Part shown: one piece after another, positions 1 through 64,000 of the stretch
Position numbering within the stretch: the first letter of the stretch is position 1
Layout of the letters: every line of letters starts with the position of its first letter
IMG/VR virus record: IMGVR_UViG_3300045049_000079
Coordinates: 25,831-89,830 of that record
Length of the DNA: 64,000 nt
DNA from: a virus
Direction: 5' to 3' (one strand)
Program-made: the position numbers and the translations under genes
The notes under the pieces: model-generated
Database searches by the model: none
What the model saw: only the letters and a program-made list of their open reading frames with translations
Told to the model about the DNA's origin: nothing

Positions 1-73
1 TGATTCTCACAGCTTCCGTCACATTCATTGTTCCATGCTCTACTGAATGCTCTAGACAGTTCTTGTTCAGGTG

Positions 74-364
74 TCATACTTCCTCCAAGACAATATCTTT
101 ATTAGACTGCAACAGGTTGTTCACTTTCTCTGTGAGCCACTGTTGTGTATCAGGGGGATAACGCTTCAAGCGAAGACCTTCTTGAAAACTGAAAAACTGC
201 TCCTCGCCAAACCCTTGTACAGTAACCATATATCCTTCCTGTTTCTTAAATTGTCGTGTAAGATACTCTCCATGTGCCCCGACAATCGTGCATTCTTTTC
301 CTAAGTAGGGCTCTCTTGTTGCGCCCACCAATACGCACACAGTACCAACTTGAAATCTAGCCAT
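74..364 (-). CDS. hypothetical phage protein
   Basis: 96-aa ORF with AAGGAG RBS and upstream TTGACA-18-TAAGAT promoter on the minus strand (~396-425). Confidence 0.7.
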   Translation of the reverse strand: MARFQVGTVCVLVGATREPYLGKECTIVGAHGEYLTRQFKKQEGYMVTVQGFGEEQFFSFQEGLRLKRYPPDTQQWLTEKVNNLLQSNKDIVLEEV

Positions 365-471
365 GTTAGCTCCTTAAGTTTGTTCAAACACGCACATCTT
401 ACACACAAGTGAGTCGTCGTGTCAACACAAATTTCTTACGACTTCTTACGCACACTGACGCAACAAGGGGC

Positions 472-500
472 TTGACGCGTTCAAAATTTGGCACTACAGT
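472..500 (+). promoter_or_regulatory. sigma70-like promoter
   Basis: TTGACG-17bp-TACAGT; divergent from the minus-strand promoter at ~396-425. Confidence 0.6.
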
Positions 501-525
501 GGGCACATCACAACAGGAGATTGTT

Positions 526-1233
526 ATGTCCACCTTCAAGATTGCTGGGAAAAGCTTCTACGAGTATGTTGGTTATCGTCTTAAGAAAGACGGTCTTGGG
601 TATTTGCCGTCTAGTCGCTGGGAGGATGGCAGCACTGACATGAAGACATTCATTAAAGCTGTTGTTCCAGCCTGTGCATACGATTTCCTAGTGTACTGCC
701 ATGAGCTAGGCCACTGCAAGAGCAGGCAGTTTCCCGGTTCTGTGATGGCGTCCTTTCAAGGATTCGTTGACGAGCCGCGCCTGCTTAGCGAATTCAACGC
801 TTGGGAGTGGGCTATTCGATATGTTCGGCGCTTGGGGCTTTCTGTGACGAAGCAGGAGTGGGTGAGCGCACTCAACAAATCCTTCAAGAGCTACACGAAA
901 GCTGCGACGGACAAGCGTAAAGCCAATGATCTTATTGAGAAACTAAATGGCATGCTCGATGTTGATCTCGAGATGGAGTCTGTAACACCAATTCTAGACA
1001 AGTCTAAATTTTCAAACATCAATGTATCGTGGTCCAACACTGTCATCGATTGGAGGGATTCATGGACGAAGCTTGATGACATTTACGGCGGGTGGGTAAG
1101 TGAAAGTCAAGAGAGAGTTCCTAAGAAAACTGTTGCACCTGTTGTACAAAACAAGAAACACAAACCATGGATGGACTTGCTAGACAAGCAAGCTAAGAAA
1201 CATCGTAAACATGATATGAAGCGTTGCTCTTGA
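526..1233 (+). CDS. putative zinc metallopeptidase (HExxH)
   Basis: HELGH motif plus downstream E (EFNAWEWA) as in ImmA/IrrE-like zincins; start moved to ATG 526 after the AGGAG RBS. Confidence 0.55.
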   Translation: MSTFKIAGKSFYEYVGYRLKKDGLGYLPSSRWEDGSTDMKTFIKAVVPACAYDFLVYCHELGHCKSRQFPGSVMASFQGFVDEPRLLSEFNAWEWAIRYVRRLGLSVTKQEWVSALNKSFKSYTKAATDKRKANDLIEKLNGMLDVDLEMESVTPILDKSKFSNINVSWSNTVIDWRDSWTKLDDIYGGWVSESQERVPKKTVAPVVQNKKHKPWMDLLDKQAKKHRKHDMKRCS

Positions 1234-1302
1234 CAAGCGTATCAATGTTGGTGTACGATGACAGCAATTAGCAGATGGCTGCTAACATTCTTAGGAGGGT
1301 GT

Positions 1303-1758
1303 ATGAAACAACTTAAAGTACGTTGCATCGACAGTCTGAATGCAGAGGGCTTCTTAACTGAAGGTCAAGTCTACACAGTAAAGGGCGAATATTGGGGGGG
1401 TGCTGACTATTGGTTAGAAGAGTGTGACATGTCATGGAGCAAGAGTCGCTTTGAGATTGTTGAAGAGGAAACATCACAACAATCACAAGAGGAATACACA
1501 GGTGGCAGCGTCAGCTACTACAGTATTTCCGTTGACAACCCAACCGACCCTGACAAGGCTCCCTACGTAGCAGAGTGTAACGATATCATTGAGGCTCTTG
1601 GCATGAACTACGCTGAAGGGAACGCTTTCAAGGCCATCTGGCGCTCTTGTGCTGCACGCAAGCTTGGCAATGCTAAGAAGGGCTATGACGACGGATTGTA
1701 TGACGCTGAGAAGGTTGTATTTTTTGGCAATAGGATGGTTGCAATGGCTAAGAATTGA
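1303..1758 (+). CDS. DUF3310-like (SaV/nucleotide-kinase-like) protein
   Basis: ECNDIIEALGMNYAEGNAFKAIWR motif; AGGAGG RBS. Confidence 0.6.
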   Translation: MKQLKVRCIDSLNAEGFLTEGQVYTVKGEYWGGADYWLEECDMSWSKSRFEIVEEETSQQSQEEYTGGSVSYYSISVDNPTDPDKAPYVAECNDIIEALGMNYAEGNAFKAIWRSCAARKLGNAKKGYDDGLYDAEKVVFFGNRMVAMAKN

Positions 1759-2359
1759 AGGCCGAGTTCATTTTCGATTTCTTGTTCAGTTTCTAGCCAA
1801 AAACTCGATCCTGGTCCGGGAATATGCACCTACTGGGATCAACGAGGCATGTTTAGAATTTCCCCCAACAACATGCCTCTCTTCCCTCTCCCTTCACATC
1901 CTCCACAACACACCTAACAATCTCTTCCCGGCCCCTCTAGACAAGGCTCCGCCCTGCTACCTCTTGGGCTGCATCTTTTAGGCAAAATCCTCCCCTTTCC
2001 CCGTTGTAGAACGTGGCTTAGTTTTCTTCTGGCAATAAAATCCCTACCTTAATCTACTAGGGAATTCGGCATATTCAATAGTACGCCTGTCCTGTAGAGG
2101 CTTCCCTATCAATTCTGATAGGGCGGCTGAACTATGCTATGCGTTAAGCATCTAACAGAAGCTAGAAAGCGCAAGAATTACAATCCAGTTACACCACTAT
2201 AGACCCTGTGGAGCAGTCTGTACAGCAAAATTATCACGCAATTCTCACATTCGTGTGAGAGCATGCCTACAGGGTACTGGTTGCATATACAGCAATGGTG
2301 TGAGAATTCGCGCATATCACGGTTGAGACAAGAAAGATAGGGGTATATGAAAATTTCTA

Positions 2360-2388
2360 TTGACAGCGACAACCTATACGTTTAAGAT
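2360..2388 (+). promoter_or_regulatory. early sigma70-like promoter
   Basis: TTGACA-17-TAAGAT. Confidence 0.7.
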
Positions 2389-2479
2389 TCACTCCATCGA
2401 CGCAGCAGAGACAACAGTTAAAGCGGCGACAAGACAACTAACTTAACGTACACACGCATATACATACAGGAGAAATATC

Positions 2480-3172
2480 ATGGCACTTCGTCAATTTGTG
2501 GTTCGCACCTCGCCCCTGACCCATGAAGCAATGATTGTGGACGCGGCAAGCCGAGACAACGGCCGTCTTCGTGCGATTGTTCAAGGCAAGGAAGTTGAAA
2601 TCGGCATGGACACGTATATGGCTTCCGGTTCTGTTGATCTTCCATCGGCAGAGAAGATTGTGCGAGCGTGGGCCAAACAACACAACATTCCAGAGACGGA
2701 CGTAATGGTGCGAGTTCGACTCCCGAAGACTAATGTTAAGCCTCGTGAAAAAGCGCGCAAGACGAATGATGTGACAGCAACCAACCTGTCCCTTGTCAAG
2801 AGCGCTGAGAAGCCGGAACAAGACTTGACGGCAATGGCTCAAGCGATGCAAAATGCTCACAACGAGCAGAAAGCTTCGGCAAACAATCCTGAGGGTGCAA
2901 CTGTCAAGCGCACTGAGGAAGAAAAGAAGGCAACTGCTGACGGTAAGAAAAAACGTGGCTACACTCGCAAGACTGAGGAGCAATCTGCACGGAGCAAGGC
3001 AGCAATGGCCCGCTACCTCAAGGAGCTAGAAGCTACCAGCCAGCAATCGCCCACGATCATGGAACCCGTCAAGCCCGGTCCCGGCGTTACGCAAGAACAG
3101 ATTGACTCTGCGGTCATGGAGCTTGCGGTTGCGATTGCGAAGGTTCTGAAGGCTAACCCCGGAGCACTGTAA
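2480..3172 (+). CDS. first early-region protein, function unknown
   Basis: 230-aa ORF, AGGAG RBS, own promoter and terminator. Confidence 0.8.
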   Translation: MALRQFVVRTSPLTHEAMIVDAASRDNGRLRAIVQGKEVEIGMDTYMASGSVDLPSAEKIVRAWAKQHNIPETDVMVRVRLPKTNVKPREKARKTNDVTATNLSLVKSAEKPEQDLTAMAQAMQNAHNEQKASANNPEGATVKRTEEEKKATADGKKKRGYTRKTEEQSARSKAAMARYLKELEATSQQSPTIMEPVKPGPGVTQEQIDSAVMELAVAIAKVLKANPGAL

Positions 3173-3208
3173 AGCATATCCCTCCCTCGTGCATGTTGAT
3201 GCATGTTT

Positions 3209-3239
3209 GCCAGCCCTAACCCGGCTGGCTTTTTCTTTT
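3209..3239 (+). terminator. intrinsic terminator
   Basis: GCCAGCC/GGCTGGC stem followed by a T-run. Confidence 0.75.
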
Positions 3240-3257
3240 GTACGATACGAAAAGTCC

Positions 3258-3286
3258 TTGACAGCTAAGATTCTTAAGCCTACACT
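3258..3286 (+). promoter_or_regulatory. early sigma70-like promoter
   Basis: TTGACA-17-TACACT. Confidence 0.7.
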
Positions 3287-3321
3287 GAAGGCTCTTAAGA
3301 ATTCAACACAAGGAGAACACC

Positions 3322-3612
3322 ATGACCAAAGATGAAGCTATTGCCCTGTCTAAAACTGAATTCTGGACCGCTATGTCCTACCGCGAGCGGGCGATGTTCC
3401 AGATGTTTGAAGACAAACTGTGTATGCCATTTGATGTATTTCATGAAGCTTTAGAGAAGACGCTTGATCGTCCTGTTTGGACACATGAATTGGCGATGAA
3501 CTATGATGGCATCAAAAAAGAACTTCTTGGAGAACGGCCTGCACCAACTTTTGAAGATATTCTTAATATGATTCCCGCTGAGAAGCGTGTTATTGTGTTT
3601 GCGGGAGAATAA
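3322..3612 (+). CDS. hypothetical early protein
   Basis: AAGGAG RBS, 96 aa. Confidence 0.75.
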   Translation: MTKDEAIALSKTEFWTAMSYRERAMFQMFEDKLCMPFDVFHEALEKTLDRPVWTHELAMNYDGIKKELLGERPAPTFEDILNMIPAEKRVIVFAGE

Positions 3613-3613
3613 C

Positions 3614-3973
3614 ATGCAACTTACACCCATGACCGTCAAGAAATTTCTCTCCGCACCAATCGACGTAAGACTGTGGAACGGAAACTTCAACAAAGCTGTC
3701 GTCAAAGTGAAGAACAACAAAATTGAATATGTACTGGAGCTATCGGACACTCACCTAAGTTTGCGAGAGTTTTCCATAATCAAGAGCGAGCGAGTAGAAT
3801 TTGTTGTGTGGAGAAGTGCGCACACTGGAACTCATGAAGCCTTACCTACCGAACTTGAACCCGTCGTGCAAAAGATGCGCGAGAAAGTAAAGATGACGGA
3901 CGAGTATGCGATGCGGATTTACGGTGAAAACCTCGCTGCCGTTCGAGAGTTTCATGCACAATTTTTGCTGTAA
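3614..3973 (+). CDS. hypothetical early protein
   Basis: GGAG RBS, abuts upstream gene. Confidence 0.7.
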   Translation: MQLTPMTVKKFLSAPIDVRLWNGNFNKAVVKVKNNKIEYVLELSDTHLSLREFSIIKSERVEFVVWRSAHTGTHEALPTELEPVVQKMREKVKMTDEYAMRIYGENLAAVREFHAQFLL

Positions 3974-3982
3974 AGGAATAAC

Positions 3983-4309
3983 ATGAACACACAAGAACAC
4001 ATCGCAGAAATGCTGACACTCTTGCGGGATGCAGCCCGTGCTTGGAACAATGAAAATGAAAGCGAATTGGATGCCGTTATGGAACGTGTCGAATGCTTCT
4101 TGATCGATTCTCGCGACAGTGTATATGTGCAGCGTGACCCTCAGTATCCGCCTCGGAAGATCGCCTGTCGTGAGCCCTACAAGGTCGTAGGTACAATTGA
4201 CGACAACACAAAAGTTCTCGGAACCACTCATGGTGAGGTGAAGAAGGTGATTGAGGAAGGGTTTGCAGAGCAGTTTCGCATGATTGGTGAGAAAGAACAT
4301 GGAAAATAA
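3983..4309 (+). CDS. hypothetical early protein
   Basis: AAGGA RBS, operon packing. Confidence 0.7.
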   Translation: MNTQEHIAEMLTLLRDAARAWNNENESELDAVMERVECFLIDSRDSVYVQRDPQYPPRKIACREPYKVVGTIDDNTKVLGTTHGEVKKVIEEGFAEQFRMIGEKEHGK

Positions 4310-4802
4310 ATTTATAATCGTTATTGAAGCGGACAACAAACGTGCGCATGCAGCCTACACAAAAGGTTTGGAAGACCTTGACCTGTTGTGGCCGCAGATT
4401 GTTGAGCACTCCACACGGCGCGATGCCCGTAACCAAGCTTGGTATGAAAAGGAGTTGGCAATTTACAAGGAACAACAAGTCAAAGCAGAACAAATGCAAG
4501 CCGCCTACGACGAAGAGCTTAAACGTTGGCGGAATTCTATGCGAATGTCTCCACGTCCTGTGGAACCACCCGAACTATACATGGCGCGATCTTACTACTT
4601 GCGTATGGAGCCTCTTAAATACCCGCCACACATCAAATACTACGAAAGCATCCGGGCAGAACTGAAGCGTATGGCAGACCTAGCTGGTGCAGCATTAGGA
4701 CCATACCGCATGACTGAGCATCAAGTTCAGGAGATGATTGCGTGGGAGGATGGCAGTCGTATCGAATCTATCAAGCTAGAAATGCAGAGACAAACAACCT
4801 AA
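4299..4802 (+). CDS. hypothetical early protein
   Basis: overlaps upstream stop, 167 aa. Confidence 0.7.
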   Translation: MENKFIIVIEADNKRAHAAYTKGLEDLDLLWPQIVEHSTRRDARNQAWYEKELAIYKEQQVKAEQMQAAYDEELKRWRNSMRMSPRPVEPPELYMARSYYLRMEPLKYPPHIKYYESIRAELKRMADLAGAALGPYRMTEHQVQEMIAWEDGSRIESIKLEMQRQTT

Positions 4803-4880
4803 AATAATTTCGCTTGCCCATTGACTAACAGCCGTTTCTACTCTAATATCTGTTCACTAACCAAAACAGGGAGAGCAGAA

Positions 4881-5529
4881 ATGGCTGACCAACTAACGCT
4901 AGACGAAATCACGATCATGGGTGTAACCCAAGAGGAGTTGTTCGGCTACATCAGGCGCTCATCGTCAGGTAAGGAATGGCCTGCAACGATTGTAAAAGGT
5001 GCTGTAGAATACTCTTTCGATGTTACGTATGAGCTTCCTGTCGAAATGCGAACCTACATTCAAGCTGCGAGGTATGTGAGAAAATGAAAATGAGCAAAAC
5101 AGTTGAAGACGTTATAAATTTTCACCCTGAGATTGTGCAAGGATATCGTGAAGACAATTTGCTAACAATCCTTGTGGCATACTTCATGACTATCGAGAAC
5201 ATCAAGGAAGCGGCTGCAACTCGTCTTGCTAAAGCTTATATCAATTTGCTGTTGAAACACTTGGAGGAATGATGAACAATGCTATTACAACAGTTAAGCA
5301 TGTGCTATACACCGGGTGTACGCTTTTAACGTATGCTTTCGGCTTGACCCTCTTGAATCAAGCACAAGAGCTTAACGACCTTGCAAAAGCGCTCTCATTA
5401 GCAATCATCGGGTTCTCTGGCTATTTGAGCTACGAGTTAATGACAACGAAAGATTACAAGCTTATGCCTGTGTTGTTGTTCGGTGCTGCCATTGCAACGA
5501 TGATTGGCATGATGTGTCTTTATTACTGA
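4881..5529 (+). other. three coupled small ORFs (4881-5087, 5084-5272, 5269-5529; the last is a 3-TM membrane protein)
   Basis: ATGA overlaps; promoter TTGACT-17-TAATAT at 4821-4849. Confidence 0.65.
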
Positions 5530-5969
5530 AAGGGGCCAACATGAAGAAAGCATTTATTGCTGTAGGGCTGGCGTTTGTAGCATTCGTTGCGACAGTGGAC
5601 TATCTACAGGCGTCCTACAAATTACAACATCAACACGAAGAAATTGCTTCGACGTATGAGAAATGAAATGTGTGTATGCACAGTAAGGATTTCATTTTGG
5701 AATCTGAAACGTGTTCATATCGGCAATTTCGATGCCAAGCCGGGATGCATACACCCTTGGGATCAACGACCTATATTCCCTTTTTAGCCCTGCACAGCAA
5801 TGTGTGGGGCTTTTGCTTTTGTGGAGATGGGAAGAGGAAGCGCCGCAGTATGCAATTGCTTATCGTGATAATGAATTTTCTTGTTGGTTGTAGGGCGGCA
5901 CAGCAGGACAAGTCTATATAGAGATGTGCGAAAACCTTGTGTTGATTGCTTTTTCGTGCTTTAAAGTGC

Positions 5970-5998
5970 TTGACATGTGTTTTTGTGTGGTCTAAGAT
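5970..5998 (+). promoter_or_regulatory. early sigma70-like promoter
   Basis: TTGACA-17-TAAGAT. Confidence 0.7.
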
Positions 5999-6047
5999 GC
6001 TCTACATGGACAGCGCAATAGGGCGCTAACAACACAAGGAGAGCAAC

Positions 6048-6970
6048 ATGCAAGCTATCATCACCAAGTACTACGAACCTACTAACACTCGTGGATCGCG
6101 CATTACTGCAAAATGTGACGCTGGCAGTGTAACGATCCCCTATCCGTACGAACTGTCAGGCGAAGCCGTGCACCGTAAGGCGGCAGAAGCGTTGCGTGAT
6201 AAGCTTGGTTGGAACACTGACTATTACGGCAACATGGCTAGTGGGCAGATTCCTGGCGGTGATTACGTTTTCGTTTTTGTTAAGTGAGAACATCATGGCA
6301 GAACAATTCGGAAACTACCTCGTCTCTAACAGTAACGGAAGCCGTAATCAGCAACCATGCGTGACAGTGCGTCGCATCGACGGTGCAATTGTGGCACGAG
6401 TACATTCGCCACACAGCCAGCCCTTGAGGCATCTTCGCAATTGGATTGACTCAGAAGAACGGGCAGAGCTAATTATGAAGCTACAACAGGCAGGCGTTGA
6501 TGAAATTACGATTAACAAGATTCTGCGAAAGGGTTGATGTATGGACAAAATTATTTACACACTCATCACTAAAGGTGGCGGAGTTGATGGACGAGATTTC
6601 ATGGACAAAGGTGGCCACGTAATCGCAGCGTCCTACGATCGAAAAGACTTAGAGAAAAATAAAAACCTTCCTTGGTGCGATATAGTTCCACAAGTTGTAG
6701 ATACAGACAAAGCAAAGAAAGTCGCATTGGCTAAGCTTTCACCTATCGACAAACTTGTGCTAGAACTTCCTACTGTAAAGAGGTAACACGATGCTCACCC
6801 TCAAATGGTCCTACGCTACAGGCAACGAATACGATTTCTCATGCAATGACTCGTCAAAGATTGGGCAACTCTATCGCTTGAAGATGCTGGAACAAGGAGT
6901 TGTCAAGGTTGAATTGTGGAGCGACAACACACTTTGTCTTGAGTGGCAGAAACAGGAAGGCGACGAGTAA
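6048..6970 (+). other. four small early ORFs (6048-6287, 6295-6537, 6541-6786, 6791-6970)
   Basis: tight co-directional packing with RBS-like purine tracts. Confidence 0.65.
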
Positions 6971-7046
6971 AATTCTTATGAATGTGCTTGACAGGCTTAC
7001 CAAGCTTAAGCAATAATAAGCACATAGACAAATAACGGAGGATCAA

Positions 7047-7961
7047 ATGAGAGCTTGGAAACACATTATTAACATTGCCCAATACATCACCGAAGATAAC
7101 AGCAAAGAAGCTGTATTGAAAGCTGCTAACGGTGTTATGTCAGAACTTGCAAGGCTGCCGCAAGACGAGGAAACAGAACATTTCAAATGGGAATTTGAAG
7201 AGATTGCAGAACAAGCTAGGCATGCAAGTGATGACGAAGCGGATTATCTTGTCGATGAATTTAACTATAAACTAAACAATCTCTATGATTGGGCAGATAA
7301 TCGTCGTATTTGGCTGGGGATTTAATCATGCGGCCAATCAAAACAAAATACTACCAAGGGAAGCGTTATCACGATCCTGTGCAAGTGAATAGTGCAAGTG
7401 ATGCTAATTGGGCTGTTGCTAAGTGTGTAGCTCACATGCAAATCAACCATTACGAAGCATCTAGTGCTGAAGTGTATGACGACGAAACAGGAGAGCTACA
7501 CGCGATTGTGACACGAAGCGTTAACGGGCAGATTCGCATTGATTACCGTCGTGACCCTGTTAAATTTGAAACACGCCTAGCCATTGGCGCATTGTTTGGA
7601 AAGGGTAAATGAGAATGAATAATTTTCAAACTGTTTGGCTTGAAATTGCCGACCATATCAAAGATGAGTTTGTCCGCAAGTTCGGATATAGCAAATGGTA
7701 TAAAATGTTTGATGAGGCTAAAGACGAAGAAACTGGATTGGACCTATATAAGCGCGCTGTCTCGGAGCTTGCAAAATGAACAAACAACAAGCCCACGAGC
7801 TAAAGCTTAAGATTGCCATATTCGCCGAACTCACAGCCATTCTCCATTGGGCACAAGGGGCTGGGCAGGCAGAGCTTGAGAGCGCACTTGCGCAGAGGGA
7901 TCGGGCGAGGGATGATGTTTACAGCTATATAGACTCGCTCGTCTGCAACAGCACAGAATGA
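7047..7961 (+). other. small early ORFs (7047-7325, 7328-7612, 7776-7961 and a short ORF between)
   Basis: GGAGG RBS at the first ORF; TTGACA at 6988. Confidence 0.65.
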
Positions 7962-7967
7962 AATGAT

Positions 7968-8921
7968 TCAGATTGTAAATTCGGCCGCCATATGCATAAT
8001 GTTTGAAAATTCCCGGATGTGCGCGGCCTCTCTTTTGAAGCCATTTATTTCTGTGTTAATTATTGGTATTTCATTTAAAACTTTCTTTTCAAGTAAGTAT
8101 GCCGCCTCCCCTGACATTTCAAAGAGGTAAGTTTCTTTAATCTTATACCCGGATTCTGAAAGGTATTGTTTGTGTCGTTTAACCCGTTCACCAAAATCTT
8201 TCGTTATTCCAAACCCTACAAACGAATTATGTTCACTTTCGCACACCAATACGTAAAATACTGCGGGTTTAGATCGGTCAAAACCAGACTCGGCGCAACT
8301 TGGACAACCTATGTCAAGTCTAAGGAAGTTAGATTTCATCGGAAACCAGTTTCCATGATCCACACAGTTCATCTTTAATCGCTCGTTGTCTTCGCAAACA
8401 CCTTCACATTTCCACTTTTTGTTCCTCGCATGCTTGTTGGCTTTATATATGAGCTGTTCTTCAGTTAACGCTCGGTATCCACCTAAACATCGACAAGGGG
8501 TGTTGCCTCGCATTAGTGAATTGTAGTTTACCTTAAATACACACCCACCTATCCCGGCCCTGCTGTATTCATCAACTTCGCAAAGCTTGCATTTTACTTT
8601 CCATTCAAGTTTATGCTCTCTACAGAAAATATATTTATCGCCATAAATTCCATTCTCCAATATCTTATTAATCGATACTTCTAGATTATCGGAGCTTTTT
8701 TCTCGGAAACATTCAGGACATCTGCGACCTACTCTAACGTTAGTTAAAGTAGTTGTATTCCATGTGTGCCCAGCTTTACAAATAAAACTCAACTTTGTCT
8801 CAGATGTCAAATTCGTAAACGGCCCTATAAAAGTGTGCCCTTCTAACTCGCATAACTCTTTTATGAATCTCAAATACTCTGGTTGCCGCGCGGCAACTGG
8901 TCTTCCTTTGAGGGTCGTCAT
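7968..8921 (-). CDS. putative homing endonuclease: CxxH/CxxC zinc-ribbon repeats plus C-terminal GIY-YIG-like domain
   Basis: GCPSCA..GFDRSKPAVFY...VGFGIT...R...E motif shared with three paralogues in the window. Confidence 0.65.
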   Translation of the reverse strand: MTTLKGRPVAARQPEYLRFIKELCELEGHTFIGPFTNLTSETKLSFICKAGHTWNTTTLTNVRVGRRCPECFREKSSDNLEVSINKILENGIYGDKYIFCREHKLEWKVKCKLCEVDEYSRAGIGGCVFKVNYNSLMRGNTPCRCLGGYRALTEEQLIYKANKHARNKKWKCEGVCEDNERLKMNCVDHGNWFPMKSNFLRLDIGCPSCAESGFDRSKPAVFYVLVCESEHNSFVGFGITKDFGERVKRHKQYLSESGYKIKETYLFEMSGEAAYLLEKKVLNEIPIINTEINGFKREAAHIREFSNIMHMAAEFTI

Positions 8922-9124
8922 ACACCGTACTCCTCGGCGTATTCTTTCATCAACTTAAAAATCTTAGACAACTTTTTAGACTGTACGAGCTTCGCGACCA
9001 TTGCGGAGTCTTCTTTCTTGGTGTAGTATGTAATCAGTTTGTGATAGCTCTGATCTTGTACAGTGTTAAAACGAACGGCAATAGCGTCAACAGACGCGGA
9101 TTGATAGTCAAACGAGCGTGACAT
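8918..9124 (-). CDS. small 'FDY' protein, paralogue of 13450-13647
   Basis: AAAGGA RBS; ATGA-coupled to the nuclease; aligns with the second copy. Confidence 0.75.
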   Translation of the reverse strand: MSRSFDYQSASVDAIAVRFNTVQDQSYHKLITYYTKKEDSAMVAKLVQSKKLSKIFKLMKEYAEEYGV

Positions 9125-9192
9125 TGTGTTTCCTTTAGGTTGGGAGTTGAAACAGACTTACGAACGTAACATTGCATTACGCTAATAACAAT

Positions 9193-9221
9193 ATTATATA
9201 CCTAGGACGGTGTATTGTCAA
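9193..9221 (-). promoter_or_regulatory. perfect consensus sigma70 promoter
   Basis: TTGACA-17-TATAAT on the minus strand. Confidence 0.85.
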
Positions 9222-9320
9222 ATATCAACAGATATGCATAGTAAATATCTCTTGTAAACCCGCCCTCGCTGTGCTACATTGAACACATGGGCTAACACAA
9301 CACACACAACGGAGGAAAAC

Positions 9321-9743
9321 ATGAGCAAGCTTAAAGCATTCATTGCACATATGTTTGAAAGCAAATGGATTTATAACGAGGACGCCTCTGTGCGAGTACA
9401 CAAGGAGACGGGGAAGACGGAATATAGACATTGTGATGGATTTGGCGGCTGGTGGGCAGATGAACCGTTTTAAGAGAATGTCATGCAATTAAACTGGAAA
9501 TCCCCAGCAACACGAAAGCGCATGCAAGAGGCAATCTTCACACTGACGAATCCTCATTTTCCTGATATCAAGTTGATTGACGAGTGGGAAGACACTTCTG
9601 AAGGAGCTTTGCAAGATTTCTGTGCGGAGTATTCTTTCATTCCTTGGTGGACAGGCATTGGTATTATCGAGGCTGCATATTTGCTTGTTGAGACAGCTTT
9701 TGAGAATGGGAATATTGATTCTGACGGAAACGTTAAACTGTAA
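9321..9743 (+). other. two small early ORFs (9321-9473, 9483-9743)
   Basis: GGAGG RBS; operon packing. Confidence 0.65.
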
Positions 9744-9763
9744 TAACAACTAAGGAGTTTCAA

Positions 9764-10396
9764 ATGGCATACCCTGAAAATGATAGTCAGTTTGAAGAAG
9801 CAAAGATTTCCAGTGTTAAGAAATATGAATCCTCGTGGTGCATTGAACGTGATGATGGCTGGAGCTTTTCTGTTGACAGCAATTCTCCTGTTGTGCCGGA
9901 AGTCGGTATGACTGCACGATTCTACGGCAAGGGTATTGGTTATGTTGTGCGCGGGTTGTATCTGGACGGAAAGAAAGTGTTCTATAGATCGGAAGAAGAA
10001 CAAGAGAAGCACTTCGAGCTTGAAACATATGGTAAAGACGCACAAGAATGGCTCAATCGTTGGGATGAAGGGCGTTCTGTTTGGTCTGTCTCGATGGGAG
10101 GATTTGGGCCAGGGTACGAACAAGCTATTCAGATTGCAGCCGTAGAGGTTGTACGATTCCTGCTGGAAAAAGCGTACGATGCTTCATTGTGGAGCAATGC
10201 GGAAGTGTGGAAGGGTGTAAGCAAAGAGATTGAAACGGAGATGTTTAATCGCCTTGACAAGCTTGGTTTGTCCGGGGCGCAGTACGGTGCTTCTGTGAAT
10301 CTTGCAACCGTAATTTATCGTCAAGGGCCAGCTTACGTAAAGAGTGCACCAAGTGACAGACAGATTCAAGTTAGTAAGAATTTTCCAAGCTTGTGA
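9764..10396 (+). CDS. hypothetical early protein
   Basis: TAAGGAG RBS, 210 aa. Confidence 0.8.
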   Translation: MAYPENDSQFEEAKISSVKKYESSWCIERDDGWSFSVDSNSPVVPEVGMTARFYGKGIGYVVRGLYLDGKKVFYRSEEEQEKHFELETYGKDAQEWLNRWDEGRSVWSVSMGGFGPGYEQAIQIAAVEVVRFLLEKAYDASLWSNAEVWKGVSKEIETEMFNRLDKLGLSGAQYGASVNLATVIYRQGPAYVKSAPSDRQIQVSKNFPSL

Positions 10397-10483
10397 TAAA
10401 ATCCCCTTGACAACCGCTCGTAATCGTCCTATCCTGTAATAGCTCGCTAACAATCTTATGAATCTTACTTGGAGGAGTGCATC

Positions 10484-10621
10484 ATGCAAACCACAAAGCC
10501 AGCTAAGGAAATTGTAAGGCAATATATGCAGCAGCGTATTACGGAGCGTAGTGCTCCTCCGGGATTGGAAGCGATTAGGACGATGTTAGGGTGGAAATTA
10601 ATAGAGGCTGGGAGGAAATAA
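10484..10621 (+). CDS. 45-aa small protein, below the ORF-track cutoff
   Basis: GGAGGAG RBS; promoter TTGACA-17-TATCCT at ~10407; MQTTKPAKEIVRQYMQQR...PPGLEAIRTMLGW. Confidence 0.65.
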   Translation: MQTTKPAKEIVRQYMQQRITERSAPPGLEAIRTMLGWKLIEAGRK

Positions 10622-10622
10622 T

Positions 10623-12078
10623 ATGGAACGTGACAAGAACGGATATGCAGTGCTGACAGTAGCACGTAAGAAATACTACATCACACCTTATCAGGGATAT
10701 TATGCTGTGCGCGACGTTACAGGCGCTATTGTGCGGATTGACGGCAATCAGCAACTTATCTTCGAGAGTGAAGATGCAGCTATCAACTATTTGAGGCAAC
10801 CATGAGCCGCAACAAACAACAAGGGAAATATGCCGGGAAGCTTGGCAGGAAGCATTATAGGACGCGCTTAGAAGATGCCAAAGTGTCTATTGTGGATTGT
10901 TATTATGAGGAGTGGGCAAGGGATCATAGGGCGCCTAGCAAGGCTGCTAGAGACTTCTTTGGAGGTGGGGATATTGGAATCTTTCGATTGATGCGGATGA
11001 GGGTGTTATAATGGACTACAGAGCATTGCTTAAGAAGTACATGCTGTTCTTGCTGTATCGTGAAGGTAGCTGTTTTGTTGATGAAGATGGGCCGGAAGAG
11101 TTGTACGGAGAAGCTAAGCATATGAGTAAGGATGAGAAGCAAGAACTTGCAAGGATTTCTGATGAAGTGTTTGATGAGGATACTTTATGACACGCCTATA
11201 TTATTTTGAAATCAGGGATAAGTACATCGGAGAAGGAAATATCGATGTTCCTGTTAGTTATCACTCTTTGTGCAACGCTAGGTTTTTCATGTCCGAAGAT
11301 TCTGCACAGTTTTGGTGTGATACGTATTGCAAAGACTTTCCAGACGCTGTATTGTGCTCTTTTGAGGCTACAAATTGGCGGAGGGAGGAATGATGATAGA
11401 GTACGAACCTAGAACAATTGGCAACTTATACGCCATCTCTGTCAACGGAACAATTCTAGCCCACAAGAACGGCGAGCCTCGTACATACAAAAGCCACAAG
11501 AAGGCTTTTAAAGCCTCTCAGAGCCTTGGAAATGGTGCGCATGTGGTTTCTGTCATGCTAACTGTTCCGGAGGCTTTACAGCCTGTTAAAATCGATTCTA
11601 GCACGGTTGCAGAAGTGTTGAGGGAGATTGCTAACCAATATGACACGGGACATCCTAGAATTGCTATCTGTGACTTGCGTTCAGATGTGTATGTTCGTAC
11701 GCTTCGTCATACTCCGCTTGGTGAGAAACCAGTGATCGAGAAAGGAGATAGGGATATGGTGTATGAGTTGCACTTGAAATGGTATTGCGATGTTGCTACT
11801 GTGAGGGACAAGGAATGATTACAGAAAACCAAGTATGCGTGTTGCGTGACATGCTGCACGAAGCTAACACAGACTGGCTCATGTCCCATCTGTCCATCGA
11901 GAAAATGGGGAATAGGCATTTTGTTATTGTTGTGGAAGGGGCGAGTGAGCAGGATGTGGAGGAGTTGTTTTGGGATGCGCAAGCCGCATTAGAACTTACT
12001 GACGAGGACTTGAGCAAGCCTCACACTTGCGGACTGTCGGGTAAATATTATGGAGTTTGCCCATTGTGCAAGGATTGA
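10623..12078 (+). other. run of coupled small early ORFs (10623-10805, 10802-11011, ~11011-11190, 11187-11393, 11390-11818, 11815-12078)
   Basis: ATGA/TAATG overlaps and RBSs. Confidence 0.65.
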
Positions 12079-12148
12079 CAGCAGCCGTCCTTCAGGACAA
12101 TTCCCGACAAGGGTGCACAAGCGTCTTTTGTTGTGTGTGGCTTGCGCG

Positions 12149-12817
12149 TTATGCCGTTGCTGGTTCTATGACCATCTCAACTACTCGGATAGGCTCGATA
12201 TTCAATTTAGACTTATGGCCCACTGTGTCGCGCTTATTCCATAGTGGTTGATGCTCAAGAATCATCTGCGCTTCGTAGAATAAGACATCTGGACCGGAAT
12301 CGAAAATGTGAAACTCCATACGGCTAATTTCTGCGATGTCTTTATCCTTAATATGGCTGCTCCACCGAGTAAAGAAGTTATTTGTTTTACCGATATACAG
12401 CACTTCGCCATCACAATCAAAGAAGAAATAACAAACGTAAAGAGCATCCCTCAATGCCCCTTGCACATCTGGCGGAGTTACTAAGTGCTTCAACGGTTCA
12501 GGTTTAATTGACTCTTTTCTGTACCTTGAAGAGATGATTAGTTTCTGATACTGATCTTCAGCACTCTCTAGCTCTGCGTACGCTTTTAACATATCGCGTT
12601 CTGACATCTTCTCCACTACATCGCACCCTAGTTGCTCGTCTAGCGATAGCGAACTTTCATATTCCCTTCTGTCGTACTCTATCCACTTGTCCTCATAAGA
12701 CGGTGCGCGATGATACGCAGCATAAGCCGCAATAATATTCTCGTCCGGTAATTCCCACGCTTGATTGTCGTATAGAATTCTAGCCAGAAAAATCCTCTTC
12801 TGATGTATCGTACTCAT
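12149..12817 (-). CDS. protein with C-terminal GIY-YIG nuclease domain
   Basis: VCYFFFDCDGEVLYIGKTNNFFTRWSSH...E...I...QPLWN, a UvrC-like GIY-YIG signature. Confidence 0.7.
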   Translation of the reverse strand: MSTIHQKRIFLARILYDNQAWELPDENIIAAYAAYHRAPSYEDKWIEYDRREYESSLSLDEQLGCDVVEKMSERDMLKAYAELESAEDQYQKLIISSRYRKESIKPEPLKHLVTPPDVQGALRDALYVCYFFFDCDGEVLYIGKTNNFFTRWSSHIKDKDIAEISRMEFHIFDSGPDVLFYEAQMILEHQPLWNKRDTVGHKSKLNIEPIRVVEMVIEPATA

Positions 12818-13388
12818 TCAATAAACTTTCTTCAATATTAGTAACAACTTCTTTATCTTGAACATCTAACAATTCTTGATTGTAGAGACTGCGCTTGACC
12901 ACTTCCCGACGGATCAACAGTTGGATCAATCCACACGCTTGCATGTATCGTTGTGCTTGCCTTTCACCGACACCGAGCGCATCACTGATGATCGCAGTAG
13001 ACAACTTGTCCAGCTTCGACAGTAGACGATACACAACAGTTGTAGACAACGGACGAGTGTTGCCATTCATGTCCAGGCGCACAACACCATGAAACACATC
13101 TTCAAACGTTGGTGGCAACGTGCATTCCTTCATACTCCACACAACACCGTCGAACAGTTGCACAAGGTCAGCATTGTCCAGCACAACAGGTTTACGCCCC
13201 TTGCTGCGCTCAGGTTCAGGCTTAATCTCATACGTCCACTCTGCATCCGGCTTCCACTTTGGAATCCGCTTCTTCAGCTTCGCGAGTAGTTGCGGCGTCA
13301 TCTCCGCACACTGCAACGGCTTACGCTCGCGCTGATCGTAGTAGGGAGGTTTGCACGCTTCCCACACTGATACGCCATACACTTCCAT
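12780..13388 (-). CDS. putative helix-turn-helix DNA-binding protein
   Basis: STAIISDALGVGERQAQRYM resembles an HTH; ATG 13388 follows AGGTG (alternative GTG 13397). Confidence 0.5.
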   Translation of the reverse strand: MEVYGVSVWEACKPPYYDQRERKPLQCAEMTPQLLAKLKKRIPKWKPDAEWTYEIKPEPERSKGRKPVVLDNADLVQLFDGVVWSMKECTLPPTFEDVFHGVVRLDMNGNTRPLSTTVVYRLLSKLDKLSTAIISDALGVGERQAQRYMQACGLIQLLIRREVVKRSLYNQELLDVQDKEVVTNIEESLLNEYDTSEEDFSG

Positions 13389-13452
13389 TACCGACACCTA
13401 TTATAAGAAGAAACTATAAATCTTGCACAAAAGCAATTACCGACACCTATTA
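13387..13452. repeat. perfect 17-bp direct repeat ATTACCGACACCTATTA (13387-13403, 13436-13452)
   Basis: read directly; core TTACCGAC recurs at 13714-13721. Confidence 0.9.
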
Positions 13453-13647
13453 ATACACAGAATCCAACTTGGCAGACAATTCAGCAAACTTGTACAAACG
13501 ATAAGCTTCCTCGATCTTGCTAGACATCTCTTTATCATCCTTCCAGTTCTTCCTGATAGCATAGATAAGTTGTTTGCTAGAACTCTTGAACTTTTCGACA
13601 ATCTCTGATACAGTGGCGTTACGGTAATCAAAATTCTTACGTGGCAT
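13450..13647 (-). CDS. small 'FDY' protein, paralogue of 8918-9124
   Basis: GAGGA RBS; aligns with the first copy. Confidence 0.75.
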   Translation of the reverse strand: MPRKNFDYRNATVSEIVEKFKSSSKQLIYAIRKNWKDDKEMSSKIEEAYRLYKFAELSAKLDSVY

Positions 13648-13679
13648 ACATTCCTCATAGTGTTGTGTTTAACTATGGA

Positions 13680-13708
13680 ATTATAGTATGAGAGATGTCC
13701 TGTGTCAA
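13680..13708 (-). promoter_or_regulatory. perfect consensus sigma70 promoter
   Basis: TTGACA-17-TATAAT on the minus strand. Confidence 0.85.
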
Positions 13709-13913
13709 TTAATTTACCGACTTAAAATAGCATAACTAACCCTGCTAACGCGGTTAGACAAGCATAAGAATGCTGTAAGGTCTAGCACACAAACAACAAT
13801 AAACCAAAGAACAACAAAAATAAGCAATAACTAACTTATTTTAACAAAGTAAACAACCCCTCGCACAACAATCATAAGAATTGTACGCTTGCGTACAATT
13901 TGTAAGAATGTGC

Positions 13914-13942
13914 TTGACATGCCTAGAAGTAGCTCCTATACT
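13914..13942 (+). promoter_or_regulatory. early sigma70-like promoter
   Basis: TTGACA-17-TATACT, preceded by the palindrome AATTGTACGC-TT-GCGTACAATT (13879-13900). Confidence 0.75.
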
Positions 13943-13978
13943 CCTTACATCAACTCAACACACAACGGAGCAACGAAC

Positions 13979-15148
13979 ATGTACAACCAAGCATTCAACA
14001 CAGAAATCGAAGCTAACGAATTTGTTGCTTTCCTGCAAAAGCTTGGTAAGCATCCCCGTGTCATCAAAACTGTGACGAAGGTTATTGTAACGTTTGAAAC
14101 TCCAATCATTTAACAGGAGATTGCCATGCTACTCACTCAAATTCTTCTAATCGCCCTCTTCCTTTCCTTTGTAGCCCTCCTCTCATTCTGTGCTGTAGCT
14201 GTGCTGAAAGAGGCTTTCAAGGCTGAGAAAGCACATGAGAATAGCATTCTGTGGGAGGGGCAAAGCTGGGAGGCTAGGAAGCGTCGTTTTCAAGAGATGG
14301 GGATTTAACATGATTCATAAATTTATCTTGATTCTAATTATAGGAAACACTAGCCACACTGCCGCAGTGACAACCCTAGGAGAATACGAAAGTGTCGAAT
14401 TGTGTCAAAGTGCTGCTAGTGCTGTAAAGAAATATCTTGATGAGAAAGTTTTTTGGGAATACAAATTCATCTGTGCTGCTAAGAATTAAGGAAATTGAAT
14501 GACTCTCGACACCGTTCTCCTCGTGCTAGGCATTATTGCTGCTGTGGGCATTGTTGGCTGGCTTGTGTATCTCATATTCTTTAAGGACTATAAATGAAAA
14601 CTTACAAAGTAACTTACGATACAATAGAAGCCTACGATCCAGAATATAGCTGTTGGAAACGTACAGTTGTTAGTGCAGAATCTTATGACGATGGAATTAG
14701 CAATTTTATTGCACAGTATCCCGGCAATAAGATTTTCTCTATCGATGAAGTAGATGAGAATGGCAAGTACATTTAAGGATAAATAATCATGGCTAAGAAT
14801 GATAGTGTACAACTCTTGCAAGACAAAATAGCTTTGTTGAAGGAGGCTAGGAGGCTGATCGAGAATCGACAAGAACTTTACATTTGTTATGCTATTTATC
14901 GTTCCACCTCATTAGTGGAAAACACTTACAACAGGTATGTTGCGGCGGATAAGCTATGCTCCTTTATCCAGGATGCGTTAGAGGAATGTTATTATTTCGG
15001 CGAATGGTTTTCAGCTAATAGAAAGGGCTGGAAAGACGACATGGACAGCTTGCGGCAATACAGGCTGCAATGGATCACATGGATGATCGCATGTCTGCAA
15101 GAAGACTTGGAAGCTTTAGCTTCCTCCCTTGCATCCAAGCGCCCCTAA
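13979..15148 (+). other. run of small early ORFs (13979-14113, 14126-14308, 14310-14489, 14594-14776, 14789-15148), several with TM segments
   Basis: RBSs and packing. Confidence 0.65.
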
Positions 15149-15334
15149 CTCAAGCAGAGCTTTCGTTAGTTGTTGCAATGTCTTGAGGAGGATTTGGCTT
15201 GGAAGAATAAGAAACACAAGAAAGCGTAAGAAAGGGCTTGCAATGTGTTGTGGGAGTGCTATACTGATGATACTCACTAAAGTTCGTAAGTTAGGTTCAT
15301 GGGCAGCACGAATAGCATTCTTGAGGAGAACATC

Positions 15335-15768
15335 ATGATTGACTTGACACAATTTGTAGGTAAAACTGTTGCAGCAATTAAACTCTCTAGGTCCGGGGCA
15401 AGCCTACTTATCGTGTTCACCGATGGGAGTGAAATCGAGGTGAATGCACAGGAAAACAAAGGTCAATATCCGACACTGCACATTTATTAATAAGAAAGCG
15501 TAAGAAATCTGTTGACATGGTGTTTTTTTGTGCCTACAATGGAATCATCGCATCTAAGGATGCAATTCGATAGGAGAACAACATGAAAGCATCAAAGATT
15601 AAAAATCTTACACGTGTCCGCATTAAAGGAAAGTTGTACGAATGGAATGATGTGTTTGGTGCATACTGGTCTGTAGAAGGGAAGCCTGGAGAGTTACAAG
15701 AAGAAGATTTAAAAGATGTTGACAAGGACAACTTAGATAGTGCAACTTGGAACGAAAACGATCACTGA
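15335..15768 (+). other. two small early ORFs (15335-15490, 15583-15768)
   Basis: AGGAG RBSs; promoter TTGACA-17-TACAAT at 15512-15540. Confidence 0.65.
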
Positions 15769-15775
15769 GCCTAAC

Positions 15776-16171
15776 ATGAACAAGCTTCTTCCTCTCTGCA
15801 TCCTGTCACTATTCGTGCTATACGGCTGTGTAGAGTCTTCCAAGTCGTACGCCAGGAATCATCCTCAAGATGGGCTTATGTTGAAGATGTCTTATTGCAT
15901 GGACATGCAGCGATATGAAGGGAAAGGCTTCGAGGATGTGGGCTGTAAAGTGGGACATGGGAATGGTAAGATTGGTGTTAAGAAAGACATAATCAAGAAG
16001 CTTGTACAGCGCATCAACATCTATCGAGACAGCTACGAATACACACAGCTTGTCGGCAAGGATGGGCTTGTAGTGTGGTTTAAGGATGATAGTGTTGGTA
16101 GTAGGGAGAAATCTACAGTGTGGCAGGATGGAAAAGGGAAGCTTTACATTGTGTTTGAGAGGGAGGACTAA
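15776..16171 (+). CDS. predicted lipoprotein
   Basis: MNKLLPLCILSLFVLYG/C: basic n-region, hydrophobic core, lipobox-like LYGC. Confidence 0.55.
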   Translation: MNKLLPLCILSLFVLYGCVESSKSYARNHPQDGLMLKMSYCMDMQRYEGKGFEDVGCKVGHGNGKIGVKKDIIKKLVQRINIYRDSYEYTQLVGKDGLVVWFKDDSVGSREKSTVWQDGKGKLYIVFERED

Positions 16172-16341
16172 AAATGATTTTCGTTATTAACTTTGTTGTG
16201 CTGGCTTTCTTGTCGCTTCTGTGGAAAAAGAGCACATGGTTTAATTTCAGCATTAAAGCACTCCTGTTCGCATTGTCTTGTGCAAATGCTTTCTATGCGC
16301 TACAATCGTTTGGGTATGTTGTGAGGGTGTGAGGAGGGATT

Positions 16342-17120
16342 ATGACAACCAAAGTGTTTATGATCGAAAGTGAGCGTGGATGGGGCTCTAAAATTGATGA
16401 AGTGAAAGAGTTTCCTACGTATGATGAAGCTTTAAAGTTCTGCGACGATTACAACAAGAAATGGAATAGCTGGCCTATGGTGCCTGATTGGTACATTGTT
16501 GCTAGAATGGAGGATGAATTCAAATGACAGCACATGAATTAGCTAAGAAGCTGCTAGAGATGCAGGATGTTGAGGTTGTGCTTGACATCGATTATAAATC
16601 ATACACTGCTACAGGTGTTTATGAATACACGAACGTTTATGATGATACAGAAATAAGGATTTATTCTGATGAACAACATTAAATCATACGAGGCAATTGC
16701 ACGGGAAGCTGGGTTTAGACTGCGACACGCTACTAGCGGCTATTATTGGGTATTCCGTTGCCGTGCATCTGCAAGCTTCTACAACACACAAGAGGAAGCC
16801 TGGAAAGCTTGTTGTGAGGAGAATAGTCTATTATGACAAACGAGAAACCACAAGACACGCTTACGGTTGTGTTCATGACTGTTATTCTGCTGATCGGCTT
16901 GTGGCTGGCAGGGATGATTGCTTACGTGTTCTGGCAAGGTGTTTCTACAGCAGCTAGAGTGAAAGAGGCACAGAAACAGGCGCTAGAGCACACAATCGAG
17001 ATGAATCATTGCAAGACTACTGGCTATGTGTATAAGAGTGATGCAAGAGTGTTTCTCTGCGATGATGGGGAGACGTATCGAGAGGATAGGGTGCAGTACA
17101 CGTTGGAGCGTATCAAATAA
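16342..17120 (+). other. small early ORFs (16342-16527, 16833-17120 and short ORFs between)
   Basis: GAGGAG RBSs. Confidence 0.6.
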
Positions 17121-17340
17121 GTCTGTTACAAATTAGCTTGATAATGTGCTTGACGTGCTTAGGGTTCCTGTAGCGAACCCATGTCTGATAGGCTAATCTG
17201 GCGCTGCCCGATAGCTTTGCTGTAGCAGAAAAGAGACAGCGAAAGAATATTGGGAATTTGTGCTTAAGGGGCTTGTGTTTGGGTGTAGAGCGACTATAAT
17301 AAACACATCGAGACAACAACCCCACCTAGGAGCAACTGCC

Positions 17341-17739
17341 ATGAACATGACCCAAGCCACCAAGTACGCATCTGATGCAGGACTGGAATGCGTGTACAAA
17401 AGCATCGGCAAAGTATGGAATGCATACAACAACAAGACTGGTGAGAAGGTTGTCTTTGATGCAAAGATGATTCGCAATCAAAGCGACTACTTTAAAGCGC
17501 TTGTTGACAAGTGCGCTAATCCCACTCACTTGAAAGCATACAATGTCAAAGAGGGTGACACTGGCCAGAGCTACGGCACCATTTGGGCAACTGATGAGCA
17601 ACAAGCCAAGGATAAAGTAGCACAACAGTACGGCTTTGATACGGAAGCTGATTGGTCGTCCTCTATGTACCACACTTCGCATGTTGTGGGTATTGGTGGA
17701 CAGGACAAGTCACACTTGGTTGTGGTTGAAGTAAAGTAA
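17341..17739 (+). CDS. last early-region hypothetical protein
   Basis: AGGAG RBS, TATAAT upstream. Confidence 0.7.
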   Translation: MNMTQATKYASDAGLECVYKSIGKVWNAYNNKTGEKVVFDAKMIRNQSDYFKALVDKCANPTHLKAYNVKEGDTGQSYGTIWATDEQQAKDKVAQQYGFDTEADWSSSMYHTSHVVGIGGQDKSHLVVVEVK

Positions 17740-17765
17740 TCAGACAACTAAATAGCAACACAAAT

Positions 17766-17793
17766 AGGCGTCCTACGGGGCGCTTTTGCTTTT
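17766..17793 (+). terminator. intrinsic terminator closing the early region
   Basis: AGGCGTCC-TACG-GGGCGCTT plus T-rich tail. Confidence 0.75.
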
Positions 17794-18499
17794 GTGCGAG
17801 TGCTTTTCTATGTGTCTGTATGGCGTGCTGCGTAGTGTAATTGGGGACAGAGTGCTATGTAGGTCTATTATTTAGACCGTGTTCAGTTTGACAAAAATTA
17901 GTTGTCGAATGAGAAACTGAAAACCTTGGTCATCAATGAGCCCTATCGAGCATCGATCAACACTCGCCAAACGTGTATTCTGTACAGTGCATACACACAG
18001 ATCGACGTGCAAGCGTGACGAGACAGCGCCTATCAACAGCATGGCAGCAGCTAACGAGGAGCTAGGGCTGTGAGAGGGCGATCCGTGTGAGTAGGAGCGG
18101 ATAGAGGGCCACAGAGGGGCGCTATGGGGTGAGGAGAGGGGATGGGCAGCGGTTGCTACTGGTGACGGGCAGCTATCGTGCGACGGGATGCACAGGTGGA
18201 GGGTAGGCTATTGGCCCGAGTGTGAACAGGTATGTGAAGCTGTACAGTAGTTTGTGTAAAAGGCGTCTCGGTATTCGTGATTTACACAGACTCAGGAAGG
18301 CCCCTAGATGGGCCATAGAGGCGTCATGCACGAGAGTGGCTGTCTCCCACGCAGATATTTTGGAATCCCTACTACGGCCCTTTTCCGGGCTGGGCGGCCC
18401 CATTAAGCCATGAAACCGCCTCAGCGATACTTTGGACCTGACCTTCCCATCTGTCCCAAATAACCACACTTGTCAGAAAATTTTATATCCGAAAAATGC

Positions 18500-18530
18500 A
18501 AAAAGGAGGCGTACCCGAAAGTACCCTCCT
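18500..18530 (-). terminator. intrinsic terminator
   Basis: AGGAGGGTAC...GTACGCCTCCT followed by TTTT on the minus strand. Confidence 0.6.
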
Positions 18531-18613
18531 AGCAAATATGCAGCAACCTGCGTCAAATTGTAATATTTCTTTCTATACAGACACTTGCACGAGATATTTC
18601 AAGCAAAATCTCA

Positions 18614-19300
18614 TCAAGAAATATTGAGCCTTTCCATCAAATTACACACAGTTTTTGCATACCATGTTTTGCCCCGGTGCGTCTTCGTCCCATATTTGTT
18701 CAAGTCGGCAGCGATGGCATTCACAGACATGCCAGATTTCCGCATACGTTCAATATTTGGACGCATGAACTCTGCGAAGGCATCTGCTTCCATCTGCACT
18801 GCCTGTTTACTTTTTTGCACAGCTTTAGGAATAGCTCTACGTACGCTTGGGATATTTGTACCCAAAGGCTCCCCACGAGCTTTCTTTGCAGCGAGTGCAG
18901 CTTTCACACGTTCTGCGATCTTTCTACGTTCTTCTTGTGCGATCATCGAACGAAGAGAGATTTCCAAAGGGGAGCAGTTGATTCCGGTTTCCACGGACAT
19001 AAATTTGCGACCTTTATCCAGCAATCCATGAATGAACGATTCCCGGCGAGAGAGTCGGTCTAGTTTTGACGTGAGGATATAGCAATTTTTAATACGTTCT
19101 GCTTTCTCAAATGCAGCCTTGAGCACAGGACGACGATCAAGGTCGTATTTACCGCTGACGTATTCTTCGCACACTTCCACGATTTCCAAGTTATGAAGCT
19201 TGCAAAATTGCTGCATATCTTCAAGTTGTGCTTCCAAACCAAGACCAGATCGTTTCTGATCTTCAGTGGATACACGGGCGTAGAGGATTACTTTTTTCAT
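18614..19300 (-). CDS. serine recombinase (resolvase/invertase family)
   Basis: YARVST..Q, SG...RP.L, KLDRLSR, A..ER..I.ER motifs; C-terminal LN..G......W DNA-binding region. Confidence 0.92.
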   Translation of the reverse strand: MKKVILYARVSTEDQKRSGLGLEAQLEDMQQFCKLHNLEIVEVCEEYVSGKYDLDRRPVLKAAFEKAERIKNCYILTSKLDRLSRRESFIHGLLDKGRKFMSVETGINCSPLEISLRSMIAQEERRKIAERVKAALAAKKARGEPLGTNIPSVRRAIPKAVQKSKQAVQMEADAFAEFMRPNIERMRKSGMSVNAIAADLNKYGTKTHRGKTWYAKTVCNLMERLNIS

Positions 19301-19387
19301 GTTGTTCTCCTTGTTTGAGTTGATAGAAGTATTCTACACCAGAACTTTGACGTACACAACAGTGTTTTACACAAATACCACAAAAAC

Positions 19388-19418
19388 AAAAAAGCCCGCC
19401 AACCTTCGTCAGCGAGCC
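19388..19418 (-). terminator. intrinsic terminator upstream of the recombinase
   Basis: GGCTCGCTGAC...GTTGGCGGGC TTTTTT. Confidence 0.65.
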
Positions 19419-19430
19419 TGCGAGCGACAA

Positions 19431-19948
19431 TCAATCCCTGTCTAGTGCATCTTTAGCATCTTTCCACCCATCATCATAGCCATTTTCATAAGAGTCTTCA
19501 GCATCCTCTAGTTCATAAATCCGTTCCTGAAGGTGCGCTACAATCTCAAGGTAATCCTCATAACGAACATACCTGCCATAAGAAAGAGGAAGTTCGCCAT
19601 GCTCGTTAATGTCGTAACGTGTAATGTCTGTCATCAATCCCTCCAAGAAGTTGAAATATCATATCCACCAGAACAATCACAAGACTTATTCTCAGCTTTC
19701 TTAACCTTCTCCTCAAGAACACCAGCAATGCGAATGAAGTCTTCGTATCGCACCATTTCTCCTGTTTCAGACTCTTGCATACTGTCTGATGCATCATAGC
19801 GCTTCACATATTTTGGATCATTCTTACGTGCCTCTGCTTCTCGTTCTAGTGCAATCTCTTTACGAAGACGAAGCCACTCATGAAAATCCATATTTTCCAG
19901 AGTCATGACACCAACCTTCATCAAACTCTTCTTTGTTTCGTCGTTCAT
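19431..19948 (-). other. two small related ORFs (19431-19634, 19634-19948)
   Basis: both contain RYD...G..VRYED. Confidence 0.6.
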
Positions 19949-20499
19949 CAAATCTCCCACCTAAGTTTTTCAGCCCAATATTCCACTTGATCCCTCACAT
20001 CCTGCTCTGTCTGCACAATGTCAATCCCATCTTCAAAACGCTGTTTGAAGCCTTTAGGGAGAAGCATTGTCGTAGGAATGCCAAGAACATACCCTGCAAC
20101 TCCTCCTGCTAGGTCGATTCCCGTTTGTCCACCTGAGATGATTTCCTTAACAGGGTAGTATTCGCTAACTTGTGCAAGAATCCTGTAAACATATTTGTTA
20201 ACCACTTCCTGACACCATGCCCGCTTATGCAGTGTGTAGATTCCATTACCTGCAACATTGATAATCGCAGGGTTATTGTTTCCATTGCGAGCAAGACGTT
20301 TGAACAAAAGTCTAGCATTCTCAATGGAAGGTAACTCAGGATCAAGCTTAAGATATTTATCCCCAGCAGCCTTGTGCGTCAACTTCTCCCCTGCTGTGTT
20401 GTAATCTACAGCAATCGCAATCGTGACATCTCCCTTTGCTGCATTAGCGTACGTGCGAGGGCCGTAGCTGCTGGATGTGTGTTCAAGGATTGTTAGCAT
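19948..20499 (-). CDS. SLOG superfamily (YpsA/cpYpsA-like) nucleotide-binding protein
   Basis: IISGGQTGID, Y.PRT..N and INVAG motifs; GAGGT RBS. Confidence 0.65.
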   Translation of the reverse strand: MLTILEHTSSSYGPRTYANAAKGDVTIAIAVDYNTAGEKLTHKAAGDKYLKLDPELPSIENARLLFKRLARNGNNNPAIINVAGNGIYTLHKRAWCQEVVNKYVYRILAQVSEYYPVKEIISGGQTGIDLAGGVAGYVLGIPTTMLLPKGFKQRFEDGIDIVQTEQDVRDQVEYWAEKLRWEI

Positions 20500-20668
20500 G
20501 CGTACCTCAACAATAAATTTCAATCAACATAACACCAATCATATACCCCATGATAAGACCCATTGTGTAGATGTTCATACGTGCGCCATATCAGGAAGCA
20601 AACCAATTGCTACAGCGAGTGTAATAGCAACAACGATAACACAATAAAAGAAATCACACAGTTTCATC

Positions 20669-20878
20669 TCAGTCTCCGTAATTCGTAAGGTCTTCAGCGA
20701 AAGCTTCTTCTGGAGTGTACCCGACATCGTAGTACATCCTCCAGTGCTCACGATCCATCTTGAACAAATCCATAAGGTCTACAAACTTCTCAGAAACCAT
20801 GTGCAGGAAAAGTCTCATGAACCAGTCGTCAAATCCTGTTAGACCCACAAGTGGAAAGTCATCATCTTCGATGTTCAT
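20669..20878 (-). CDS. hypothetical protein
   Basis: coupled ORF, 69 aa. Confidence 0.65.
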   Translation of the reverse strand: MNIEDDDFPLVGLTGFDDWFMRLFLHMVSEKFVDLMDLFKMDREHWRMYYDVGYTPEEAFAEDLTNYGD

Positions 20879-21396
20879 TTCGTAAGCTCCTTAAAACGCC
20901 GCATAAAGTAAATATAGGACATATGGCTATCCCATGCAATGATTCTGTTGGGGTATGGCTGATAACCTTCATAGCACACTTCTTTCACACACGGCTGCAT
21001 GTCCCTGCGCTCTGCAAGAAACACACGGATGTCAGCCTCCTTGATACTTGGGTGGAAGGGAAACTTCATACCAAATCGCTTGCACATATCTGCTTCTGCA
21101 CGATGCTCTAGCTCGATGTAGCCTGGGAGCATGCGCTTCAGAGGGCTTGGTACATCTGCCATGAAAGCTTCTACACCATCATGCAGGAGTCCTTCTAGTG
21201 CATGTTCAGGAGGCACAAGCTTGCTTACAAGAACGCAATGTTGAGCTACGGTGTAAACACGATCTGTCTGCCCTGAGAAGCGTGCTGTATGGGACAAGCC
21301 GCGAGCGATGTCTTCAATCCCGTATTGGCTTCTCTCAGGATTCTGATAGTCGAAGAAGCCGCCTTTGAGAAGGCTGATGGATGTGGAGTTCATCAA
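20875..21396 (-). CDS. HD-domain 5'-deoxynucleotidase (YfbR/YfdR-like)
   Basis: DIA..LS...RF.G, YTVAQH, LLHD..EA...D.PSP.K, IK.AD motifs. Confidence 0.85.
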   Translation of the reverse strand: MMNSTSISLLKGGFFDYQNPERSQYGIEDIARGLSHTARFSGQTDRVYTVAQHCVLVSKLVPPEHALEGLLHDGVEAFMADVPSPLKRMLPGYIELEHRAEADMCKRFGMKFPFHPSIKEADIRVFLAERRDMQPCVKEVCYEGYQPYPNRIIAWDSHMSYIYFMRRFKELTK

Positions 21397-21581
21397 ATAC
21401 TTTCAATGTAAGTTTTTTCAACTTTAACGGTAAGTTTGCTTGTGTTCCATTCCATATGATAGTTGACGTTGTACCCCCTATCTAGAAGTTTAGCACAAAT
21501 TTTGTCTGTTTTCTTCAGTACACTGCGAAGTTCTTCAGCCAATTTTGCATCTGACTTCGTGTCACCTAACTTGAACATCAT
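21393..21581 (-). CDS. hypothetical protein
   Basis: GGAGGG RBS, coupled. Confidence 0.6.
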   Translation of the reverse strand: MMFKLGDTKSDAKLAEELRSVLKKTDKICAKLLDRGYNVNYHMEWNTSKLTVKVEKTYIESI

Positions 21582-21686
21582 TCCCTCCTAAATTTGTTTT
21601 GACAGCTTCATCATAGCTCAACATCCATAACAATGCAAGCCCTTTGTACAAATAAAAATGCCCCGCACAGAGGCGAGGCGAAAATA

Positions 21687-22358
21687 CTACACTGTGATTG
21701 TGCCACAAACATCTACATCGCCATCAATGACGGCTTGCAGCTTCTTGTTACGAGGCTTGCGAGGTTTCTTAGCAGGCTTCATCTGCTCTGCAATAGCTTC
21801 ACGGATAGCATCATCACGCTTGTTAAAACGCTCCATAGCCTCTTCTGCCGTCAGATAAAACTCCTTGCCATCCAGCACACGAGCAATTTCATTCGGCGTC
21901 AGGAAGCCTGCATACACTTCGTTGACAAGGCGATGGATAGCTTTTGTACTGTGCGACACGTTAGCATCCATGTTGCCAGAGTGTCCATAGAAACCATAAC
22001 TAGCGGTATGAATCATGATTGTAGTGTAGGGATTGATGTAGATTTCATGCGCAAGCATCATAAGAATTGTACCAGCGCTGGCTGTATCGCTCTCTACATG
22101 CATCGCAATATGTGCATCAGTGTTGCGCATAGCTTCGATGAGAGGGATGATTGCGTGCAGCGCACCACCGTTTGTGGACAGCTTGATGTGCGCAATGTCA
22201 CCCTCGTTAGCATTGTTGAGATAGTCAACAAGCTGTGCAAATTGACGGACATCGGTGAAGTCATCATCGATAGTGCATTGGTAGATTTGGTTGAGGGGTA
22301 CAGCTTTCACTTCAAATGGCTCAACTTCTCGTTTGAAGAGTTTCATCAGGTCTGACAT
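21687..22358 (-). CDS. ClpP-like serine protease
   Basis: LSTNGG, ASAGT (Ser), MIH (His), FYLTAEEA. Confidence 0.8.
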   Translation of the reverse strand: MSDLMKLFKREVEPFEVKAVPLNQIYQCTIDDDFTDVRQFAQLVDYLNNANEGDIAHIKLSTNGGALHAIIPLIEAMRNTDAHIAMHVESDTASAGTILMMLAHEIYINPYTTIMIHTASYGFYGHSGNMDANVSHSTKAIHRLVNEVYAGFLTPNEIARVLDGKEFYLTAEEAMERFNKRDDAIREAIAEQMKPAKKPRKPRNKKLQAVIDGDVDVCGTITV

Positions 22359-22367
22359 GGTTCCTCC

Positions 22368-23150
22368 TTAATTGTAATAGTACATTTTTACGAATGCGCG
22401 GCACAGGCCAGAACGAACAACATCTTCTGGAGAGAACTCCACAACGCCCACATTTTGTGCGATGCAGCGCATGTCTTCATCGTCAAGATAGTCTGGTTGG
22501 TGCTCTGCCATCTTATCGATGAGGGCTACAGTGTCCATCAGCCCGCTCTTACCCTTCAGGTCATTCTGTTTGTGGTCGCCTGTAAGAACAAGCTGACAAC
22601 CCTCTCCAATACGAGTAAGAATAGCTTCAAGTTCTTCCTTCGTAAGATTCTGACTCTCTTCAACAATCACAAGAGCGTTTTCAATGCTCATGCCACGGAT
22701 GTGCTCAACGCTCAACATCTCCACTTTCTTGCTCGTCAGGCAGTAGCCAAGAAAACCTTTCCCCATAAACTTGCCAAGATGCTCAAGAGTTTGTTTGAAG
22801 AATGGGAGCAGCTTTTCTTCCAGTGTACCGGGGAGTGCACCGTTGCTCTTGCCTGTAGAAACGTTAGCACGTACTAGAAAAATCTTATCAATCTTCTTTG
22901 TGCGGAGGAGTTCAGAGCCGTGGTAGGCAGCGAGGAACGATTTACCTGTGCCAGCAGAGCCAATAGCGAACACCACTTGACGACCTTCTTGCAAGAATTG
23001 TAGAAGTGTTTTCTGCCGAGGATTAGCAGGTTTGATGGTAAGCTGCTTCTGTTGCACAGGAACGACAGTTTCTCCTGCTACAACTTCCACAACAGGTTTT
23101 TCGCCCGTTTTCTGCTTTCGCGTAAGCCTTTTAGCATTGTTGGACATCAA
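22368..23150 (-). CDS. phoH: PhoH-like ATPase
   Basis: GSAGTGKS, GALPG...EK, RG.SI, EESQN, TRIG, GD..Q.D, DVVRS. Confidence 0.9.
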   Translation of the reverse strand: MMSNNAKRLTRKQKTGEKPVVEVVAGETVVPVQQKQLTIKPANPRQKTLLQFLQEGRQVVFAIGSAGTGKSFLAAYHGSELLRTKKIDKIFLVRANVSTGKSNGALPGTLEEKLLPFFKQTLEHLGKFMGKGFLGYCLTSKKVEMLSVEHIRGMSIENALVIVEESQNLTKEELEAILTRIGEGCQLVLTGDHKQNDLKGKSGLMDTVALIDKMAEHQPDYLDDEDMRCIAQNVGVVEFSPEDVVRSGLCRAFVKMYYYN

Positions 23151-23233
23151 TTATCCTCTTGTAAAAATGTTAATGGGAATGCCCAACAGTGAAGCTAGAC
23201 ATTCCCATAATTTACACTATACAACCCTATCTG

Positions 23234-23793
23234 TCAAATAGGCCAAGTAAGATCGGCAGAGTTCTTTACACGCTTCCCCCAGTCGTCTGCAACAATTAGG
23301 TCGATTGAACTATTGTTTTGGTGGAAGCACATAAATTTATTGATATGAAAAATTTCATATTCTCCGTTGTCTTGAATTTCCATGACAACAGCACCCTGCA
23401 CAAGCTTCTTAATATTCACATCCTTGTTAGCAAACTTGACGAGTGTCTTCATTCTTTAGCCTCCGCACCCTTCTTTTTCTCAAGATTATCCATCCGCACC
23501 TTGCGAGCATTGTTCATAATCTCGACACGTTTCTCTTTAGTCATCACACCTTTGCCATCTACAGCAGCTTGAATCTTTTCTGCCGCTTCGCGGATCGTCT
23601 CAGCGTTCTTGATAAAGTTAACTTCAAAAAGCCCGTTGTAGTGTTGGAAAGGGTATGCACCTTCCTGTACGACTTTCCAACCGTTCAAGGTGTGTTTAGC
23701 GATCTCAAATACTACCTCCATAAAGGTAGTACATACAATTTGCTTATACTCGGTAGTACCTTCTTGCGTGTTGATTTCCGTCATGTCAGTCAT
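23234..23793 (-). other. two hypothetical ORFs (23234-23452, 23449-23793)
   Basis: coupled, RBSs present. Confidence 0.65.
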
Positions 23794-24098
23794 ACTCTTT
23801 CTCCTTTTTCATCTTACGTTGTTTACGTTTAGTTTCAGCTTTACGAGATACGTGCTCATCTTCTAGATAGATGTCTCCGAAGCGGGAGTCTTCAAAGTCG
23901 ATAAGATTTTGTTCGTGTTGCTCGTATTCTTCGATCATTTGTTCAATATCAGTCATTTGTTAACGAGAGCGAGGACGGTAAGATTTTGCTTAAGATGATC
24001 TTTGACAAACTGGATAGCTCCTAAATAGTTGTCGTCGAAGTAACTTACGTCTACAGCAGCAAGCTTCTTACCATCACGGTAATAGCAGCGGATGGGCT

Positions 24099-25229
24099 TC
24101 ATGGTTTCTCCTTCTGGTCGTTGTTTAAAAGTTTAATAAGTTCGTCAGGTATGGATTTTTCAATCTCATCTTTTACATACGCATTATATTTTCCATAGTG
24201 TTGATTAAAACTGAATCTAAGTTTGTTATCCCTCTTCTCGACATAAAGACCAACAGTGCTAGACCTTTCACTATTCTTAGTAATTGAATACACTAGATAA
24301 CTACCTTGCGCAGAGTAATTTGCATAAGAACCTACACAATGACTCATACACGATCCCTCTTCAGCTATAGCAAATGCATTATCTAACATTGTTGCTGTGT
24401 ACTCGCCAAGTTGCAAAGTTTTAGGGTTTACATTTGATACCCAAGGAAACACAGTTTTTGGATACCGCAACGCATTGATATCCTTTGACATCTGATCGTG
24501 TTCTTCTTTCATGCGTCGCGGACTCCATAGAGGATCAAACGCGCGTCGTAGTTGAGACGCCATAGTTTTAGTGTCTCTTACAAGACGTGATACCTCGTAA
24601 ATCCTATTCTTATTACTCCACTCACCTTTGTAGTAAGCAGTAAGATGTTGCATTGTAGGCACATCAAATTGATGAGTATTTTTCAACAGAGTTGTCGGAA
24701 ACTTGCAATAGTCGGCAAATTGATCTGGCCTAAAATTTTTAGCAAGCACGCGATTTTTATTTGCACTGTTGTTGGCAATTACTTTCCACGCACCTTTCAT
24801 GTCCTTTTTTAATTCTTTCGGACTCTTGCACGAGTATGCCACGACAGGCAGAAGATGGAACAGGCCGTCATCGTACACCTCTTGCATAGCTTCCTTGCAA
24901 GCCCGAATTTTGTGTAAAGCATCTAAGTCGATTCTTCCCGGTCTGAAGCTTGTCTTCACAAGAAGATGACGGTATGGCACCACAAATTTTTTATATTCCA
25001 ACGCCTTGAAGTGTTTGTACATCTTTGTTGGTGCTCGTCCGAACATCTGAGATGCAGCTTTATTGAACTCTTTCTTTTTGTATGGAAGTGTCACACCATT
25101 AGCTTCCGCTACAGCTTCAACCCACTTCTTCCAGTCAGGTGATATACTCGTCCTATAAATTTTCGGGCGATCTGTTGACCATTTTCCAATTTTGATTAGC
25201 TCTGTTGCCTCTTCCCACTCGATTTGCAC
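24099..25229 (-). CDS. PcfJ-like domain protein
   Basis: EEG..M.HCVGSY...Q..G..N motif; start moved to GTG 25229 (AAGGAG RBS) because TTGACA-17-TAAGAT (25290-25262) overlaps the TTG start. Confidence 0.7.
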   Translation of the reverse strand: MQIEWEEATELIKIGKWSTDRPKIYRTSISPDWKKWVEAVAEANGVTLPYKKKEFNKAASQMFGRAPTKMYKHFKALEYKKFVVPYRHLLVKTSFRPGRIDLDALHKIRACKEAMQEVYDDGLFHLLPVVAYSCKSPKELKKDMKGAWKVIANNSANKNRVLAKNFRPDQFADYCKFPTTLLKNTHQFDVPTMQHLTAYYKGEWSNKNRIYEVSRLVRDTKTMASQLRRAFDPLWSPRRMKEEHDQMSKDINALRYPKTVFPWVSNVNPKTLQLGEYTATMLDNAFAIAEEGSCMSHCVGSYANYSAQGSYLVYSITKNSERSSTVGLYVEKRDNKLRFSFNQHYGKYNAYVKDEIEKSIPDELIKLLNNDQKEKP

Positions 25230-25304
25230 AACTTTCTCCTTGAAATTTGTTGAGTGATCCAATCTTACTCCCTCAAACTCTGACTGTCAACAACATTCTT
25301 AAAA

Positions 25305-25333
25305 TTGACAAGATGTTGTTCCGGGTGTACACT
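25305..25333 (+). promoter_or_regulatory. late-class promoter (TTGACAAGAT)
   Basis: TTGACA-17-TACACT. Confidence 0.7.
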
Positions 25334-25365
25334 TTCAACAGTTAAGAATTAATAAGGAGCATAGC

Positions 25366-25734
25366 ATGAGCGAAGTGGTGCCAGCAAGCCCCAAGCCGCT
25401 ATTTAGTAAGACACATGAACTGAACAAGCTGGTAAGACAGCTTAAGAAGATTAGCGCTAAAGCTGTAGAAGTGTTAGAGCAAGGGCTTTCCAGCGAAGAT
25501 GAACGTGTACGAATGATCGCCGCAGAGAAACTATTGAAGTTCTACATGGATGCTGCTGAGGCTCAGCGGGCTGATGAAATCAAGGCCATGCTGCTCGATA
25601 TCAAGGCTAACGGTCTTATTGGTGGCGGTAGCACGACAGAGGATGACAATACGCCAGCGTTGGATTTTGACAACATCAACCCTGAGTTTCAAGATGTAGC
25701 TGTGGTTGATATGGGCAATGTGAACAAGATTTGA
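25366..25734 (+). CDS. putative terminase small subunit
   Basis: helical LEQGLSSEDERVRMIAAEKLL segment; first gene of the late block upstream of TerL. Confidence 0.5.
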   Translation: MSEVVPASPKPLFSKTHELNKLVRQLKKISAKAVEVLEQGLSSEDERVRMIAAEKLLKFYMDAAEAQRADEIKAMLLDIKANGLIGGGSTTEDDNTPALDFDNINPEFQDVAVVDMGNVNKI

Positions 25735-25742
25735 TAAAGTAG

Positions 25743-25771
25743 TTGACAAGATAGGATTGTTATGGCATAAT
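25743..25771 (+). promoter_or_regulatory. promoter of the RNA cluster (TTGACAAGAT class)
   Basis: TTGACA-17-CATAAT with TGn. Confidence 0.75.
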
Positions 25772-25777
25772 CTGTTT

Positions 25778-25890
25778 TGTTGGGAATGCGCAGGCTGATG
25801 CGCAACTGGCGAGGGTGACACCTGTGAGGGGGGTACTCGTTCGAACTACAAGCATAGGTGTAAAGCCAGAGTTCAGCACTGGCCCCAACA
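25778..25890 (+). ncRNA. cloverleaf ncRNA with complementary loops
   Basis: TGTTGGG/CCCAACA closing stem, three arms, loops GCTGA/TCAGC; begins at the predicted TSS. Confidence 0.7.
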
Positions 25891-26100
25891 CTTGCACGCA
25901 CTGACAAACGACTTCATCAGGTGCAGCACACCCTCTCCCGGAAGCTTCGGCATGCCGGTGATGGATTTAGAGTATGCCTTCAACTCTTACAGAATTGACA
26001 ATGGCTTCGTAAGAGGCCGTTTTTAATACGACTCCTTCTCAGGTAATGTCCCCTCCTTACAGAGCTTGAGCGAGTTGAGTCGTACTGAAAACAAAGTTTC

Positions 26101-26174
26101 GCCCCGTTAGTTAAGTGGTATAACGGTTGACTTGTAATCATCTGTCGTCTGTTCGATTCAGTCACGGGGCACCA
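26101..26174 (+). tRNA. tRNA-Thr(TGT)
   Basis: GCCCCGT/ACGGGGC acceptor, CT-TGT-AA loop, TTCGA, encoded CCA. Confidence 0.9.
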
Positions 26175-26255
26175 GAGCCTGACCTCTGATGCATGCAGTT
26201 TTACTGTATTGCTCAAGTCAAATCCCATGGCACACGGGGAGATAGTGTGCTTTAT

Positions 26256-26334
26256 CTGAGTGTATTGTCAGTCAGGTCAGACGGCCCGCCTTGGAAGTGG
26301 GAGGTCGCTAGTTCGAATCTAGCCACTCAGACCA
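26256..26334 (+). tRNA. tRNA-Pro(TGG)
   Basis: CTGAGTG/CACTCAG acceptor, CT-TGG-AA loop, GTTCGAATC, CCA. Confidence 0.9.
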
Positions 26335-26340
26335 AACAAC

Positions 26341-26423
26341 GGAGAAGTGGTGTAATGGTAGCCACGCTGGTCTTAGAAACCAGTGCCTAGTGCGTGTGAG
26401 TTCGAGTCTCACCTTCTCTACCA
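26341..26423 (+). tRNA. tRNA-Leu(TAG)
   Basis: GGAGAAG/CTTCTCT acceptor, CT-TAG-AA loop, variable arm, CCA. Confidence 0.9.
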
Positions 26424-26429
26424 ATCATA

Positions 26430-26504
26430 GCAGGCAGAGTTTTGTTGGTAAAACATCTTCCTTCCAAGTAGAAGTCCTCGGTTCGAAACCGTGTGCCTGC
26501 TCCA
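26430..26504 (+). tRNA. tRNA-Gly(TCC), atypical D arm
   Basis: GCAGGCA/TGCCTGC acceptor, CT-TCC-AA loop, GGTTCGAAACC, TCCA end. Confidence 0.8.
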
Positions 26505-26609
26505 GAATCCTACTACCTTGGGATTGTTAGCCTTACGGCTGACGAGGCTTTCAAGAGAAGCTAATGAGCACGGCGGAATTCCGTGCCACATGAATACAAA
26601 GGAGAATAC

Positions 26610-26801
26610 ATGTCAGAAGAAAATAAGAAATCGTATCACTGGGACAGTGGCAAGGGAAGTCGCCCGCGTTCGTACAGTGTGACACAAGAAGAGTTTGGCA
26701 AGAATTGGGATGCTATCTTCGGTAAGAAGGATAAGGTTCCTGAAGAAGAATCTGGTTGCAGTACTGTAGCATCGGAGTCACCAGAAGCCGCCGAGGGCTG
26801 A
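26610..26801 (+). CDS. small protein with GKGSRPR...F..NWD.IF motif
   Basis: AAGGAG RBS; motif recalled from small phage hypothetical proteins. Confidence 0.7.
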   Translation: MSEENKKSYHWDSGKGSRPRSYSVTQEEFGKNWDAIFGKKDKVPEEESGCSTVASESPEAAEG

Positions 26802-26944
26802 TAATTCTCGTAACAAATTTGCTCTAATGGACAAGCTCCGACAGGGCATACCCCGCTTCGGCGGGTTAGTGGAGAGGGTGGCTACAAGGTCACTAAAGCT
26901 CACAGGCATGGTTGAGTGGCGCTGTGACACCGAATAATTTAGGA

Positions 26945-26983
26945 GGCTGCACGGCAGGGATGCTGTGTGGCTTTTTGTTGTTT
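26945..26983 (+). terminator. intrinsic terminator
   Basis: GGCTGCACGGCA/TGCTGTGTGGCT stem plus T-rich tail. Confidence 0.7.
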
Positions 26984-27073
26984 CAAGTTTTGTGGCGAAC
27001 GGATTAGCTATCCTTCTTGGGCTGTACTCTCGAGATAGTCACACTTATTTAACCTAGTACAGAGGACGATTCA

Positions 27074-28315
27074 ATGGGCATCAGTAAGCCTTCCATTTTT
27101 GTTGGTGACATCTTCGACACTAAGAACTACGGCAAAGTAGAAATTTTAGAGTACGTCAAGTCGACGGATATCACAGTAAAGTTCTTGAACACTGGAAGCA
27201 TCCAGAAGACTAATTCATCGCAAGTTAAGAACGGCATTTTGAAAGATAAGACCGTTCGGTTGTACGGTGTGAAGGTGGGCGAGGTGTTTGACACCAGTCA
27301 CTGTGGGAAATGTGAGGTTGTAGAGTACATCCACGCCAAAAAGATTCTTGTTAAATTCTACGAGAGCGGAAAACTCAAGTGGACAAACTCCTCACAACTT
27401 AGTTCAGGAACGGCGTCCGACATTGATCCTTGTGACAGGGTATCGTTGGGAGACATCTTTGAGAACACTGATGGTTTTAAGGCAGAAGTGACGGCTTTGC
27501 ACTCGGGGTCACGCTTCGACGTGCGGTTCGAGGACGGTACTGTTAAGAATGTCAGCATCACAGCGCTTAAGAGTGGGAAGTTCTTGAAGGGTACATGGAA
27601 CTATAGCCAAGATGAAGCTATCGAGGCCATGAAGGTGGTTCACGGTGATCGCTATGACTATAGTCTTGTTGAGTTTAAGGATGTTAAAAGCAAGGTGAAA
27701 GTCCGTTGCTACACTCATGGTATCTTCCAAATATCCTTTGACAATCACGTCAATTCTGCACATGGTGCTCATCCGTCAGGGTGCAGAAAGTGCGCCATCG
27801 AAGCACGTGCAAAAGCTAAGACACTCGATGCAAGTCTGTTTGTAGAAGAGGCAATTGCACTAAACGGCGACAGGTATACGTATAACATGTTTGACTATAC
27901 CACACGAGACAAGAAGATTCAGATTACCTGCAATGACTGTGGTAGTACGTTTAAGCAATCTCCAGAAAAACATCTTGGAGGAAGAGGGTGTCCTTCCTGC
28001 GCTAAAACAGGTTTCGACCAGACGAAGCCGGGTGTTGTGTACGTACTTTCGTGCGAAAACCTTACCAAGATCGGCATCACTAACAAGAAAGCAGAATCCC
28101 GAGCCAAAGATATCAGCACGTCGTATGGTAAAGATTTTACCGTTATACGCGAGTTTCCTATGAGTGGCACACTATGCGCCGCCTTAGAGCGGGCAATGCT
28201 TACATATTTGAAGAAGAATTATGAAAGGCCATCAACAAAGTTCAACGGGTATTCGGAATGTTTTCTTGGGTTGAGGCCGGATGACCTAGTGGAGATGTTG
28301 GAGTGTCTAACGTAA
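27074..28315 (+). CDS. putative homing endonuclease (three N-terminal GDIF.T repeats, zinc ribbons, GIY-YIG-like C-terminus)
   Basis: HGDRYDYS, C..HG.F, GCPSC..GFD..KPG..Y...KIGIT, G.SECF. Confidence 0.7.
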   Translation: MGISKPSIFVGDIFDTKNYGKVEILEYVKSTDITVKFLNTGSIQKTNSSQVKNGILKDKTVRLYGVKVGEVFDTSHCGKCEVVEYIHAKKILVKFYESGKLKWTNSSQLSSGTASDIDPCDRVSLGDIFENTDGFKAEVTALHSGSRFDVRFEDGTVKNVSITALKSGKFLKGTWNYSQDEAIEAMKVVHGDRYDYSLVEFKDVKSKVKVRCYTHGIFQISFDNHVNSAHGAHPSGCRKCAIEARAKAKTLDASLFVEEAIALNGDRYTYNMFDYTTRDKKIQITCNDCGSTFKQSPEKHLGGRGCPSCAKTGFDQTKPGVVYVLSCENLTKIGITNKKAESRAKDISTSYGKDFTVIREFPMSGTLCAALERAMLTYLKKNYERPSTKFNGYSECFLGLRPDDLVEMLECLT

Positions 28316-29739
28316 AAAAAGATAAAAAGCCAAAGTTCCAGCCTTGCAGCGAAAAGCAACGGCTGGTTTTGAAAGAAAATGAAGTAGATCTGTTCCTCAC
28401 AGGAGGAGGCGCGGGAAGCGGAAAAAGTTTCCTTTCGTTGCTCAAGGCCGCAGGGGTTATACAAGACAAGAACGCTAAAGTGATGATCCTCCGTCTCACT
28501 TATCCAATGCTGAAAGACCTTATCAGCGCATCAAAACAAATTTACCCTCACTTTGGGGGTGTTTGGAAGGCACAAGCCCGTACATGGGTATTTGCCAACG
28601 GCGCGGAAATCGACTTTAAAGCAATGCCGAAAGATTTGCTTGAGGTACAGGGTTGGGAACGCACGCATTTTATCATCGACGAAGCGGCGGAGTGGCAGCA
28701 AGATCAAGTTCTAGCTGTACTTTCTCGTCTACGCAGTGCAACATATACTGGCAAAAAAAGTCTTATGATGTCCTGCAACCCGTCCAAAACTAGCTGGTTA
28801 CGTCCTGTGGTAGATTACTCTCTAGATTCGGAGGGCGTACCTTTGCCGGGAACTGAACACAGAGTTCGTTATTTTGTTGTGCAGAATTCCCACTTTAAAT
28901 GGGCAGATTCCGAAGAAGAGTTGTATGAGAAATACGGTCAAGGTTTGGAGCGAGGTAAAGAGTTCGTCGCCTTGAAATTTAAATTCTGCCCGATGACGTG
29001 CTATGACAATCCAGCCTTGTTGAAAACTGACCCTGGATATGTTGGTCGTCTTCTTTCCCAGCCTCGCGTTAACCAATTGCGACTACTTTATGGGTCATGG
29101 GACGCGGAGGTGCTTGGAAGCTCGATGGTGCGGGAGGACATGTTTGAAATAGTAGAGCATCCACCAATTAATCCGGTTGCCAAATTTAGGGCATGGGACT
29201 TGGCAAGTTCTGTGCCGAACGAAGCTAACGGTTTTAAATGCGACTGGACGGCTGGTGTACTGATGTCAAAAGACGCACTTGGGAATTTCTACATCGAAGA
29301 TGTTGTTAGGTTCCAAAAGCAGATTGATGGTGTGCTGAAGGGTATTAAAGATACCGCATACAAAGACGGGCTGGATGTTACGCAAATTGTACCATGTGAT
29401 CCGGGACAGGCCGGAAAGGTGGCGAATAAATTTTATGTGACTTTTTTAGCGTCTCACGGTATTAGCGTAAAAACTGAAGGTGTGAACCCGCATAGTAATA
29501 AAGTAACACGTTTTAATCCCTTCGCGAGTGTTGCTAACAACAACAGTGTAAAAATTGTAAGAGGAGACTGGAATAGAGACTGGTTTGACGAAGTTTGCTT
29601 TTTCTCTGGAGAAAGAAAAAATGTCGATGACCAAGTTGACGCCACAAGCTCGGCATTCAACCATCTTGCACGTCAAACTGTTATGCCCGTGTTCTCATTG
29701 TCCGTTTTTACACAACCCTCACCAATCCCCTCCCTATAA
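28303..29739 (+). CDS. terL: terminase large subunit
   Basis: Walker A GGGAGSGKS, Walker B FIIDEA, SCNP, AWDLA, DDQVDA. Confidence 0.93.
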   Translation: MSNVKKDKKPKFQPCSEKQRLVLKENEVDLFLTGGGAGSGKSFLSLLKAAGVIQDKNAKVMILRLTYPMLKDLISASKQIYPHFGGVWKAQARTWVFANGAEIDFKAMPKDLLEVQGWERTHFIIDEAAEWQQDQVLAVLSRLRSATYTGKKSLMMSCNPSKTSWLRPVVDYSLDSEGVPLPGTEHRVRYFVVQNSHFKWADSEEELYEKYGQGLERGKEFVALKFKFCPMTCYDNPALLKTDPGYVGRLLSQPRVNQLRLLYGSWDAEVLGSSMVREDMFEIVEHPPINPVAKFRAWDLASSVPNEANGFKCDWTAGVLMSKDALGNFYIEDVVRFQKQIDGVLKGIKDTAYKDGLDVTQIVPCDPGQAGKVANKFYVTFLASHGISVKTEGVNPHSNKVTRFNPFASVANNNSVKIVRGDWNRDWFDEVCFFSGERKNVDDQVDATSSAFNHLARQTVMPVFSLSVFTQPSPIPSL

Positions 29740-29770
29740 TATCACAACAAAACGGATAATGGCACAATAA

Positions 29771-29799
29771 TTGACAAGATTGTTACCTCATGTTATTAT
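29771..29799 (+). promoter_or_regulatory. late-class promoter (TTGACAAGAT)
   Basis: TTGACA-17-TATTAT with TGn. Confidence 0.7.
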
Positions 29800-29827
29800 C
29801 CGTTTCAGTAAATAAAAAGGAGCACTA

Positions 29828-31315
29828 ATGGCAGCTAAAAAGCCAAAAGACAATTCGGCTGCTGCTCTAGCGGCTGATGACGGCCAAGCCGTGCCTCGCA
29901 TTTCCCTCGGAGAAAGTGGCTTCGTCGGCCTCCGTACGATTTGGGGGAAAGTTATCGATGATCCGCAGAGAGCGTTTCATTGGCCTAACTTCTATCGCAC
30001 CGTACGGGACATGATGAACGACGCAGTTATTGCGTCCGCCTTCAATACCTACCGAATGCTTCTCTCCCGTGTCACATGGGATGTGCAGCCCCCTGTAGAC
30101 GCCACAGAACAAGAAAAAGAACGCGCAGCATTTATTAAATCCTGCATGGATGACATGGACAGCCTCACTTGGGCAGAGTTCTTGTCTGACGTGATTACAT
30201 ATCTCCCGTATGGTTTTTCCGTGCAAGAGAAAGTCTATCGCCGCCGCCTCTACAAAAACGGCTCGCGCTTCAACGACGGCCTCGTGGGCTTGCGCAAGCT
30301 TTCCCCTCGTGGACAAGACACTATCATTCGCTGGACATTCTCTGAGGATGGGCGCGAACTGCTTGGCTGCGAACAATCCATTGCCAATCTTGAACACGGC
30401 GCGATGTTCATGGATCAAGCTAATGAGCATGGTCTGATTCCTATTAAGCGTGAAAAGTTCCTGCTGTTCCGTGCAGACCCTACAAAGGGCGATCCGACAG
30501 GCAATTCAATCCTGAAGGGGGCATACAAAGCTTGGAAGCAGATGGACATGTTGCGCGACCAAGAACTTCTTGGCGTTGCTAAAGAATCTAATGGTCTTCC
30601 TGTCATCAAGCTCCCGCCTGAATATATGGCAGCAGATGCACCAGACGATATGAAGGCTGTGTACGCCGCTTGTCAGAAGCTGCTTGATACGATTCAAGCG
30701 GGCACTAACAAGGGCATCATCTTCCCTCGCCGCATTGATGAGACAAGCAAAGCTGATCTTTTCGACCTGAGTTTGCTTGAGAAGAAGGGTATCAACGGAG
30801 CTAACATCGATGCTGTTATCAAGCGATATCACAGCGAAATCTACTCTGCACTTGGCGTTGACATCCTTAAAGAAGTCACAGAAATTGGCTCCTTCAGCCT
30901 TGCTGATTCTGATACCAATCTTGTGTCTCTTATGATGAGCCATCGTCTTAACGAGATTGCTGATGTTCTCAACAACGACCTTATCCCGCAGTTATTTAGT
31001 TTGAATGGCTGGAGTCTGGAACGTCTGCCTAAATTTGTTCATGGTGATATCTCTGAAATGTCTGCTGATGAACTTGGCAAGCTCCTGCAACGCACTGGCT
31101 CGATTGGTTTGATTGCTAAGGACATCGCTACGGTTAATCGTCTGCGTAAAGCTTATGGTGTTACTGAGCTTCCTGATGATACTAAGATTGATGACATTGA
31201 GTTTACGATGGAATCTAGTAACTCTGGCGAAGGCATGCAAACACCCTACGATGGAACCGCGAAGAAGCCTACAAAGAAAGATAGTAGCACAGGTAACAAT
31301 GAAAATGCCGCATAA
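29828..31315 (+). CDS. portal protein
   Basis: position after TerL, 495 aa, YGFS..EKVY, P.G.S.L...Y..W, GLPV. Confidence 0.88.
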   Translation: MAAKKPKDNSAAALAADDGQAVPRISLGESGFVGLRTIWGKVIDDPQRAFHWPNFYRTVRDMMNDAVIASAFNTYRMLLSRVTWDVQPPVDATEQEKERAAFIKSCMDDMDSLTWAEFLSDVITYLPYGFSVQEKVYRRRLYKNGSRFNDGLVGLRKLSPRGQDTIIRWTFSEDGRELLGCEQSIANLEHGAMFMDQANEHGLIPIKREKFLLFRADPTKGDPTGNSILKGAYKAWKQMDMLRDQELLGVAKESNGLPVIKLPPEYMAADAPDDMKAVYAACQKLLDTIQAGTNKGIIFPRRIDETSKADLFDLSLLEKKGINGANIDAVIKRYHSEIYSALGVDILKEVTEIGSFSLADSDTNLVSLMMSHRLNEIADVLNNDLIPQLFSLNGWSLERLPKFVHGDISEMSADELGKLLQRTGSIGLIAKDIATVNRLRKAYGVTELPDDTKIDDIEFTMESSNSGEGMQTPYDGTAKKPTKKDSSTGNNENAA

Positions 31316-31323
31316 AGGACAAT

Positions 31324-32160
31324 ATGAACAAACATAAACTTCTGCGGCTTACCGCTTCTTTGCGCAACCGTCCGCATCTTATCTCGAAAGAGGCATTCCA
31401 AGAAATCGAAACAGTGCTTGACGCTCGTAACGCCGGAATGCTCACACTTCCGCAAGAGCCACAACCAGAGGACGACGAAGACGAACTCAGCACTGCTGGA
31501 GACATTGGTGTTATCTCGATTCGTGGACCTCTTACCTACCGCACGACTGGTTGGGAAGGTTTGTGCGGAGGCTTCTCCTACGAGATGCTTCTCGACCAAG
31601 CAGAAGACATGATAGAAGCTGGCGTTAAGGACATTGTGCTTGATGTTGATTCTGGTGGGGGCGAAGCATACGGTTGCTTTGAGGTAACAGATGAACTCCG
31701 TAAGATGTGTGATGCTGCTGGTGTGAGGCTGACTGGCTACATCGACGGTTCTGCATGTTCTGCTGCTTACGCAATCATCTGCGCTTGCGACGAAGTGGTT
31801 ATCAACCCTTTCGCACAGGCAGGCAGCATTGGCGTCCTCATTGCCCTCTACAACGATAGCAAAGCGCTTGAGCAAGCTGGTATCCAGCGTACGTTCGTTA
31901 CGGATGGTACTGACAAAGTTCCTTTCGCTGATGACGGCTCGTGGCGCGAAGGTTTCCTTGCAGACTTGCAAGCGCGTGTTGCAGAACTTGGCGATGCCTT
32001 CCGTGCTCATGTGTCTAAGTACACCGGTTTGTCTGTGAAGGATATCAAGGATACGCAAGCACGAGTGTACAGCGCACAAGATGCCCTGTCAATCGGTTTG
32101 GTCAACAAAATTATGACTCGCTCAGATTTCGTGGATTACATCACTAACGAAAAGGATTAA
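31324..32160 (+). CDS. S49 family prohead protease
   Basis: LDVDSGGG, ACSAAY, GSIGV. Confidence 0.9.
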   Translation: MNKHKLLRLTASLRNRPHLISKEAFQEIETVLDARNAGMLTLPQEPQPEDDEDELSTAGDIGVISIRGPLTYRTTGWEGLCGGFSYEMLLDQAEDMIEAGVKDIVLDVDSGGGEAYGCFEVTDELRKMCDAAGVRLTGYIDGSACSAAYAIICACDEVVINPFAQAGSIGVLIALYNDSKALEQAGIQRTFVTDGTDKVPFADDGSWREGFLADLQARVAELGDAFRAHVSKYTGLSVKDIKDTQARVYSAQDALSIGLVNKIMTRSDFVDYITNEKD

Positions 32161-32162
32161 AG

Positions 32163-32723
32163 ATGCTGGACGCACTTAAGAAGAAGTTGGGCATTAAGCC
32201 TGTAACCCCGGAGGCTTCGCAAGAAGTCACAACTACAGGCGCTCTGCCTGAACAAGAAAAGGAAGAAACGATGAGTGTAGAACAGACTCAAGGAATTGAG
32301 CTTGCTGCGCACGAAGCCATCGTAGCTCAACTTGCTGAACTTACTGCTGAACTGGCAGAGGTTAAAGCTGGCGCTGAAGCTATGAAAGCCGAGTACGAAG
32401 AAAAACTGTCGGCATATGCTGCTGCTGAAGCACAAGCAAAAGCTGATGCGCTGGCTGCAAAAATGAATGCACGCAAAGAAAAAGCGGAAGCTGCTATGGG
32501 CACCGAGAAAGCTGTTGCGTTTATGGCTGCTACTGAACAAATGGACGAATCGCAGTTTGAGTCGTTCCTTGCAATTTTCAACACCAATGCTACTGCCGAG
32601 GCAAAGAGTGAGATGTTCCAAGAAGTCGGCGTTGAGACTAAGGCAGACGCTAAAGAGGAGCCGAAAGTCGAACATTTTAATAAATATATCCCTAAGAAAT
32701 CCGCTAAGAAGGAATCGAAATAA
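32163..32723 (+). CDS. capsid scaffolding protein
   Basis: Ala/Glu/Lys-rich coiled coil between protease and capsid genes. Confidence 0.65.
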   Translation: MLDALKKKLGIKPVTPEASQEVTTTGALPEQEKEETMSVEQTQGIELAAHEAIVAQLAELTAELAEVKAGAEAMKAEYEEKLSAYAAAEAQAKADALAAKMNARKEKAEAAMGTEKAVAFMAATEQMDESQFESFLAIFNTNATAEAKSEMFQEVGVETKADAKEEPKVEHFNKYIPKKSAKKESK

Positions 32724-33118
32724 TGACTAAACTGGCTACTCGTGGCAATAAACTCTCGGGCGTACTGGCCTTTGAAGAAATGCCGGACAAAGGTGTCTGC
32801 CGCCGTGCTGTGACTGTTACCGTTGCGGCCGGTATGGATGTTGGAGCTGTTCTGCAATTTGACGGTACGAGCAAATATAAATGGGTTGCTAACGCTGACG
32901 TTGCAACACTGAATTCTGACGTTGTTGTGCTGATTGAGAGCGTGCTGGATGTCCCGTCGCTGACTCCCGGCGATTACACACTGGTGGTTCTGCGCACCGG
33001 GCATGCTGGCGTTGTGGATAAAGGTTTGCTTTATAAGGATACCGTCACTTCGGCTAACCAAGCTATCGTTCAAGCAGCCCTTAAAGCTAAAAATATTCAC
33101 GTCCGTACTGGCGTCTAA
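32723..33118 (+). CDS. head decoration protein
   Basis: size, position before the MCP, C-terminal ALKAKNI. Confidence 0.7.
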   Translation: MTKLATRGNKLSGVLAFEEMPDKGVCRRAVTVTVAAGMDVGAVLQFDGTSKYKWVANADVATLNSDVVVLIESVLDVPSLTPGDYTLVVLRTGHAGVVDKGLLYKDTVTSANQAIVQAALKAKNIHVRTGV

Positions 33119-33137
33119 TAAATAAAGGAACACTCTC

Positions 33138-34190
33138 ATGAGCATGACTATTCGCGACTACTTCTCGTCGTTTAAAAACGCGGACTTCGTTGATTCGATT
33201 TCGCAAATCCCCCTGCAAGCTGGCTACATTAATAGCCAAAATCTGTTCTCGACTAAATCGACAAACCAACTGGCTGTCGTTTTTGATCGCGATTACGCAA
33301 ACATCACCCTGCTCCCGCAAGTGAATCGTGGTGCAAAAGCATCTACGGATAACCATGAGCGCAAAGTAGATACCTTCGCTTTGAAACTGGCATACTTCAA
33401 GCACGAAGATCGCCTGACGAACGAAGATATCCAAAGCTGGCGTGCTCCGGGCTCGACCGATTCGGAAACGTATGGCCGTGCTACCGCAGAGAAAATGACC
33501 GACATGGCGCGTGCATGGCAGCAGACTCAAGAGTATATGAAGCTGCGCGCTCTGCAAGGTCAATTCAAGACGCCCGATGGTGTTGTTGTTGCCGATATGT
33601 ACAATGAATTCGGTATCACGCAGCAAACCATTGACTTCACTCTTGGCACTTCGACCACAAACGTTGACTCGGTTATTCGTCAACTGAAAAAGGCGGTTGC
33701 AACCAACGTTATGAACGGTGGCGCAATCGGTGGTGTTAAGGTTCTTGTCGATGCTACATTCTTTGATAAGCTTATCAGCCACCCGGCCATCAAGAACGCC
33801 TACCAGTTCTTCATGGCTAACGGTGCTGGCAACCAAGCACTGCGTGACGACCTGACGACCTACGAACAGTGGGGCATCATGGACCACTTCACGCACCGTG
33901 GTATCACGTTCGTGTCGTATGACTTCACGTTCAATCTGCCAAACGGCACTACTGAACTGGCATTTGCTGACAGCACTGGCATCGCGTATGCTGACGGTGT
34001 TCGTGACCTGTTCCGTGGCTACTGCGGACCTTCGGCAAAACTTAGTGAGGCCAATCAACCCGGCCAAGAAATCTTCGTCCGCAATTACGTCGATCCGAAG
34101 GATGAGTATGTTGAGTTTGAAATGGAAGCATCGCCGCTCTATTTCTGCACCCGTCCGGCATCGTTGATTAAAGTTGTGTCGAGCAACTAA
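33138..34190 (+). CDS. major capsid protein (lambda E-like)
   Basis: T.EY....AL.G, LISHP, E.SPL....RP motifs; strong codon bias. Confidence 0.9.
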   Translation: MSMTIRDYFSSFKNADFVDSISQIPLQAGYINSQNLFSTKSTNQLAVVFDRDYANITLLPQVNRGAKASTDNHERKVDTFALKLAYFKHEDRLTNEDIQSWRAPGSTDSETYGRATAEKMTDMARAWQQTQEYMKLRALQGQFKTPDGVVVADMYNEFGITQQTIDFTLGTSTTNVDSVIRQLKKAVATNVMNGGAIGGVKVLVDATFFDKLISHPAIKNAYQFFMANGAGNQALRDDLTTYEQWGIMDHFTHRGITFVSYDFTFNLPNGTTELAFADSTGIAYADGVRDLFRGYCGPSAKLSEANQPGQEIFVRNYVDPKDEYVEFEMEASPLYFCTRPASLIKVVSSN

Positions 34191-34199
34191 AGAAACATG

Positions 34200-34224
34200 A
34201 CCCTCTTCGGAGGGTTTAAATTTC
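34200..34224 (+). terminator. terminator after the MCP gene
   Basis: ACCCTC-TTCG-GAGGGT plus T-rich tail. Confidence 0.7.
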
Positions 34225-34286
34225 TTGACTTTGTGAGCTTCTTATTGTACAATAGTAATATTGAGGCTCACAATATAAGGGAATTT

Positions 34287-35207
34287 ATGACTAAGGCTCT
34301 AACCCAGGAAGAGTTTATCAAGAAGGCGAAGATGGTTCACGGAGACGCCTATTCATATGATAAAACAAATTACATCCGCTCTAATCTAAAAATTATTGTT
34401 ACTTGTCCCAAAGAGGGGCATGGTGATTGGGAAGTAACTCCAAACAATCATTTGAAGAGAAAATGCCCTAAGTGCGCATGCACCTTCACAAATGCAAAAG
34501 AGGCATTCTTGCCAAAAGCAAGTGCACAGTTTGGTGATTTATATGATTATTCAGAGGTTGTCTACACGCGCTCTACAGAAAAAGTGAAAATCAAGTGTCA
34601 CGAGCACGGCTTCTTTTATGTCACCCCATCTAACCACTTGAACGGTTTTGGTTGTGCCAAGTGCAGCTATGAACGAATGGCTAAGAAAAAGACAAAAAGT
34701 CTTGAAGAGTATATCACCGAAGTGCAAGCTGTTCACGGAGATAGGTATGGACTTGACAAGATATCCTACTCTCACTGCTTTGACAAAGTCACCATCATTT
34801 GTCACGAACACGGGGAATTTAGCGCACTGGCGAACTCTTTTCTGCAAGGGCACGGATGCCCTTCTTGCATGGAAGGCGGGTTCAATCAGATGAAAGCTGG
34901 GTCGTTATACGTGATGACAGATGGAGACATTTGCAAAATTGGCATCACAAACCAATCAGCAGCGATACGTGCAGAGCACATCAACAAAATGTCGAAATTA
35001 TCGTTTTCTTCTGTATTTGAGAAGAGGTTTGAAGACGGCTCTGTCCCTTTAAACATCGAGACGATTCTACTGCGAGAACTTCGTGCAAAGTATAAATCTA
35101 TTGAAATGAAATTCAATGGCAGTTCTGAGTGCTTCTACTGCGTAGATATATCTGCTCTCCTGTCCAGAATAGAAGAACTAATAAAGGAACTAAATGCCCA
35201 TTATTGA
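34287..35207 (+). CDS. putative homing endonuclease (DUF723-like zinc repeats plus GIY-YIG-like domain)
   Basis: three HG..Y.Y / C..HG / CP.C repeats, KIGIT, G.SECF; own promoter TTGACT-17-TACAAT at 34225-34253. Confidence 0.7.
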   Translation: MTKALTQEEFIKKAKMVHGDAYSYDKTNYIRSNLKIIVTCPKEGHGDWEVTPNNHLKRKCPKCACTFTNAKEAFLPKASAQFGDLYDYSEVVYTRSTEKVKIKCHEHGFFYVTPSNHLNGFGCAKCSYERMAKKKTKSLEEYITEVQAVHGDRYGLDKISYSHCFDKVTIICHEHGEFSALANSFLQGHGCPSCMEGGFNQMKAGSLYVMTDGDICKIGITNQSAAIRAEHINKMSKLSFSSVFEKRFEDGSVPLNIETILLRELRAKYKSIEMKFNGSSECFYCVDISALLSRIEELIKELNAHY

Positions 35208-35661
35208 TCTTACCTCCCCTGTCGGTAAGCTGCGCTACCGTCTTGGTGATTATCTTGATATCCCACGCCTTCCTGATGAAGTGTATGAAAGCGCCTTGAC
35301 GGATACCAACAACAATCTTCGCGCAGCAACAATCTTGTGTGGGCAGTACATTCTTGCTGGGCTTGCATTTGACACTCAGCAGAAAATGGGCATCGTTGAA
35401 GTGTATGGTCAGCAAGCCTTTAACCAATATCTTCAGTTCTTGAAGCTTGTTATCAAAGAGCCGGCTCTTAATCACACTTGCCCAATCCCCTACGTTGCTG
35501 GTGCAGATGAACTTCATCCTATTCTGCAATTCAAAGAGGACTTCACTAACGCGCAGAATCGCCCAACTTCAGACGAGCGACTTCACCAAATTGCTATTGG
35601 CCCCTTTGATCCTTACAGTGGAGATGTGGCTAATCTTGCACCTCCTGAGATTCCATCATGA
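35194..35661 (+). CDS. head-tail adaptor protein
   Basis: position; LRYRLGD...L.D..Y motif. Confidence 0.6.
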   Translation: MPIIDLTSPVGKLRYRLGDYLDIPRLPDEVYESALTDTNNNLRAATILCGQYILAGLAFDTQQKMGIVEVYGQQAFNQYLQFLKLVIKEPALNHTCPIPYVAGADELHPILQFKEDFTNAQNRPTSDERLHQIAIGPFDPYSGDVANLAPPEIPS

Positions 35662-36056
35662 TTACAGGATTTGACAGGGTTGTTGCCAATATGGTGAATA
35701 AATTCGGCACAACGGCATACGTTAGTGTAGCCGTCTCTGAAGTTTATGACCCACTCACATCGGAAAACGTCGTCACTTATCAGGACTACCCCGTCAACGC
35801 AATGTTGTTCGATTACGTGCGTAAGAATGAAGGTGAGGGTGAAGCACAAAACACTCTCATCAGAACAGGTGACAAACAAGTGTACATTCAGCCTCCGCAG
35901 AAGACTGATATTGGCCTAGCACTGCCTCACCTCTCTGCAAATAGGGACTTCTTCAAGATTAATGACAAGATTTATAAGATTGTCACAGTGAAGCAATTGA
36001 ACCCGTCGCAGCAACAAGTTAACTGCATTTTGTACGAACTGTACATCCGTGAATAA
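35658..36056 (+). CDS. head closure/stopper protein
   Basis: FG, YDP.T, I..GDK, LY.LYIR motifs. Confidence 0.65.
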   Translation: MITGFDRVVANMVNKFGTTAYVSVAVSEVYDPLTSENVVTYQDYPVNAMLFDYVRKNEGEGEAQNTLIRTGDKQVYIQPPQKTDIGLALPHLSANRDFFKINDKIYKIVTVKQLNPSQQQVNCILYELYIRE

Positions 36057-36079
36057 ACAACAAATTAAAGGAAATAGAA

Positions 36080-36523
36080 ATGGCTGCTTGGACAGATTAC
36101 GCTGAAAATAAAATTGTTGACGCGGTGTTCCGTGGTCAACCTCTTAACGCACCTGCAACATTCTATGCTGCGTTGCTCACCACTGCTGACAACGACGCTG
36201 GTACGGCCCGTGTGGAAGTGTCTGGTGGCTCCTACGCTCGTGTAGCTATTACTTCCTCGCTTGCTAACTGGGCTGGCACGCAAGGCGCTGGTACGACGGT
36301 TGCTTCGACAGGCGCTTCGGGAACTACTTCTAATAACATCGCTATTCAATTCCCAGCACCCACAGCTAACTGGGGTACGGTTGTCGGTATGAGCCTTTTT
36401 GATGCTGCAACAGGTGGCAATGAATGGGTGTACGGAGCACTTGCAACGCCTAAAACTATCAACAGTGGCGATGGCGCCCCTTCGTTCACAATTGGCTCGC
36501 TGTCGATTCAAATTGATAACTAA
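36080..36523 (+). CDS. virion fibre/appendage protein
   Basis: Y.EN, EVSGGSYAR, FPAPTANWGTV, DAATGGN motifs of a widespread phage fibre family. Confidence 0.65.
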   Translation: MAAWTDYAENKIVDAVFRGQPLNAPATFYAALLTTADNDAGTARVEVSGGSYARVAITSSLANWAGTQGAGTTVASTGASGTTSNNIAIQFPAPTANWGTVVGMSLFDAATGGNEWVYGALATPKTINSGDGAPSFTIGSLSIQIDN

Positions 36524-36533
36524 GAGGTGATCC

Positions 36534-38567
36534 ATGCAATTCTATGATCGCCTAAAGTTTACTACAACAGGTACAAGCGCTGCAAGTCTTTCTGACGGTA
36601 CTGCTGTGCTTGGTTGCCGGAACATTGCTAAGGTTATTACTGACACTGCTGGGCAAGTTAATGCCCTTCTGGTCACTGCACAAAACGTCCCCTTTACGAT
36701 TGAAGACGGTACAGGTAAGTGGGAAGATTCGTTGTTTAATCTTGGTGGTACTGCTGCTTCCCCTACTTTGACGCGCGTTCAGGTGTTGGCAAGTTCTGCT
36801 GGCGGCACAACGCCTGAGACATTTACGGGCGCAACGCTGACAGTGTTCAACACGGTGCCGGGCAAGATTCTTTCCTGCATCCCTGTTGATAGCTTTCCTA
36901 CGACATTTTCTACGACCGTTCCGCTGACGCAAATCGGCACGGCTCACATGCCTCGCTACACAGTGGCAGGCAATTTGACATTCACTGCTGCTGCCAATGC
37001 TGTGCGCGGAGCGTTTGCAGAATACCCGATGATTTCGGATGGTGCAAGCACGCTTGTTATGTCTAACTTTGTTGAGCATGAAAGTTCAACAGGAGTCCCC
37101 ACAGCAGCCGGTGTTCCGTTCACTCTGATGTTCTGGAATGATGGCTATACATATTGGTGGAGCGGCAGCAAAGCTGCATACCAAGGCACCGACACGATTG
37201 CTCCGGTTATGGCTGGTACGCTGTCGTCGTCAGCAATTACTACTTCTGGATTCACTCTCTCGTGGTCTGCTGCGAGCGATAACGTTGCTGTTACTGGCTA
37301 TGAAGTTAGCACTAACGGCGGCTCGACCTATACAAACGTTGGTGGCGTTCTTACGTGGACCGCTACGGGACTTACGGCAAATACAGCATACTCGTGCGCA
37401 GTCCGTGCATACGACGCTGCCAATAATAAAGCAGCCCCGATCACTGCCACAGTGACAACTGCGCAGGTTGCGGATAGTACACCGCCTGTTATGACAGGTT
37501 CGTTGAGTACAAGCAGCATCAATCAGAGTGGATTTACTGTAAGCTGGTCTGCTGCAACTGACAACGTTGGTGTCACAGGCTATGAAGTTAGCGTCAATGG
37601 TGGTTCGAGCTACACTGACGTTGGCAACGTTCTGACGGTTACGGAAACAAATCTGGCAGCAGGAACAACGTATCAAATTGCAGTTCGTGCATATGATGCT
37701 GCAAACAACAAAGCTACTCCGCTGACGACAAGTGTAACTACTTCCGCTGCCACTGCTCCGAATGCCCCTACTATTGGTGCAGCATCGCCGGGTGACACTC
37801 AAGCAACTGTCACGTGGACGGCACCTACTAACAATGGCGGTAGTGCGATTACTGGATACACAATTACGTCCACGCCGGGCAACATCACTGCTACAGCAGC
37901 AGCCGGAGCAACTTCTGGCACTGTCACTGGCCTAACTAACGGAACATCTTACACGTTCACTGTCCACGCAACTAACGCAATTGGTAACTCGCCTGAATCG
38001 GCGGCATCCAACAGTGTTACTCCCGCAGCGGCTGCAACGAACGTCCGCCTTAATCGTGTGATTCAAAACTGTACTGAATCGTCCGGTACACCGTGGAAGT
38101 ACACCGGTGCAGGCGGAAGCGGCACAGACGGTACGGTTGGTGCAGTGTCGATGGTGAGTAAACCTAGCGGTGTGAATGGTGCAGCAATCTTCAAGGTTGA
38201 ATCTGTTGCTAACGGATTTATGGTGCAGATTGGCACAGGCAACACTGTTAATGCTTACTCTAACAATGATTGTATCTGGAACAACGCTGGAACATATGCG
38301 GTTATCCCTTCTGGTGGCAGTGTTGCATCGCCGCTCCAGAATACGGTTACTGCGGCAACAGGTGACTGGCTGAAGATTGAGCATACCAATGCCAACACCG
38401 CTGCTGACTTTACGGTTACAACTGTCTGGAGTGTGTCGAAAGATAACGGCAACACTTGGACGCAGCTTTACACGAAGAACAATGGTCGTCTGCTGGCATA
38501 CTATGCAAAAGTTGTTCCTGCCGGTGCATCGGTTCTTAGCTGCCTCTCGGCAACAGGGTACGCATAA
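36534..38567 (+). CDS. virion protein with three fibronectin type III domains
   Basis: SWSAA.DNV.VTGYEV ... VRAYDAANN twice; TWTAP..NGGSAITGY. Confidence 0.8.
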   Translation: MQFYDRLKFTTTGTSAASLSDGTAVLGCRNIAKVITDTAGQVNALLVTAQNVPFTIEDGTGKWEDSLFNLGGTAASPTLTRVQVLASSAGGTTPETFTGATLTVFNTVPGKILSCIPVDSFPTTFSTTVPLTQIGTAHMPRYTVAGNLTFTAAANAVRGAFAEYPMISDGASTLVMSNFVEHESSTGVPTAAGVPFTLMFWNDGYTYWWSGSKAAYQGTDTIAPVMAGTLSSSAITTSGFTLSWSAASDNVAVTGYEVSTNGGSTYTNVGGVLTWTATGLTANTAYSCAVRAYDAANNKAAPITATVTTAQVADSTPPVMTGSLSTSSINQSGFTVSWSAATDNVGVTGYEVSVNGGSSYTDVGNVLTVTETNLAAGTTYQIAVRAYDAANNKATPLTTSVTTSAATAPNAPTIGAASPGDTQATVTWTAPTNNGGSAITGYTITSTPGNITATAAAGATSGTVTGLTNGTSYTFTVHATNAIGNSPESAASNSVTPAAAATNVRLNRVIQNCTESSGTPWKYTGAGGSGTDGTVGAVSMVSKPSGVNGAAIFKVESVANGFMVQIGTGNTVNAYSNNDCIWNNAGTYAVIPSGGSVASPLQNTVTAATGDWLKIEHTNANTAADFTVTTVWSVSKDNGNTWTQLYTKNNGRLLAYYAKVVPAGASVLSCLSATGYA

Positions 38568-39256
38568 TGCAGTCTACAATTATTGGCACTCCCCACTTGA
38601 AGTTTAATGACCCTTCTAAATTTAATGTAGTTTGTGATGGCAATTCTTTGACGGCAGGTAATGGAGGGGGTGGCAATCCATACCCCTCTCTGTTGGCGTC
38701 AATGAGTCCTCTAAACGGGAAAAGTACGGTCACTAATACGGGCGTAAGTGGCAACACAACTCAACAGATGACTGCTGCCGCTCGTCCAGACCCTTACTGG
38801 GTTGCTGGCAAAACTAACATTCTGGTTGTATGGGAAGGTACAAACAGTATTGCGCCTGCTGGTGGCAACGTAACTCCTCAACAGGCGGCTACTGATATGC
38901 AGAACTACATTTCCGCACGCTTGGCCCTCCACCCGTGGTTAGTGGTACTTGTGAACTGCCTACCTCGTCAAGAGTCTTCGCAATCGGCCTCGTTCACTCT
39001 GAACAACAAGCTCAATACGTATAACACCCTCCTAGCAGCGAACTACAAAACATGGGGGGCCAAAGTATTAGTAGATGTTCGTCAAGCTGGCAGTCCTTTT
39101 GCATTTACAGACTACACCGATGCGGCTTTCACAACTGCATTCAACACAGGGCTGTGGGCGTCCAGTGATACGCCCCATATTCACTTGAGCGGGTACGGCT
39201 ACAACAAAATTGCACAGATGGTGGCAGCGGGCCTCAAACAGTTGCCCATTAGGTAA
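38567..39256 (+). CDS. SGNH/GDSL hydrolase (esterase/deacetylase)
   Basis: DGNSLT, GVSG, EGTN, HL...GY blocks. Confidence 0.75.
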   Translation: MQSTIIGTPHLKFNDPSKFNVVCDGNSLTAGNGGGGNPYPSLLASMSPLNGKSTVTNTGVSGNTTQQMTAAARPDPYWVAGKTNILVVWEGTNSIAPAGGNVTPQQAATDMQNYISARLALHPWLVVLVNCLPRQESSQSASFTLNNKLNTYNTLLAANYKTWGAKVLVDVRQAGSPFAFTDYTDAAFTTAFNTGLWASSDTPHIHLSGYGYNKIAQMVAAGLKQLPIR

Positions 39257-39265
39257 GGATAAGAT

Positions 39266-40018
39266 ATGCCAGCATTTAACGCTATAGGTGTGAATGCTAT
39301 CGGGACAGCTACAGGCAATAGTGCTGCAAGCGCTGCTTTAAGCTGTATCGCGACAGCATCTTCCACAGTAACAACAAACTTAACAACCGCCATCAGGCTT
39401 GGTGCAACTGTAGCGGCATCTGCGGCAATTACTGCTTCTTTGGCCGCTGGTGGTGCAAGATTTATAGCAAACCCTGCTTCGACTTCAACCGCTTCAGCAA
39501 ACCTTGCTACACAAATCTTAATGCAGGCTAATGCCTCGTCCTACCCAGTGCTTTCGGCAAATCTGGCAACGCAAATTTTGATGCAAGCCGGTTTGCACTT
39601 AACTGCTGCGGTGAATGCTGATTTAACTCCCGGACAAGCTGCGCCAAATTTCACGCCAAGCGCAGCTAGGACGATTTTTGTTATGGCATCGTCACCTGTG
39701 TTCACAGGTAGCAAGTGGTGGAATCTGACGGATACTAAGAAGCCTAGGGGGCTGAAAGACCCTAATGCCACTATCGATATTACGTTTGATTGGTCAGACT
39801 GGCTTAATGACATTGGCCCTGCAATCATTTCAGATGTGACTTTCACAGTAGTTGGTACGGATACTGCCCAAGTGTTCCACGACAATACAACGGCTACTAT
39901 CTTCCTGTCAGGAGGTGTCAATGGAAATCCTTCCACAGTGGCATGTAAAATCCAAACAAACACAACACCGTCGCGCACTGATGAACGTACCGTGTACATT
40001 GATATTGCTGACGAATAA
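39266..40018 (+). CDS. fibre adaptor protein with Ala-rich repeats and C-terminal KDP...DW domain
   Basis: ANLATQILMQA repeat; C-terminus paralogous to 42923-45739. Confidence 0.6.
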   Translation: MPAFNAIGVNAIGTATGNSAASAALSCIATASSTVTTNLTTAIRLGATVAASAAITASLAAGGARFIANPASTSTASANLATQILMQANASSYPVLSANLATQILMQAGLHLTAAVNADLTPGQAAPNFTPSAARTIFVMASSPVFTGSKWWNLTDTKKPRGLKDPNATIDITFDWSDWLNDIGPAIISDVTFTVVGTDTAQVFHDNTTATIFLSGGVNGNPSTVACKIQTNTTPSRTDERTVYIDIADE

Positions 40019-40038
40019 CATACGAAGCGAGGGTAACA

Positions 40039-42864
40039 ATGCTGACATATAGTTCCAATCTTAAAGCTATTCTTGACACAGCAACTACTAAGCTTGATTG
40101 GGCTAACAAGTTGCAAAATGCATTAGGTCAGGTGCGAACCCTAAGATGCTTCCGGGATGCTAATAGCGCAGCAACCGACCCTGTTTCTACAGGTATTGAG
40201 TTTCTGAATATGAAGTCTTCTGGAGCACTTAAAATCACATCGGGCAATATTACCGGGTTCGGTAAGCTGTCCAATATGACGATCCATAATGCTGTTGACC
40301 TTTCTACTGGCGCTTCTGTTCTGCGTCTTGAGGGCAATGGCTATTGGGTGCAAGGTACGCTGGGACTTCCTAGCTCGGGTTGCGACTATCTACTGCCGAG
40401 TAATCCTACCGGGTTGCCCAACACAGGTTATGCTTTTGCTACAGGCGCAGGTACAAAAGCCCCGCGTCTTCTGGCATCTGGCACAGGTCCGAAAGCTCCA
40501 CCAATTCAGTCTACAACACCAACCATCATTGAATTGGTTGATTGGACCGATCCTGCAAACCCTGTCGTCGTCGGCATTGCCACCTTCAAAGAAGTGAATC
40601 GGCAAGATGATTGGGTGTTTCAGGATGCTGAGATGGCGGCTGAAATTGGTGACGTGGCTGTCTATCAAGTCGATAACACAATCAAATGGACAAGCCCAAT
40701 TGCACCACGCCGGTTTGAACTTGGCGGGTTACTGCTGATTGCGTCGAATTATAATACCGAAAATGGTGTAACGCAGCTTGAGCAAATGCTTCTGTCGTTT
40801 AAGCCTTACGGACGATGGGCGACGTATCCGGGGATGGATACGTTTGTGCGAGCCAAATGGCCTATAATCGACAATACAACGTCACCTCCGACATATGGAC
40901 CTTGCTCCAATCCAGATACAGCAGACCGTACCATTCCACCGCCGTTTAAGATTAATCTATACACTCAGACTGGATACAACAACGGTTCACCAAATCGAAC
41001 TCCAGCCTTCACGCACGAGTGGAAAGCATTTAACGATAAGCCGACGCTGCCTATCAATTCTCCGCAACTGTCCGAGGTGCAGACAACAGATGAGCCGTCG
41101 ATCCCACGCTTCAATTGCGGGATGATGCTTCCTTGGCAGAATATCCGCACGCGTCTTTCGTCCAAAGCTGGTAAGTATTTCCCAGGCGTTGAGACATATT
41201 CGTACGATCACCCAGTTTTTGGCACTCACGGCGGACCAAGCTCCAATGCATTTCACCCGTTGGCTGCATACAGATATGGGCAAGCTGACAGTATGGCGCA
41301 CTGGTATGTGTTGCCACCGTATCCGTTGAAAAACGACCAAGCCAAGGATGACGCTTATCTGACAGCTTACGAGTCTCGTCCGCGTGACCCTAATATGTTT
41401 ACAAACCGCGATCACTATCCTTGGTATCGTGCAATGGGTTACAAATATCAGCCCGGAAGCTTGTCTGGACATGATTGGGTGACTGGTAAAGGGGGTCAGC
41501 GTTTTGATCGTTCCCCGTCTCCTTCTGTGTTGGCAATCTATGCTGCTAACCAGAATTGGAAGCGCCCTGAAGGTAATGTGCCTATTCGTGATTTGATCGA
41601 AGGTTGGGGTATGGCATATTTTAACCATTCCAACCATTGGGTGAAGAATGTCCAAACTTTTGAATCCTTGCCGAAAGCTGACATGCTTGCAGGTAAATGG
41701 TTGTTTGTTGGTGCATACTATGGTATTGAAACTGCTTATGCAGCATTAGGTCAGCCGAGTGGTCCGCAAGTCTCTATTGATATCTGCGGCCTTATCAACG
41801 GGCGAAGCCGCACAGCGTTTCATAATGACCCTGAAGGGTACATGTACTATTCGGGTTGGCAACGAGATTCACTGCACAGCTATTGCAATGCTGGCTGGTG
41901 GGCTATGATGTTGAATAGCCCAATGCACGCCATCGCGGTAAAACACGACTTTGATACTCAGTGGATGAGTTCTCTTGGTGATGCTCGCCCTACTACAGAC
42001 CCTAGAACTTATTACGGTCAACGTATCCATGCTTGGCGTATTTTGGCGCATGTGATGGCTTGGAAATGCGCCACAGAGCACCCGTTGGGGTATTCGAGGG
42101 AAGAGATTGAAGCGCGCTTACAAATTGAACTAGAACTTCTTTACGACAGGATTTCCAAGCCTGCCTTCATCGATAACGAGCAAACTATTTGGTCGGCGGC
42201 TATCCGCAATCTCGGGACTGGAGTTAGTGTCAATCCTGCTGGGGACATGTATCAAACAGCCGGTGGCTCACTAGGGCTCTATATGGTTCATACGTTGACA
42301 TTGATGCGGCAAGTTGGGATGTGGGCTGCAATGCGCAAACGTAGCGACAAATGTAAGACTGCACTAGATATGATGATCCGCAATCTTGACCGTTTTGTCA
42401 TTGATTACGTCATGGACACCGATTGTAGAGACGCGTATTACGCTCTGGCTATTGTTGGTAAACCGTCTGCGTCTCAGTACACAGTTGCAGATGTCCCTGC
42501 TGACTGGGTAGCGCAAAAAGCAATGTTGGATCAATACTTACCGCCTTTGCCACCAGCAACAGACCCGAATACTGCTGCAACTTATCCATCACCTCAAAGA
42601 TTCAAAAGATTCCTTACGTCTTACAGTGATAGAGCAGATGAACAAACAGGTTGCCCACACTTGTATATGCAGTATTTGAAGGCACGTCGTGATTATTGGC
42701 CCGATTATCCTAATGCACGTCTGAACGATGCTATTGCAAAACTTCAGGCAGAGTATGACGCTTACTTAGTCAAGAGGGCGGCAGGACAAGCTTATCCGAT
42801 GTCCTATTTGTTCCCTTCACACGGCCCGTTGCTGCCGCCGACTGAAGTTGGTCCGAAAGACTGA
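40039..42864 (+). CDS. large virion-associated protein, possibly carbohydrate-active
   Basis: 941 aa; fibre-like N-terminus, Trp/Tyr/His-rich helical C-terminal half. Confidence 0.5.
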   Translation: MLTYSSNLKAILDTATTKLDWANKLQNALGQVRTLRCFRDANSAATDPVSTGIEFLNMKSSGALKITSGNITGFGKLSNMTIHNAVDLSTGASVLRLEGNGYWVQGTLGLPSSGCDYLLPSNPTGLPNTGYAFATGAGTKAPRLLASGTGPKAPPIQSTTPTIIELVDWTDPANPVVVGIATFKEVNRQDDWVFQDAEMAAEIGDVAVYQVDNTIKWTSPIAPRRFELGGLLLIASNYNTENGVTQLEQMLLSFKPYGRWATYPGMDTFVRAKWPIIDNTTSPPTYGPCSNPDTADRTIPPPFKINLYTQTGYNNGSPNRTPAFTHEWKAFNDKPTLPINSPQLSEVQTTDEPSIPRFNCGMMLPWQNIRTRLSSKAGKYFPGVETYSYDHPVFGTHGGPSSNAFHPLAAYRYGQADSMAHWYVLPPYPLKNDQAKDDAYLTAYESRPRDPNMFTNRDHYPWYRAMGYKYQPGSLSGHDWVTGKGGQRFDRSPSPSVLAIYAANQNWKRPEGNVPIRDLIEGWGMAYFNHSNHWVKNVQTFESLPKADMLAGKWLFVGAYYGIETAYAALGQPSGPQVSIDICGLINGRSRTAFHNDPEGYMYYSGWQRDSLHSYCNAGWWAMMLNSPMHAIAVKHDFDTQWMSSLGDARPTTDPRTYYGQRIHAWRILAHVMAWKCATEHPLGYSREEIEARLQIELELLYDRISKPAFIDNEQTIWSAAIRNLGTGVSVNPAGDMYQTAGGSLGLYMVHTLTLMRQVGMWAAMRKRSDKCKTALDMMIRNLDRFVIDYVMDTDCRDAYYALAIVGKPSASQYTVADVPADWVAQKAMLDQYLPPLPPATDPNTAATYPSPQRFKRFLTSYSDRADEQTGCPHLYMQYLKARRDYWPDYPNARLNDAIAKLQAEYDAYLVKRAAGQAYPMSYLFPSHGPLLPPTEVGPKD

Positions 42865-42922
42865 GGCGAGCTATGAAATTTTATTTGCAGATGTGTTCTG
42901 CGTTAACCTATGAGGATGTATA

Positions 42923-45739
42923 ATGGCAACTATCACTACACTCAAGATTGGTAGCGCAGCTTCGGGTCGAGACTTTCCTACTGTCAATGCAGCTTGGGCG
43001 TCCACGCCTAATGACTGGGTTGCCGCTGATGTAGCCTACATTTTCGAAATGTACAATGATTCCGAGTTTGTTCCAACAGCTGTTTGGAACTTTACCGGAA
43101 GGAACATGGACGCCACTCACAATTTAGTGGTTCGTCCAGCAGCAGGGCAAGGTTTCAAAGATAATCCAAATCTTCTAACCAATGCTCTGCGGTATAATCA
43201 AGCCAACGGTGTTGCTGTCAATTTTAACTTCAGCTACGCCACACACATCACAGTTGGGGACTACGTAACTGTTGATGGGTTGCAAATCAAATCTGCGGGT
43301 GTAGGGGGTGCCTGCTCAGTGTCCGTGGTAGGCACAACTACAACAGGAAAACTTAACAATAGTTTGATTGAGTTTTCTGGCAATAACAGCTACGCGCGAG
43401 CTATTCAAGTTAAGTCAGGTTCGGCAAGAAACACATACGTTATCCTGACAGGTCTAGCTTGCGAAGGTTTGCATTTCAATGCATATGGTGTTTCTCCGTA
43501 CGCTGAGAACATCACTGTTGTGAGGTTGTCTAATCTTGCTGCACCAACGATGCCCGCTTACGGTAGCGATATTGCAGGGGCTAAACTGACAAACTGCGCA
43601 GGATTTGGTTGCAGTGCATTTTCGACACGTTCGGATTTCACAGGCTCTAACAACGCCAGCGATGGCAATATTCTGTTTGGTATTAACAACAAGACCAATC
43701 TTGTTTATTCGAGTCAGTTCATTGACACTGTTGCTGACTTCAAAGTTAAAGCTGGTTCGGGACTGATTGATGCAGGCACAGCGCCTAGCACAGACAACAT
43801 TACAACAATCTCAGGTGTTCGTCAGCAAGGCACTTCTGCTGATATCGGCGCTTGGGAGACACCTTCGTCTATTCAGGCACCTACAGCAACTGTTACGAAT
43901 GTAGCAACAACTAATCAAAATGTTGTAATTACAGGTACGACGACGGGCAGCCCCACTAGCGGTACAGCGTCCTTGGCTGTGACGGCGATGGCCTACAACT
44001 CCGGTGTTGCACAAGGTCCGGTAAACCTAACGTTTGGCTCTGGTACATTCACCGCAACGTTCCCTTCCGTGACGGCAGGCCGTTATTCGCTAAGCTTTTC
44101 TGTCGCTAATGCGTATTACAACATTGCGGGAACTAACCCGCTCGGCACTATTGATGTTGTCGGACCACAAGCACTCAGCTTAGTGCAGGATGATGTAACT
44201 CCTGGGCAGATTCTTACGATTCATGGTACTGTGCAAAATGCCACGTCTGGTCAGTTGATTGTCCCTGCATCTGTAAGTAATCCGGGTGTCGCAAGTCCAA
44301 GTGTTGCTGTAACTATCAATACGAGCGTTACACCGAACACGTTTACAGTCTCTACAGGGTTGGCTCCGGGAACCTATGACGCACCTATCCTGTTATTTAC
44401 AGGTCCGGGCGGAACTAGCTTACCGCAATCTGGCACGCAAGGTGTCGTGGTAGTTGGCCCGAGGGCACTGACAGTTGTTCAAGACCCTGTGGACGGGCAA
44501 ACACTCACAATCCACGGTACGGTTGAAAAAGCGACGGCAGGTCAACTTGTAGTCCCTGCGGATGCAACAAATCCTAATGGTGCAATTACTCAAACAGTAG
44601 CTGTAACTATCGACACCACAGTGACGCCAAACACATACACTGTAAGCGTCGATCTTCCTGGCGGTAATTATGATGCACCTATCCTAACCTTCTCCAATTA
44701 TCTTGGGTCGAGTCAGCCCCAACTTGGCACATCGGCTGTTTCGATTATGGCGATTAGTGGATATCCGCAAGCGCCTATGCCTGACACAACGGTAGCTGCT
44801 GATACGACTCCTCCTGTGATGGTTGGATCGCTCACAGTAACAGGTATAACGTCAAATGGGTACACAGTCTCTTGGCAAGCTGCTACGGATAATGCTAGTG
44901 TCGCAGGATACGAAATTGCAACTGACGGTGTAAACTATGCTCCTATCGGTAATGTTCTAACATACACCACGTCGTCTGCCAATCCGTCGTCTACGTATAA
45001 CGTTAAAGTGCGGGCAGTTGATACGTCGTCAAACAAATCTGATCCACTCAACGCAATAGTCACAACTCTTGCAGCAGTAGATGCGACGCCTCCTGTAATG
45101 ACTGGGGCGATTGCTGTAAGCAATGTTATTGCCACACAGTTTGATATTGCATGGCAGGCTGCTACGGACAACGTTGCTGTCTCCGGTTATGAGTATAGCC
45201 TGAATAGTGGGACGTGGGTAGATGTTGGAACTAACCTCACTACGTCAGTTGTAGGCGTTACTGCAAACACAACGTACACTGTGCAAGTACGGGCATACGA
45301 CCCTTCTGGTAACAGGTCGGTTCCACTCAGCACAACAGTAAAAACTGCCAACTACGTTCAGTTTAACGGATTCACACCCTCTGTTGCTAGAACGATTAGC
45401 GTCAAGTCGCTTCCCCCGTTATTCACAGGTGGCAAGTGGTGGACACTGACAGATATTAAACGTCCTCGTGGCCTTAAAGACCCGGATGCAATTATCGATA
45501 TTACGTTCGATTGGACAGACTGGCTTGCAGATATTGGCGGCCCTACAGTGTCGGCGGTTACGTTTACTCTGAATGGTTTGAGCAGCGTGGGCACATTCTC
45601 TGACGGAGATAAAACTACAGTGTTTGTTGCAGGCGGAACGGCTGGCAGTAGCGCAGCAGTATCATGCATGATTACAACCTACACAAACCCTCCACGGACA
45701 GATCAACGTACCGTGTATATCGACATTGCGGAGGAATGA
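42923..45739 (+). CDS. fibre protein: beta-helix-like domain, duplicated Ig-like domains, two FN3 domains, C-terminal adaptor domain
   Basis: NNASD...DF......LIDAG...DIGAWE; LTIHGTV repeat; WQAATDN...GYE. Confidence 0.7.
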   Translation: MATITTLKIGSAASGRDFPTVNAAWASTPNDWVAADVAYIFEMYNDSEFVPTAVWNFTGRNMDATHNLVVRPAAGQGFKDNPNLLTNALRYNQANGVAVNFNFSYATHITVGDYVTVDGLQIKSAGVGGACSVSVVGTTTTGKLNNSLIEFSGNNSYARAIQVKSGSARNTYVILTGLACEGLHFNAYGVSPYAENITVVRLSNLAAPTMPAYGSDIAGAKLTNCAGFGCSAFSTRSDFTGSNNASDGNILFGINNKTNLVYSSQFIDTVADFKVKAGSGLIDAGTAPSTDNITTISGVRQQGTSADIGAWETPSSIQAPTATVTNVATTNQNVVITGTTTGSPTSGTASLAVTAMAYNSGVAQGPVNLTFGSGTFTATFPSVTAGRYSLSFSVANAYYNIAGTNPLGTIDVVGPQALSLVQDDVTPGQILTIHGTVQNATSGQLIVPASVSNPGVASPSVAVTINTSVTPNTFTVSTGLAPGTYDAPILLFTGPGGTSLPQSGTQGVVVVGPRALTVVQDPVDGQTLTIHGTVEKATAGQLVVPADATNPNGAITQTVAVTIDTTVTPNTYTVSVDLPGGNYDAPILTFSNYLGSSQPQLGTSAVSIMAISGYPQAPMPDTTVAADTTPPVMVGSLTVTGITSNGYTVSWQAATDNASVAGYEIATDGVNYAPIGNVLTYTTSSANPSSTYNVKVRAVDTSSNKSDPLNAIVTTLAAVDATPPVMTGAIAVSNVIATQFDIAWQAATDNVAVSGYEYSLNSGTWVDVGTNLTTSVVGVTANTTYTVQVRAYDPSGNRSVPLSTTVKTANYVQFNGFTPSVARTISVKSLPPLFTGGKWWTLTDIKRPRGLKDPDAIIDITFDWTDWLADIGGPTVSAVTFTLNGLSSVGTFSDGDKTTVFVAGGTAGSSAAVSCMITTYTNPPRTDQRTVYIDIAEE

Positions 45740-46137
45740 TGAAATCTTGTTCTGTTATTGTTCTCAACGAAGCATTGGACAAGAACGATGTTACGTTTGC
45801 TGCAAAGCCTCGTGTAGAACTTAAAGCCGTCCCGTACGGCTTGTTCAAGAAGCAAATCGTTCGGACTCAAGCTGAAGTTGGACAAGAGGCGTTTGCCATG
45901 TTTGAGGCACCTACAAACCTCCCTGCGGAAATCGCGGGGATGGCTTTCTTCTTGACAGTTTCCAATACTGCTGGAGTGGTGTTTGAAGTCAAGGGAAAGG
46001 TTAGTGCGGATGTCAAAGGCTTTGTATCTTTCAAGATGAAACCGCTTGATGTTGGTTTCTACTCGTACTCTGTTGCTGTACGTTCTGACGGATATTCTCA
46101 AACGATTCTTGAAGGGACGTACGTTGTTCAGGCTTAA
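45736..46137 (+). CDS. hypothetical virion protein
   Basis: ATGA-coupled, GGAGG RBS. Confidence 0.6.
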   Translation: MMKSCSVIVLNEALDKNDVTFAAKPRVELKAVPYGLFKKQIVRTQAEVGQEAFAMFEAPTNLPAEIAGMAFFLTVSNTAGVVFEVKGKVSADVKGFVSFKMKPLDVGFYSYSVAVRSDGYSQTILEGTYVVQA

Positions 46138-46139
46138 AA

Positions 46140-46168
46140 TTGACAAGATTGTTAGCTGGTGCTATAAT
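46140..46168 (+). promoter_or_regulatory. late-class promoter (TTGACAAGAT)
   Basis: TTGACA-17-TATAAT with TGn. Confidence 0.8.
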
Positions 46169-46189
46169 TCTGATCTATAAGGGAGATGT

Positions 46190-46633
46190 ATGGGAAGCTT
46201 CGCTGATTCTCTCAAGTCTAACATTCAACGTGTTCAACAAGAAGTTAACACCAAGATTAACTTTGTTGCTTACACTCTGTTCTACAAAATCGTAAACAAC
46301 TCTCCTCATGTTGGCGATGGTCCATATGTTGCAGGGCATTTCGTTGCTAACTGGTGGCCTGCTGTTAATTCTTACGACACGTCCATCACATCTGCTACGA
46401 GTGACGGTGGAGACAGTTTAGCCAGGATTGATAGTATTGTCAAGCAGTCGAGTGCGTTCTTTCAGAAGGATGGCTTCGTAAGCTTGTCTAACAATCTTAA
46501 CTATGCATTCCGTGTCGAGTACGCTGCTTGGCCTGCTGGTAAAGACCCTGTCAGCGGTTGGACGTGGACAGGCTTGCGGAGGTACTACGCCCCTGTGGCT
46601 GTCAGTTTCGTTAATATGAAGGGTCTTATCTAA
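46190..46633 (+). CDS. tail completion protein (HK97 gp10-like)
   Basis: SP...G.F.ANW, NNL.YA...EY. Confidence 0.7.
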   Translation: MGSFADSLKSNIQRVQQEVNTKINFVAYTLFYKIVNNSPHVGDGPYVAGHFVANWWPAVNSYDTSITSATSDGGDSLARIDSIVKQSSAFFQKDGFVSLSNNLNYAFRVEYAAWPAGKDPVSGWTWTGLRRYYAPVAVSFVNMKGLI

Positions 46634-47025
46634 TGAACATTCGTCAAGAAGTGGAAGTTGCGCTTAGGGCGTATGCTACAGACAAGAACATTCCTATTGC
46701 TGTAGAGGGAGTTCCTTTCACGAAGCCTTCTTCGGGCAATTGGATTGAGCTTGTATTCTTGGGGTCTAATACGATGAACCCAACGATTGATGGCTCAAGA
46801 ATTCGTAAGACAGGTGTGTTTCAGATTAACTGTTACACGCCAAGCGGAAAGGGGATGAAAGCGCTTGATACACTCTCTGACGAGATTATTGCACTGTTCC
46901 CTTTCAACCAACGCGATTTGTTCCAAACCTTCTATGTTGAACAAACACCTAATGCTAGTCAGGCAATGATTGATGCGGCGTTCTTGTGGTGTGCTGTGAG
47001 GGTGAAATATAGGCAGGAGATGTAA
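46633..47025 (+). CDS. tail terminator protein (DUF4128-like)
   Basis: G.FQI....P.G.G motif; position. Confidence 0.7.
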   Translation: MNIRQEVEVALRAYATDKNIPIAVEGVPFTKPSSGNWIELVFLGSNTMNPTIDGSRIRKTGVFQINCYTPSGKGMKALDTLSDEIIALFPFNQRDLFQTFYVEQTPNASQAMIDAAFLWCAVRVKYRQEM

Positions 47026-47076
47026 GAATCTTATAACCTGCAATTTTTAGTAAATTTAATAAACAAAGGAAATAAA

Positions 47077-47526
47077 ATGTCTGGCTCTCTTGCTATTTCG
47101 GCAGCAACAACTTCTATTAGTATCTCTACCGCCCTCCCTGCAACATACGATGCAACTGGTTTTGCAGCTTGCACATGGATTCCTATTGCAGAGGTCAGCC
47201 AATTAGGCGTATTTGGGGGTAAGGCCACGATTATCAAACATATCCCTATCGACGTTGCGAACGTTGTGAAGCGCGCTGGGAGTGTGGATTATGGTACAAT
47301 CTCGATGACTCTTGCAAAACACGCAGGTACAGATTATACTGCACTGCAATCTGCTTTTGCATCGCGCGCTCCGGCTGCATTCAAGGTGCAGTATCCGGGA
47401 ACACTTGGAAAAGATTATTTTTCCGGGATTGTCACATCGTTGCAGGTCAACGTGGGTACAGCAGACAAGATTCTTGAAAACACTATCGATATTGAACTCG
47501 ATAACGCAATCGTTAGCGGGTCGTAA
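47077..47526 (+). CDS. major tail tube protein
   Basis: PATYDA.GF, G..GG, K..GS.DYG motifs; followed by a terminator. Confidence 0.8.
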   Translation: MSGSLAISAATTSISISTALPATYDATGFAACTWIPIAEVSQLGVFGGKATIIKHIPIDVANVVKRAGSVDYGTISMTLAKHAGTDYTALQSAFASRAPAAFKVQYPGTLGKDYFSGIVTSLQVNVGTADKILENTIDIELDNAIVSGS

Positions 47527-47531
47527 TAAAT

Positions 47532-47550
47532 AAGGGCTTCGGCCCTTTGT
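47532..47550 (+). terminator. terminator
   Basis: AAGGGC-TTCG-GCCCTT TGT. Confidence 0.65.
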
Positions 47551-47658
47551 AGGGATACGTTGTGAAACGCTCCCTGCGAAATGCAACAAGAGACAAGGGA
47601 CTTCATATCCCCTCTCTTAGCATTCTTAAGACCATTGAGAATATTAAGAAAGAGGATT

Positions 47659-48480
47659 ATGGCCTTAACACAAGAAGAATTCATCAAACGCAGTACTGAT
47701 ATACACAATAATTTTTACGACTATTCCGTAACAATATTCAAGAAAGTGTACGAGGACGTAGAAATAATTTGTCCCGTCCATGGTGTGTTCTCACAACTCG
47801 CTAGGAGGCATTTGATGGGCAAGGGTTGCCATGCATGCGGGTTAATAACAATAGGCAGAATGGGGCAGCAAAGAGCCGCTGAAAAGTTTGTACGAGAAGC
47901 ATCTAGCATGCCGCAACATGCTGGTAAGGGTTATTCGTACGAAAAGACTGTGTATGTAAAATCAAAAGAAAAAGTAGTTATTACGTGCCCCGCACATGGC
48001 GATTTTAGCATTACTCCCCATAGCCATTTGCAAGGTCAGGGGTGCAGTAAGTGCGCAAATGAGCGCAGAACTAAACACACGTTTAAATCTGTAGCAGAAT
48101 CAGTCTTTTATGAGCTTGAAAACGGATTTACTCCTTATAAACCTGGCGTGCTGTACATTTTGAAATGTGGAAATGTCGTCAAGATTGGCATATCCAATAA
48201 TGACCCCCGCTATCGCAGCGAGAGTGCTTCAAAGACATCCGGTTATGATTTCAAAGTGAGGACAGTCTACATGTTTGACAGTGGCCGTATCGCACAAATT
48301 GTGGAAACTGAAATTCTCAGGCTGTTAAGAAAGATGTACAAACAACCTTTGCATAAATTCGACGGATACACAGAGACGTTTTTAGATGTAGATATGCCAC
48401 ATCTGCTACACAGTCTTGAGACTATTCTTTCTGTAATCGAAGGGCAAAATAGCCCTAACCCCGCTTCACAAGAAGCATAA
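47659..48480 (+). CDS. putative homing endonuclease (zinc repeats plus GIY-YIG-like domain)
   Basis: LTQEEFI, CP.HG.F, GC..C, GF...KPG.LY...KIGIS, G.TE.F. Confidence 0.7.
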   Translation: MALTQEEFIKRSTDIHNNFYDYSVTIFKKVYEDVEIICPVHGVFSQLARRHLMGKGCHACGLITIGRMGQQRAAEKFVREASSMPQHAGKGYSYEKTVYVKSKEKVVITCPAHGDFSITPHSHLQGQGCSKCANERRTKHTFKSVAESVFYELENGFTPYKPGVLYILKCGNVVKIGISNNDPRYRSESASKTSGYDFKVRTVYMFDSGRIAQIVETEILRLLRKMYKQPLHKFDGYTETFLDVDMPHLLHSLETILSVIEGQNSPNPASQEA

Positions 48481-48501
48481 TATAAATAAAGGAACTCTAC
48501 C

Positions 48502-48918
48502 ATGACTTTTGAACTTAATTCGCTAGCCCTCTCGGAAGAAACTACTGTACAGCTTCTGCACCCTGTCACTGAAGCCCCTCTGTTCGCACCTGTAGGAAAA
48601 GGTGAAGACCCTGAGTCGAAACCTGTACAAGTAACCGTCAAAGGCACTGCTTCGCAAGCGTATCGTAAAGCTGTTGACACTATGATGAAGCGCGCTGCTA
48701 AGCGAGGCAAGCGTGAAGCGACGCCTGAAGAAGTTCGTGAACAGAGTGTTGACTTCCTCGTCGCTCTTTCGGTTAAAATTGACAACATGACTCTTGACGG
48801 TGAACCTGTCGATAATGCAGATGCGTTCCGTAAGATGTACTCTGATGCACGGTACGACTGGGTGAAAGACCAAGTTAACAATGCTATTTCGAGCGTTGAA
48901 GGTTTTTTGGCTCGGTAA
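48502..48918 (+). CDS. tail assembly chaperone (G)
   Basis: L.HP.T motif; position before the tape measure gene. Confidence 0.8.
   Translation: MTFELNSLALSEETTVQLLHPVTEAPLFAPVGKGEDPESKPVQVTVKGTASQAYRKAVDTMMKRAAKRGKREATPEEVREQSVDFLVALSVKIDNMTLDGEPVDNADAFRKMYSDARYDWVKDQVNNAISSVEGFLAR
48901..48909 (+). other. -1 programmed frameshift site GGT-TTT-TTG
   Basis: T-TTT-TTG heptamer; the -1 frame is open into the 48948-49403 ORF. Confidence 0.7.
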
Positions 48919-48947
48919 CGAGTGTCCTGACGCTATATTGCCGTCAG

Positions 48948-49403
48948 TTGGCATTCTTGGGAGCAATACCTGACAAAAGCAAAAAAAGCCGTATCGAGCA
49001 AGCCCAAGGGACTTCCTTGGGTGAGCGTGATGAAGACGGCAACTTAATCAAAGCGATAGCAGAGATTCAATTGCCCCCTGTCCCAGCGGAGCTTGAGTAT
49101 TTGCTATCGCTTTATTTTCTTTCCGGGCAGTGCATTCATACAGGAATGAGCATCACGCCTTTAACCTGGGTCGAGATTGAAGCATTTATCAGAGTTAACA
49201 AACTCAAGCTCATGTTGTGGGAAGTGGAGCTTATTAAGAAAATGTCTGAAGCGTATTGTGCAGAGTCTCACAAGGCTACAGACCCTCAGCGCCCTCCTCC
49301 TTATAAAGAGGTGAAGGAAGACGACGAAATCGATAAGATCGCTGCTGCTATGAGAATGAGAGAGCAGATGCAACTTTTGAAAGGGAATAGAAATGGCTCT
49401 TGA
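48948..49403 (+). CDS. tail chaperone frameshift extension (T portion)
   Basis: PLTW.EI.A motif; lacks its own good start. Confidence 0.7.
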   Translation: MAFLGAIPDKSKKSRIEQAQGTSLGERDEDGNLIKAIAEIQLPPVPAELEYLLSLYFLSGQCIHTGMSITPLTWVEIEAFIRVNKLKLMLWEVELIKKMSEAYCAESHKATDPQRPPPYKEVKEDDEIDKIAAAMRMREQMQLLKGNRNGS

Positions 49404-52400
49404 GGCATCCAGCCTAACAATCACCGTAGTCAGTCAAGGAATTCAGGATGCTACGAAAGCACTCAACGACCTCGCCTCTGCTGGCGAGGCTGCGGAGAAT
49501 AAAACTTCTAACATTGGCAGTAGCACGAAATCTTCTGGTGACGCTGCTAAGAAAGCAGCAGAGGGTTTTTCTGCCCTGACGCAAACTGTCAATAACGCTG
49601 TTGCCTCGCAAGATGCCTCAGCAGCGACCCTAAAGAAAATCCAATCTCAAATTGAGAAGATGGACTACTCCAACTGGATTACCTCCGGCAAGCAAGCCGC
49701 TGCTGTACAGCGACAGATTGAGCAAGCCGACTACGATGGCTGGGTACAGCGTGGCAAAACTCAAAAGCAAGCCGAAGAGTTTATCACAACGCTGAAACGT
49801 CAAGCCGATACTGTTGGTATGACAACAAAAGAACTCCGCGAGTACAACGCTGAAATTCTTAGAAGTCGTGCTGCACAGTTGGGTGTGTCTGGTCAAGCCG
49901 ATGAGTACATTAACAAACTTAAAGGTGCAAAAGGTGCCCACGAAGGGTTGAGCCTTGCTACGGCAGGCACATCTCGCGAACTGCTCGTGCTGACACACGA
50001 ACTTGCCACAGGCCAGCTTAACCGCTTTTACGGCTCTCTGCTAGTCCTCGGTGAACGTATGAACGTTATGCCTCCTATCTGGAAAGCACTCGGCACTGCT
50101 GCTGAAGGTATGGGCGTTTCGTTTGGTGTTCTCCTTGGTGGCATTGTCGCTGTTGGTGTTGCTCTTGGCGTTGCAATCATGACCTACAGCAAGAGTGCCA
50201 CAGCCCTCAAAGATATGAACAAAGAACTTGTTCTGACGGGGGGTTATGCAGGCGCAACAGGCGACGCCCTCTACTCTATGGCTAACCAAATCGGTGCAGC
50301 CTACGGCGAGTTCGGCAAAGCCCGTGAAGCAGTTATTGCTCTGACAGCTACTGGTAAGTTCACAGTAGATCAAATCAATCTGATCGCTGAAGCTGCTGTC
50401 GGCATGGCTAAGTATGCAGGTGTTTCAGTTGAGAAAACTGCTGCTGCATTTGAAAAGCTTGCTGGCAATCCTTTGAAGATTACTGACAAGGGTTTCAAAG
50501 ATGTGTCTAACGCAGCTATGCAGCTTGACGAGCAGATGCACTTCCTTGAGCCTACAGTGCTTGCACATATCATGCATCTTGAGCGCCAAGGCGAACATGC
50601 TTCAGCATCTCGTGTTGCTATTGCAGCCCTCGCAGAAGAAGAGAAGAAACGTGCAGATGAATTGAAAGCGCAATTGACACCTCTTGGATCGTTGCTGGAC
50701 TCTCTGGCACAGAAAGCTTCTAATTTCTGGAATAACTTGCTACATAAAGGCAGTATGACAGATCAGATTGAAAAAGCTAAAGAAGATTTGCAGCATGCCA
50801 GAGACAATGGTGTTGGCCCCACTCGCATAAAAGAGTTGGAAAACGAATTGGCAGCGTTGCAGAACAAGGTTATTCAAGACAACTACGATGCTGCTGAACA
50901 GGGTCACAAGAAGACAATGGATCGGCTGGCTAATGAGCAGTTGACCTACATGCGCAACTTGATGGAACGCTCTAAGGGCGAAGAGAATCTTCAACAGCGT
51001 CTTGCTCGTTTTGACAACATCATTGCGCAACAGCGTGAGAAGGCTAAGAATGATCCGGCGTTTGCTGCAATGGCTAAGGACTTTCTGTCTGACGACGCGG
51101 TTGCACAGATGCGCAAACAAGTTGAGCGAGACAGTATCAAAGCTGCTCCTAAGCCTCATACAGAAGGTTTATCGAATCTGGATAAAGTTATTAGCCAGAT
51201 TAACGAAGAATACGAAGTTCAAAAGCGTGGTGTTGATAATCAAATCAAGCTGATTGACTTCAAAAACAAGTACGGCTTGAAATCTGATGAAGATACACAG
51301 AGCGAGAAAGAAGACCTTCTCGACAAGGCTATGAATCTTGAAAAAGATCATCTTGAGAAAGCCCTGAAGGAGATTGACAATTTCCACTCCAAAGATGTTC
51401 GCTTGATGAATGACGCTGCAACAAAGAAGGCGAACATCAAGAAGCAGCTCGACAAGGTAATGAGCGACATTCAGTTGAAGCAAGACGAGAACGCTCTTGT
51501 ACCCGATGTCAATTTCGCAGCGGATCAGGCCAAACAGCAGAAAGAGCAAGATCAAATCCTAAAACAAATTGAGCGTCAAACAAAAGCTGTTCAGGCTCAA
51601 GTGGATGCCTATAACAAGCTACCTGATGCTGTTAAAGCTGTCGGTGTGCGTCAGAAGGAAATGGCAAGCGAAGTTGAACAAGCTAAGATTGATTCTCTGC
51701 AAGTTGAGAAAGACTCTCTGCAAAGTAATGATCTGATTGAGCAGGCGATGAACAAACGTCGAATTGACCAGATTGACAAAGAGATCGCTGCCCGTAAAGC
51801 TCTGAAAGCTGTTGACGTTGCCAAAGAAGCTAACGACAAACAGAACAACACAGCACTCAACCGTTCCTCCGCCCTTACCAAAATCGCCACAGAGCAAGTG
51901 AAGATGTGGAAAGACACTGGCAACGAGATTGAACGTGCTTTGACAAGCGCTTTCGGCAATGCTGGTGCTGCTGCTGGCAAGATGTTCAAATCGTTCGCTG
52001 AAGGGCAAGCTTCCCAAGCGGAAATTCTTGACAAAATTCGTGTTGTCAAAGAAAAAGATGGCTTGACAGAGTACGAGCGTCAGAAACAAATCAATGATCT
52101 GCAATTGCAAGGCGCACAAAGCCAAATTGGTTCCTATGCCGGCATGGCAGACGCAGCTTCGATGTTCTTTGAAAAAGGCTCGACAGGCTATCAAGCAATG
52201 GCTAAAGCTGCGCAAATCTTGCACACAGCAGAAGTTGCGCTTAGTGTCATCAAAGGTGTCAACGCAATCCTGACACAAGGTGAAGGCGATCCTTACACGG
52301 CATTTGCACGTATGGCTGCAATGACAGCAATCGTGGCAGGGCTTGGTGTTGCAATCTCGGGTGGCGGTCATGGGGGAGGATTCTCTGCCGCTGACCAACA

Positions 52401-54306
52401 GCGTATTCAAGGCACTGGAACAGTTCTCGGTTCTCCGACAATCACTGACGGCACAAAAGTTATCCTTGCGGGTGAGAAAAGCAATTCGATTGAGAACTCT
52501 CTGAAGATCGCAGAGAAGAATTCAGGTCTTGGCTTGGCTGTACAGAACGATATGTTGATTGCGTTGCAGCAGTTGAATAACAATATCACTAGCTTCGCGG
52601 AGCAACTGGTACGAAACACTGACTTGTCGAATCCGAATATCAACCTGAATAGCAATAATGGCTTCGGCAAAACTGCTGTCACCACAACTTTAGTATCTGC
52701 TGCGACCGCAATCCTTGGACCTATTGCTGGAATTACCACTTACATTGCAACAAAGATTCCAGTTATTGGAAACTTGCTTGGCAAACTTGGCACAAGTATT
52801 TTTGGTGGCAAACAGTCGTTGGATGACTCTGGCTTCACTATTGGTAAGACTAACCTGGGCAACGTGATGACAGGTGGACTTAATGCGCAATCTTACGCGA
52901 ACATCACAACATCTGGCGGTTGGTTCAGCAGTGACAAGCATGAGACTAAACTTTCTTCACTGGGGAAAGACACAAACGATCAGATTTCGCAAGTAATCTT
53001 GAGCATGTCTGACACCCTCAAAGTCGCCGCAAAAGGTCTTGGAATCGATGGAGATGCCTTCAACAATAAACTGAAAGGCTTTGTCATCGACATCGGCAAA
53101 GTGAGTTTCAAAGGTATGTCTGGAGACGAGATTCAAAAGACTCTTCAGAATGTCTTTTCCAAGCTTGGCGATCAGATGGCTCAATACGCATTCTCCGATC
53201 TTCAGAAGTATCAAAAGATTGGCGAAGGGTTGATGGAAACAGTTGTTCGTGTGGCAAATGACTTACAGCAGTTCAACGACGTGATGAAAGTGCTTGGACG
53301 TTCTGTCCCGCAAGCGGCTTACGGAATTGCTCAAGCCGAAAAGCTCGTTGAAAGTTTTGGTAGCTCTGATGCTTTGACGAAAGCTGTCAAATCGTACGAA
53401 GATGCAATCTACACAGATAATGAAAAGCTCGCCCCTGTGATTAAGTCTGTTCAGGATTCGCTTGCTTCCATGGGTCTGTCCAGCATCAAGACGAAAGAAG
53501 ACTTCAAGCTAGTTGTTGATAGCCTTGATCTGACATCTGATGCTGGCATTGCACTGTTTAATAAGCTGATGACCCTTGCCCCTACATTTGGTACAGCAAT
53601 TGATGGGCTTTCCAAAGCTAATCAAACTACCAAAGATTCGATGCAGAGTGTTATCGACAAGCTGAAGCAATTCTCTGACAACATCAAGAAGTTCCGTGAT
53701 GGGTTGGTGTTGAGTGCAAACTCTCCATTCACTCCTGCACAGAAGCTTGCAGATGCTGCTAGTCAGTTTGAGAACACAATCACCAAGGCAATGAAGGGGG
53801 ATAGTAACGCTCAAGGTGAAGTGACCAATATCGCTCAGTCGTATTTGGATGCTGCTCGCACGATGTTTGCCAGTAGCGACGCTTACACAGAAGTATTTAA
53901 TAAAGTGGAAGCTGAATTGGCTAAGGTGCAAGGGTTTGCTGATAATGGTGTCTCCGACACGCAGAAGCAACTGAACACCATGAACGATCAGTTGACAAGC
54001 TTGAATACTTTGAATGGCACCGCATCGGATATTCTCGCGAGCCTTAATAACTTGGTGAATGGTACTGCTCCTGCTACCACAGCTACGAGCAATGAAGCAA
54101 CTAATGCAGAACTGTTGCAAACTCTAAAAACTATTGTTGGAACTCTCCAGCAAAGCGATCAGAACAACGTCGATGCTCTTAGCCGTGCTGCTGCTGCCAC
54201 TTACGATGGTCATGCAACCACTACGGACGTTCTCAAGAACGGACTTAAGGCGCTTGCCAAGGATGCTAGAAACTCTGGTGCTCTGTACCACAAAGTAGAA
54301 CGATAA
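49393..54306 (+). CDS. tape measure protein
   Basis: 1637 aa, helical Ala-rich, lambda-like LVLTGGYAG segment. Confidence 0.92.
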   Translation: MALEASSLTITVVSQGIQDATKALNDLASAGEAAENKTSNIGSSTKSSGDAAKKAAEGFSALTQTVNNAVASQDASAATLKKIQSQIEKMDYSNWITSGKQAAAVQRQIEQADYDGWVQRGKTQKQAEEFITTLKRQADTVGMTTKELREYNAEILRSRAAQLGVSGQADEYINKLKGAKGAHEGLSLATAGTSRELLVLTHELATGQLNRFYGSLLVLGERMNVMPPIWKALGTAAEGMGVSFGVLLGGIVAVGVALGVAIMTYSKSATALKDMNKELVLTGGYAGATGDALYSMANQIGAAYGEFGKAREAVIALTATGKFTVDQINLIAEAAVGMAKYAGVSVEKTAAAFEKLAGNPLKITDKGFKDVSNAAMQLDEQMHFLEPTVLAHIMHLERQGEHASASRVAIAALAEEEKKRADELKAQLTPLGSLLDSLAQKASNFWNNLLHKGSMTDQIEKAKEDLQHARDNGVGPTRIKELENELAALQNKVIQDNYDAAEQGHKKTMDRLANEQLTYMRNLMERSKGEENLQQRLARFDNIIAQQREKAKNDPAFAAMAKDFLSDDAVAQMRKQVERDSIKAAPKPHTEGLSNLDKVISQINEEYEVQKRGVDNQIKLIDFKNKYGLKSDEDTQSEKEDLLDKAMNLEKDHLEKALKEIDNFHSKDVRLMNDAATKKANIKKQLDKVMSDIQLKQDENALVPDVNFAADQAKQQKEQDQILKQIERQTKAVQAQVDAYNKLPDAVKAVGVRQKEMASEVEQAKIDSLQVEKDSLQSNDLIEQAMNKRRIDQIDKEIAARKALKAVDVAKEANDKQNNTALNRSSALTKIATEQVKMWKDTGNEIERALTSAFGNAGAAAGKMFKSFAEGQASQAEILDKIRVVKEKDGLTEYERQKQINDLQLQGAQSQIGSYAGMADAASMFFEKGSTGYQAMAKAAQILHTAEVALSVIKGVNAILTQGEGDPYTAFARMAAMTAIVAGLGVAISGGGHGGGFSAADQQRIQGTGTVLGSPTITDGTKVILAGEKSNSIENSLKIAEKNSGLGLAVQNDMLIALQQLNNNITSFAEQLVRNTDLSNPNINLNSNNGFGKTAVTTTLVSAATAILGPIAGITTYIATKIPVIGNLLGKLGTSIFGGKQSLDDSGFTIGKTNLGNVMTGGLNAQSYANITTSGGWFSSDKHETKLSSLGKDTNDQISQVILSMSDTLKVAAKGLGIDGDAFNNKLKGFVIDIGKVSFKGMSGDEIQKTLQNVFSKLGDQMAQYAFSDLQKYQKIGEGLMETVVRVANDLQQFNDVMKVLGRSVPQAAYGIAQAEKLVESFGSSDALTKAVKSYEDAIYTDNEKLAPVIKSVQDSLASMGLSSIKTKEDFKLVVDSLDLTSDAGIALFNKLMTLAPTFGTAIDGLSKANQTTKDSMQSVIDKLKQFSDNIKKFRDGLVLSANSPFTPAQKLADAASQFENTITKAMKGDSNAQGEVTNIAQSYLDAARTMFASSDAYTEVFNKVEAELAKVQGFADNGVSDTQKQLNTMNDQLTSLNTLNGTASDILASLNNLVNGTAPATTATSNEATNAELLQTLKTIVGTLQQSDQNNVDALSRAAAATYDGHATTTDVLKNGLKALAKDARNSGALYHKVER

Positions 54307-54321
54307 GAAAGGAAATGATAC

Positions 54322-55788
54322 ATGGTAGACTTTACTGCTTGGCTCAGTAATCCTACCGCTTCTCGTATTGTGTTAGTTGAGGTGAATGTGAAGAGCAACG
54401 GACAGGAAACTGTCCGTTTTCTCTCCACACGGCCTTACGTTACCTCTCCTACAGATATTCCCGCTAACCAGTATTACGATCCAATCGTCGTAGAAGGTAT
54501 TCAATACACTGAAGTGTTGGATATCGCTGGTACTGGCGGGATGTCTGGTGGGGACATCAGCGTAGCCAACTACAATGGAGAGCGGGATGGCTGGCTTGAT
54601 GATGTGTGGGACAATCGAAGCATCAAAGCTTGGATTGGCGATCCTTCGTGGGCTAGAAGTGATTTCCAACTTATCTTCAACGGCATTGTTGCAACGCTCC
54701 ACAGCAACTCTCGGGACACGCTAACGCTTGTTCTTCGCGACAAGCTTCAACAATTGAATGCTCCGGTAACGGATCAGAAGATTGGTGGCACTGGCACGAA
54801 CAAGGATAATGTTGTAAGCCTTACGTTTGGTGAAGCGCATAATGTCACACCACAGCTTTCTGATGCCTCTTTGCTGAAGTATCAAGTGCACAATGGTCCG
54901 ATTGAGGGCATCTTGGAAGTGCGGGATAACGGGCAGCCTGTCAGCGTGAGTGTTGATACCACAACAGGAACTTTCAGGCTTAATCAAGCTTCGGCTGGTG
55001 AAATTACTGTGTCAGTACAAGGGGATAAGAACTCTACGTACAACAATACAATCTCCACAGTTATTCAACGTCTCGTTACAGGGTTTGGTAACTCCCTTTC
55101 ACGCTTCACTTCTGCTGATTTAGATATAGCTAATCTTGCAGCATTTGATACGCAATGTCCGCAACCAATAGGTATCTTTGCAGACGGGAATACAAATCTT
55201 CTGACGCTTTGCCAAGATATTGCAGCTAGCGTAGATGCACGCCTTGTGATGTCTCGTGCAGGGCTTTTGCGTCTTATTCAAGTTAGTGTTCCCGGCTCTG
55301 GAACGGCTGTCCCTATTGGGCCTGCTCAGATTCTTGAGAAGTCGTTGGTCATCCAAGACAGGCCGCTTGTTAAAGCTGCTGTGACACTCGGATTTGACAA
55401 AAACTGGACTGTGCAGGATAATCTTCTTACGGGAATTCCCGACGCACATAAGACGATGTTTGCCACAGAATGGCTGACATCAACGTCTACAAACCTGCAA
55501 GCCAAAGCTGATTACAAGCTTAACGACGCGCCTCCACAAACTGACACAATGCTTAAGCGGCGCACTGACGCTGATGCTGAAGCTAATCGTCGTGTTGCTG
55601 TCTGGAGTGTCCCACGCACAGTGTTCCAATTTGAAGGTACGGCTGATTTGATTGGCTCGCTATCTCTTGGCTGTGCTGCAACGCTTACGCATCCTCGTTT
55701 TGGTTTGTCGGCAGGTAAGACAGGTACGATTGTTTCTCTTTCTCCTAATTGGTTCAAAGGCACAATCACTGTACAGATTTTAATTTAA
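54322..55788 (+). CDS. tail tip/hub protein
   Basis: position after the TMP; FGE.HNVTP, VRDNG motifs. Confidence 0.65.
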   Translation: MVDFTAWLSNPTASRIVLVEVNVKSNGQETVRFLSTRPYVTSPTDIPANQYYDPIVVEGIQYTEVLDIAGTGGMSGGDISVANYNGERDGWLDDVWDNRSIKAWIGDPSWARSDFQLIFNGIVATLHSNSRDTLTLVLRDKLQQLNAPVTDQKIGGTGTNKDNVVSLTFGEAHNVTPQLSDASLLKYQVHNGPIEGILEVRDNGQPVSVSVDTTTGTFRLNQASAGEITVSVQGDKNSTYNNTISTVIQRLVTGFGNSLSRFTSADLDIANLAAFDTQCPQPIGIFADGNTNLLTLCQDIAASVDARLVMSRAGLLRLIQVSVPGSGTAVPIGPAQILEKSLVIQDRPLVKAAVTLGFDKNWTVQDNLLTGIPDAHKTMFATEWLTSTSTNLQAKADYKLNDAPPQTDTMLKRRTDADAEANRRVAVWSVPRTVFQFEGTADLIGSLSLGCAATLTHPRFGLSAGKTGTIVSLSPNWFKGTITVQILI

Positions 55789-55798
55789 AGGATAATAA

Positions 55799-58700
55799 AT
55801 GGCAACAGTAATTGGGGATCGTGACGTACTGCTGTTGGGCAGTTCGCAGCGTGCGCTTAATCCGCTCAACTCAGGAATTCTCCTGACGACAAGCGCTCCA
55901 GCATTTAAAGTTGATACGAGTGGTAATCCGCTTCCTTCCTCGATTACTGTTAAAGCCAGCTTGATCGGTATTACAGGATTTGTCAATTTCAGTGCCACAG
56001 GTGCTACTGTTACCGATCATGGCGATAACACTGCAACACTTGCATACTCGTCACTGACAGGTGCTTCGTGCACTGTGACAGCTAACATCACTGTAAATGG
56101 TCAAGCGTTTACTAGCAGCGTCACTCTTGCTAAAGTTACCGACGGGGCATCCGGCACTTCAGGCACAAGCGGTAATCAATATGCGACAGCTTACTTGTAT
56201 CAGTGGGCACCAAGCACTCCTGCGCTTCCCACTGGAACGTCGGGCTACACTTGGTCCACTGGAGTAAACAGTACATATTCTGCTTCGGATGGTTGGAGTA
56301 CCACTGTACCTGCTAATCCCGGTACGCCTGGATTGAAATTGTATGTAGCGAGCACACAAGTTACGGCCAGCGCTGGCACAACTTCTACAGTGGTTTCTTA
56401 CTCCACTGCATCTGTACAAGCATGGACGCAGAACGGAGCCAATGGTACGAACGGAACTAATGGCACAAATGGTGCAAACGGAGTCCAATCTGTAAATGCA
56501 CGAGTTTATCAATGGGCTGCGACTATTCCTGCCGCCCCTGCTGGTTCACCAACGTACACATGGAGCAACGGCAACATCAGCGTTATTCCTTCTGGATGGT
56601 CTTCCACACCCGGAACTGCGCCATCTCAAGGCATGACATTGTGGGCCGCTCAAGTGTTTGTCACAGATACAGCAACGGCCACTCAGACAACATTTAATTG
56701 GTCTAACAGTGCTGTTGTTGCTGTTGGTTATTCTGGCTCTAATGGCGCTGCTGGCGCTTCTGGAGCTTCTTACGTCACAGCCTATTGCGCGTCGTCCACA
56801 GGAACCACTAGCACTGCTCCTGCACAAACAACTGGCAAGACAAGCCTGCCTGCTACCAATGATGGTGGCATCGCAGGAACGTGGGCTGCAACGGTTCCTA
56901 CTTTGTCTACAGGGCAATACCTCTATCAGTCTGACGGTATTTATGATCCGAGTACGAATAAGGTCACTTGGTCGATTCCTTATTGGTCGTCGCTGAAGGT
57001 TGGCAGTTTGTCGGCTGTGTCGGCTAATACTGGCAGACTTACGGTTAGCGATGTTATTTCGGATGCTGGTGGTAATTGGTCGCTCGACAGCAACGGACAC
57101 ATGATTGCCAAATCAATTGATTTGCAAGACAGTGCAGGAAATACTTTCTTGTCTGCGGGTGTTCCGTTACCAGCCTCGCATTTTGGCGGCACGCTCGGCG
57201 GCGACAACCTGATGAACAACAGCAGCTTCGAGGTACAAGACTCCTCAAATGTACCTCTAGGCTACCGGGTCTATAACAATGGTGGGTCGGCCAGCGTGTC
57301 GTATTTGATTGTACCCGGTCGCACTGGCGGAAAAGCGTTTGCTATTCGTGCGACCGCAACAAGTAGCACAACGTTCGGTCTTACATCAAGCAATCTGTAT
57401 GCCGATCCTGGGGTAACTGGCGGTATTCAAGGCGGCTGGCAACCGAACAAGACCTACATCGTTTCGTTCAAGGCTAAGAAGGTCAATGGCGCCAACATGA
57501 ACACCATGTGGCTCCAGTGGAATACCGCGCCCGCCACAGCGACTTGGGTGACCCGTCCAAACCTCACGACAAGCTGGCAGACCTACACCGCTCGGATCAC
57601 ATGGGGCTCTTCAGTAGAATCTCAAGGGCAGTTGTATCTGGATACAATCAACGGCGTTGGGCCTGTTGTCTCTGGTGACGAATTCTGGATTGACGAATTA
57701 ATTATCCAAGAGGGCGACGTTTATTCCGAGTGGTTCCAAAGCTCCCGCGAAGCCAAAGCGACGGCGGACAGCGCTATTAACACACTCAATACGATCGCAG
57801 ACGACAATACGTTATCTAAGGGTGAGAAGTCTGCTGCAATCGCCGCATGGAACGCTGCGGACGCTGAATGGAATACACTTCTAACGCAAGCTGACTCGCT
57901 CGGCGTAGACAGAAGCGCTTATAACACTGCACACCAGAACCTCTCCAACTACCTGCTGTCGATCAGTCCTTCGTGGTCGGACACAACAACAGACTCGCCG
58001 ATTGTGGGATCGACGTGGCGTAGCAATTGGACTTCGTATTACAATGAGAAGCAGAAGCTTATTAATGCGCTGGCAGCAAAGGCGTCAACTTTGTCTACGT
58101 GGAACGGCGTGAGCGGCGCAGGTAAACCGCAGGATAACGCGACGAACGGCAATGTCATCAACGGCGACCCGAATTTCGTGAATGCCTCGCTTTGGACGGT
58201 TTGGCAGAACACGAGTAATGCGAACATTCAGTTCAACTACGCTGCCAACGCACCGGGGCAAACGGCGCCGACGTGCGTTCTGCCGACCAATCCGGCCGGC
58301 ACGGGCAACGCCGAAGTGTGGCTACTGGAGAACAAGCGCTATCCGATCAGCGCAGCCAAAACGTACCGCCTGGCTGCTTACATTTACAGCAGCAGCGGCA
58401 ACGACCGCATGTTCTATCTGGCCGTCGATTTCTATGACGTCAGCGGAAATCGGCTCGGCACTAGCTGGGGCGGTACGTGGTCGGGTTACCCGGTAAGCGG
58501 CGTCCCAACTTCGAACAGCACGTTCAACCGATACAAGGGTGATTTCGGCGCCAATACGTCGTACGCCATTCCTGCCGGTGCGGTTACGTGCAGCGTGGGC
58601 ATCATCCTGAACTACAATCCGAGTGGATATAACGGTGGCGTGATGGCGGCACAAGGCTTCGTGTTCACCGACATCACGGACGGCGCAACAATTGGTTTAA

Positions 58701-59875
58701 ATCTTGGTGGACAATTCACCTCGTCCAACGCTTCCACATACATTGCTAACGCTGCAATCCAATCAGCAATGATTAACGATCTGCGCACAAGCAATTACGC
58801 AGAAGATGGAAGCGGTAATCCTACTTCTGGTGCGAAGATGGCATCCGGTGGGACAGCTATGAAGGTTGCCTCGGATAACCTGCAAATTGGCTCGCGGGTA
58901 TTTACGGATTATTGGTTCCGTCTGCTGCAAGGCATTGATGGTAGCTATTCTGTTGGCAGGGTTATCTGGCGTGGTAACAATGATGTATCGACGCGCGGCG
59001 GTGCGCCGAACATCAACTGCCTTTCCATGACTTCACAAATGTCGCTGAATTCGAATTCGCGACAGATTGCTATATTCGGCTACACGTTGACGCCTACCAG
59101 CTACAACAGCTATACGGACAATCTCGACGCAATGTCTCAGATTCATGTTCAGCTTTTCGACAATGCGACCGACGCCAGCCCAGCATCTGAAGCTTATGAA
59201 GTATGTAATTCTCGTACCTACGATGGCAATGCGGGCGCGGTTCGTGGCACTGTTATTTGCTGGAAGTTGAGCCCATATGAAACCGTGTACGGGTACGCCG
59301 GATATGTTCGTGCTCGCATATCCAACAGCTACGGGTGGTCGGCGACAAAGGACTTTGGCCCAGCTACAAGCTTTGGCGGCACTCTCCCAAATGCGACTAT
59401 TACAGGCACTGGTGGTTCGTCTGGTGGTGGTTCGGGCGGTACGTCAGGCGGCGGCGGCGGTGCATGCCCTGCCCCATGGGTCAAAGTGAAGCTGGTTAAT
59501 GGCAAAGAAGTCAATGCTAGCGAATTGCATAATGGTGCTCGTGTTATGGCTGTTGATGACAACACGATGGAATCACTTCCTAACGGTGGTGTTCTGCGCG
59601 ATGTTCACACAATTTGGTCTAAACGGTATCGCTTGAAGTTGACAAATGGTGAGGCTACGGAGTGGAGTGCTAATCACCGCTTCGCTGTCGTTGATCGTGG
59701 CTGGGTTAATATTCAAAATCTTCGTCCGGGCGATCATATCATGGGTTTGAAAGAATGTACCGTCGAGAGTGTGCTGTTTGTTGGTGAAGGTGAAGTTGTG
59801 TCCTACCGAGTAGAAGGCGCAGGTACGTATTTTGCTGGAAACATGCTCTGCCATAACCTGAAAACTCCCAGCTAA
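55799..59875 (+). CDS. central tail fibre/receptor-binding protein with C-terminal Hint domain
   Basis: G-x-N repeats, carbohydrate-binding-like modules, Gly linker, then C...SANH...WV...L.PGD...TYFAG..CHN. Confidence 0.8.
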   Translation: MATVIGDRDVLLLGSSQRALNPLNSGILLTTSAPAFKVDTSGNPLPSSITVKASLIGITGFVNFSATGATVTDHGDNTATLAYSSLTGASCTVTANITVNGQAFTSSVTLAKVTDGASGTSGTSGNQYATAYLYQWAPSTPALPTGTSGYTWSTGVNSTYSASDGWSTTVPANPGTPGLKLYVASTQVTASAGTTSTVVSYSTASVQAWTQNGANGTNGTNGTNGANGVQSVNARVYQWAATIPAAPAGSPTYTWSNGNISVIPSGWSSTPGTAPSQGMTLWAAQVFVTDTATATQTTFNWSNSAVVAVGYSGSNGAAGASGASYVTAYCASSTGTTSTAPAQTTGKTSLPATNDGGIAGTWAATVPTLSTGQYLYQSDGIYDPSTNKVTWSIPYWSSLKVGSLSAVSANTGRLTVSDVISDAGGNWSLDSNGHMIAKSIDLQDSAGNTFLSAGVPLPASHFGGTLGGDNLMNNSSFEVQDSSNVPLGYRVYNNGGSASVSYLIVPGRTGGKAFAIRATATSSTTFGLTSSNLYADPGVTGGIQGGWQPNKTYIVSFKAKKVNGANMNTMWLQWNTAPATATWVTRPNLTTSWQTYTARITWGSSVESQGQLYLDTINGVGPVVSGDEFWIDELIIQEGDVYSEWFQSSREAKATADSAINTLNTIADDNTLSKGEKSAAIAAWNAADAEWNTLLTQADSLGVDRSAYNTAHQNLSNYLLSISPSWSDTTTDSPIVGSTWRSNWTSYYNEKQKLINALAAKASTLSTWNGVSGAGKPQDNATNGNVINGDPNFVNASLWTVWQNTSNANIQFNYAANAPGQTAPTCVLPTNPAGTGNAEVWLLENKRYPISAAKTYRLAAYIYSSSGNDRMFYLAVDFYDVSGNRLGTSWGGTWSGYPVSGVPTSNSTFNRYKGDFGANTSYAIPAGAVTCSVGIILNYNPSGYNGGVMAAQGFVFTDITDGATIGLNLGGQFTSSNASTYIANAAIQSAMINDLRTSNYAEDGSGNPTSGAKMASGGTAMKVASDNLQIGSRVFTDYWFRLLQGIDGSYSVGRVIWRGNNDVSTRGGAPNINCLSMTSQMSLNSNSRQIAIFGYTLTPTSYNSYTDNLDAMSQIHVQLFDNATDASPASEAYEVCNSRTYDGNAGAVRGTVICWKLSPYETVYGYAGYVRARISNSYGWSATKDFGPATSFGGTLPNATITGTGGSSGGGSGGTSGGGGGACPAPWVKVKLVNGKEVNASELHNGARVMAVDDNTMESLPNGGVLRDVHTIWSKRYRLKLTNGEATEWSANHRFAVVDRGWVNIQNLRPGDHIMGLKECTVESVLFVGEGEVVSYRVEGAGTYFAGNMLCHNLKTPS

Positions 59876-59889
59876 TTAAAAAGGAAAAT

Positions 59890-60405
59890 ATGAGTAATAT
59901 TGATATCCAGACAGCGCTTGCTAATGAAGCTCGTCGCCAAGAACTTCGCTCTAGCATCGCAGAACTAAAGGGCCGCATGGACGCAACAGCCTCGGCTGTG
60001 CAGCGGCTTAACAGTGTTAATAGCGATAGCCAAATTGCTCTCACGGAGAAGCAGGCTGAACTGGCGGCTCTGGAAGCCGGTGCTGGTCCAGGCATTACAG
60101 CCGATTACGGCCCTAAGTCTACAATCACACAATTGATTGAGAAGGAGCGGTTTGCTGCCAAGTCTGCCACGATAGATTTTGTTAAAGCTAATCCTGCTTG
60201 CACTGAAGCTGATGCCGCCGCTGCTTGGAATCAGGCAGCTTTAGCAAGTCATCCAGAGTTTGCATCTGTTATTCAGGATGGGATGATTATGTCTGCTCTG
60301 TATCGTGGGAACATGGTGGCTGCTGGGCTTATCACAGAAAACACTTGGGAAGCCCATCGTCAATTCATTCTCAATACACCAGTTGACACATTGAATACGC
60401 TGTGA
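59890..60405 (+). CDS. hypothetical protein with N-terminal coiled coil
   Basis: AAGGA RBS; directly after the fibre gene. Confidence 0.75.
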   Translation: MSNIDIQTALANEARRQELRSSIAELKGRMDATASAVQRLNSVNSDSQIALTEKQAELAALEAGAGPGITADYGPKSTITQLIEKERFAAKSATIDFVKANPACTEADAAAAWNQAALASHPEFASVIQDGMIMSALYRGNMVAAGLITENTWEAHRQFILNTPVDTLNTL

Positions 60406-60468
60406 TGATTTTTGACTAAAAGCAATTCCAATGTTATAATCCTTAACATTGTTATTAGAGGATATTGA

Positions 60469-61290
60469 ATGTCTAATCTACGAGTAATTTATAATAATGC
60501 GGCAGACAGGGCAACACTATCCTCTTCTGCCACAGCTTCGGGGTTGTCTGTCTCCAATCTTCTTACAGATGTTAAGTCGAAAGTTTGCAGAAGTACAGGC
60601 AAGACACTCACTATCACTGCCACATGGGCTAGTGCTGAACTGATTGATGGAATTGTATTGGCTTTCACCAACGGCACCCCAACAGCAACAATGGAAGTGG
60701 TGCTGTACACCAACTCTGCTGACACCGCTCCTGTGTATGACTCTGGCGCTGTTACGTGCTGCCCTCAACAAGCTGGTGCGTGGGCTACAGGCACAGGAGT
60801 TAACAGCTTTGCGTATGGTGGTGGTGTGTACGCTCGCGTGTGGCTCCCTAGTAAGATTAGCGCACAGAAGGCTGTCATCACGATTACAGACAATGATAAC
60901 ACATCGAGCTACTTTGAAGCAAGCCGATTGATTATTGGCTCTAGTTGGAATCCTTCTGTTGTGGATGTACAAGGCACTACGTTGCAGGTTGTAGATACGA
61001 GTACTCACACACGGACAGATGCAGGAGACTTGTACACGTATGTTGGCACAAAGCACCGTAAGCAGGCTATCAATCTTCCTAGTATTGAGACAGCTTCGCG
61101 TAAGCAGCTTTGGGATATTATGTTTGGAAATGGGCTGTCAAAGCCAATCTTCTTGAGTTTGTATCCCAACAATTCTGACGCTAATACAGAGGCTGCACAT
61201 ATGATCTATGGGAAGCTTGTGACTACGCCGTCGATGCAAACCCCATACTTTTCATATTTCTCTGCCACTGTTGAGATTGAGGAGGTATGA
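60469..61290 (+). CDS. tail protein (distal-tail-like)
   Basis: RLIIG..W.P, D.S...RT..G motifs; promoter TTGACT-17-TATAAT upstream. Confidence 0.6.
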   Translation: MSNLRVIYNNAADRATLSSSATASGLSVSNLLTDVKSKVCRSTGKTLTITATWASAELIDGIVLAFTNGTPTATMEVVLYTNSADTAPVYDSGAVTCCPQQAGAWATGTGVNSFAYGGGVYARVWLPSKISAQKAVITITDNDNTSSYFEASRLIIGSSWNPSVVDVQGTTLQVVDTSTHTRTDAGDLYTYVGTKHRKQAINLPSIETASRKQLWDIMFGNGLSKPIFLSLYPNNSDANTEAAHMIYGKLVTTPSMQTPYFSYFSATVEIEEV

Positions 61291-61291
61291 C

Positions 61292-61798
61292 ATGAAATGG
61301 GAAGATGCCAAGAAGATTATAAAATCCGGCGACATCGTAGCATGTTCTCACCAACCTTGGGCAACAATTTCAGATATCCAATCTCACATAGTTCGTATTG
61401 TAACCCAATCAGAATATAGCCACGTCGCAGTGGCATGGCTTCCTCCTGACGGCGATCCACACGTAATTGAAGCTGTTGTACCTTGTGTGACACTATCTCC
61501 GTTGGAACGGTATCTGGATTACGGATTCTTCTTGATCCAAATTCCAGACAAGCCAATGACTCAAGAAGAGGAATCTTACGGGATGTCTAAGCTTGGGGAA
61601 GAGTACAGTAAGCTTGAGGCCATCGAAGGGCAGTTTGATTTACTAGCAATCGGCGGGTCTGATCGTTGGGAGTGTGCGGAGCTAACAATCTGCATGCGAA
61701 GACTATCAGGGCTTGAGCTTGGAGCCAAAGCAACACCAGCAGCAGTAGTACAGCGCGCCCTTTCTTTGGGCTACTCAATGCAGTTCATCGAAAGGTAG
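61292..61798 (+). CDS. permuted papain-like NlpC/P60 amidase (YaeF/YiiX family)
   Basis: GDI, YSHV, IEA, G..Y, W.C.EL, TP order (His before Cys). Confidence 0.75.
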   Translation: MKWEDAKKIIKSGDIVACSHQPWATISDIQSHIVRIVTQSEYSHVAVAWLPPDGDPHVIEAVVPCVTLSPLERYLDYGFFLIQIPDKPMTQEEESYGMSKLGEEYSKLEAIEGQFDLLAIGGSDRWECAELTICMRRLSGLELGAKATPAAVVQRALSLGYSMQFIER

Positions 61799-61800
61799 AT

Positions 61801-62082
61801 ATGGATTTTAATATGCTTCTAGGACCAGTGCAAGCCCTGTTGGGCGCCTTGTGCGCAGTGTTGTGGGCAAATCTTACAGAGACGAAGAAGAAGGCTGAGA
61901 AGGTGGAAAATGACTTGGCACAGTACAAAGTGCATGTAGCAGAAACGTACGCCTCTAGTACAGAGTTGAAAGAGGCGCTTCGAGACATCAACAAGGCATT
62001 TGAGGCTTATGGTACAAAACTTGACGCCCGCCTTGACCGTATCGATGAGCGTCTAAACAAGATGATTGAGCAGAGGGAATAG
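61801..62082 (+). CDS. holin-like membrane protein (one TM plus coiled coil)
   Basis: N-terminal TM; directly upstream of the endolysin. Confidence 0.55.
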   Translation: MDFNMLLGPVQALLGALCAVLWANLTETKKKAEKVENDLAQYKVHVAETYASSTELKEALRDINKAFEAYGTKLDARLDRIDERLNKMIEQRE

Positions 62083-62083
62083 C

Positions 62084-62617
62084 ATGGAAATCACACTTGC
62101 ACAATTACAAGCCATCATGCCATATGCTAAGGACAAGGCAAGTGTGTTTCTTGGTCCGCTTAACGCAGCAATGAGTGAGTTTCAGATCAACACTCCGTTG
62201 CGTGTGGCGGCATTCTTGGCTCAGATAGGGCACGAGAGTGGGCAGCTTCAATATGTCAAGGAGTTGGCATCTGGAGAAGCATACGAAAAGAGACGTGACC
62301 TTGGTAACATTGAGCCGGGGTGGGGTATTCGCTTCAAAGGACGGGGACTGATTCAGGTAACGGGCTACTACAACTATTGCGCAGCAATGGTAAAGCTTGA
62401 CTTGGATTGTGTGACACATCCCGAGCTATTAGAACAACCTATCAATGCTGCTAGGGTTAGCGCGTGGTGGTGGGCTGACAGAGGGTTGAGTCAATTGGCT
62501 GATGCAGGAACTGAAGACTCGTTCAAAACAATCACTAAACGAATTAATGGCGGGACGAACGGATGGGATGATCGTCTTGCACTATACAAAAAGGCAAGAG
62601 AGGTGTTGGGATGTTAA
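62084..62617 (+). CDS. endolysin, glycoside hydrolase family 19
   Basis: FLAQIGHESG, GRGLIQVTG..NY, ITKRINGG.NG..DR. Confidence 0.92.
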   Translation: MEITLAQLQAIMPYAKDKASVFLGPLNAAMSEFQINTPLRVAAFLAQIGHESGQLQYVKELASGEAYEKRRDLGNIEPGWGIRFKGRGLIQVTGYYNYCAAMVKLDLDCVTHPELLEQPINAARVSAWWWADRGLSQLADAGTEDSFKTITKRINGGTNGWDDRLALYKKAREVLGC

Positions 62618-63075
62618 ATCTTACAAAAATGAAAGCTGTGTGGGAAGTGTTTCAAGCTGGAAAGTCTGTGGCAGACCCGAAGGCTTGGAAGATGCATCAA
62701 GTGTCCGCGAACGCCATTGCAGCTTTGCTGTTCGCTATTGTACAACTTGCCAAGGCTTGCGGCTATGATTTCGGAATTGATATGCAGACTTGTGCTGACA
62801 TTGCTATTGGCATCTTGGCTATCGCAAACGTCGGCCTCACCGTTGCCACAACCAAACACATTGGACTGCCCGCGACAACCGTACGAGAAGCCGAACAGAC
62901 TCTGCCAAGCCCTGAACAGCCTGCCAAAGAAGAGTCCGCCCCAGTGCAAGTTGAAGACGCACCTCCTGTTCAACGAGGAAGCGTTCATTCGTCAATTGAT
63001 GATGACGTACGAGCAAGAGCAATCCAGTGGGCCAGAGAGCATTCAGCCACAAACGGTTTGGCAAATGATGCGTGA
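62611..63075 (+). CDS. holin-like membrane protein
   Basis: hydrophobic segments followed by a hydrophilic tail; lysis-cassette position. Confidence 0.6.
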   Translation: MLNLTKMKAVWEVFQAGKSVADPKAWKMHQVSANAIAALLFAIVQLAKACGYDFGIDMQTCADIAIGILAIANVGLTVATTKHIGLPATTVREAEQTLPSPEQPAKEESAPVQVEDAPPVQRGSVHSSIDDDVRARAIQWAREHSATNGLANDA

Positions 63076-63121
63076 TAACCTGAAAGGTGTTGACTTGATT
63101 GTGCAATGCCGCATACAATAA
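62765..63121 (+). CDS. nested +1-frame ORF with signal peptide (candidate lysis accessory)
   Basis: MISELICRLVLTLLLASWLSQTSA/SP signal-like N-terminus; 4 Cys in the mature part; ends at a terminator. Confidence 0.45.
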   Translation: MISELICRLVLTLLLASWLSQTSASPLPQPNTLDCPRQPYEKPNRLCQALNSLPKKSPPQCKLKTHLLFNEEAFIRQLMMTYEQEQSSGPESIQPQTVWQMMRDNLKGVDLIVQCRIQ

Positions 63122-63154
63122 AAGCGTGAAAGCCGTTCAGTGGCCTCCACGCTT
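63121..63154. terminator. bidirectional terminator-like hairpin
   Basis: AAAGCGTG..GCC/GGC..CACGCTTT between convergent genes. Confidence 0.55.
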
Positions 63155-63221
63155 TCCTTGGCACTTATGGTAGAGTGCGCTTCTTCGCCCCTTCACTTAA
63201 TTGTGTTGGGGCATTTTTATT

Positions 63222-63509
63222 TTAAGCTGCTGCTTTTGCTTTCGGGAACGCTTGGATAGCGTTGTAGAACTCCACAGCAGCATTCACGATCTGCGTCACC
63301 AGTGCCAGAATGTTAGCAAAGGGGACAGGGCCATTAGCAGCCGTATAAATAGCTTGCACTGCTGCCAGCACAAACTTCAGCTTGTCAGCGCCGTTACCAG
63401 CGCCGAGAACGGCTTCAGCAGTTTTCACTTGATCCGTGATGACAGGGATCAGCGTAGCCGTCACTTTGTTGATGTACTGGATGTCGGCGATGATGTTGTC
63501 GATGTTCAT
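63222..63509 (-). CDS. amphipathic holin-like protein (LL-H-like G.GA.KL motif)
   Basis: AE...G.GNGADKL..V; TAAGGA RBS; promoter TTGACG-17-TACACT at 63652-63624. Confidence 0.55.
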   Translation of the reverse strand: MNIDNIIADIQYINKVTATLIPVITDQVKTAEAVLGAGNGADKLKFVLAAVQAIYTAANGPVPFANILALVTQIVNAAVEFYNAIQAFPKAKAAA

Positions 63510-63747
63510 TTGAAAGTTTCCTTAGATAAATTGGTAGAAATGCTTCGTTTGTGCTGCATGGCCTGATGGCTCTTGTTCTGTCTGATTCTGTGGAAATGTT
63601 CTGTTCCAGATCAGATGTTTGTAAGTGTATGCCTACATTTTATGTGCGTCAAGAAATATGTGTGAGGAATCACGCGCAATTACAACATCGTATACCTGAT
63701 CTTTTAGTAATATTTCAAATTCTCACACTTGATTTGTAGCAACTTGC

Positions 63748-64000
63748 TTAATTGTCAACAGCCTTGCTCAGAGCATCCAAAGTTTCCGCCTCGGCAACGA
63801 TGTCTTTGGTTTTTGCGTTGAAGCGGGCTTTCACGAACTTAGTGATGATCTTTTTATCAATCTTCAGTTCAGAAGCTGCCTCTTCCATAAGAGACTTGAA
63901 ATCTTGTTTCTGATCGTCTAGTTCTGCCAGAACACCAATGCCACGTTGCAGAAAGCCTGCCAGCTTGGTTACATCAACAGTTCCGATATCGAGGGTAATT
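63748..64000 (-). CDS. partial dsDNA-binding protein (T4 DsbA/GapR-like)
   Basis: manual translation ...ELDDQKQDFKSLMEEAASELKIDKKIITKFVKARF...; 5' end lies outside the window. Confidence 0.5.
   Translation of the reverse strand, partial: ITLDIGTVDVTKLAGFLQRGIGVLAELDDQKQDFKSLMEEAASELKIDKKIITKFVKARFNAKTKDIVAEAETLDALSKAVDN

Follow-up and report, generated by a model that had tools for sequence, protein, structure and literature searches.

A type-A BIL-like Hint domain behind a glycine tether at the end of a predicted phage tail-tip fibre, probably a self-excising pro-domain

Introduction

The tips of tail fibres decide the host range of a phage, and most knowledge of how they mature comes from separate chaperones and serine-type domains that cleave themselves. 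Tailspikes and fibres can carry C-terminal intramolecular chaperone domains of the Peptidase_S74 type, which self-cleave with a Ser-Lys dyad. The window of viral DNA analysed here (64,000 nucleotides) encodes a predicted tail-tip fibre that ends in a Hint domain. Like the Peptidase_S74 type, this domain stands at the C-terminus of a phage fibre and would be expected to come off by autoproteolysis as the fibre matures, but the fold and chemistry are unrelated, a Cys thioester being predicted for the fibre Hint, and a Pfam search of the fibre gave no Peptidase_S74 match.

Type-A bacterial intein-like domains (BILs) are Hint domains with a C-terminal His-Asn and without a nucleophile at position +1, and a passage of the review PMC4031507 reports that they cleave, and splice weakly, in the absence of this nucleophile. 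A passage of a second review, PMC7765530, states that they cannot ligate. The two reviews, from which the descriptions of the original type-A work (Amitai 2003, Dassa 2004) are taken here, therefore contradict each other in these passages as to flank ligation by type-A BILs. On their distribution, PMC7765530 says that they occupy variable regions in proteins that are not conserved and that are often secreted or at the surface. The fibre Hint shares with the type-A BILs the Hint fold, the N-terminal Cys, the block-B His, the His-Asn and the lack of a +1 nucleophile, and its host protein is likewise variable and surface-exposed rather than a conserved enzyme. Unlike them, it is found at the extreme C-terminus with 2-20 residues after it, always lies behind a poly-Gly tether, is followed by a near-invariant Lys at +2, and belongs to phage tail-tip proteins, where it is linked to a single distal domain and a single partner gene. 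None of the curated models covers it.

For BIL2 of the Tetrahymena BUBL polyubiquitin locus (PDB 6tmm, 6y75), formation of an isopeptide to a flanking Lys of the C-flank is described as an experimental result in part of PMC8616854. The fibre Hint resembles BIL2 in structure and also has a conserved Lys just after the domain, but the flanks are ubiquitin-like domains in BIL2 and the fibre and a five-residue tail here. The two are 11-13% identical, and for the fibre Hint an isopeptide is a candidate product. The class-1 mini-inteins (Ssp and Npu DnaB, gp41-1) are the top structural matches (TM 0.74-0.81) and share the residues of blocks A, B and G; the fibre Hint, however, has Leu at +1, no C-extein and no conserved host insertion site. 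In Hedgehog proteins a C-terminal Hint (Hog) also frees the N-terminal protein through a thioester, which can be passed to another nucleophile, but in Hog the Hint is followed by a region that recognises a sterol or adduct, and the terminal Asn is missing, whereas the fibre Hint keeps its His-Asn and is followed only by LKTPS. Finally, the PT-HINT domains of polymorphic toxins (PF07591) are Hint domains for autoproteolytic release that end long filamentous proteins. Behind the fibre Hint the toxin domain is absent, and toxin release was ruled out for the window since no cargo follows the Hint.

Results

Layout of the fibre end

A 1637-aa tape-measure-like ORF is followed by a 488-aa ORF and then directly by an ORF of 1358 aa. 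From this position, and from the N-terminal parts of relatives with the same end (Phage-tail_3, FNIII-A_GpJ and T7-tail), we infer that the 1358-aa ORF is a tail-tip fibre. The same fibre end is found on proteins of 200-2572 aa with unrelated N-terminal parts. The end of the ORF reads ITGTGGSSGGGSGGTSGGGGGA followed immediately by CPAPWV, and comprises the following features.

55799..59875, + strand: predicted tail-tip fibre ORF, 1358 aa, from the ORF listing
59405..59464, + strand: Gly/Ser tether GTGGSSGGGSGGTSGGGGGA, 20 residues (G1203-A1222), by direct reading
59465..59857, + strand: Hint domain, 131 aa (C1223-N1353), type-A-BIL-like, without an endonuclease insert
59465..59467, + strand: Cys1 of the Hint domain (C1223), predicted thioester nucleophile
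59666..59677, + strand: block B, S-A-N-H (S1290-H1293), which aligns with T-A-N-H of DnaB mini-inteins
59852..59857, + strand: terminal His-Asn (H1352-N1353), block G
59858..59875, + strand: five-residue tail LKTPS and TAA stop (59873-59875), by direct reading

The residue preceding the Hint domain (-1) is Ala1222, and the tail begins with Leu1354 (+1) and Lys1355 (+2, nt 59861-59863). The domain also contains WVNIQNLRPGD and GAGTYFAG. The sequence features on which an initial annotation of this DNA was built (Cys1, SANH, WV..L.PGD, TYFAG, HN and LKTPS) are thus all in place, and the 131-aa domain has the boundaries given there and is a complete fold without a +1 nucleophile.

Fold and kinship of the Hint domain

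The horseshoe-like, all-beta Hint fold, for which structure prediction had been suggested as a check, was found. The AF2 model of the domain reached a pLDDT of 90.7 and a pTM of 0.81, and a Foldseek search of the PDB with this model matched 65 chains at E <= 0.001, the best 50 of which all belong to inteins, BILs or Hedgehog Hint domains. The top match was the DnaB mini-intein 1mi8 (E 6e-11, TM 0.74/0.81); BIL2 (E 3.3e-8), the C. thermocellum BIL (2.4e-7) and Hedgehog (~3e-6) also matched. On these results the Hint fold is real.

When the profile of the Hint family was compared with PDB sequences, the best match was the type-A BIL 2lwy of C. thermocellum (E 1.4e-6), against E 1.7e-3 for a DnaB intein. 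Pfam Intein_splicing matched the window's Hint at E 4e-7 with 30.4 bits, under its cut-off of 35.8 bits; the PF01079 Hint model gave 14 bits against a cut-off of 29.7, and all NCBIfam matches were far under their cut-offs. PF07591 gave no match to the window's Hint at E <= 1 and matched one of 14 close relatives at E <= 0.01, its cut-off being reached by some distant relatives of the Hint family (P0064, 43.7 bits; P0095, 30.8 bits). Judged by its features, the domain would be a type-A BIL, with the 2lwy match serving as a proxy for the A-type sequence blocks: it has the C-terminal His-Asn and a +1 residue that is not a nucleophile, and it sits in variable proteins, namely fibres with unrelated N-terminal parts. 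Among the marks of a class-1 intein, the +1 Cys/Ser/Thr and the C-extein are absent and the terminal His-Asn is present. The description of the domain as "non-splicing" in the initial annotation was too strong, since a passage of PMC4031507 reports that type-A BILs splice weakly without a +1 nucleophile.

Conservation and selection

In large protein collections, 310 clusters at 50% identity matched the Hint domain at E <= 0.001. Residues were counted in 150 listed representatives of these clusters, 127 of which have a near-full domain. The Hint lies no more than 20 residues from the C-terminus in 102 of the 127, hereafter the C-terminal members, and is internal in 25. Cys1 and the block-B His are invariant in the C-terminal members (102/102 each), and Cys1 is also present in 25/25 internal members. 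The terminal His is kept in 100/102 and the Asn in 101/102, the block-B Ser/Thr in 92/102 and the +2 Lys in 97/102, while Gly of the tether is found at -2 in 90/102 and at -3 in 88/102. The +1 residue varies (L18 A17 T14 V14 I11 Y5 K5 M4 F3 R3 Q3 S2 N2 W1): Cys does not occur there (0/102), Thr or Ser are found in 16/102 and other residues in 86/102. The tail after the Hint most often has five residues (34/102) and ranges from 2 to 20.

The Hint is also the best-conserved part of the fibre: compared with a relative of much higher G+C content, the Hint domains share 81% identity and the last ~400 aa as a whole 68%. With dS saturated, dN was 0.14-0.31 for the Hint versus 0.35-0.44 for the distal domain. 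The catalytic residues are under strong purifying selection, which makes auto-processing the natural reading. The auto-processing that had been proposed for this fibre would thus be consistent with Cys1 and His in 102/102, Asn in 101/102 and the low dN. The suggested part of the +2 Lys gains weight from its presence in 97/102 members together with the BIL2 isopeptide described in part of PMC8616854.

The distal domain

Immediately before the tether, and slightly overlapping it, lies a domain that is conserved jointly with the Hint.

58664..59410, + strand: distal domain, ~250 aa (aa 956-1204)
58862..58864, + strand: Lys1022 in the motif G-T-A-M/L-K-V, conserved across at least 90% of the rows aligned for the distal domain

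The distal domain is present in 66/150 Hint representatives. When it was used alone as the query, all 45 of the fibre-end proteins retrieved ended in Hint, each with ..HNxK, and none was seen without it. The AF2 model has a pLDDT of 71 overall and of 80-96 at model residues ~125-265, and the C-terminal half is confidently predicted as a beta-sandwich. A Foldseek search of the PDB gave nothing at E <= 0.001, the rows returned being generic beta-sandwiches. Lys1022, which is K83 of the first row of the alignment, is a speculative candidate acceptor in the stapling reading discussed below, and in that reading only.

The 171-aa partner gene

The fibre gene is followed by a gene with its own translation signal.

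59881..59886, + strand: ribosome-binding site AAGGAA of the partner gene, by direct reading
59890..60405, + strand: partner ORF, 171 aa, starting after a 14 nt gap from the fibre ORF

Read-through from the fibre into the partner was ruled out, since the partner is in another frame, lies behind the TAA and has its own ribosome-binding site. Its N-terminal part bears an ALANEARR motif; a coiled-coil-like stretch and a GAGPGITxDxG motif are also present, and the C-terminal half is helical. Its family comprises 104 clusters, none with a Pfam domain, and it has no family in Pfam, PHROGs, NCBIfam, PDB or Atlas: profile searches against PHROGs, Pfam and PDB gave stray or coiled-coil matches only, and the comparison with Atlas gave no usable feature match and structural rows all with TM < 0.5. 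It matches no known tail-fibre assembly or chaperone family in sequence or fold, and only its position behind the fibre gene fits such a role. An invariant Lys or Cys is absent from the alignment. By these comparisons it appears to be an orphan family.

Co-occurrence was assessed with 31 non-redundant Hint ORFs having at least 400 nt downstream. The partner was found next to 22 of the 23 Hint fibres with a distal domain, and next to none of the seven Hint-bearing tail proteins without one. The exception (L049) is a fibre with a weak distal-domain match and no partner. The neighbour therefore does appear to be dedicated, as the initial annotation had held, although these counts suggest that it belongs to the distal-domain cassette and is not a general co-factor of Hint. 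Its probable role is that of an assembly factor or tip accessory. Of the 23 loci with the fibre-partner pair, only 8 have the next gene (273 aa); nine of the other 15 loci have at least 1500 nt downstream.

Divergence of the partner correlated with that of the Hint (r 0.90) and with that of the distal domain (r 0.78). The partial correlation was 0.72 between partner and Hint (reached by 0/2000 permutations) and 0.12 between partner and distal domain (237/2000). This fits a closer tie of the partner to the Hint than our best explanation assumes, and is also expected from the adjacency of the genes together with a noisier, faster-evolving distal domain. Since the loci are related, the genes adjacent and the distal domain the noisier clock, we do not read the co-divergence as co-evolution.

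Discussion

We propose that the distal domain, the tether, the Hint with its tail and the partner gene form a portable cassette in which the Hint is a self-excising pro-domain, and we put the probability of this at roughly 0.6. Self-excision through a thioester is the most likely event; we infer cleavage from conservation only, and likewise infer the resolution of the thioester and the purpose of the pro-domain. The Hint would be catalytically intact and would act a single time, in cis. Cys1223, with the help of the block-B His1293, would convert the Ala1222-Cys1223 peptide bond into a thioester, and Asn1353, with the help of His1352, would cyclise and cut the bond before Leu1354. The thioester would then be resolved nearby, either by the alpha-amine of the freed tail, as proposed for type-A BILs, or by the epsilon-amine of Lys1355, as in the BIL2 route, or by water or a thiol. 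The expected products are a mature fibre that stops at the glycine tether or carries LKTPS rejoined to it, plus the free Hint of 14 kDa. The Hint would then be a removable pro-domain of the tip module, comparable to the self-cleaving C-terminal chaperone domains but using thioester chemistry.

The candidate ways of resolving the thioester each have a difficulty. Plain hydrolysis, if it sufficed, would leave the near-invariant Asn and +2 Lys without explanation, and against re-ligation it may be said that a re-attached five-residue tail brings no evident benefit. The proposal is weakest where it assigns a purpose to the pro-domain, since to our knowledge no Hint domain is known as a folding chaperone.

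Two other uses of an intact Hint were considered. In one, the thioester at the end of the tether is passed to an amine outside the chain, such as the distal Lys1022 of a neighbouring chain, the partner or the host surface. Such coupling has a precedent in BIL2, for which a part of PMC8616854 describes experimental transfer of the N-flank onto lysines and which is among the structural matches (E 3.3e-8). A long, flexible, Gly-rich tether (88-90/102 members) would suit it, as would a distal domain that does not occur apart from the Hint (45/45) and carries Lys1022 in at least 90% of rows, and a partner whose divergence follows that of the Hint (r 0.90). An outside nucleophile, however, would free the Hint without any cyclisation of the Asn, yet the Asn is kept in 101/102 members and the +2 Lys in 97/102; moreover, merely five residues stand behind the Hint, where an adduct-recognition region is lacking. 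The partner itself, which the initial annotation had put forward as the ligation acceptor, is not pointed to by anything found here, having no invariant Lys or Cys and being missing from 7/7 of the other Hint-bearing tail proteins, those without the distal domain. Ligation to the partner or the host is therefore not favoured, and we regard coupling as a whole as distinctly improbable. It is also unlikely, in our estimation, that the Hint is retained on the virion, either as a stable structural or binding knob or with cleavage delayed until host contact or a thiol or redox trigger. That inteins and BILs can be conditional, with zinc effects described in part of PMC8616854, would allow such a delay, and the standing of the Hint as the most conserved part of the fibre is compatible with a binding role. 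Binding alone, though, gives no reason for Cys1, the block-B His, the His-Asn and the +2 Lys to be kept at 95-100%, and tips that contact receptors usually vary, whereas the Hint is nearly constant across different N-terminal parts.

The invariance of the same residues bears on whether the Hint has any function. A selfish mini-intein that had lost its C-extein could leave such a domain behind, or the Hint could be one half of a split intein with the next ORF as the other; the nearest structures are indeed DnaB mini-inteins, and among deposited phages the matches are terminase inteins and one unannotated record only. A functionless remnant would be expected to decay, but the catalytic residues are invariant across 102 diverged clusters, by which a selfish remnant was ruled out, and the position at the end of the protein is the rule (102/127 members). 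A split intein or "fractured gene" was likewise ruled out, since the Hint is complete, with blocks A, B, F and G all in place, and intein-like motifs or blocks are lacking in the next ORF. We consider the remnant or split reading close to refuted.

The cassette would represent a class of tip modules, comprising 310 clusters at 50% identity, that appears to depend on intein-type thioester chemistry. If the Hint simply excises itself, as we favour, fibres have a pro-domain of a new kind, which would also be a very compact natural tag that cleaves itself off at the C-terminus and brings its own Gly linker. Were the thioester passed on instead, tail assembly or adsorption would have its first covalent ligation step that needs no enzyme, and coupling could mean a self-stapled trimeric tip, cross-linking, or irreversible attachment by phage tails.

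Our literature searches turned up no description of a fibre that ends in a Hint or BIL domain; the original BIL domain lists (Amitai 2003, Dassa 2004) lay outside this search and may include prophage proteins. What is new here is that the distal domain is always coupled to the Hint and that the partner gene is specific to fibres with the distal domain. The class is widespread in protein collections yet almost absent from deposited phage genomes, where megablast of the locus gave no match and tblastn found only terminase inteins (in 9, 9 and 1 records) plus a single unannotated faecal "Bacteriophage sp." record, in which a J-like 734-aa ORF likewise ends in Hint. BFVD holds several "Hint domain containing" proteins from uncultured phages. 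Among species genomes there are five loci only, in Myxococcota and Geothrix, and Corallococcus carmarthensis CA043D, whose prophage-like region holds locus L034, is a cultured carrier.

Organization of the fibre end

We propose that this fibre carries a portable fibre-tip cassette with a partner gene of its own, and that its Hint domain forms the cassette's obligatory end and probably excises itself. The window is the final 64 kb of the 89,830-base IMG/VR virus record, in which the fibre ORF (55799-59875, + strand, 1358 aa) lies behind two others, a tape-measure-like ORF of 1637 aa and one of 488 aa. The fibre C-terminus reads ITGTGGSSGGGSGGTSGGGGGA, followed by CPAPWVKV...EWSANHRF...LRPGDHI...EGAGTYFAGNMLCHN and then by LKTPS and the stop codon. 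The positions initially annotated for the fibre end, the Hint domain and the neighbouring ORF proved exact on re-reading of the sequence.

59405-59464, + strand, Gly/Ser tether within the fibre ORF
59465-59857, + strand, Hint domain, 131 aa (C1223-N1353)
59858-59872, + strand, tail LKTPS after the Hint domain
59890-60405, + strand, partner ORF of 171 aa, starting after a 14-nt gap and preceded by AAGGAA

A short collagen-like run, NGANGTNGTNGTNGANG, lies in the N-terminal third of the fibre (aa ~212-232, window about 56430-56490).

The distal domain comprises the ~250 residues ahead of the tether (aa 956-1204), and 66 of the 150 representatives listed as Hint matches have it. Its AF2 model has a pLDDT of 71, with the C-terminal ~140 residues forming a confident beta-sandwich, and comparison of the fold with the PDB gave nothing at E <= 0.001. 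Searching with this domain alone, which reaches word-sharing relatives only, retrieved 45 proteins of 437-2000 aa, and since all 45 end in the Hint terminus ((C/S/A)HNxK plus a few residues), no distal domain without a Hint was found among them. The N-terminal parts differ (Phage-tail_3, FNIII-A_GpJ, DUF1983, T7-tail N-terminus and CBM_4_9 in precomputed Pfam assignments), and we therefore regard the fibre end as a module shuffled onto J-like central fibres and side fibres.

Conservation of the Hint domain

An exhaustive HMMER search over 1.84 billion representatives gave 310 clusters matching the Hint at E <= 0.001, of which 75 reach 1e-10 and 36 reach 1e-30. A near-full Hint is present in 127 of the 150 matches listed, ending at most 20 residues from the C-terminus in 102 and lying internally in 25. 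Among the matches listed, the 102 C-terminal members all have Cys1 and the block-B His, and most have the block-B Ser/Thr (92), the penultimate His (100), the terminal Asn (101), Gly at -2 (90) and -3 (88) and Lys at +2 (97). In the same listed members the +1 residue is free (18 Leu, 17 Ala, 14 Thr, 14 Val, 11 Ile, 5 Tyr, 5 Lys, 4 Met, 3 Phe, 3 Arg, 3 Gln, 2 Ser, 2 Asn, 1 Trp) and is never Cys, and the tail ranges from 2 to 20 residues with a mode of 5 (34/102). Against four relatives dN was 0.14-0.31 for the Hint, 0.35-0.44 for the distal domain and 0.25-0.39 for the partner; the synonymous sites of the Hint were saturated (dS over 1.6, or no value could be computed). As read from these alignments, the residues predicted to carry the chemistry are clearly under selection.

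In the distantly related cluster representatives P0106, P0114, P0118, P0127 and P0144 a conserved C-terminal extension comes after an internal Hint; it contains a Gly/Asp-rich stretch and, beyond that, a conserved block of ~60 residues. Pfam, run on P0106 alone, gave no family for this extension. Two others, P0079 and P0130, show 9 separate matches each to the Hint query and appear to carry tandem Hint arrays. The penultimate His is replaced by Ser in a 611-aa Hint-ended ORF of Geothrix campi (L036 2082-3914, QSNLK) and in one of 627 aa (L049 1-1881, NSNVK), neither with a partner gene; these may represent a sub-lineage with altered C-terminal chemistry.

Fold and classification

Pfam Intein_splicing matched the window Hint at E 4e-7 (30.4 bits), not reaching its cut-off of 35.8, and PF01079 at E 0.037, below its curated cut-off. 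In NCBIfam solely intein-bearing helicase and radical-SAM models matched, with scores far under their cut-offs, while phmmer against the PDB found DnaB mini-inteins (E between 1e-3 and 1e-2) with block-B ANHRF and the terminal HN aligned. A Pfam run on 14 close relatives (E <= 0.01) gave Intein_splicing for seven and PT-HINT for one, with the window's own domain again under the Intein_splicing cut-off (30.1 vs 35.8 bits). The sequence-only evidence for the putative Hint is real, yet under curated cut-offs. The AF2 model, from an alignment of 41 relatives, has a pLDDT of 90.7 and a pTM of 0.81, with low scores confined to the tether and tail. At E <= 0.001 Foldseek gave 65 matching chains in the PDB; the best 50 of these are all Hint domains, including DnaB mini-inteins (E 6e-11, TM 0.74-0.81), gp41-1, Tetrahymena BIL2 (3.3e-8), the C. 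thermocellum BIL (2.4e-7) and Hedgehog (about 3e-6). A profile from the 14 close relatives, searched against PDB sequences, had the type-A BIL 2lwy as its top match (E 1.4e-6), the best intein being at 1.7e-3. The initial annotation had named absence of a Hint fold as grounds for abandoning it; since the AF2/Foldseek and profile matches are to Hint domains, the fold is confirmed and that objection fails.

Passages of the review PMC4031507 describe type-A BILs as having a C-terminal His-Asn without a +1 nucleophile and as cleaving predominantly, with weak splicing. The window domain shares the C-terminal His-Asn without a +1 nucleophile and, by the features given there, would be classed as type-A-BIL-like. 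A canonical intein was ruled out, as +1 is Leu and a C-extein is absent, as were Hog (Hedgehog), as no adduct-recognition region follows the Hint, and PT-HINT, as there is no cargo and PF07591 has no match on the window's domain.

Proposed mechanism

In the route that we favour, a thioester would form at Ala1222-Cys1223, Asn1353 would cyclise, and the thioester would be resolved either by the alpha-amine of the freed tail or by the conserved Lys at +2. Resolution by the tail amine has been proposed for type-A BILs in parts of PMC4031507, and resolution by Lys is shown for BIL2 in a section of PMC8616854; on flank ligation by type-A BILs, passages of the reviews PMC4031507 and PMC7765530 disagree. 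Self-excision is favoured because it explains all conserved features at once. Plain hydrolysis or thiolysis of the thioester is possible, but gives no reason why Asn and Lys should be conserved. These two residues are likewise not accounted for if the thioester is handed on to a lysine in the distal domain, the partner or the host, which we consider improbable even though at least 90% of alignment rows for the distal domain keep K1022. The fibre had initially been read as auto-processed; the intact Hint and its conserved catalytic residues agree with this, but the suggested transfer to partner or host found no direct support.

Other fibres carry self-cleaving chaperone domains, to which the predicted removal of the Hint is analogous. 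By this analogy, an obligatory removable domain at the tip could serve as a cap or as an aid to solubility or assembly.

Occurrence

In three tblastn searches of deposited phages the matches were terminase inteins, apart from one unannotated record of a faecal phage. That record (L051, GenBank MT835519.1, 'Bacteriophage sp.', human faeces) is the sole tail-type match among 50,697 deposited phage records. Its 734-aa ORF (1147-3351) has a hydrophobic N-terminus and ends in a Gly run, Cys, Hint and SHNIKQQEQLQ, and we take it to be J-like. Species genomes, 185,579 in all, contributed 5 loci, of which four are in Myxococcota and one is in Geothrix; one, in Corallococcus (L034), has the full cassette and partner, and three have Hint-ended proteins that we take to be gpI-like tail-assembly proteins. 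Hint-ended frames of 411-611 aa (stop to stop) occur in Myxococcus and Pyxidicoccus genomes and one soil contig (L032 2610-3929, L033 2697-3929, L035 2607-3920, L048 1588-3420). They end GGG-Cys..Hint..SHNxK plus 8-12 residues, with no distal domain or 171-aa partner. From their position, between what we take to be an NlpC/P60 or gpK-like ORF before and a J-like ORF after, they are presumably gpI-like.

NCBI labels two Myxococcus members 'Hint domain-containing protein', and BFVD has similar automatic names for uncultured phages. Our literature search turned up no paper describing a Hint or BIL domain at the end of a fibre; what is new here is the recognition of distal domain, Hint and partner as a cassette.

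The partner gene

The 171-aa partner is a member of an orphan family: at 90% identity there are 104 clusters, a Pfam domain is present in none of them, and searches of Pfam, PHROGs, NCBIfam, the PDB and Atlas assigned the partner to no family. Conserved in it are an ALANEARR motif at the N-terminus, a stretch resembling a coiled coil and the motif GAGPG(I/V/L)T.(D/S/N/E)(F/Y)G; nine short forms (104-121 aa) retain the N-terminal, motif-bearing half alone. Co-occurrence was scored in the window and loci from IMG/VR, species genomes and metagenomes. Hint ORFs that share the same last 150 aa were counted once, which left 33, and excluding L039 (its partner start nevertheless visible) and L046 for having <400 nt downstream left 31.

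Distal domain and partner gene in the 31 scored loci
Distal domain yes, partner yes: 22 loci
Distal domain yes (weak match), partner no: 1 locus (L049, also with Ser for the penultimate His)
Distal domain no, partner no: 7 loci (L032, L033, L035, L036, L047, L048, L050)
Distal domain not assessable, partner yes: 1 locus (L045, truncated 55 aa ahead of the stop)

The partner, initially called dedicated, thus follows 22 of 23 distal-domain fibres and is absent from all seven Hint-ended proteins without that domain. It is therefore dedicated to the cassette and does not accompany Hint-ended tail proteins in general. Across 21 loci, pairwise divergence of the partner correlated with that of the Hint (r 0.90) and of the distal domain (r 0.78); partial r, for loci that are not independent, was 0.72 (reached in 0/2000 permutations) and 0.12 (237/2000), respectively. 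That partner divergence tracks the Hint more than the distal domain would fit a closer link between partner and Hint; adjacency together with a noisier distal domain would give the same pattern.

The gene after the partner (window 60469-61290, 273 aa, phrog_8610) is present in 8 of the 23 loci with a fibre-partner pair, and downstream sequence of 1500 nt or more is available for 9 of the 15 that lack it. Its counterpart in a G+C-rich relative (L002 6976-8337) has 453 aa; the ends of the two versions are conserved and an insertion lies mid-gene, so that it looks like another modular tail protein. Behind it, and conserved there in L003-L010, is a 175-aa ORF (window 61271-61798) with a weak match, under the cut-off, to Peptidase_C92, a permuted papain-like amidase (E 0.023).
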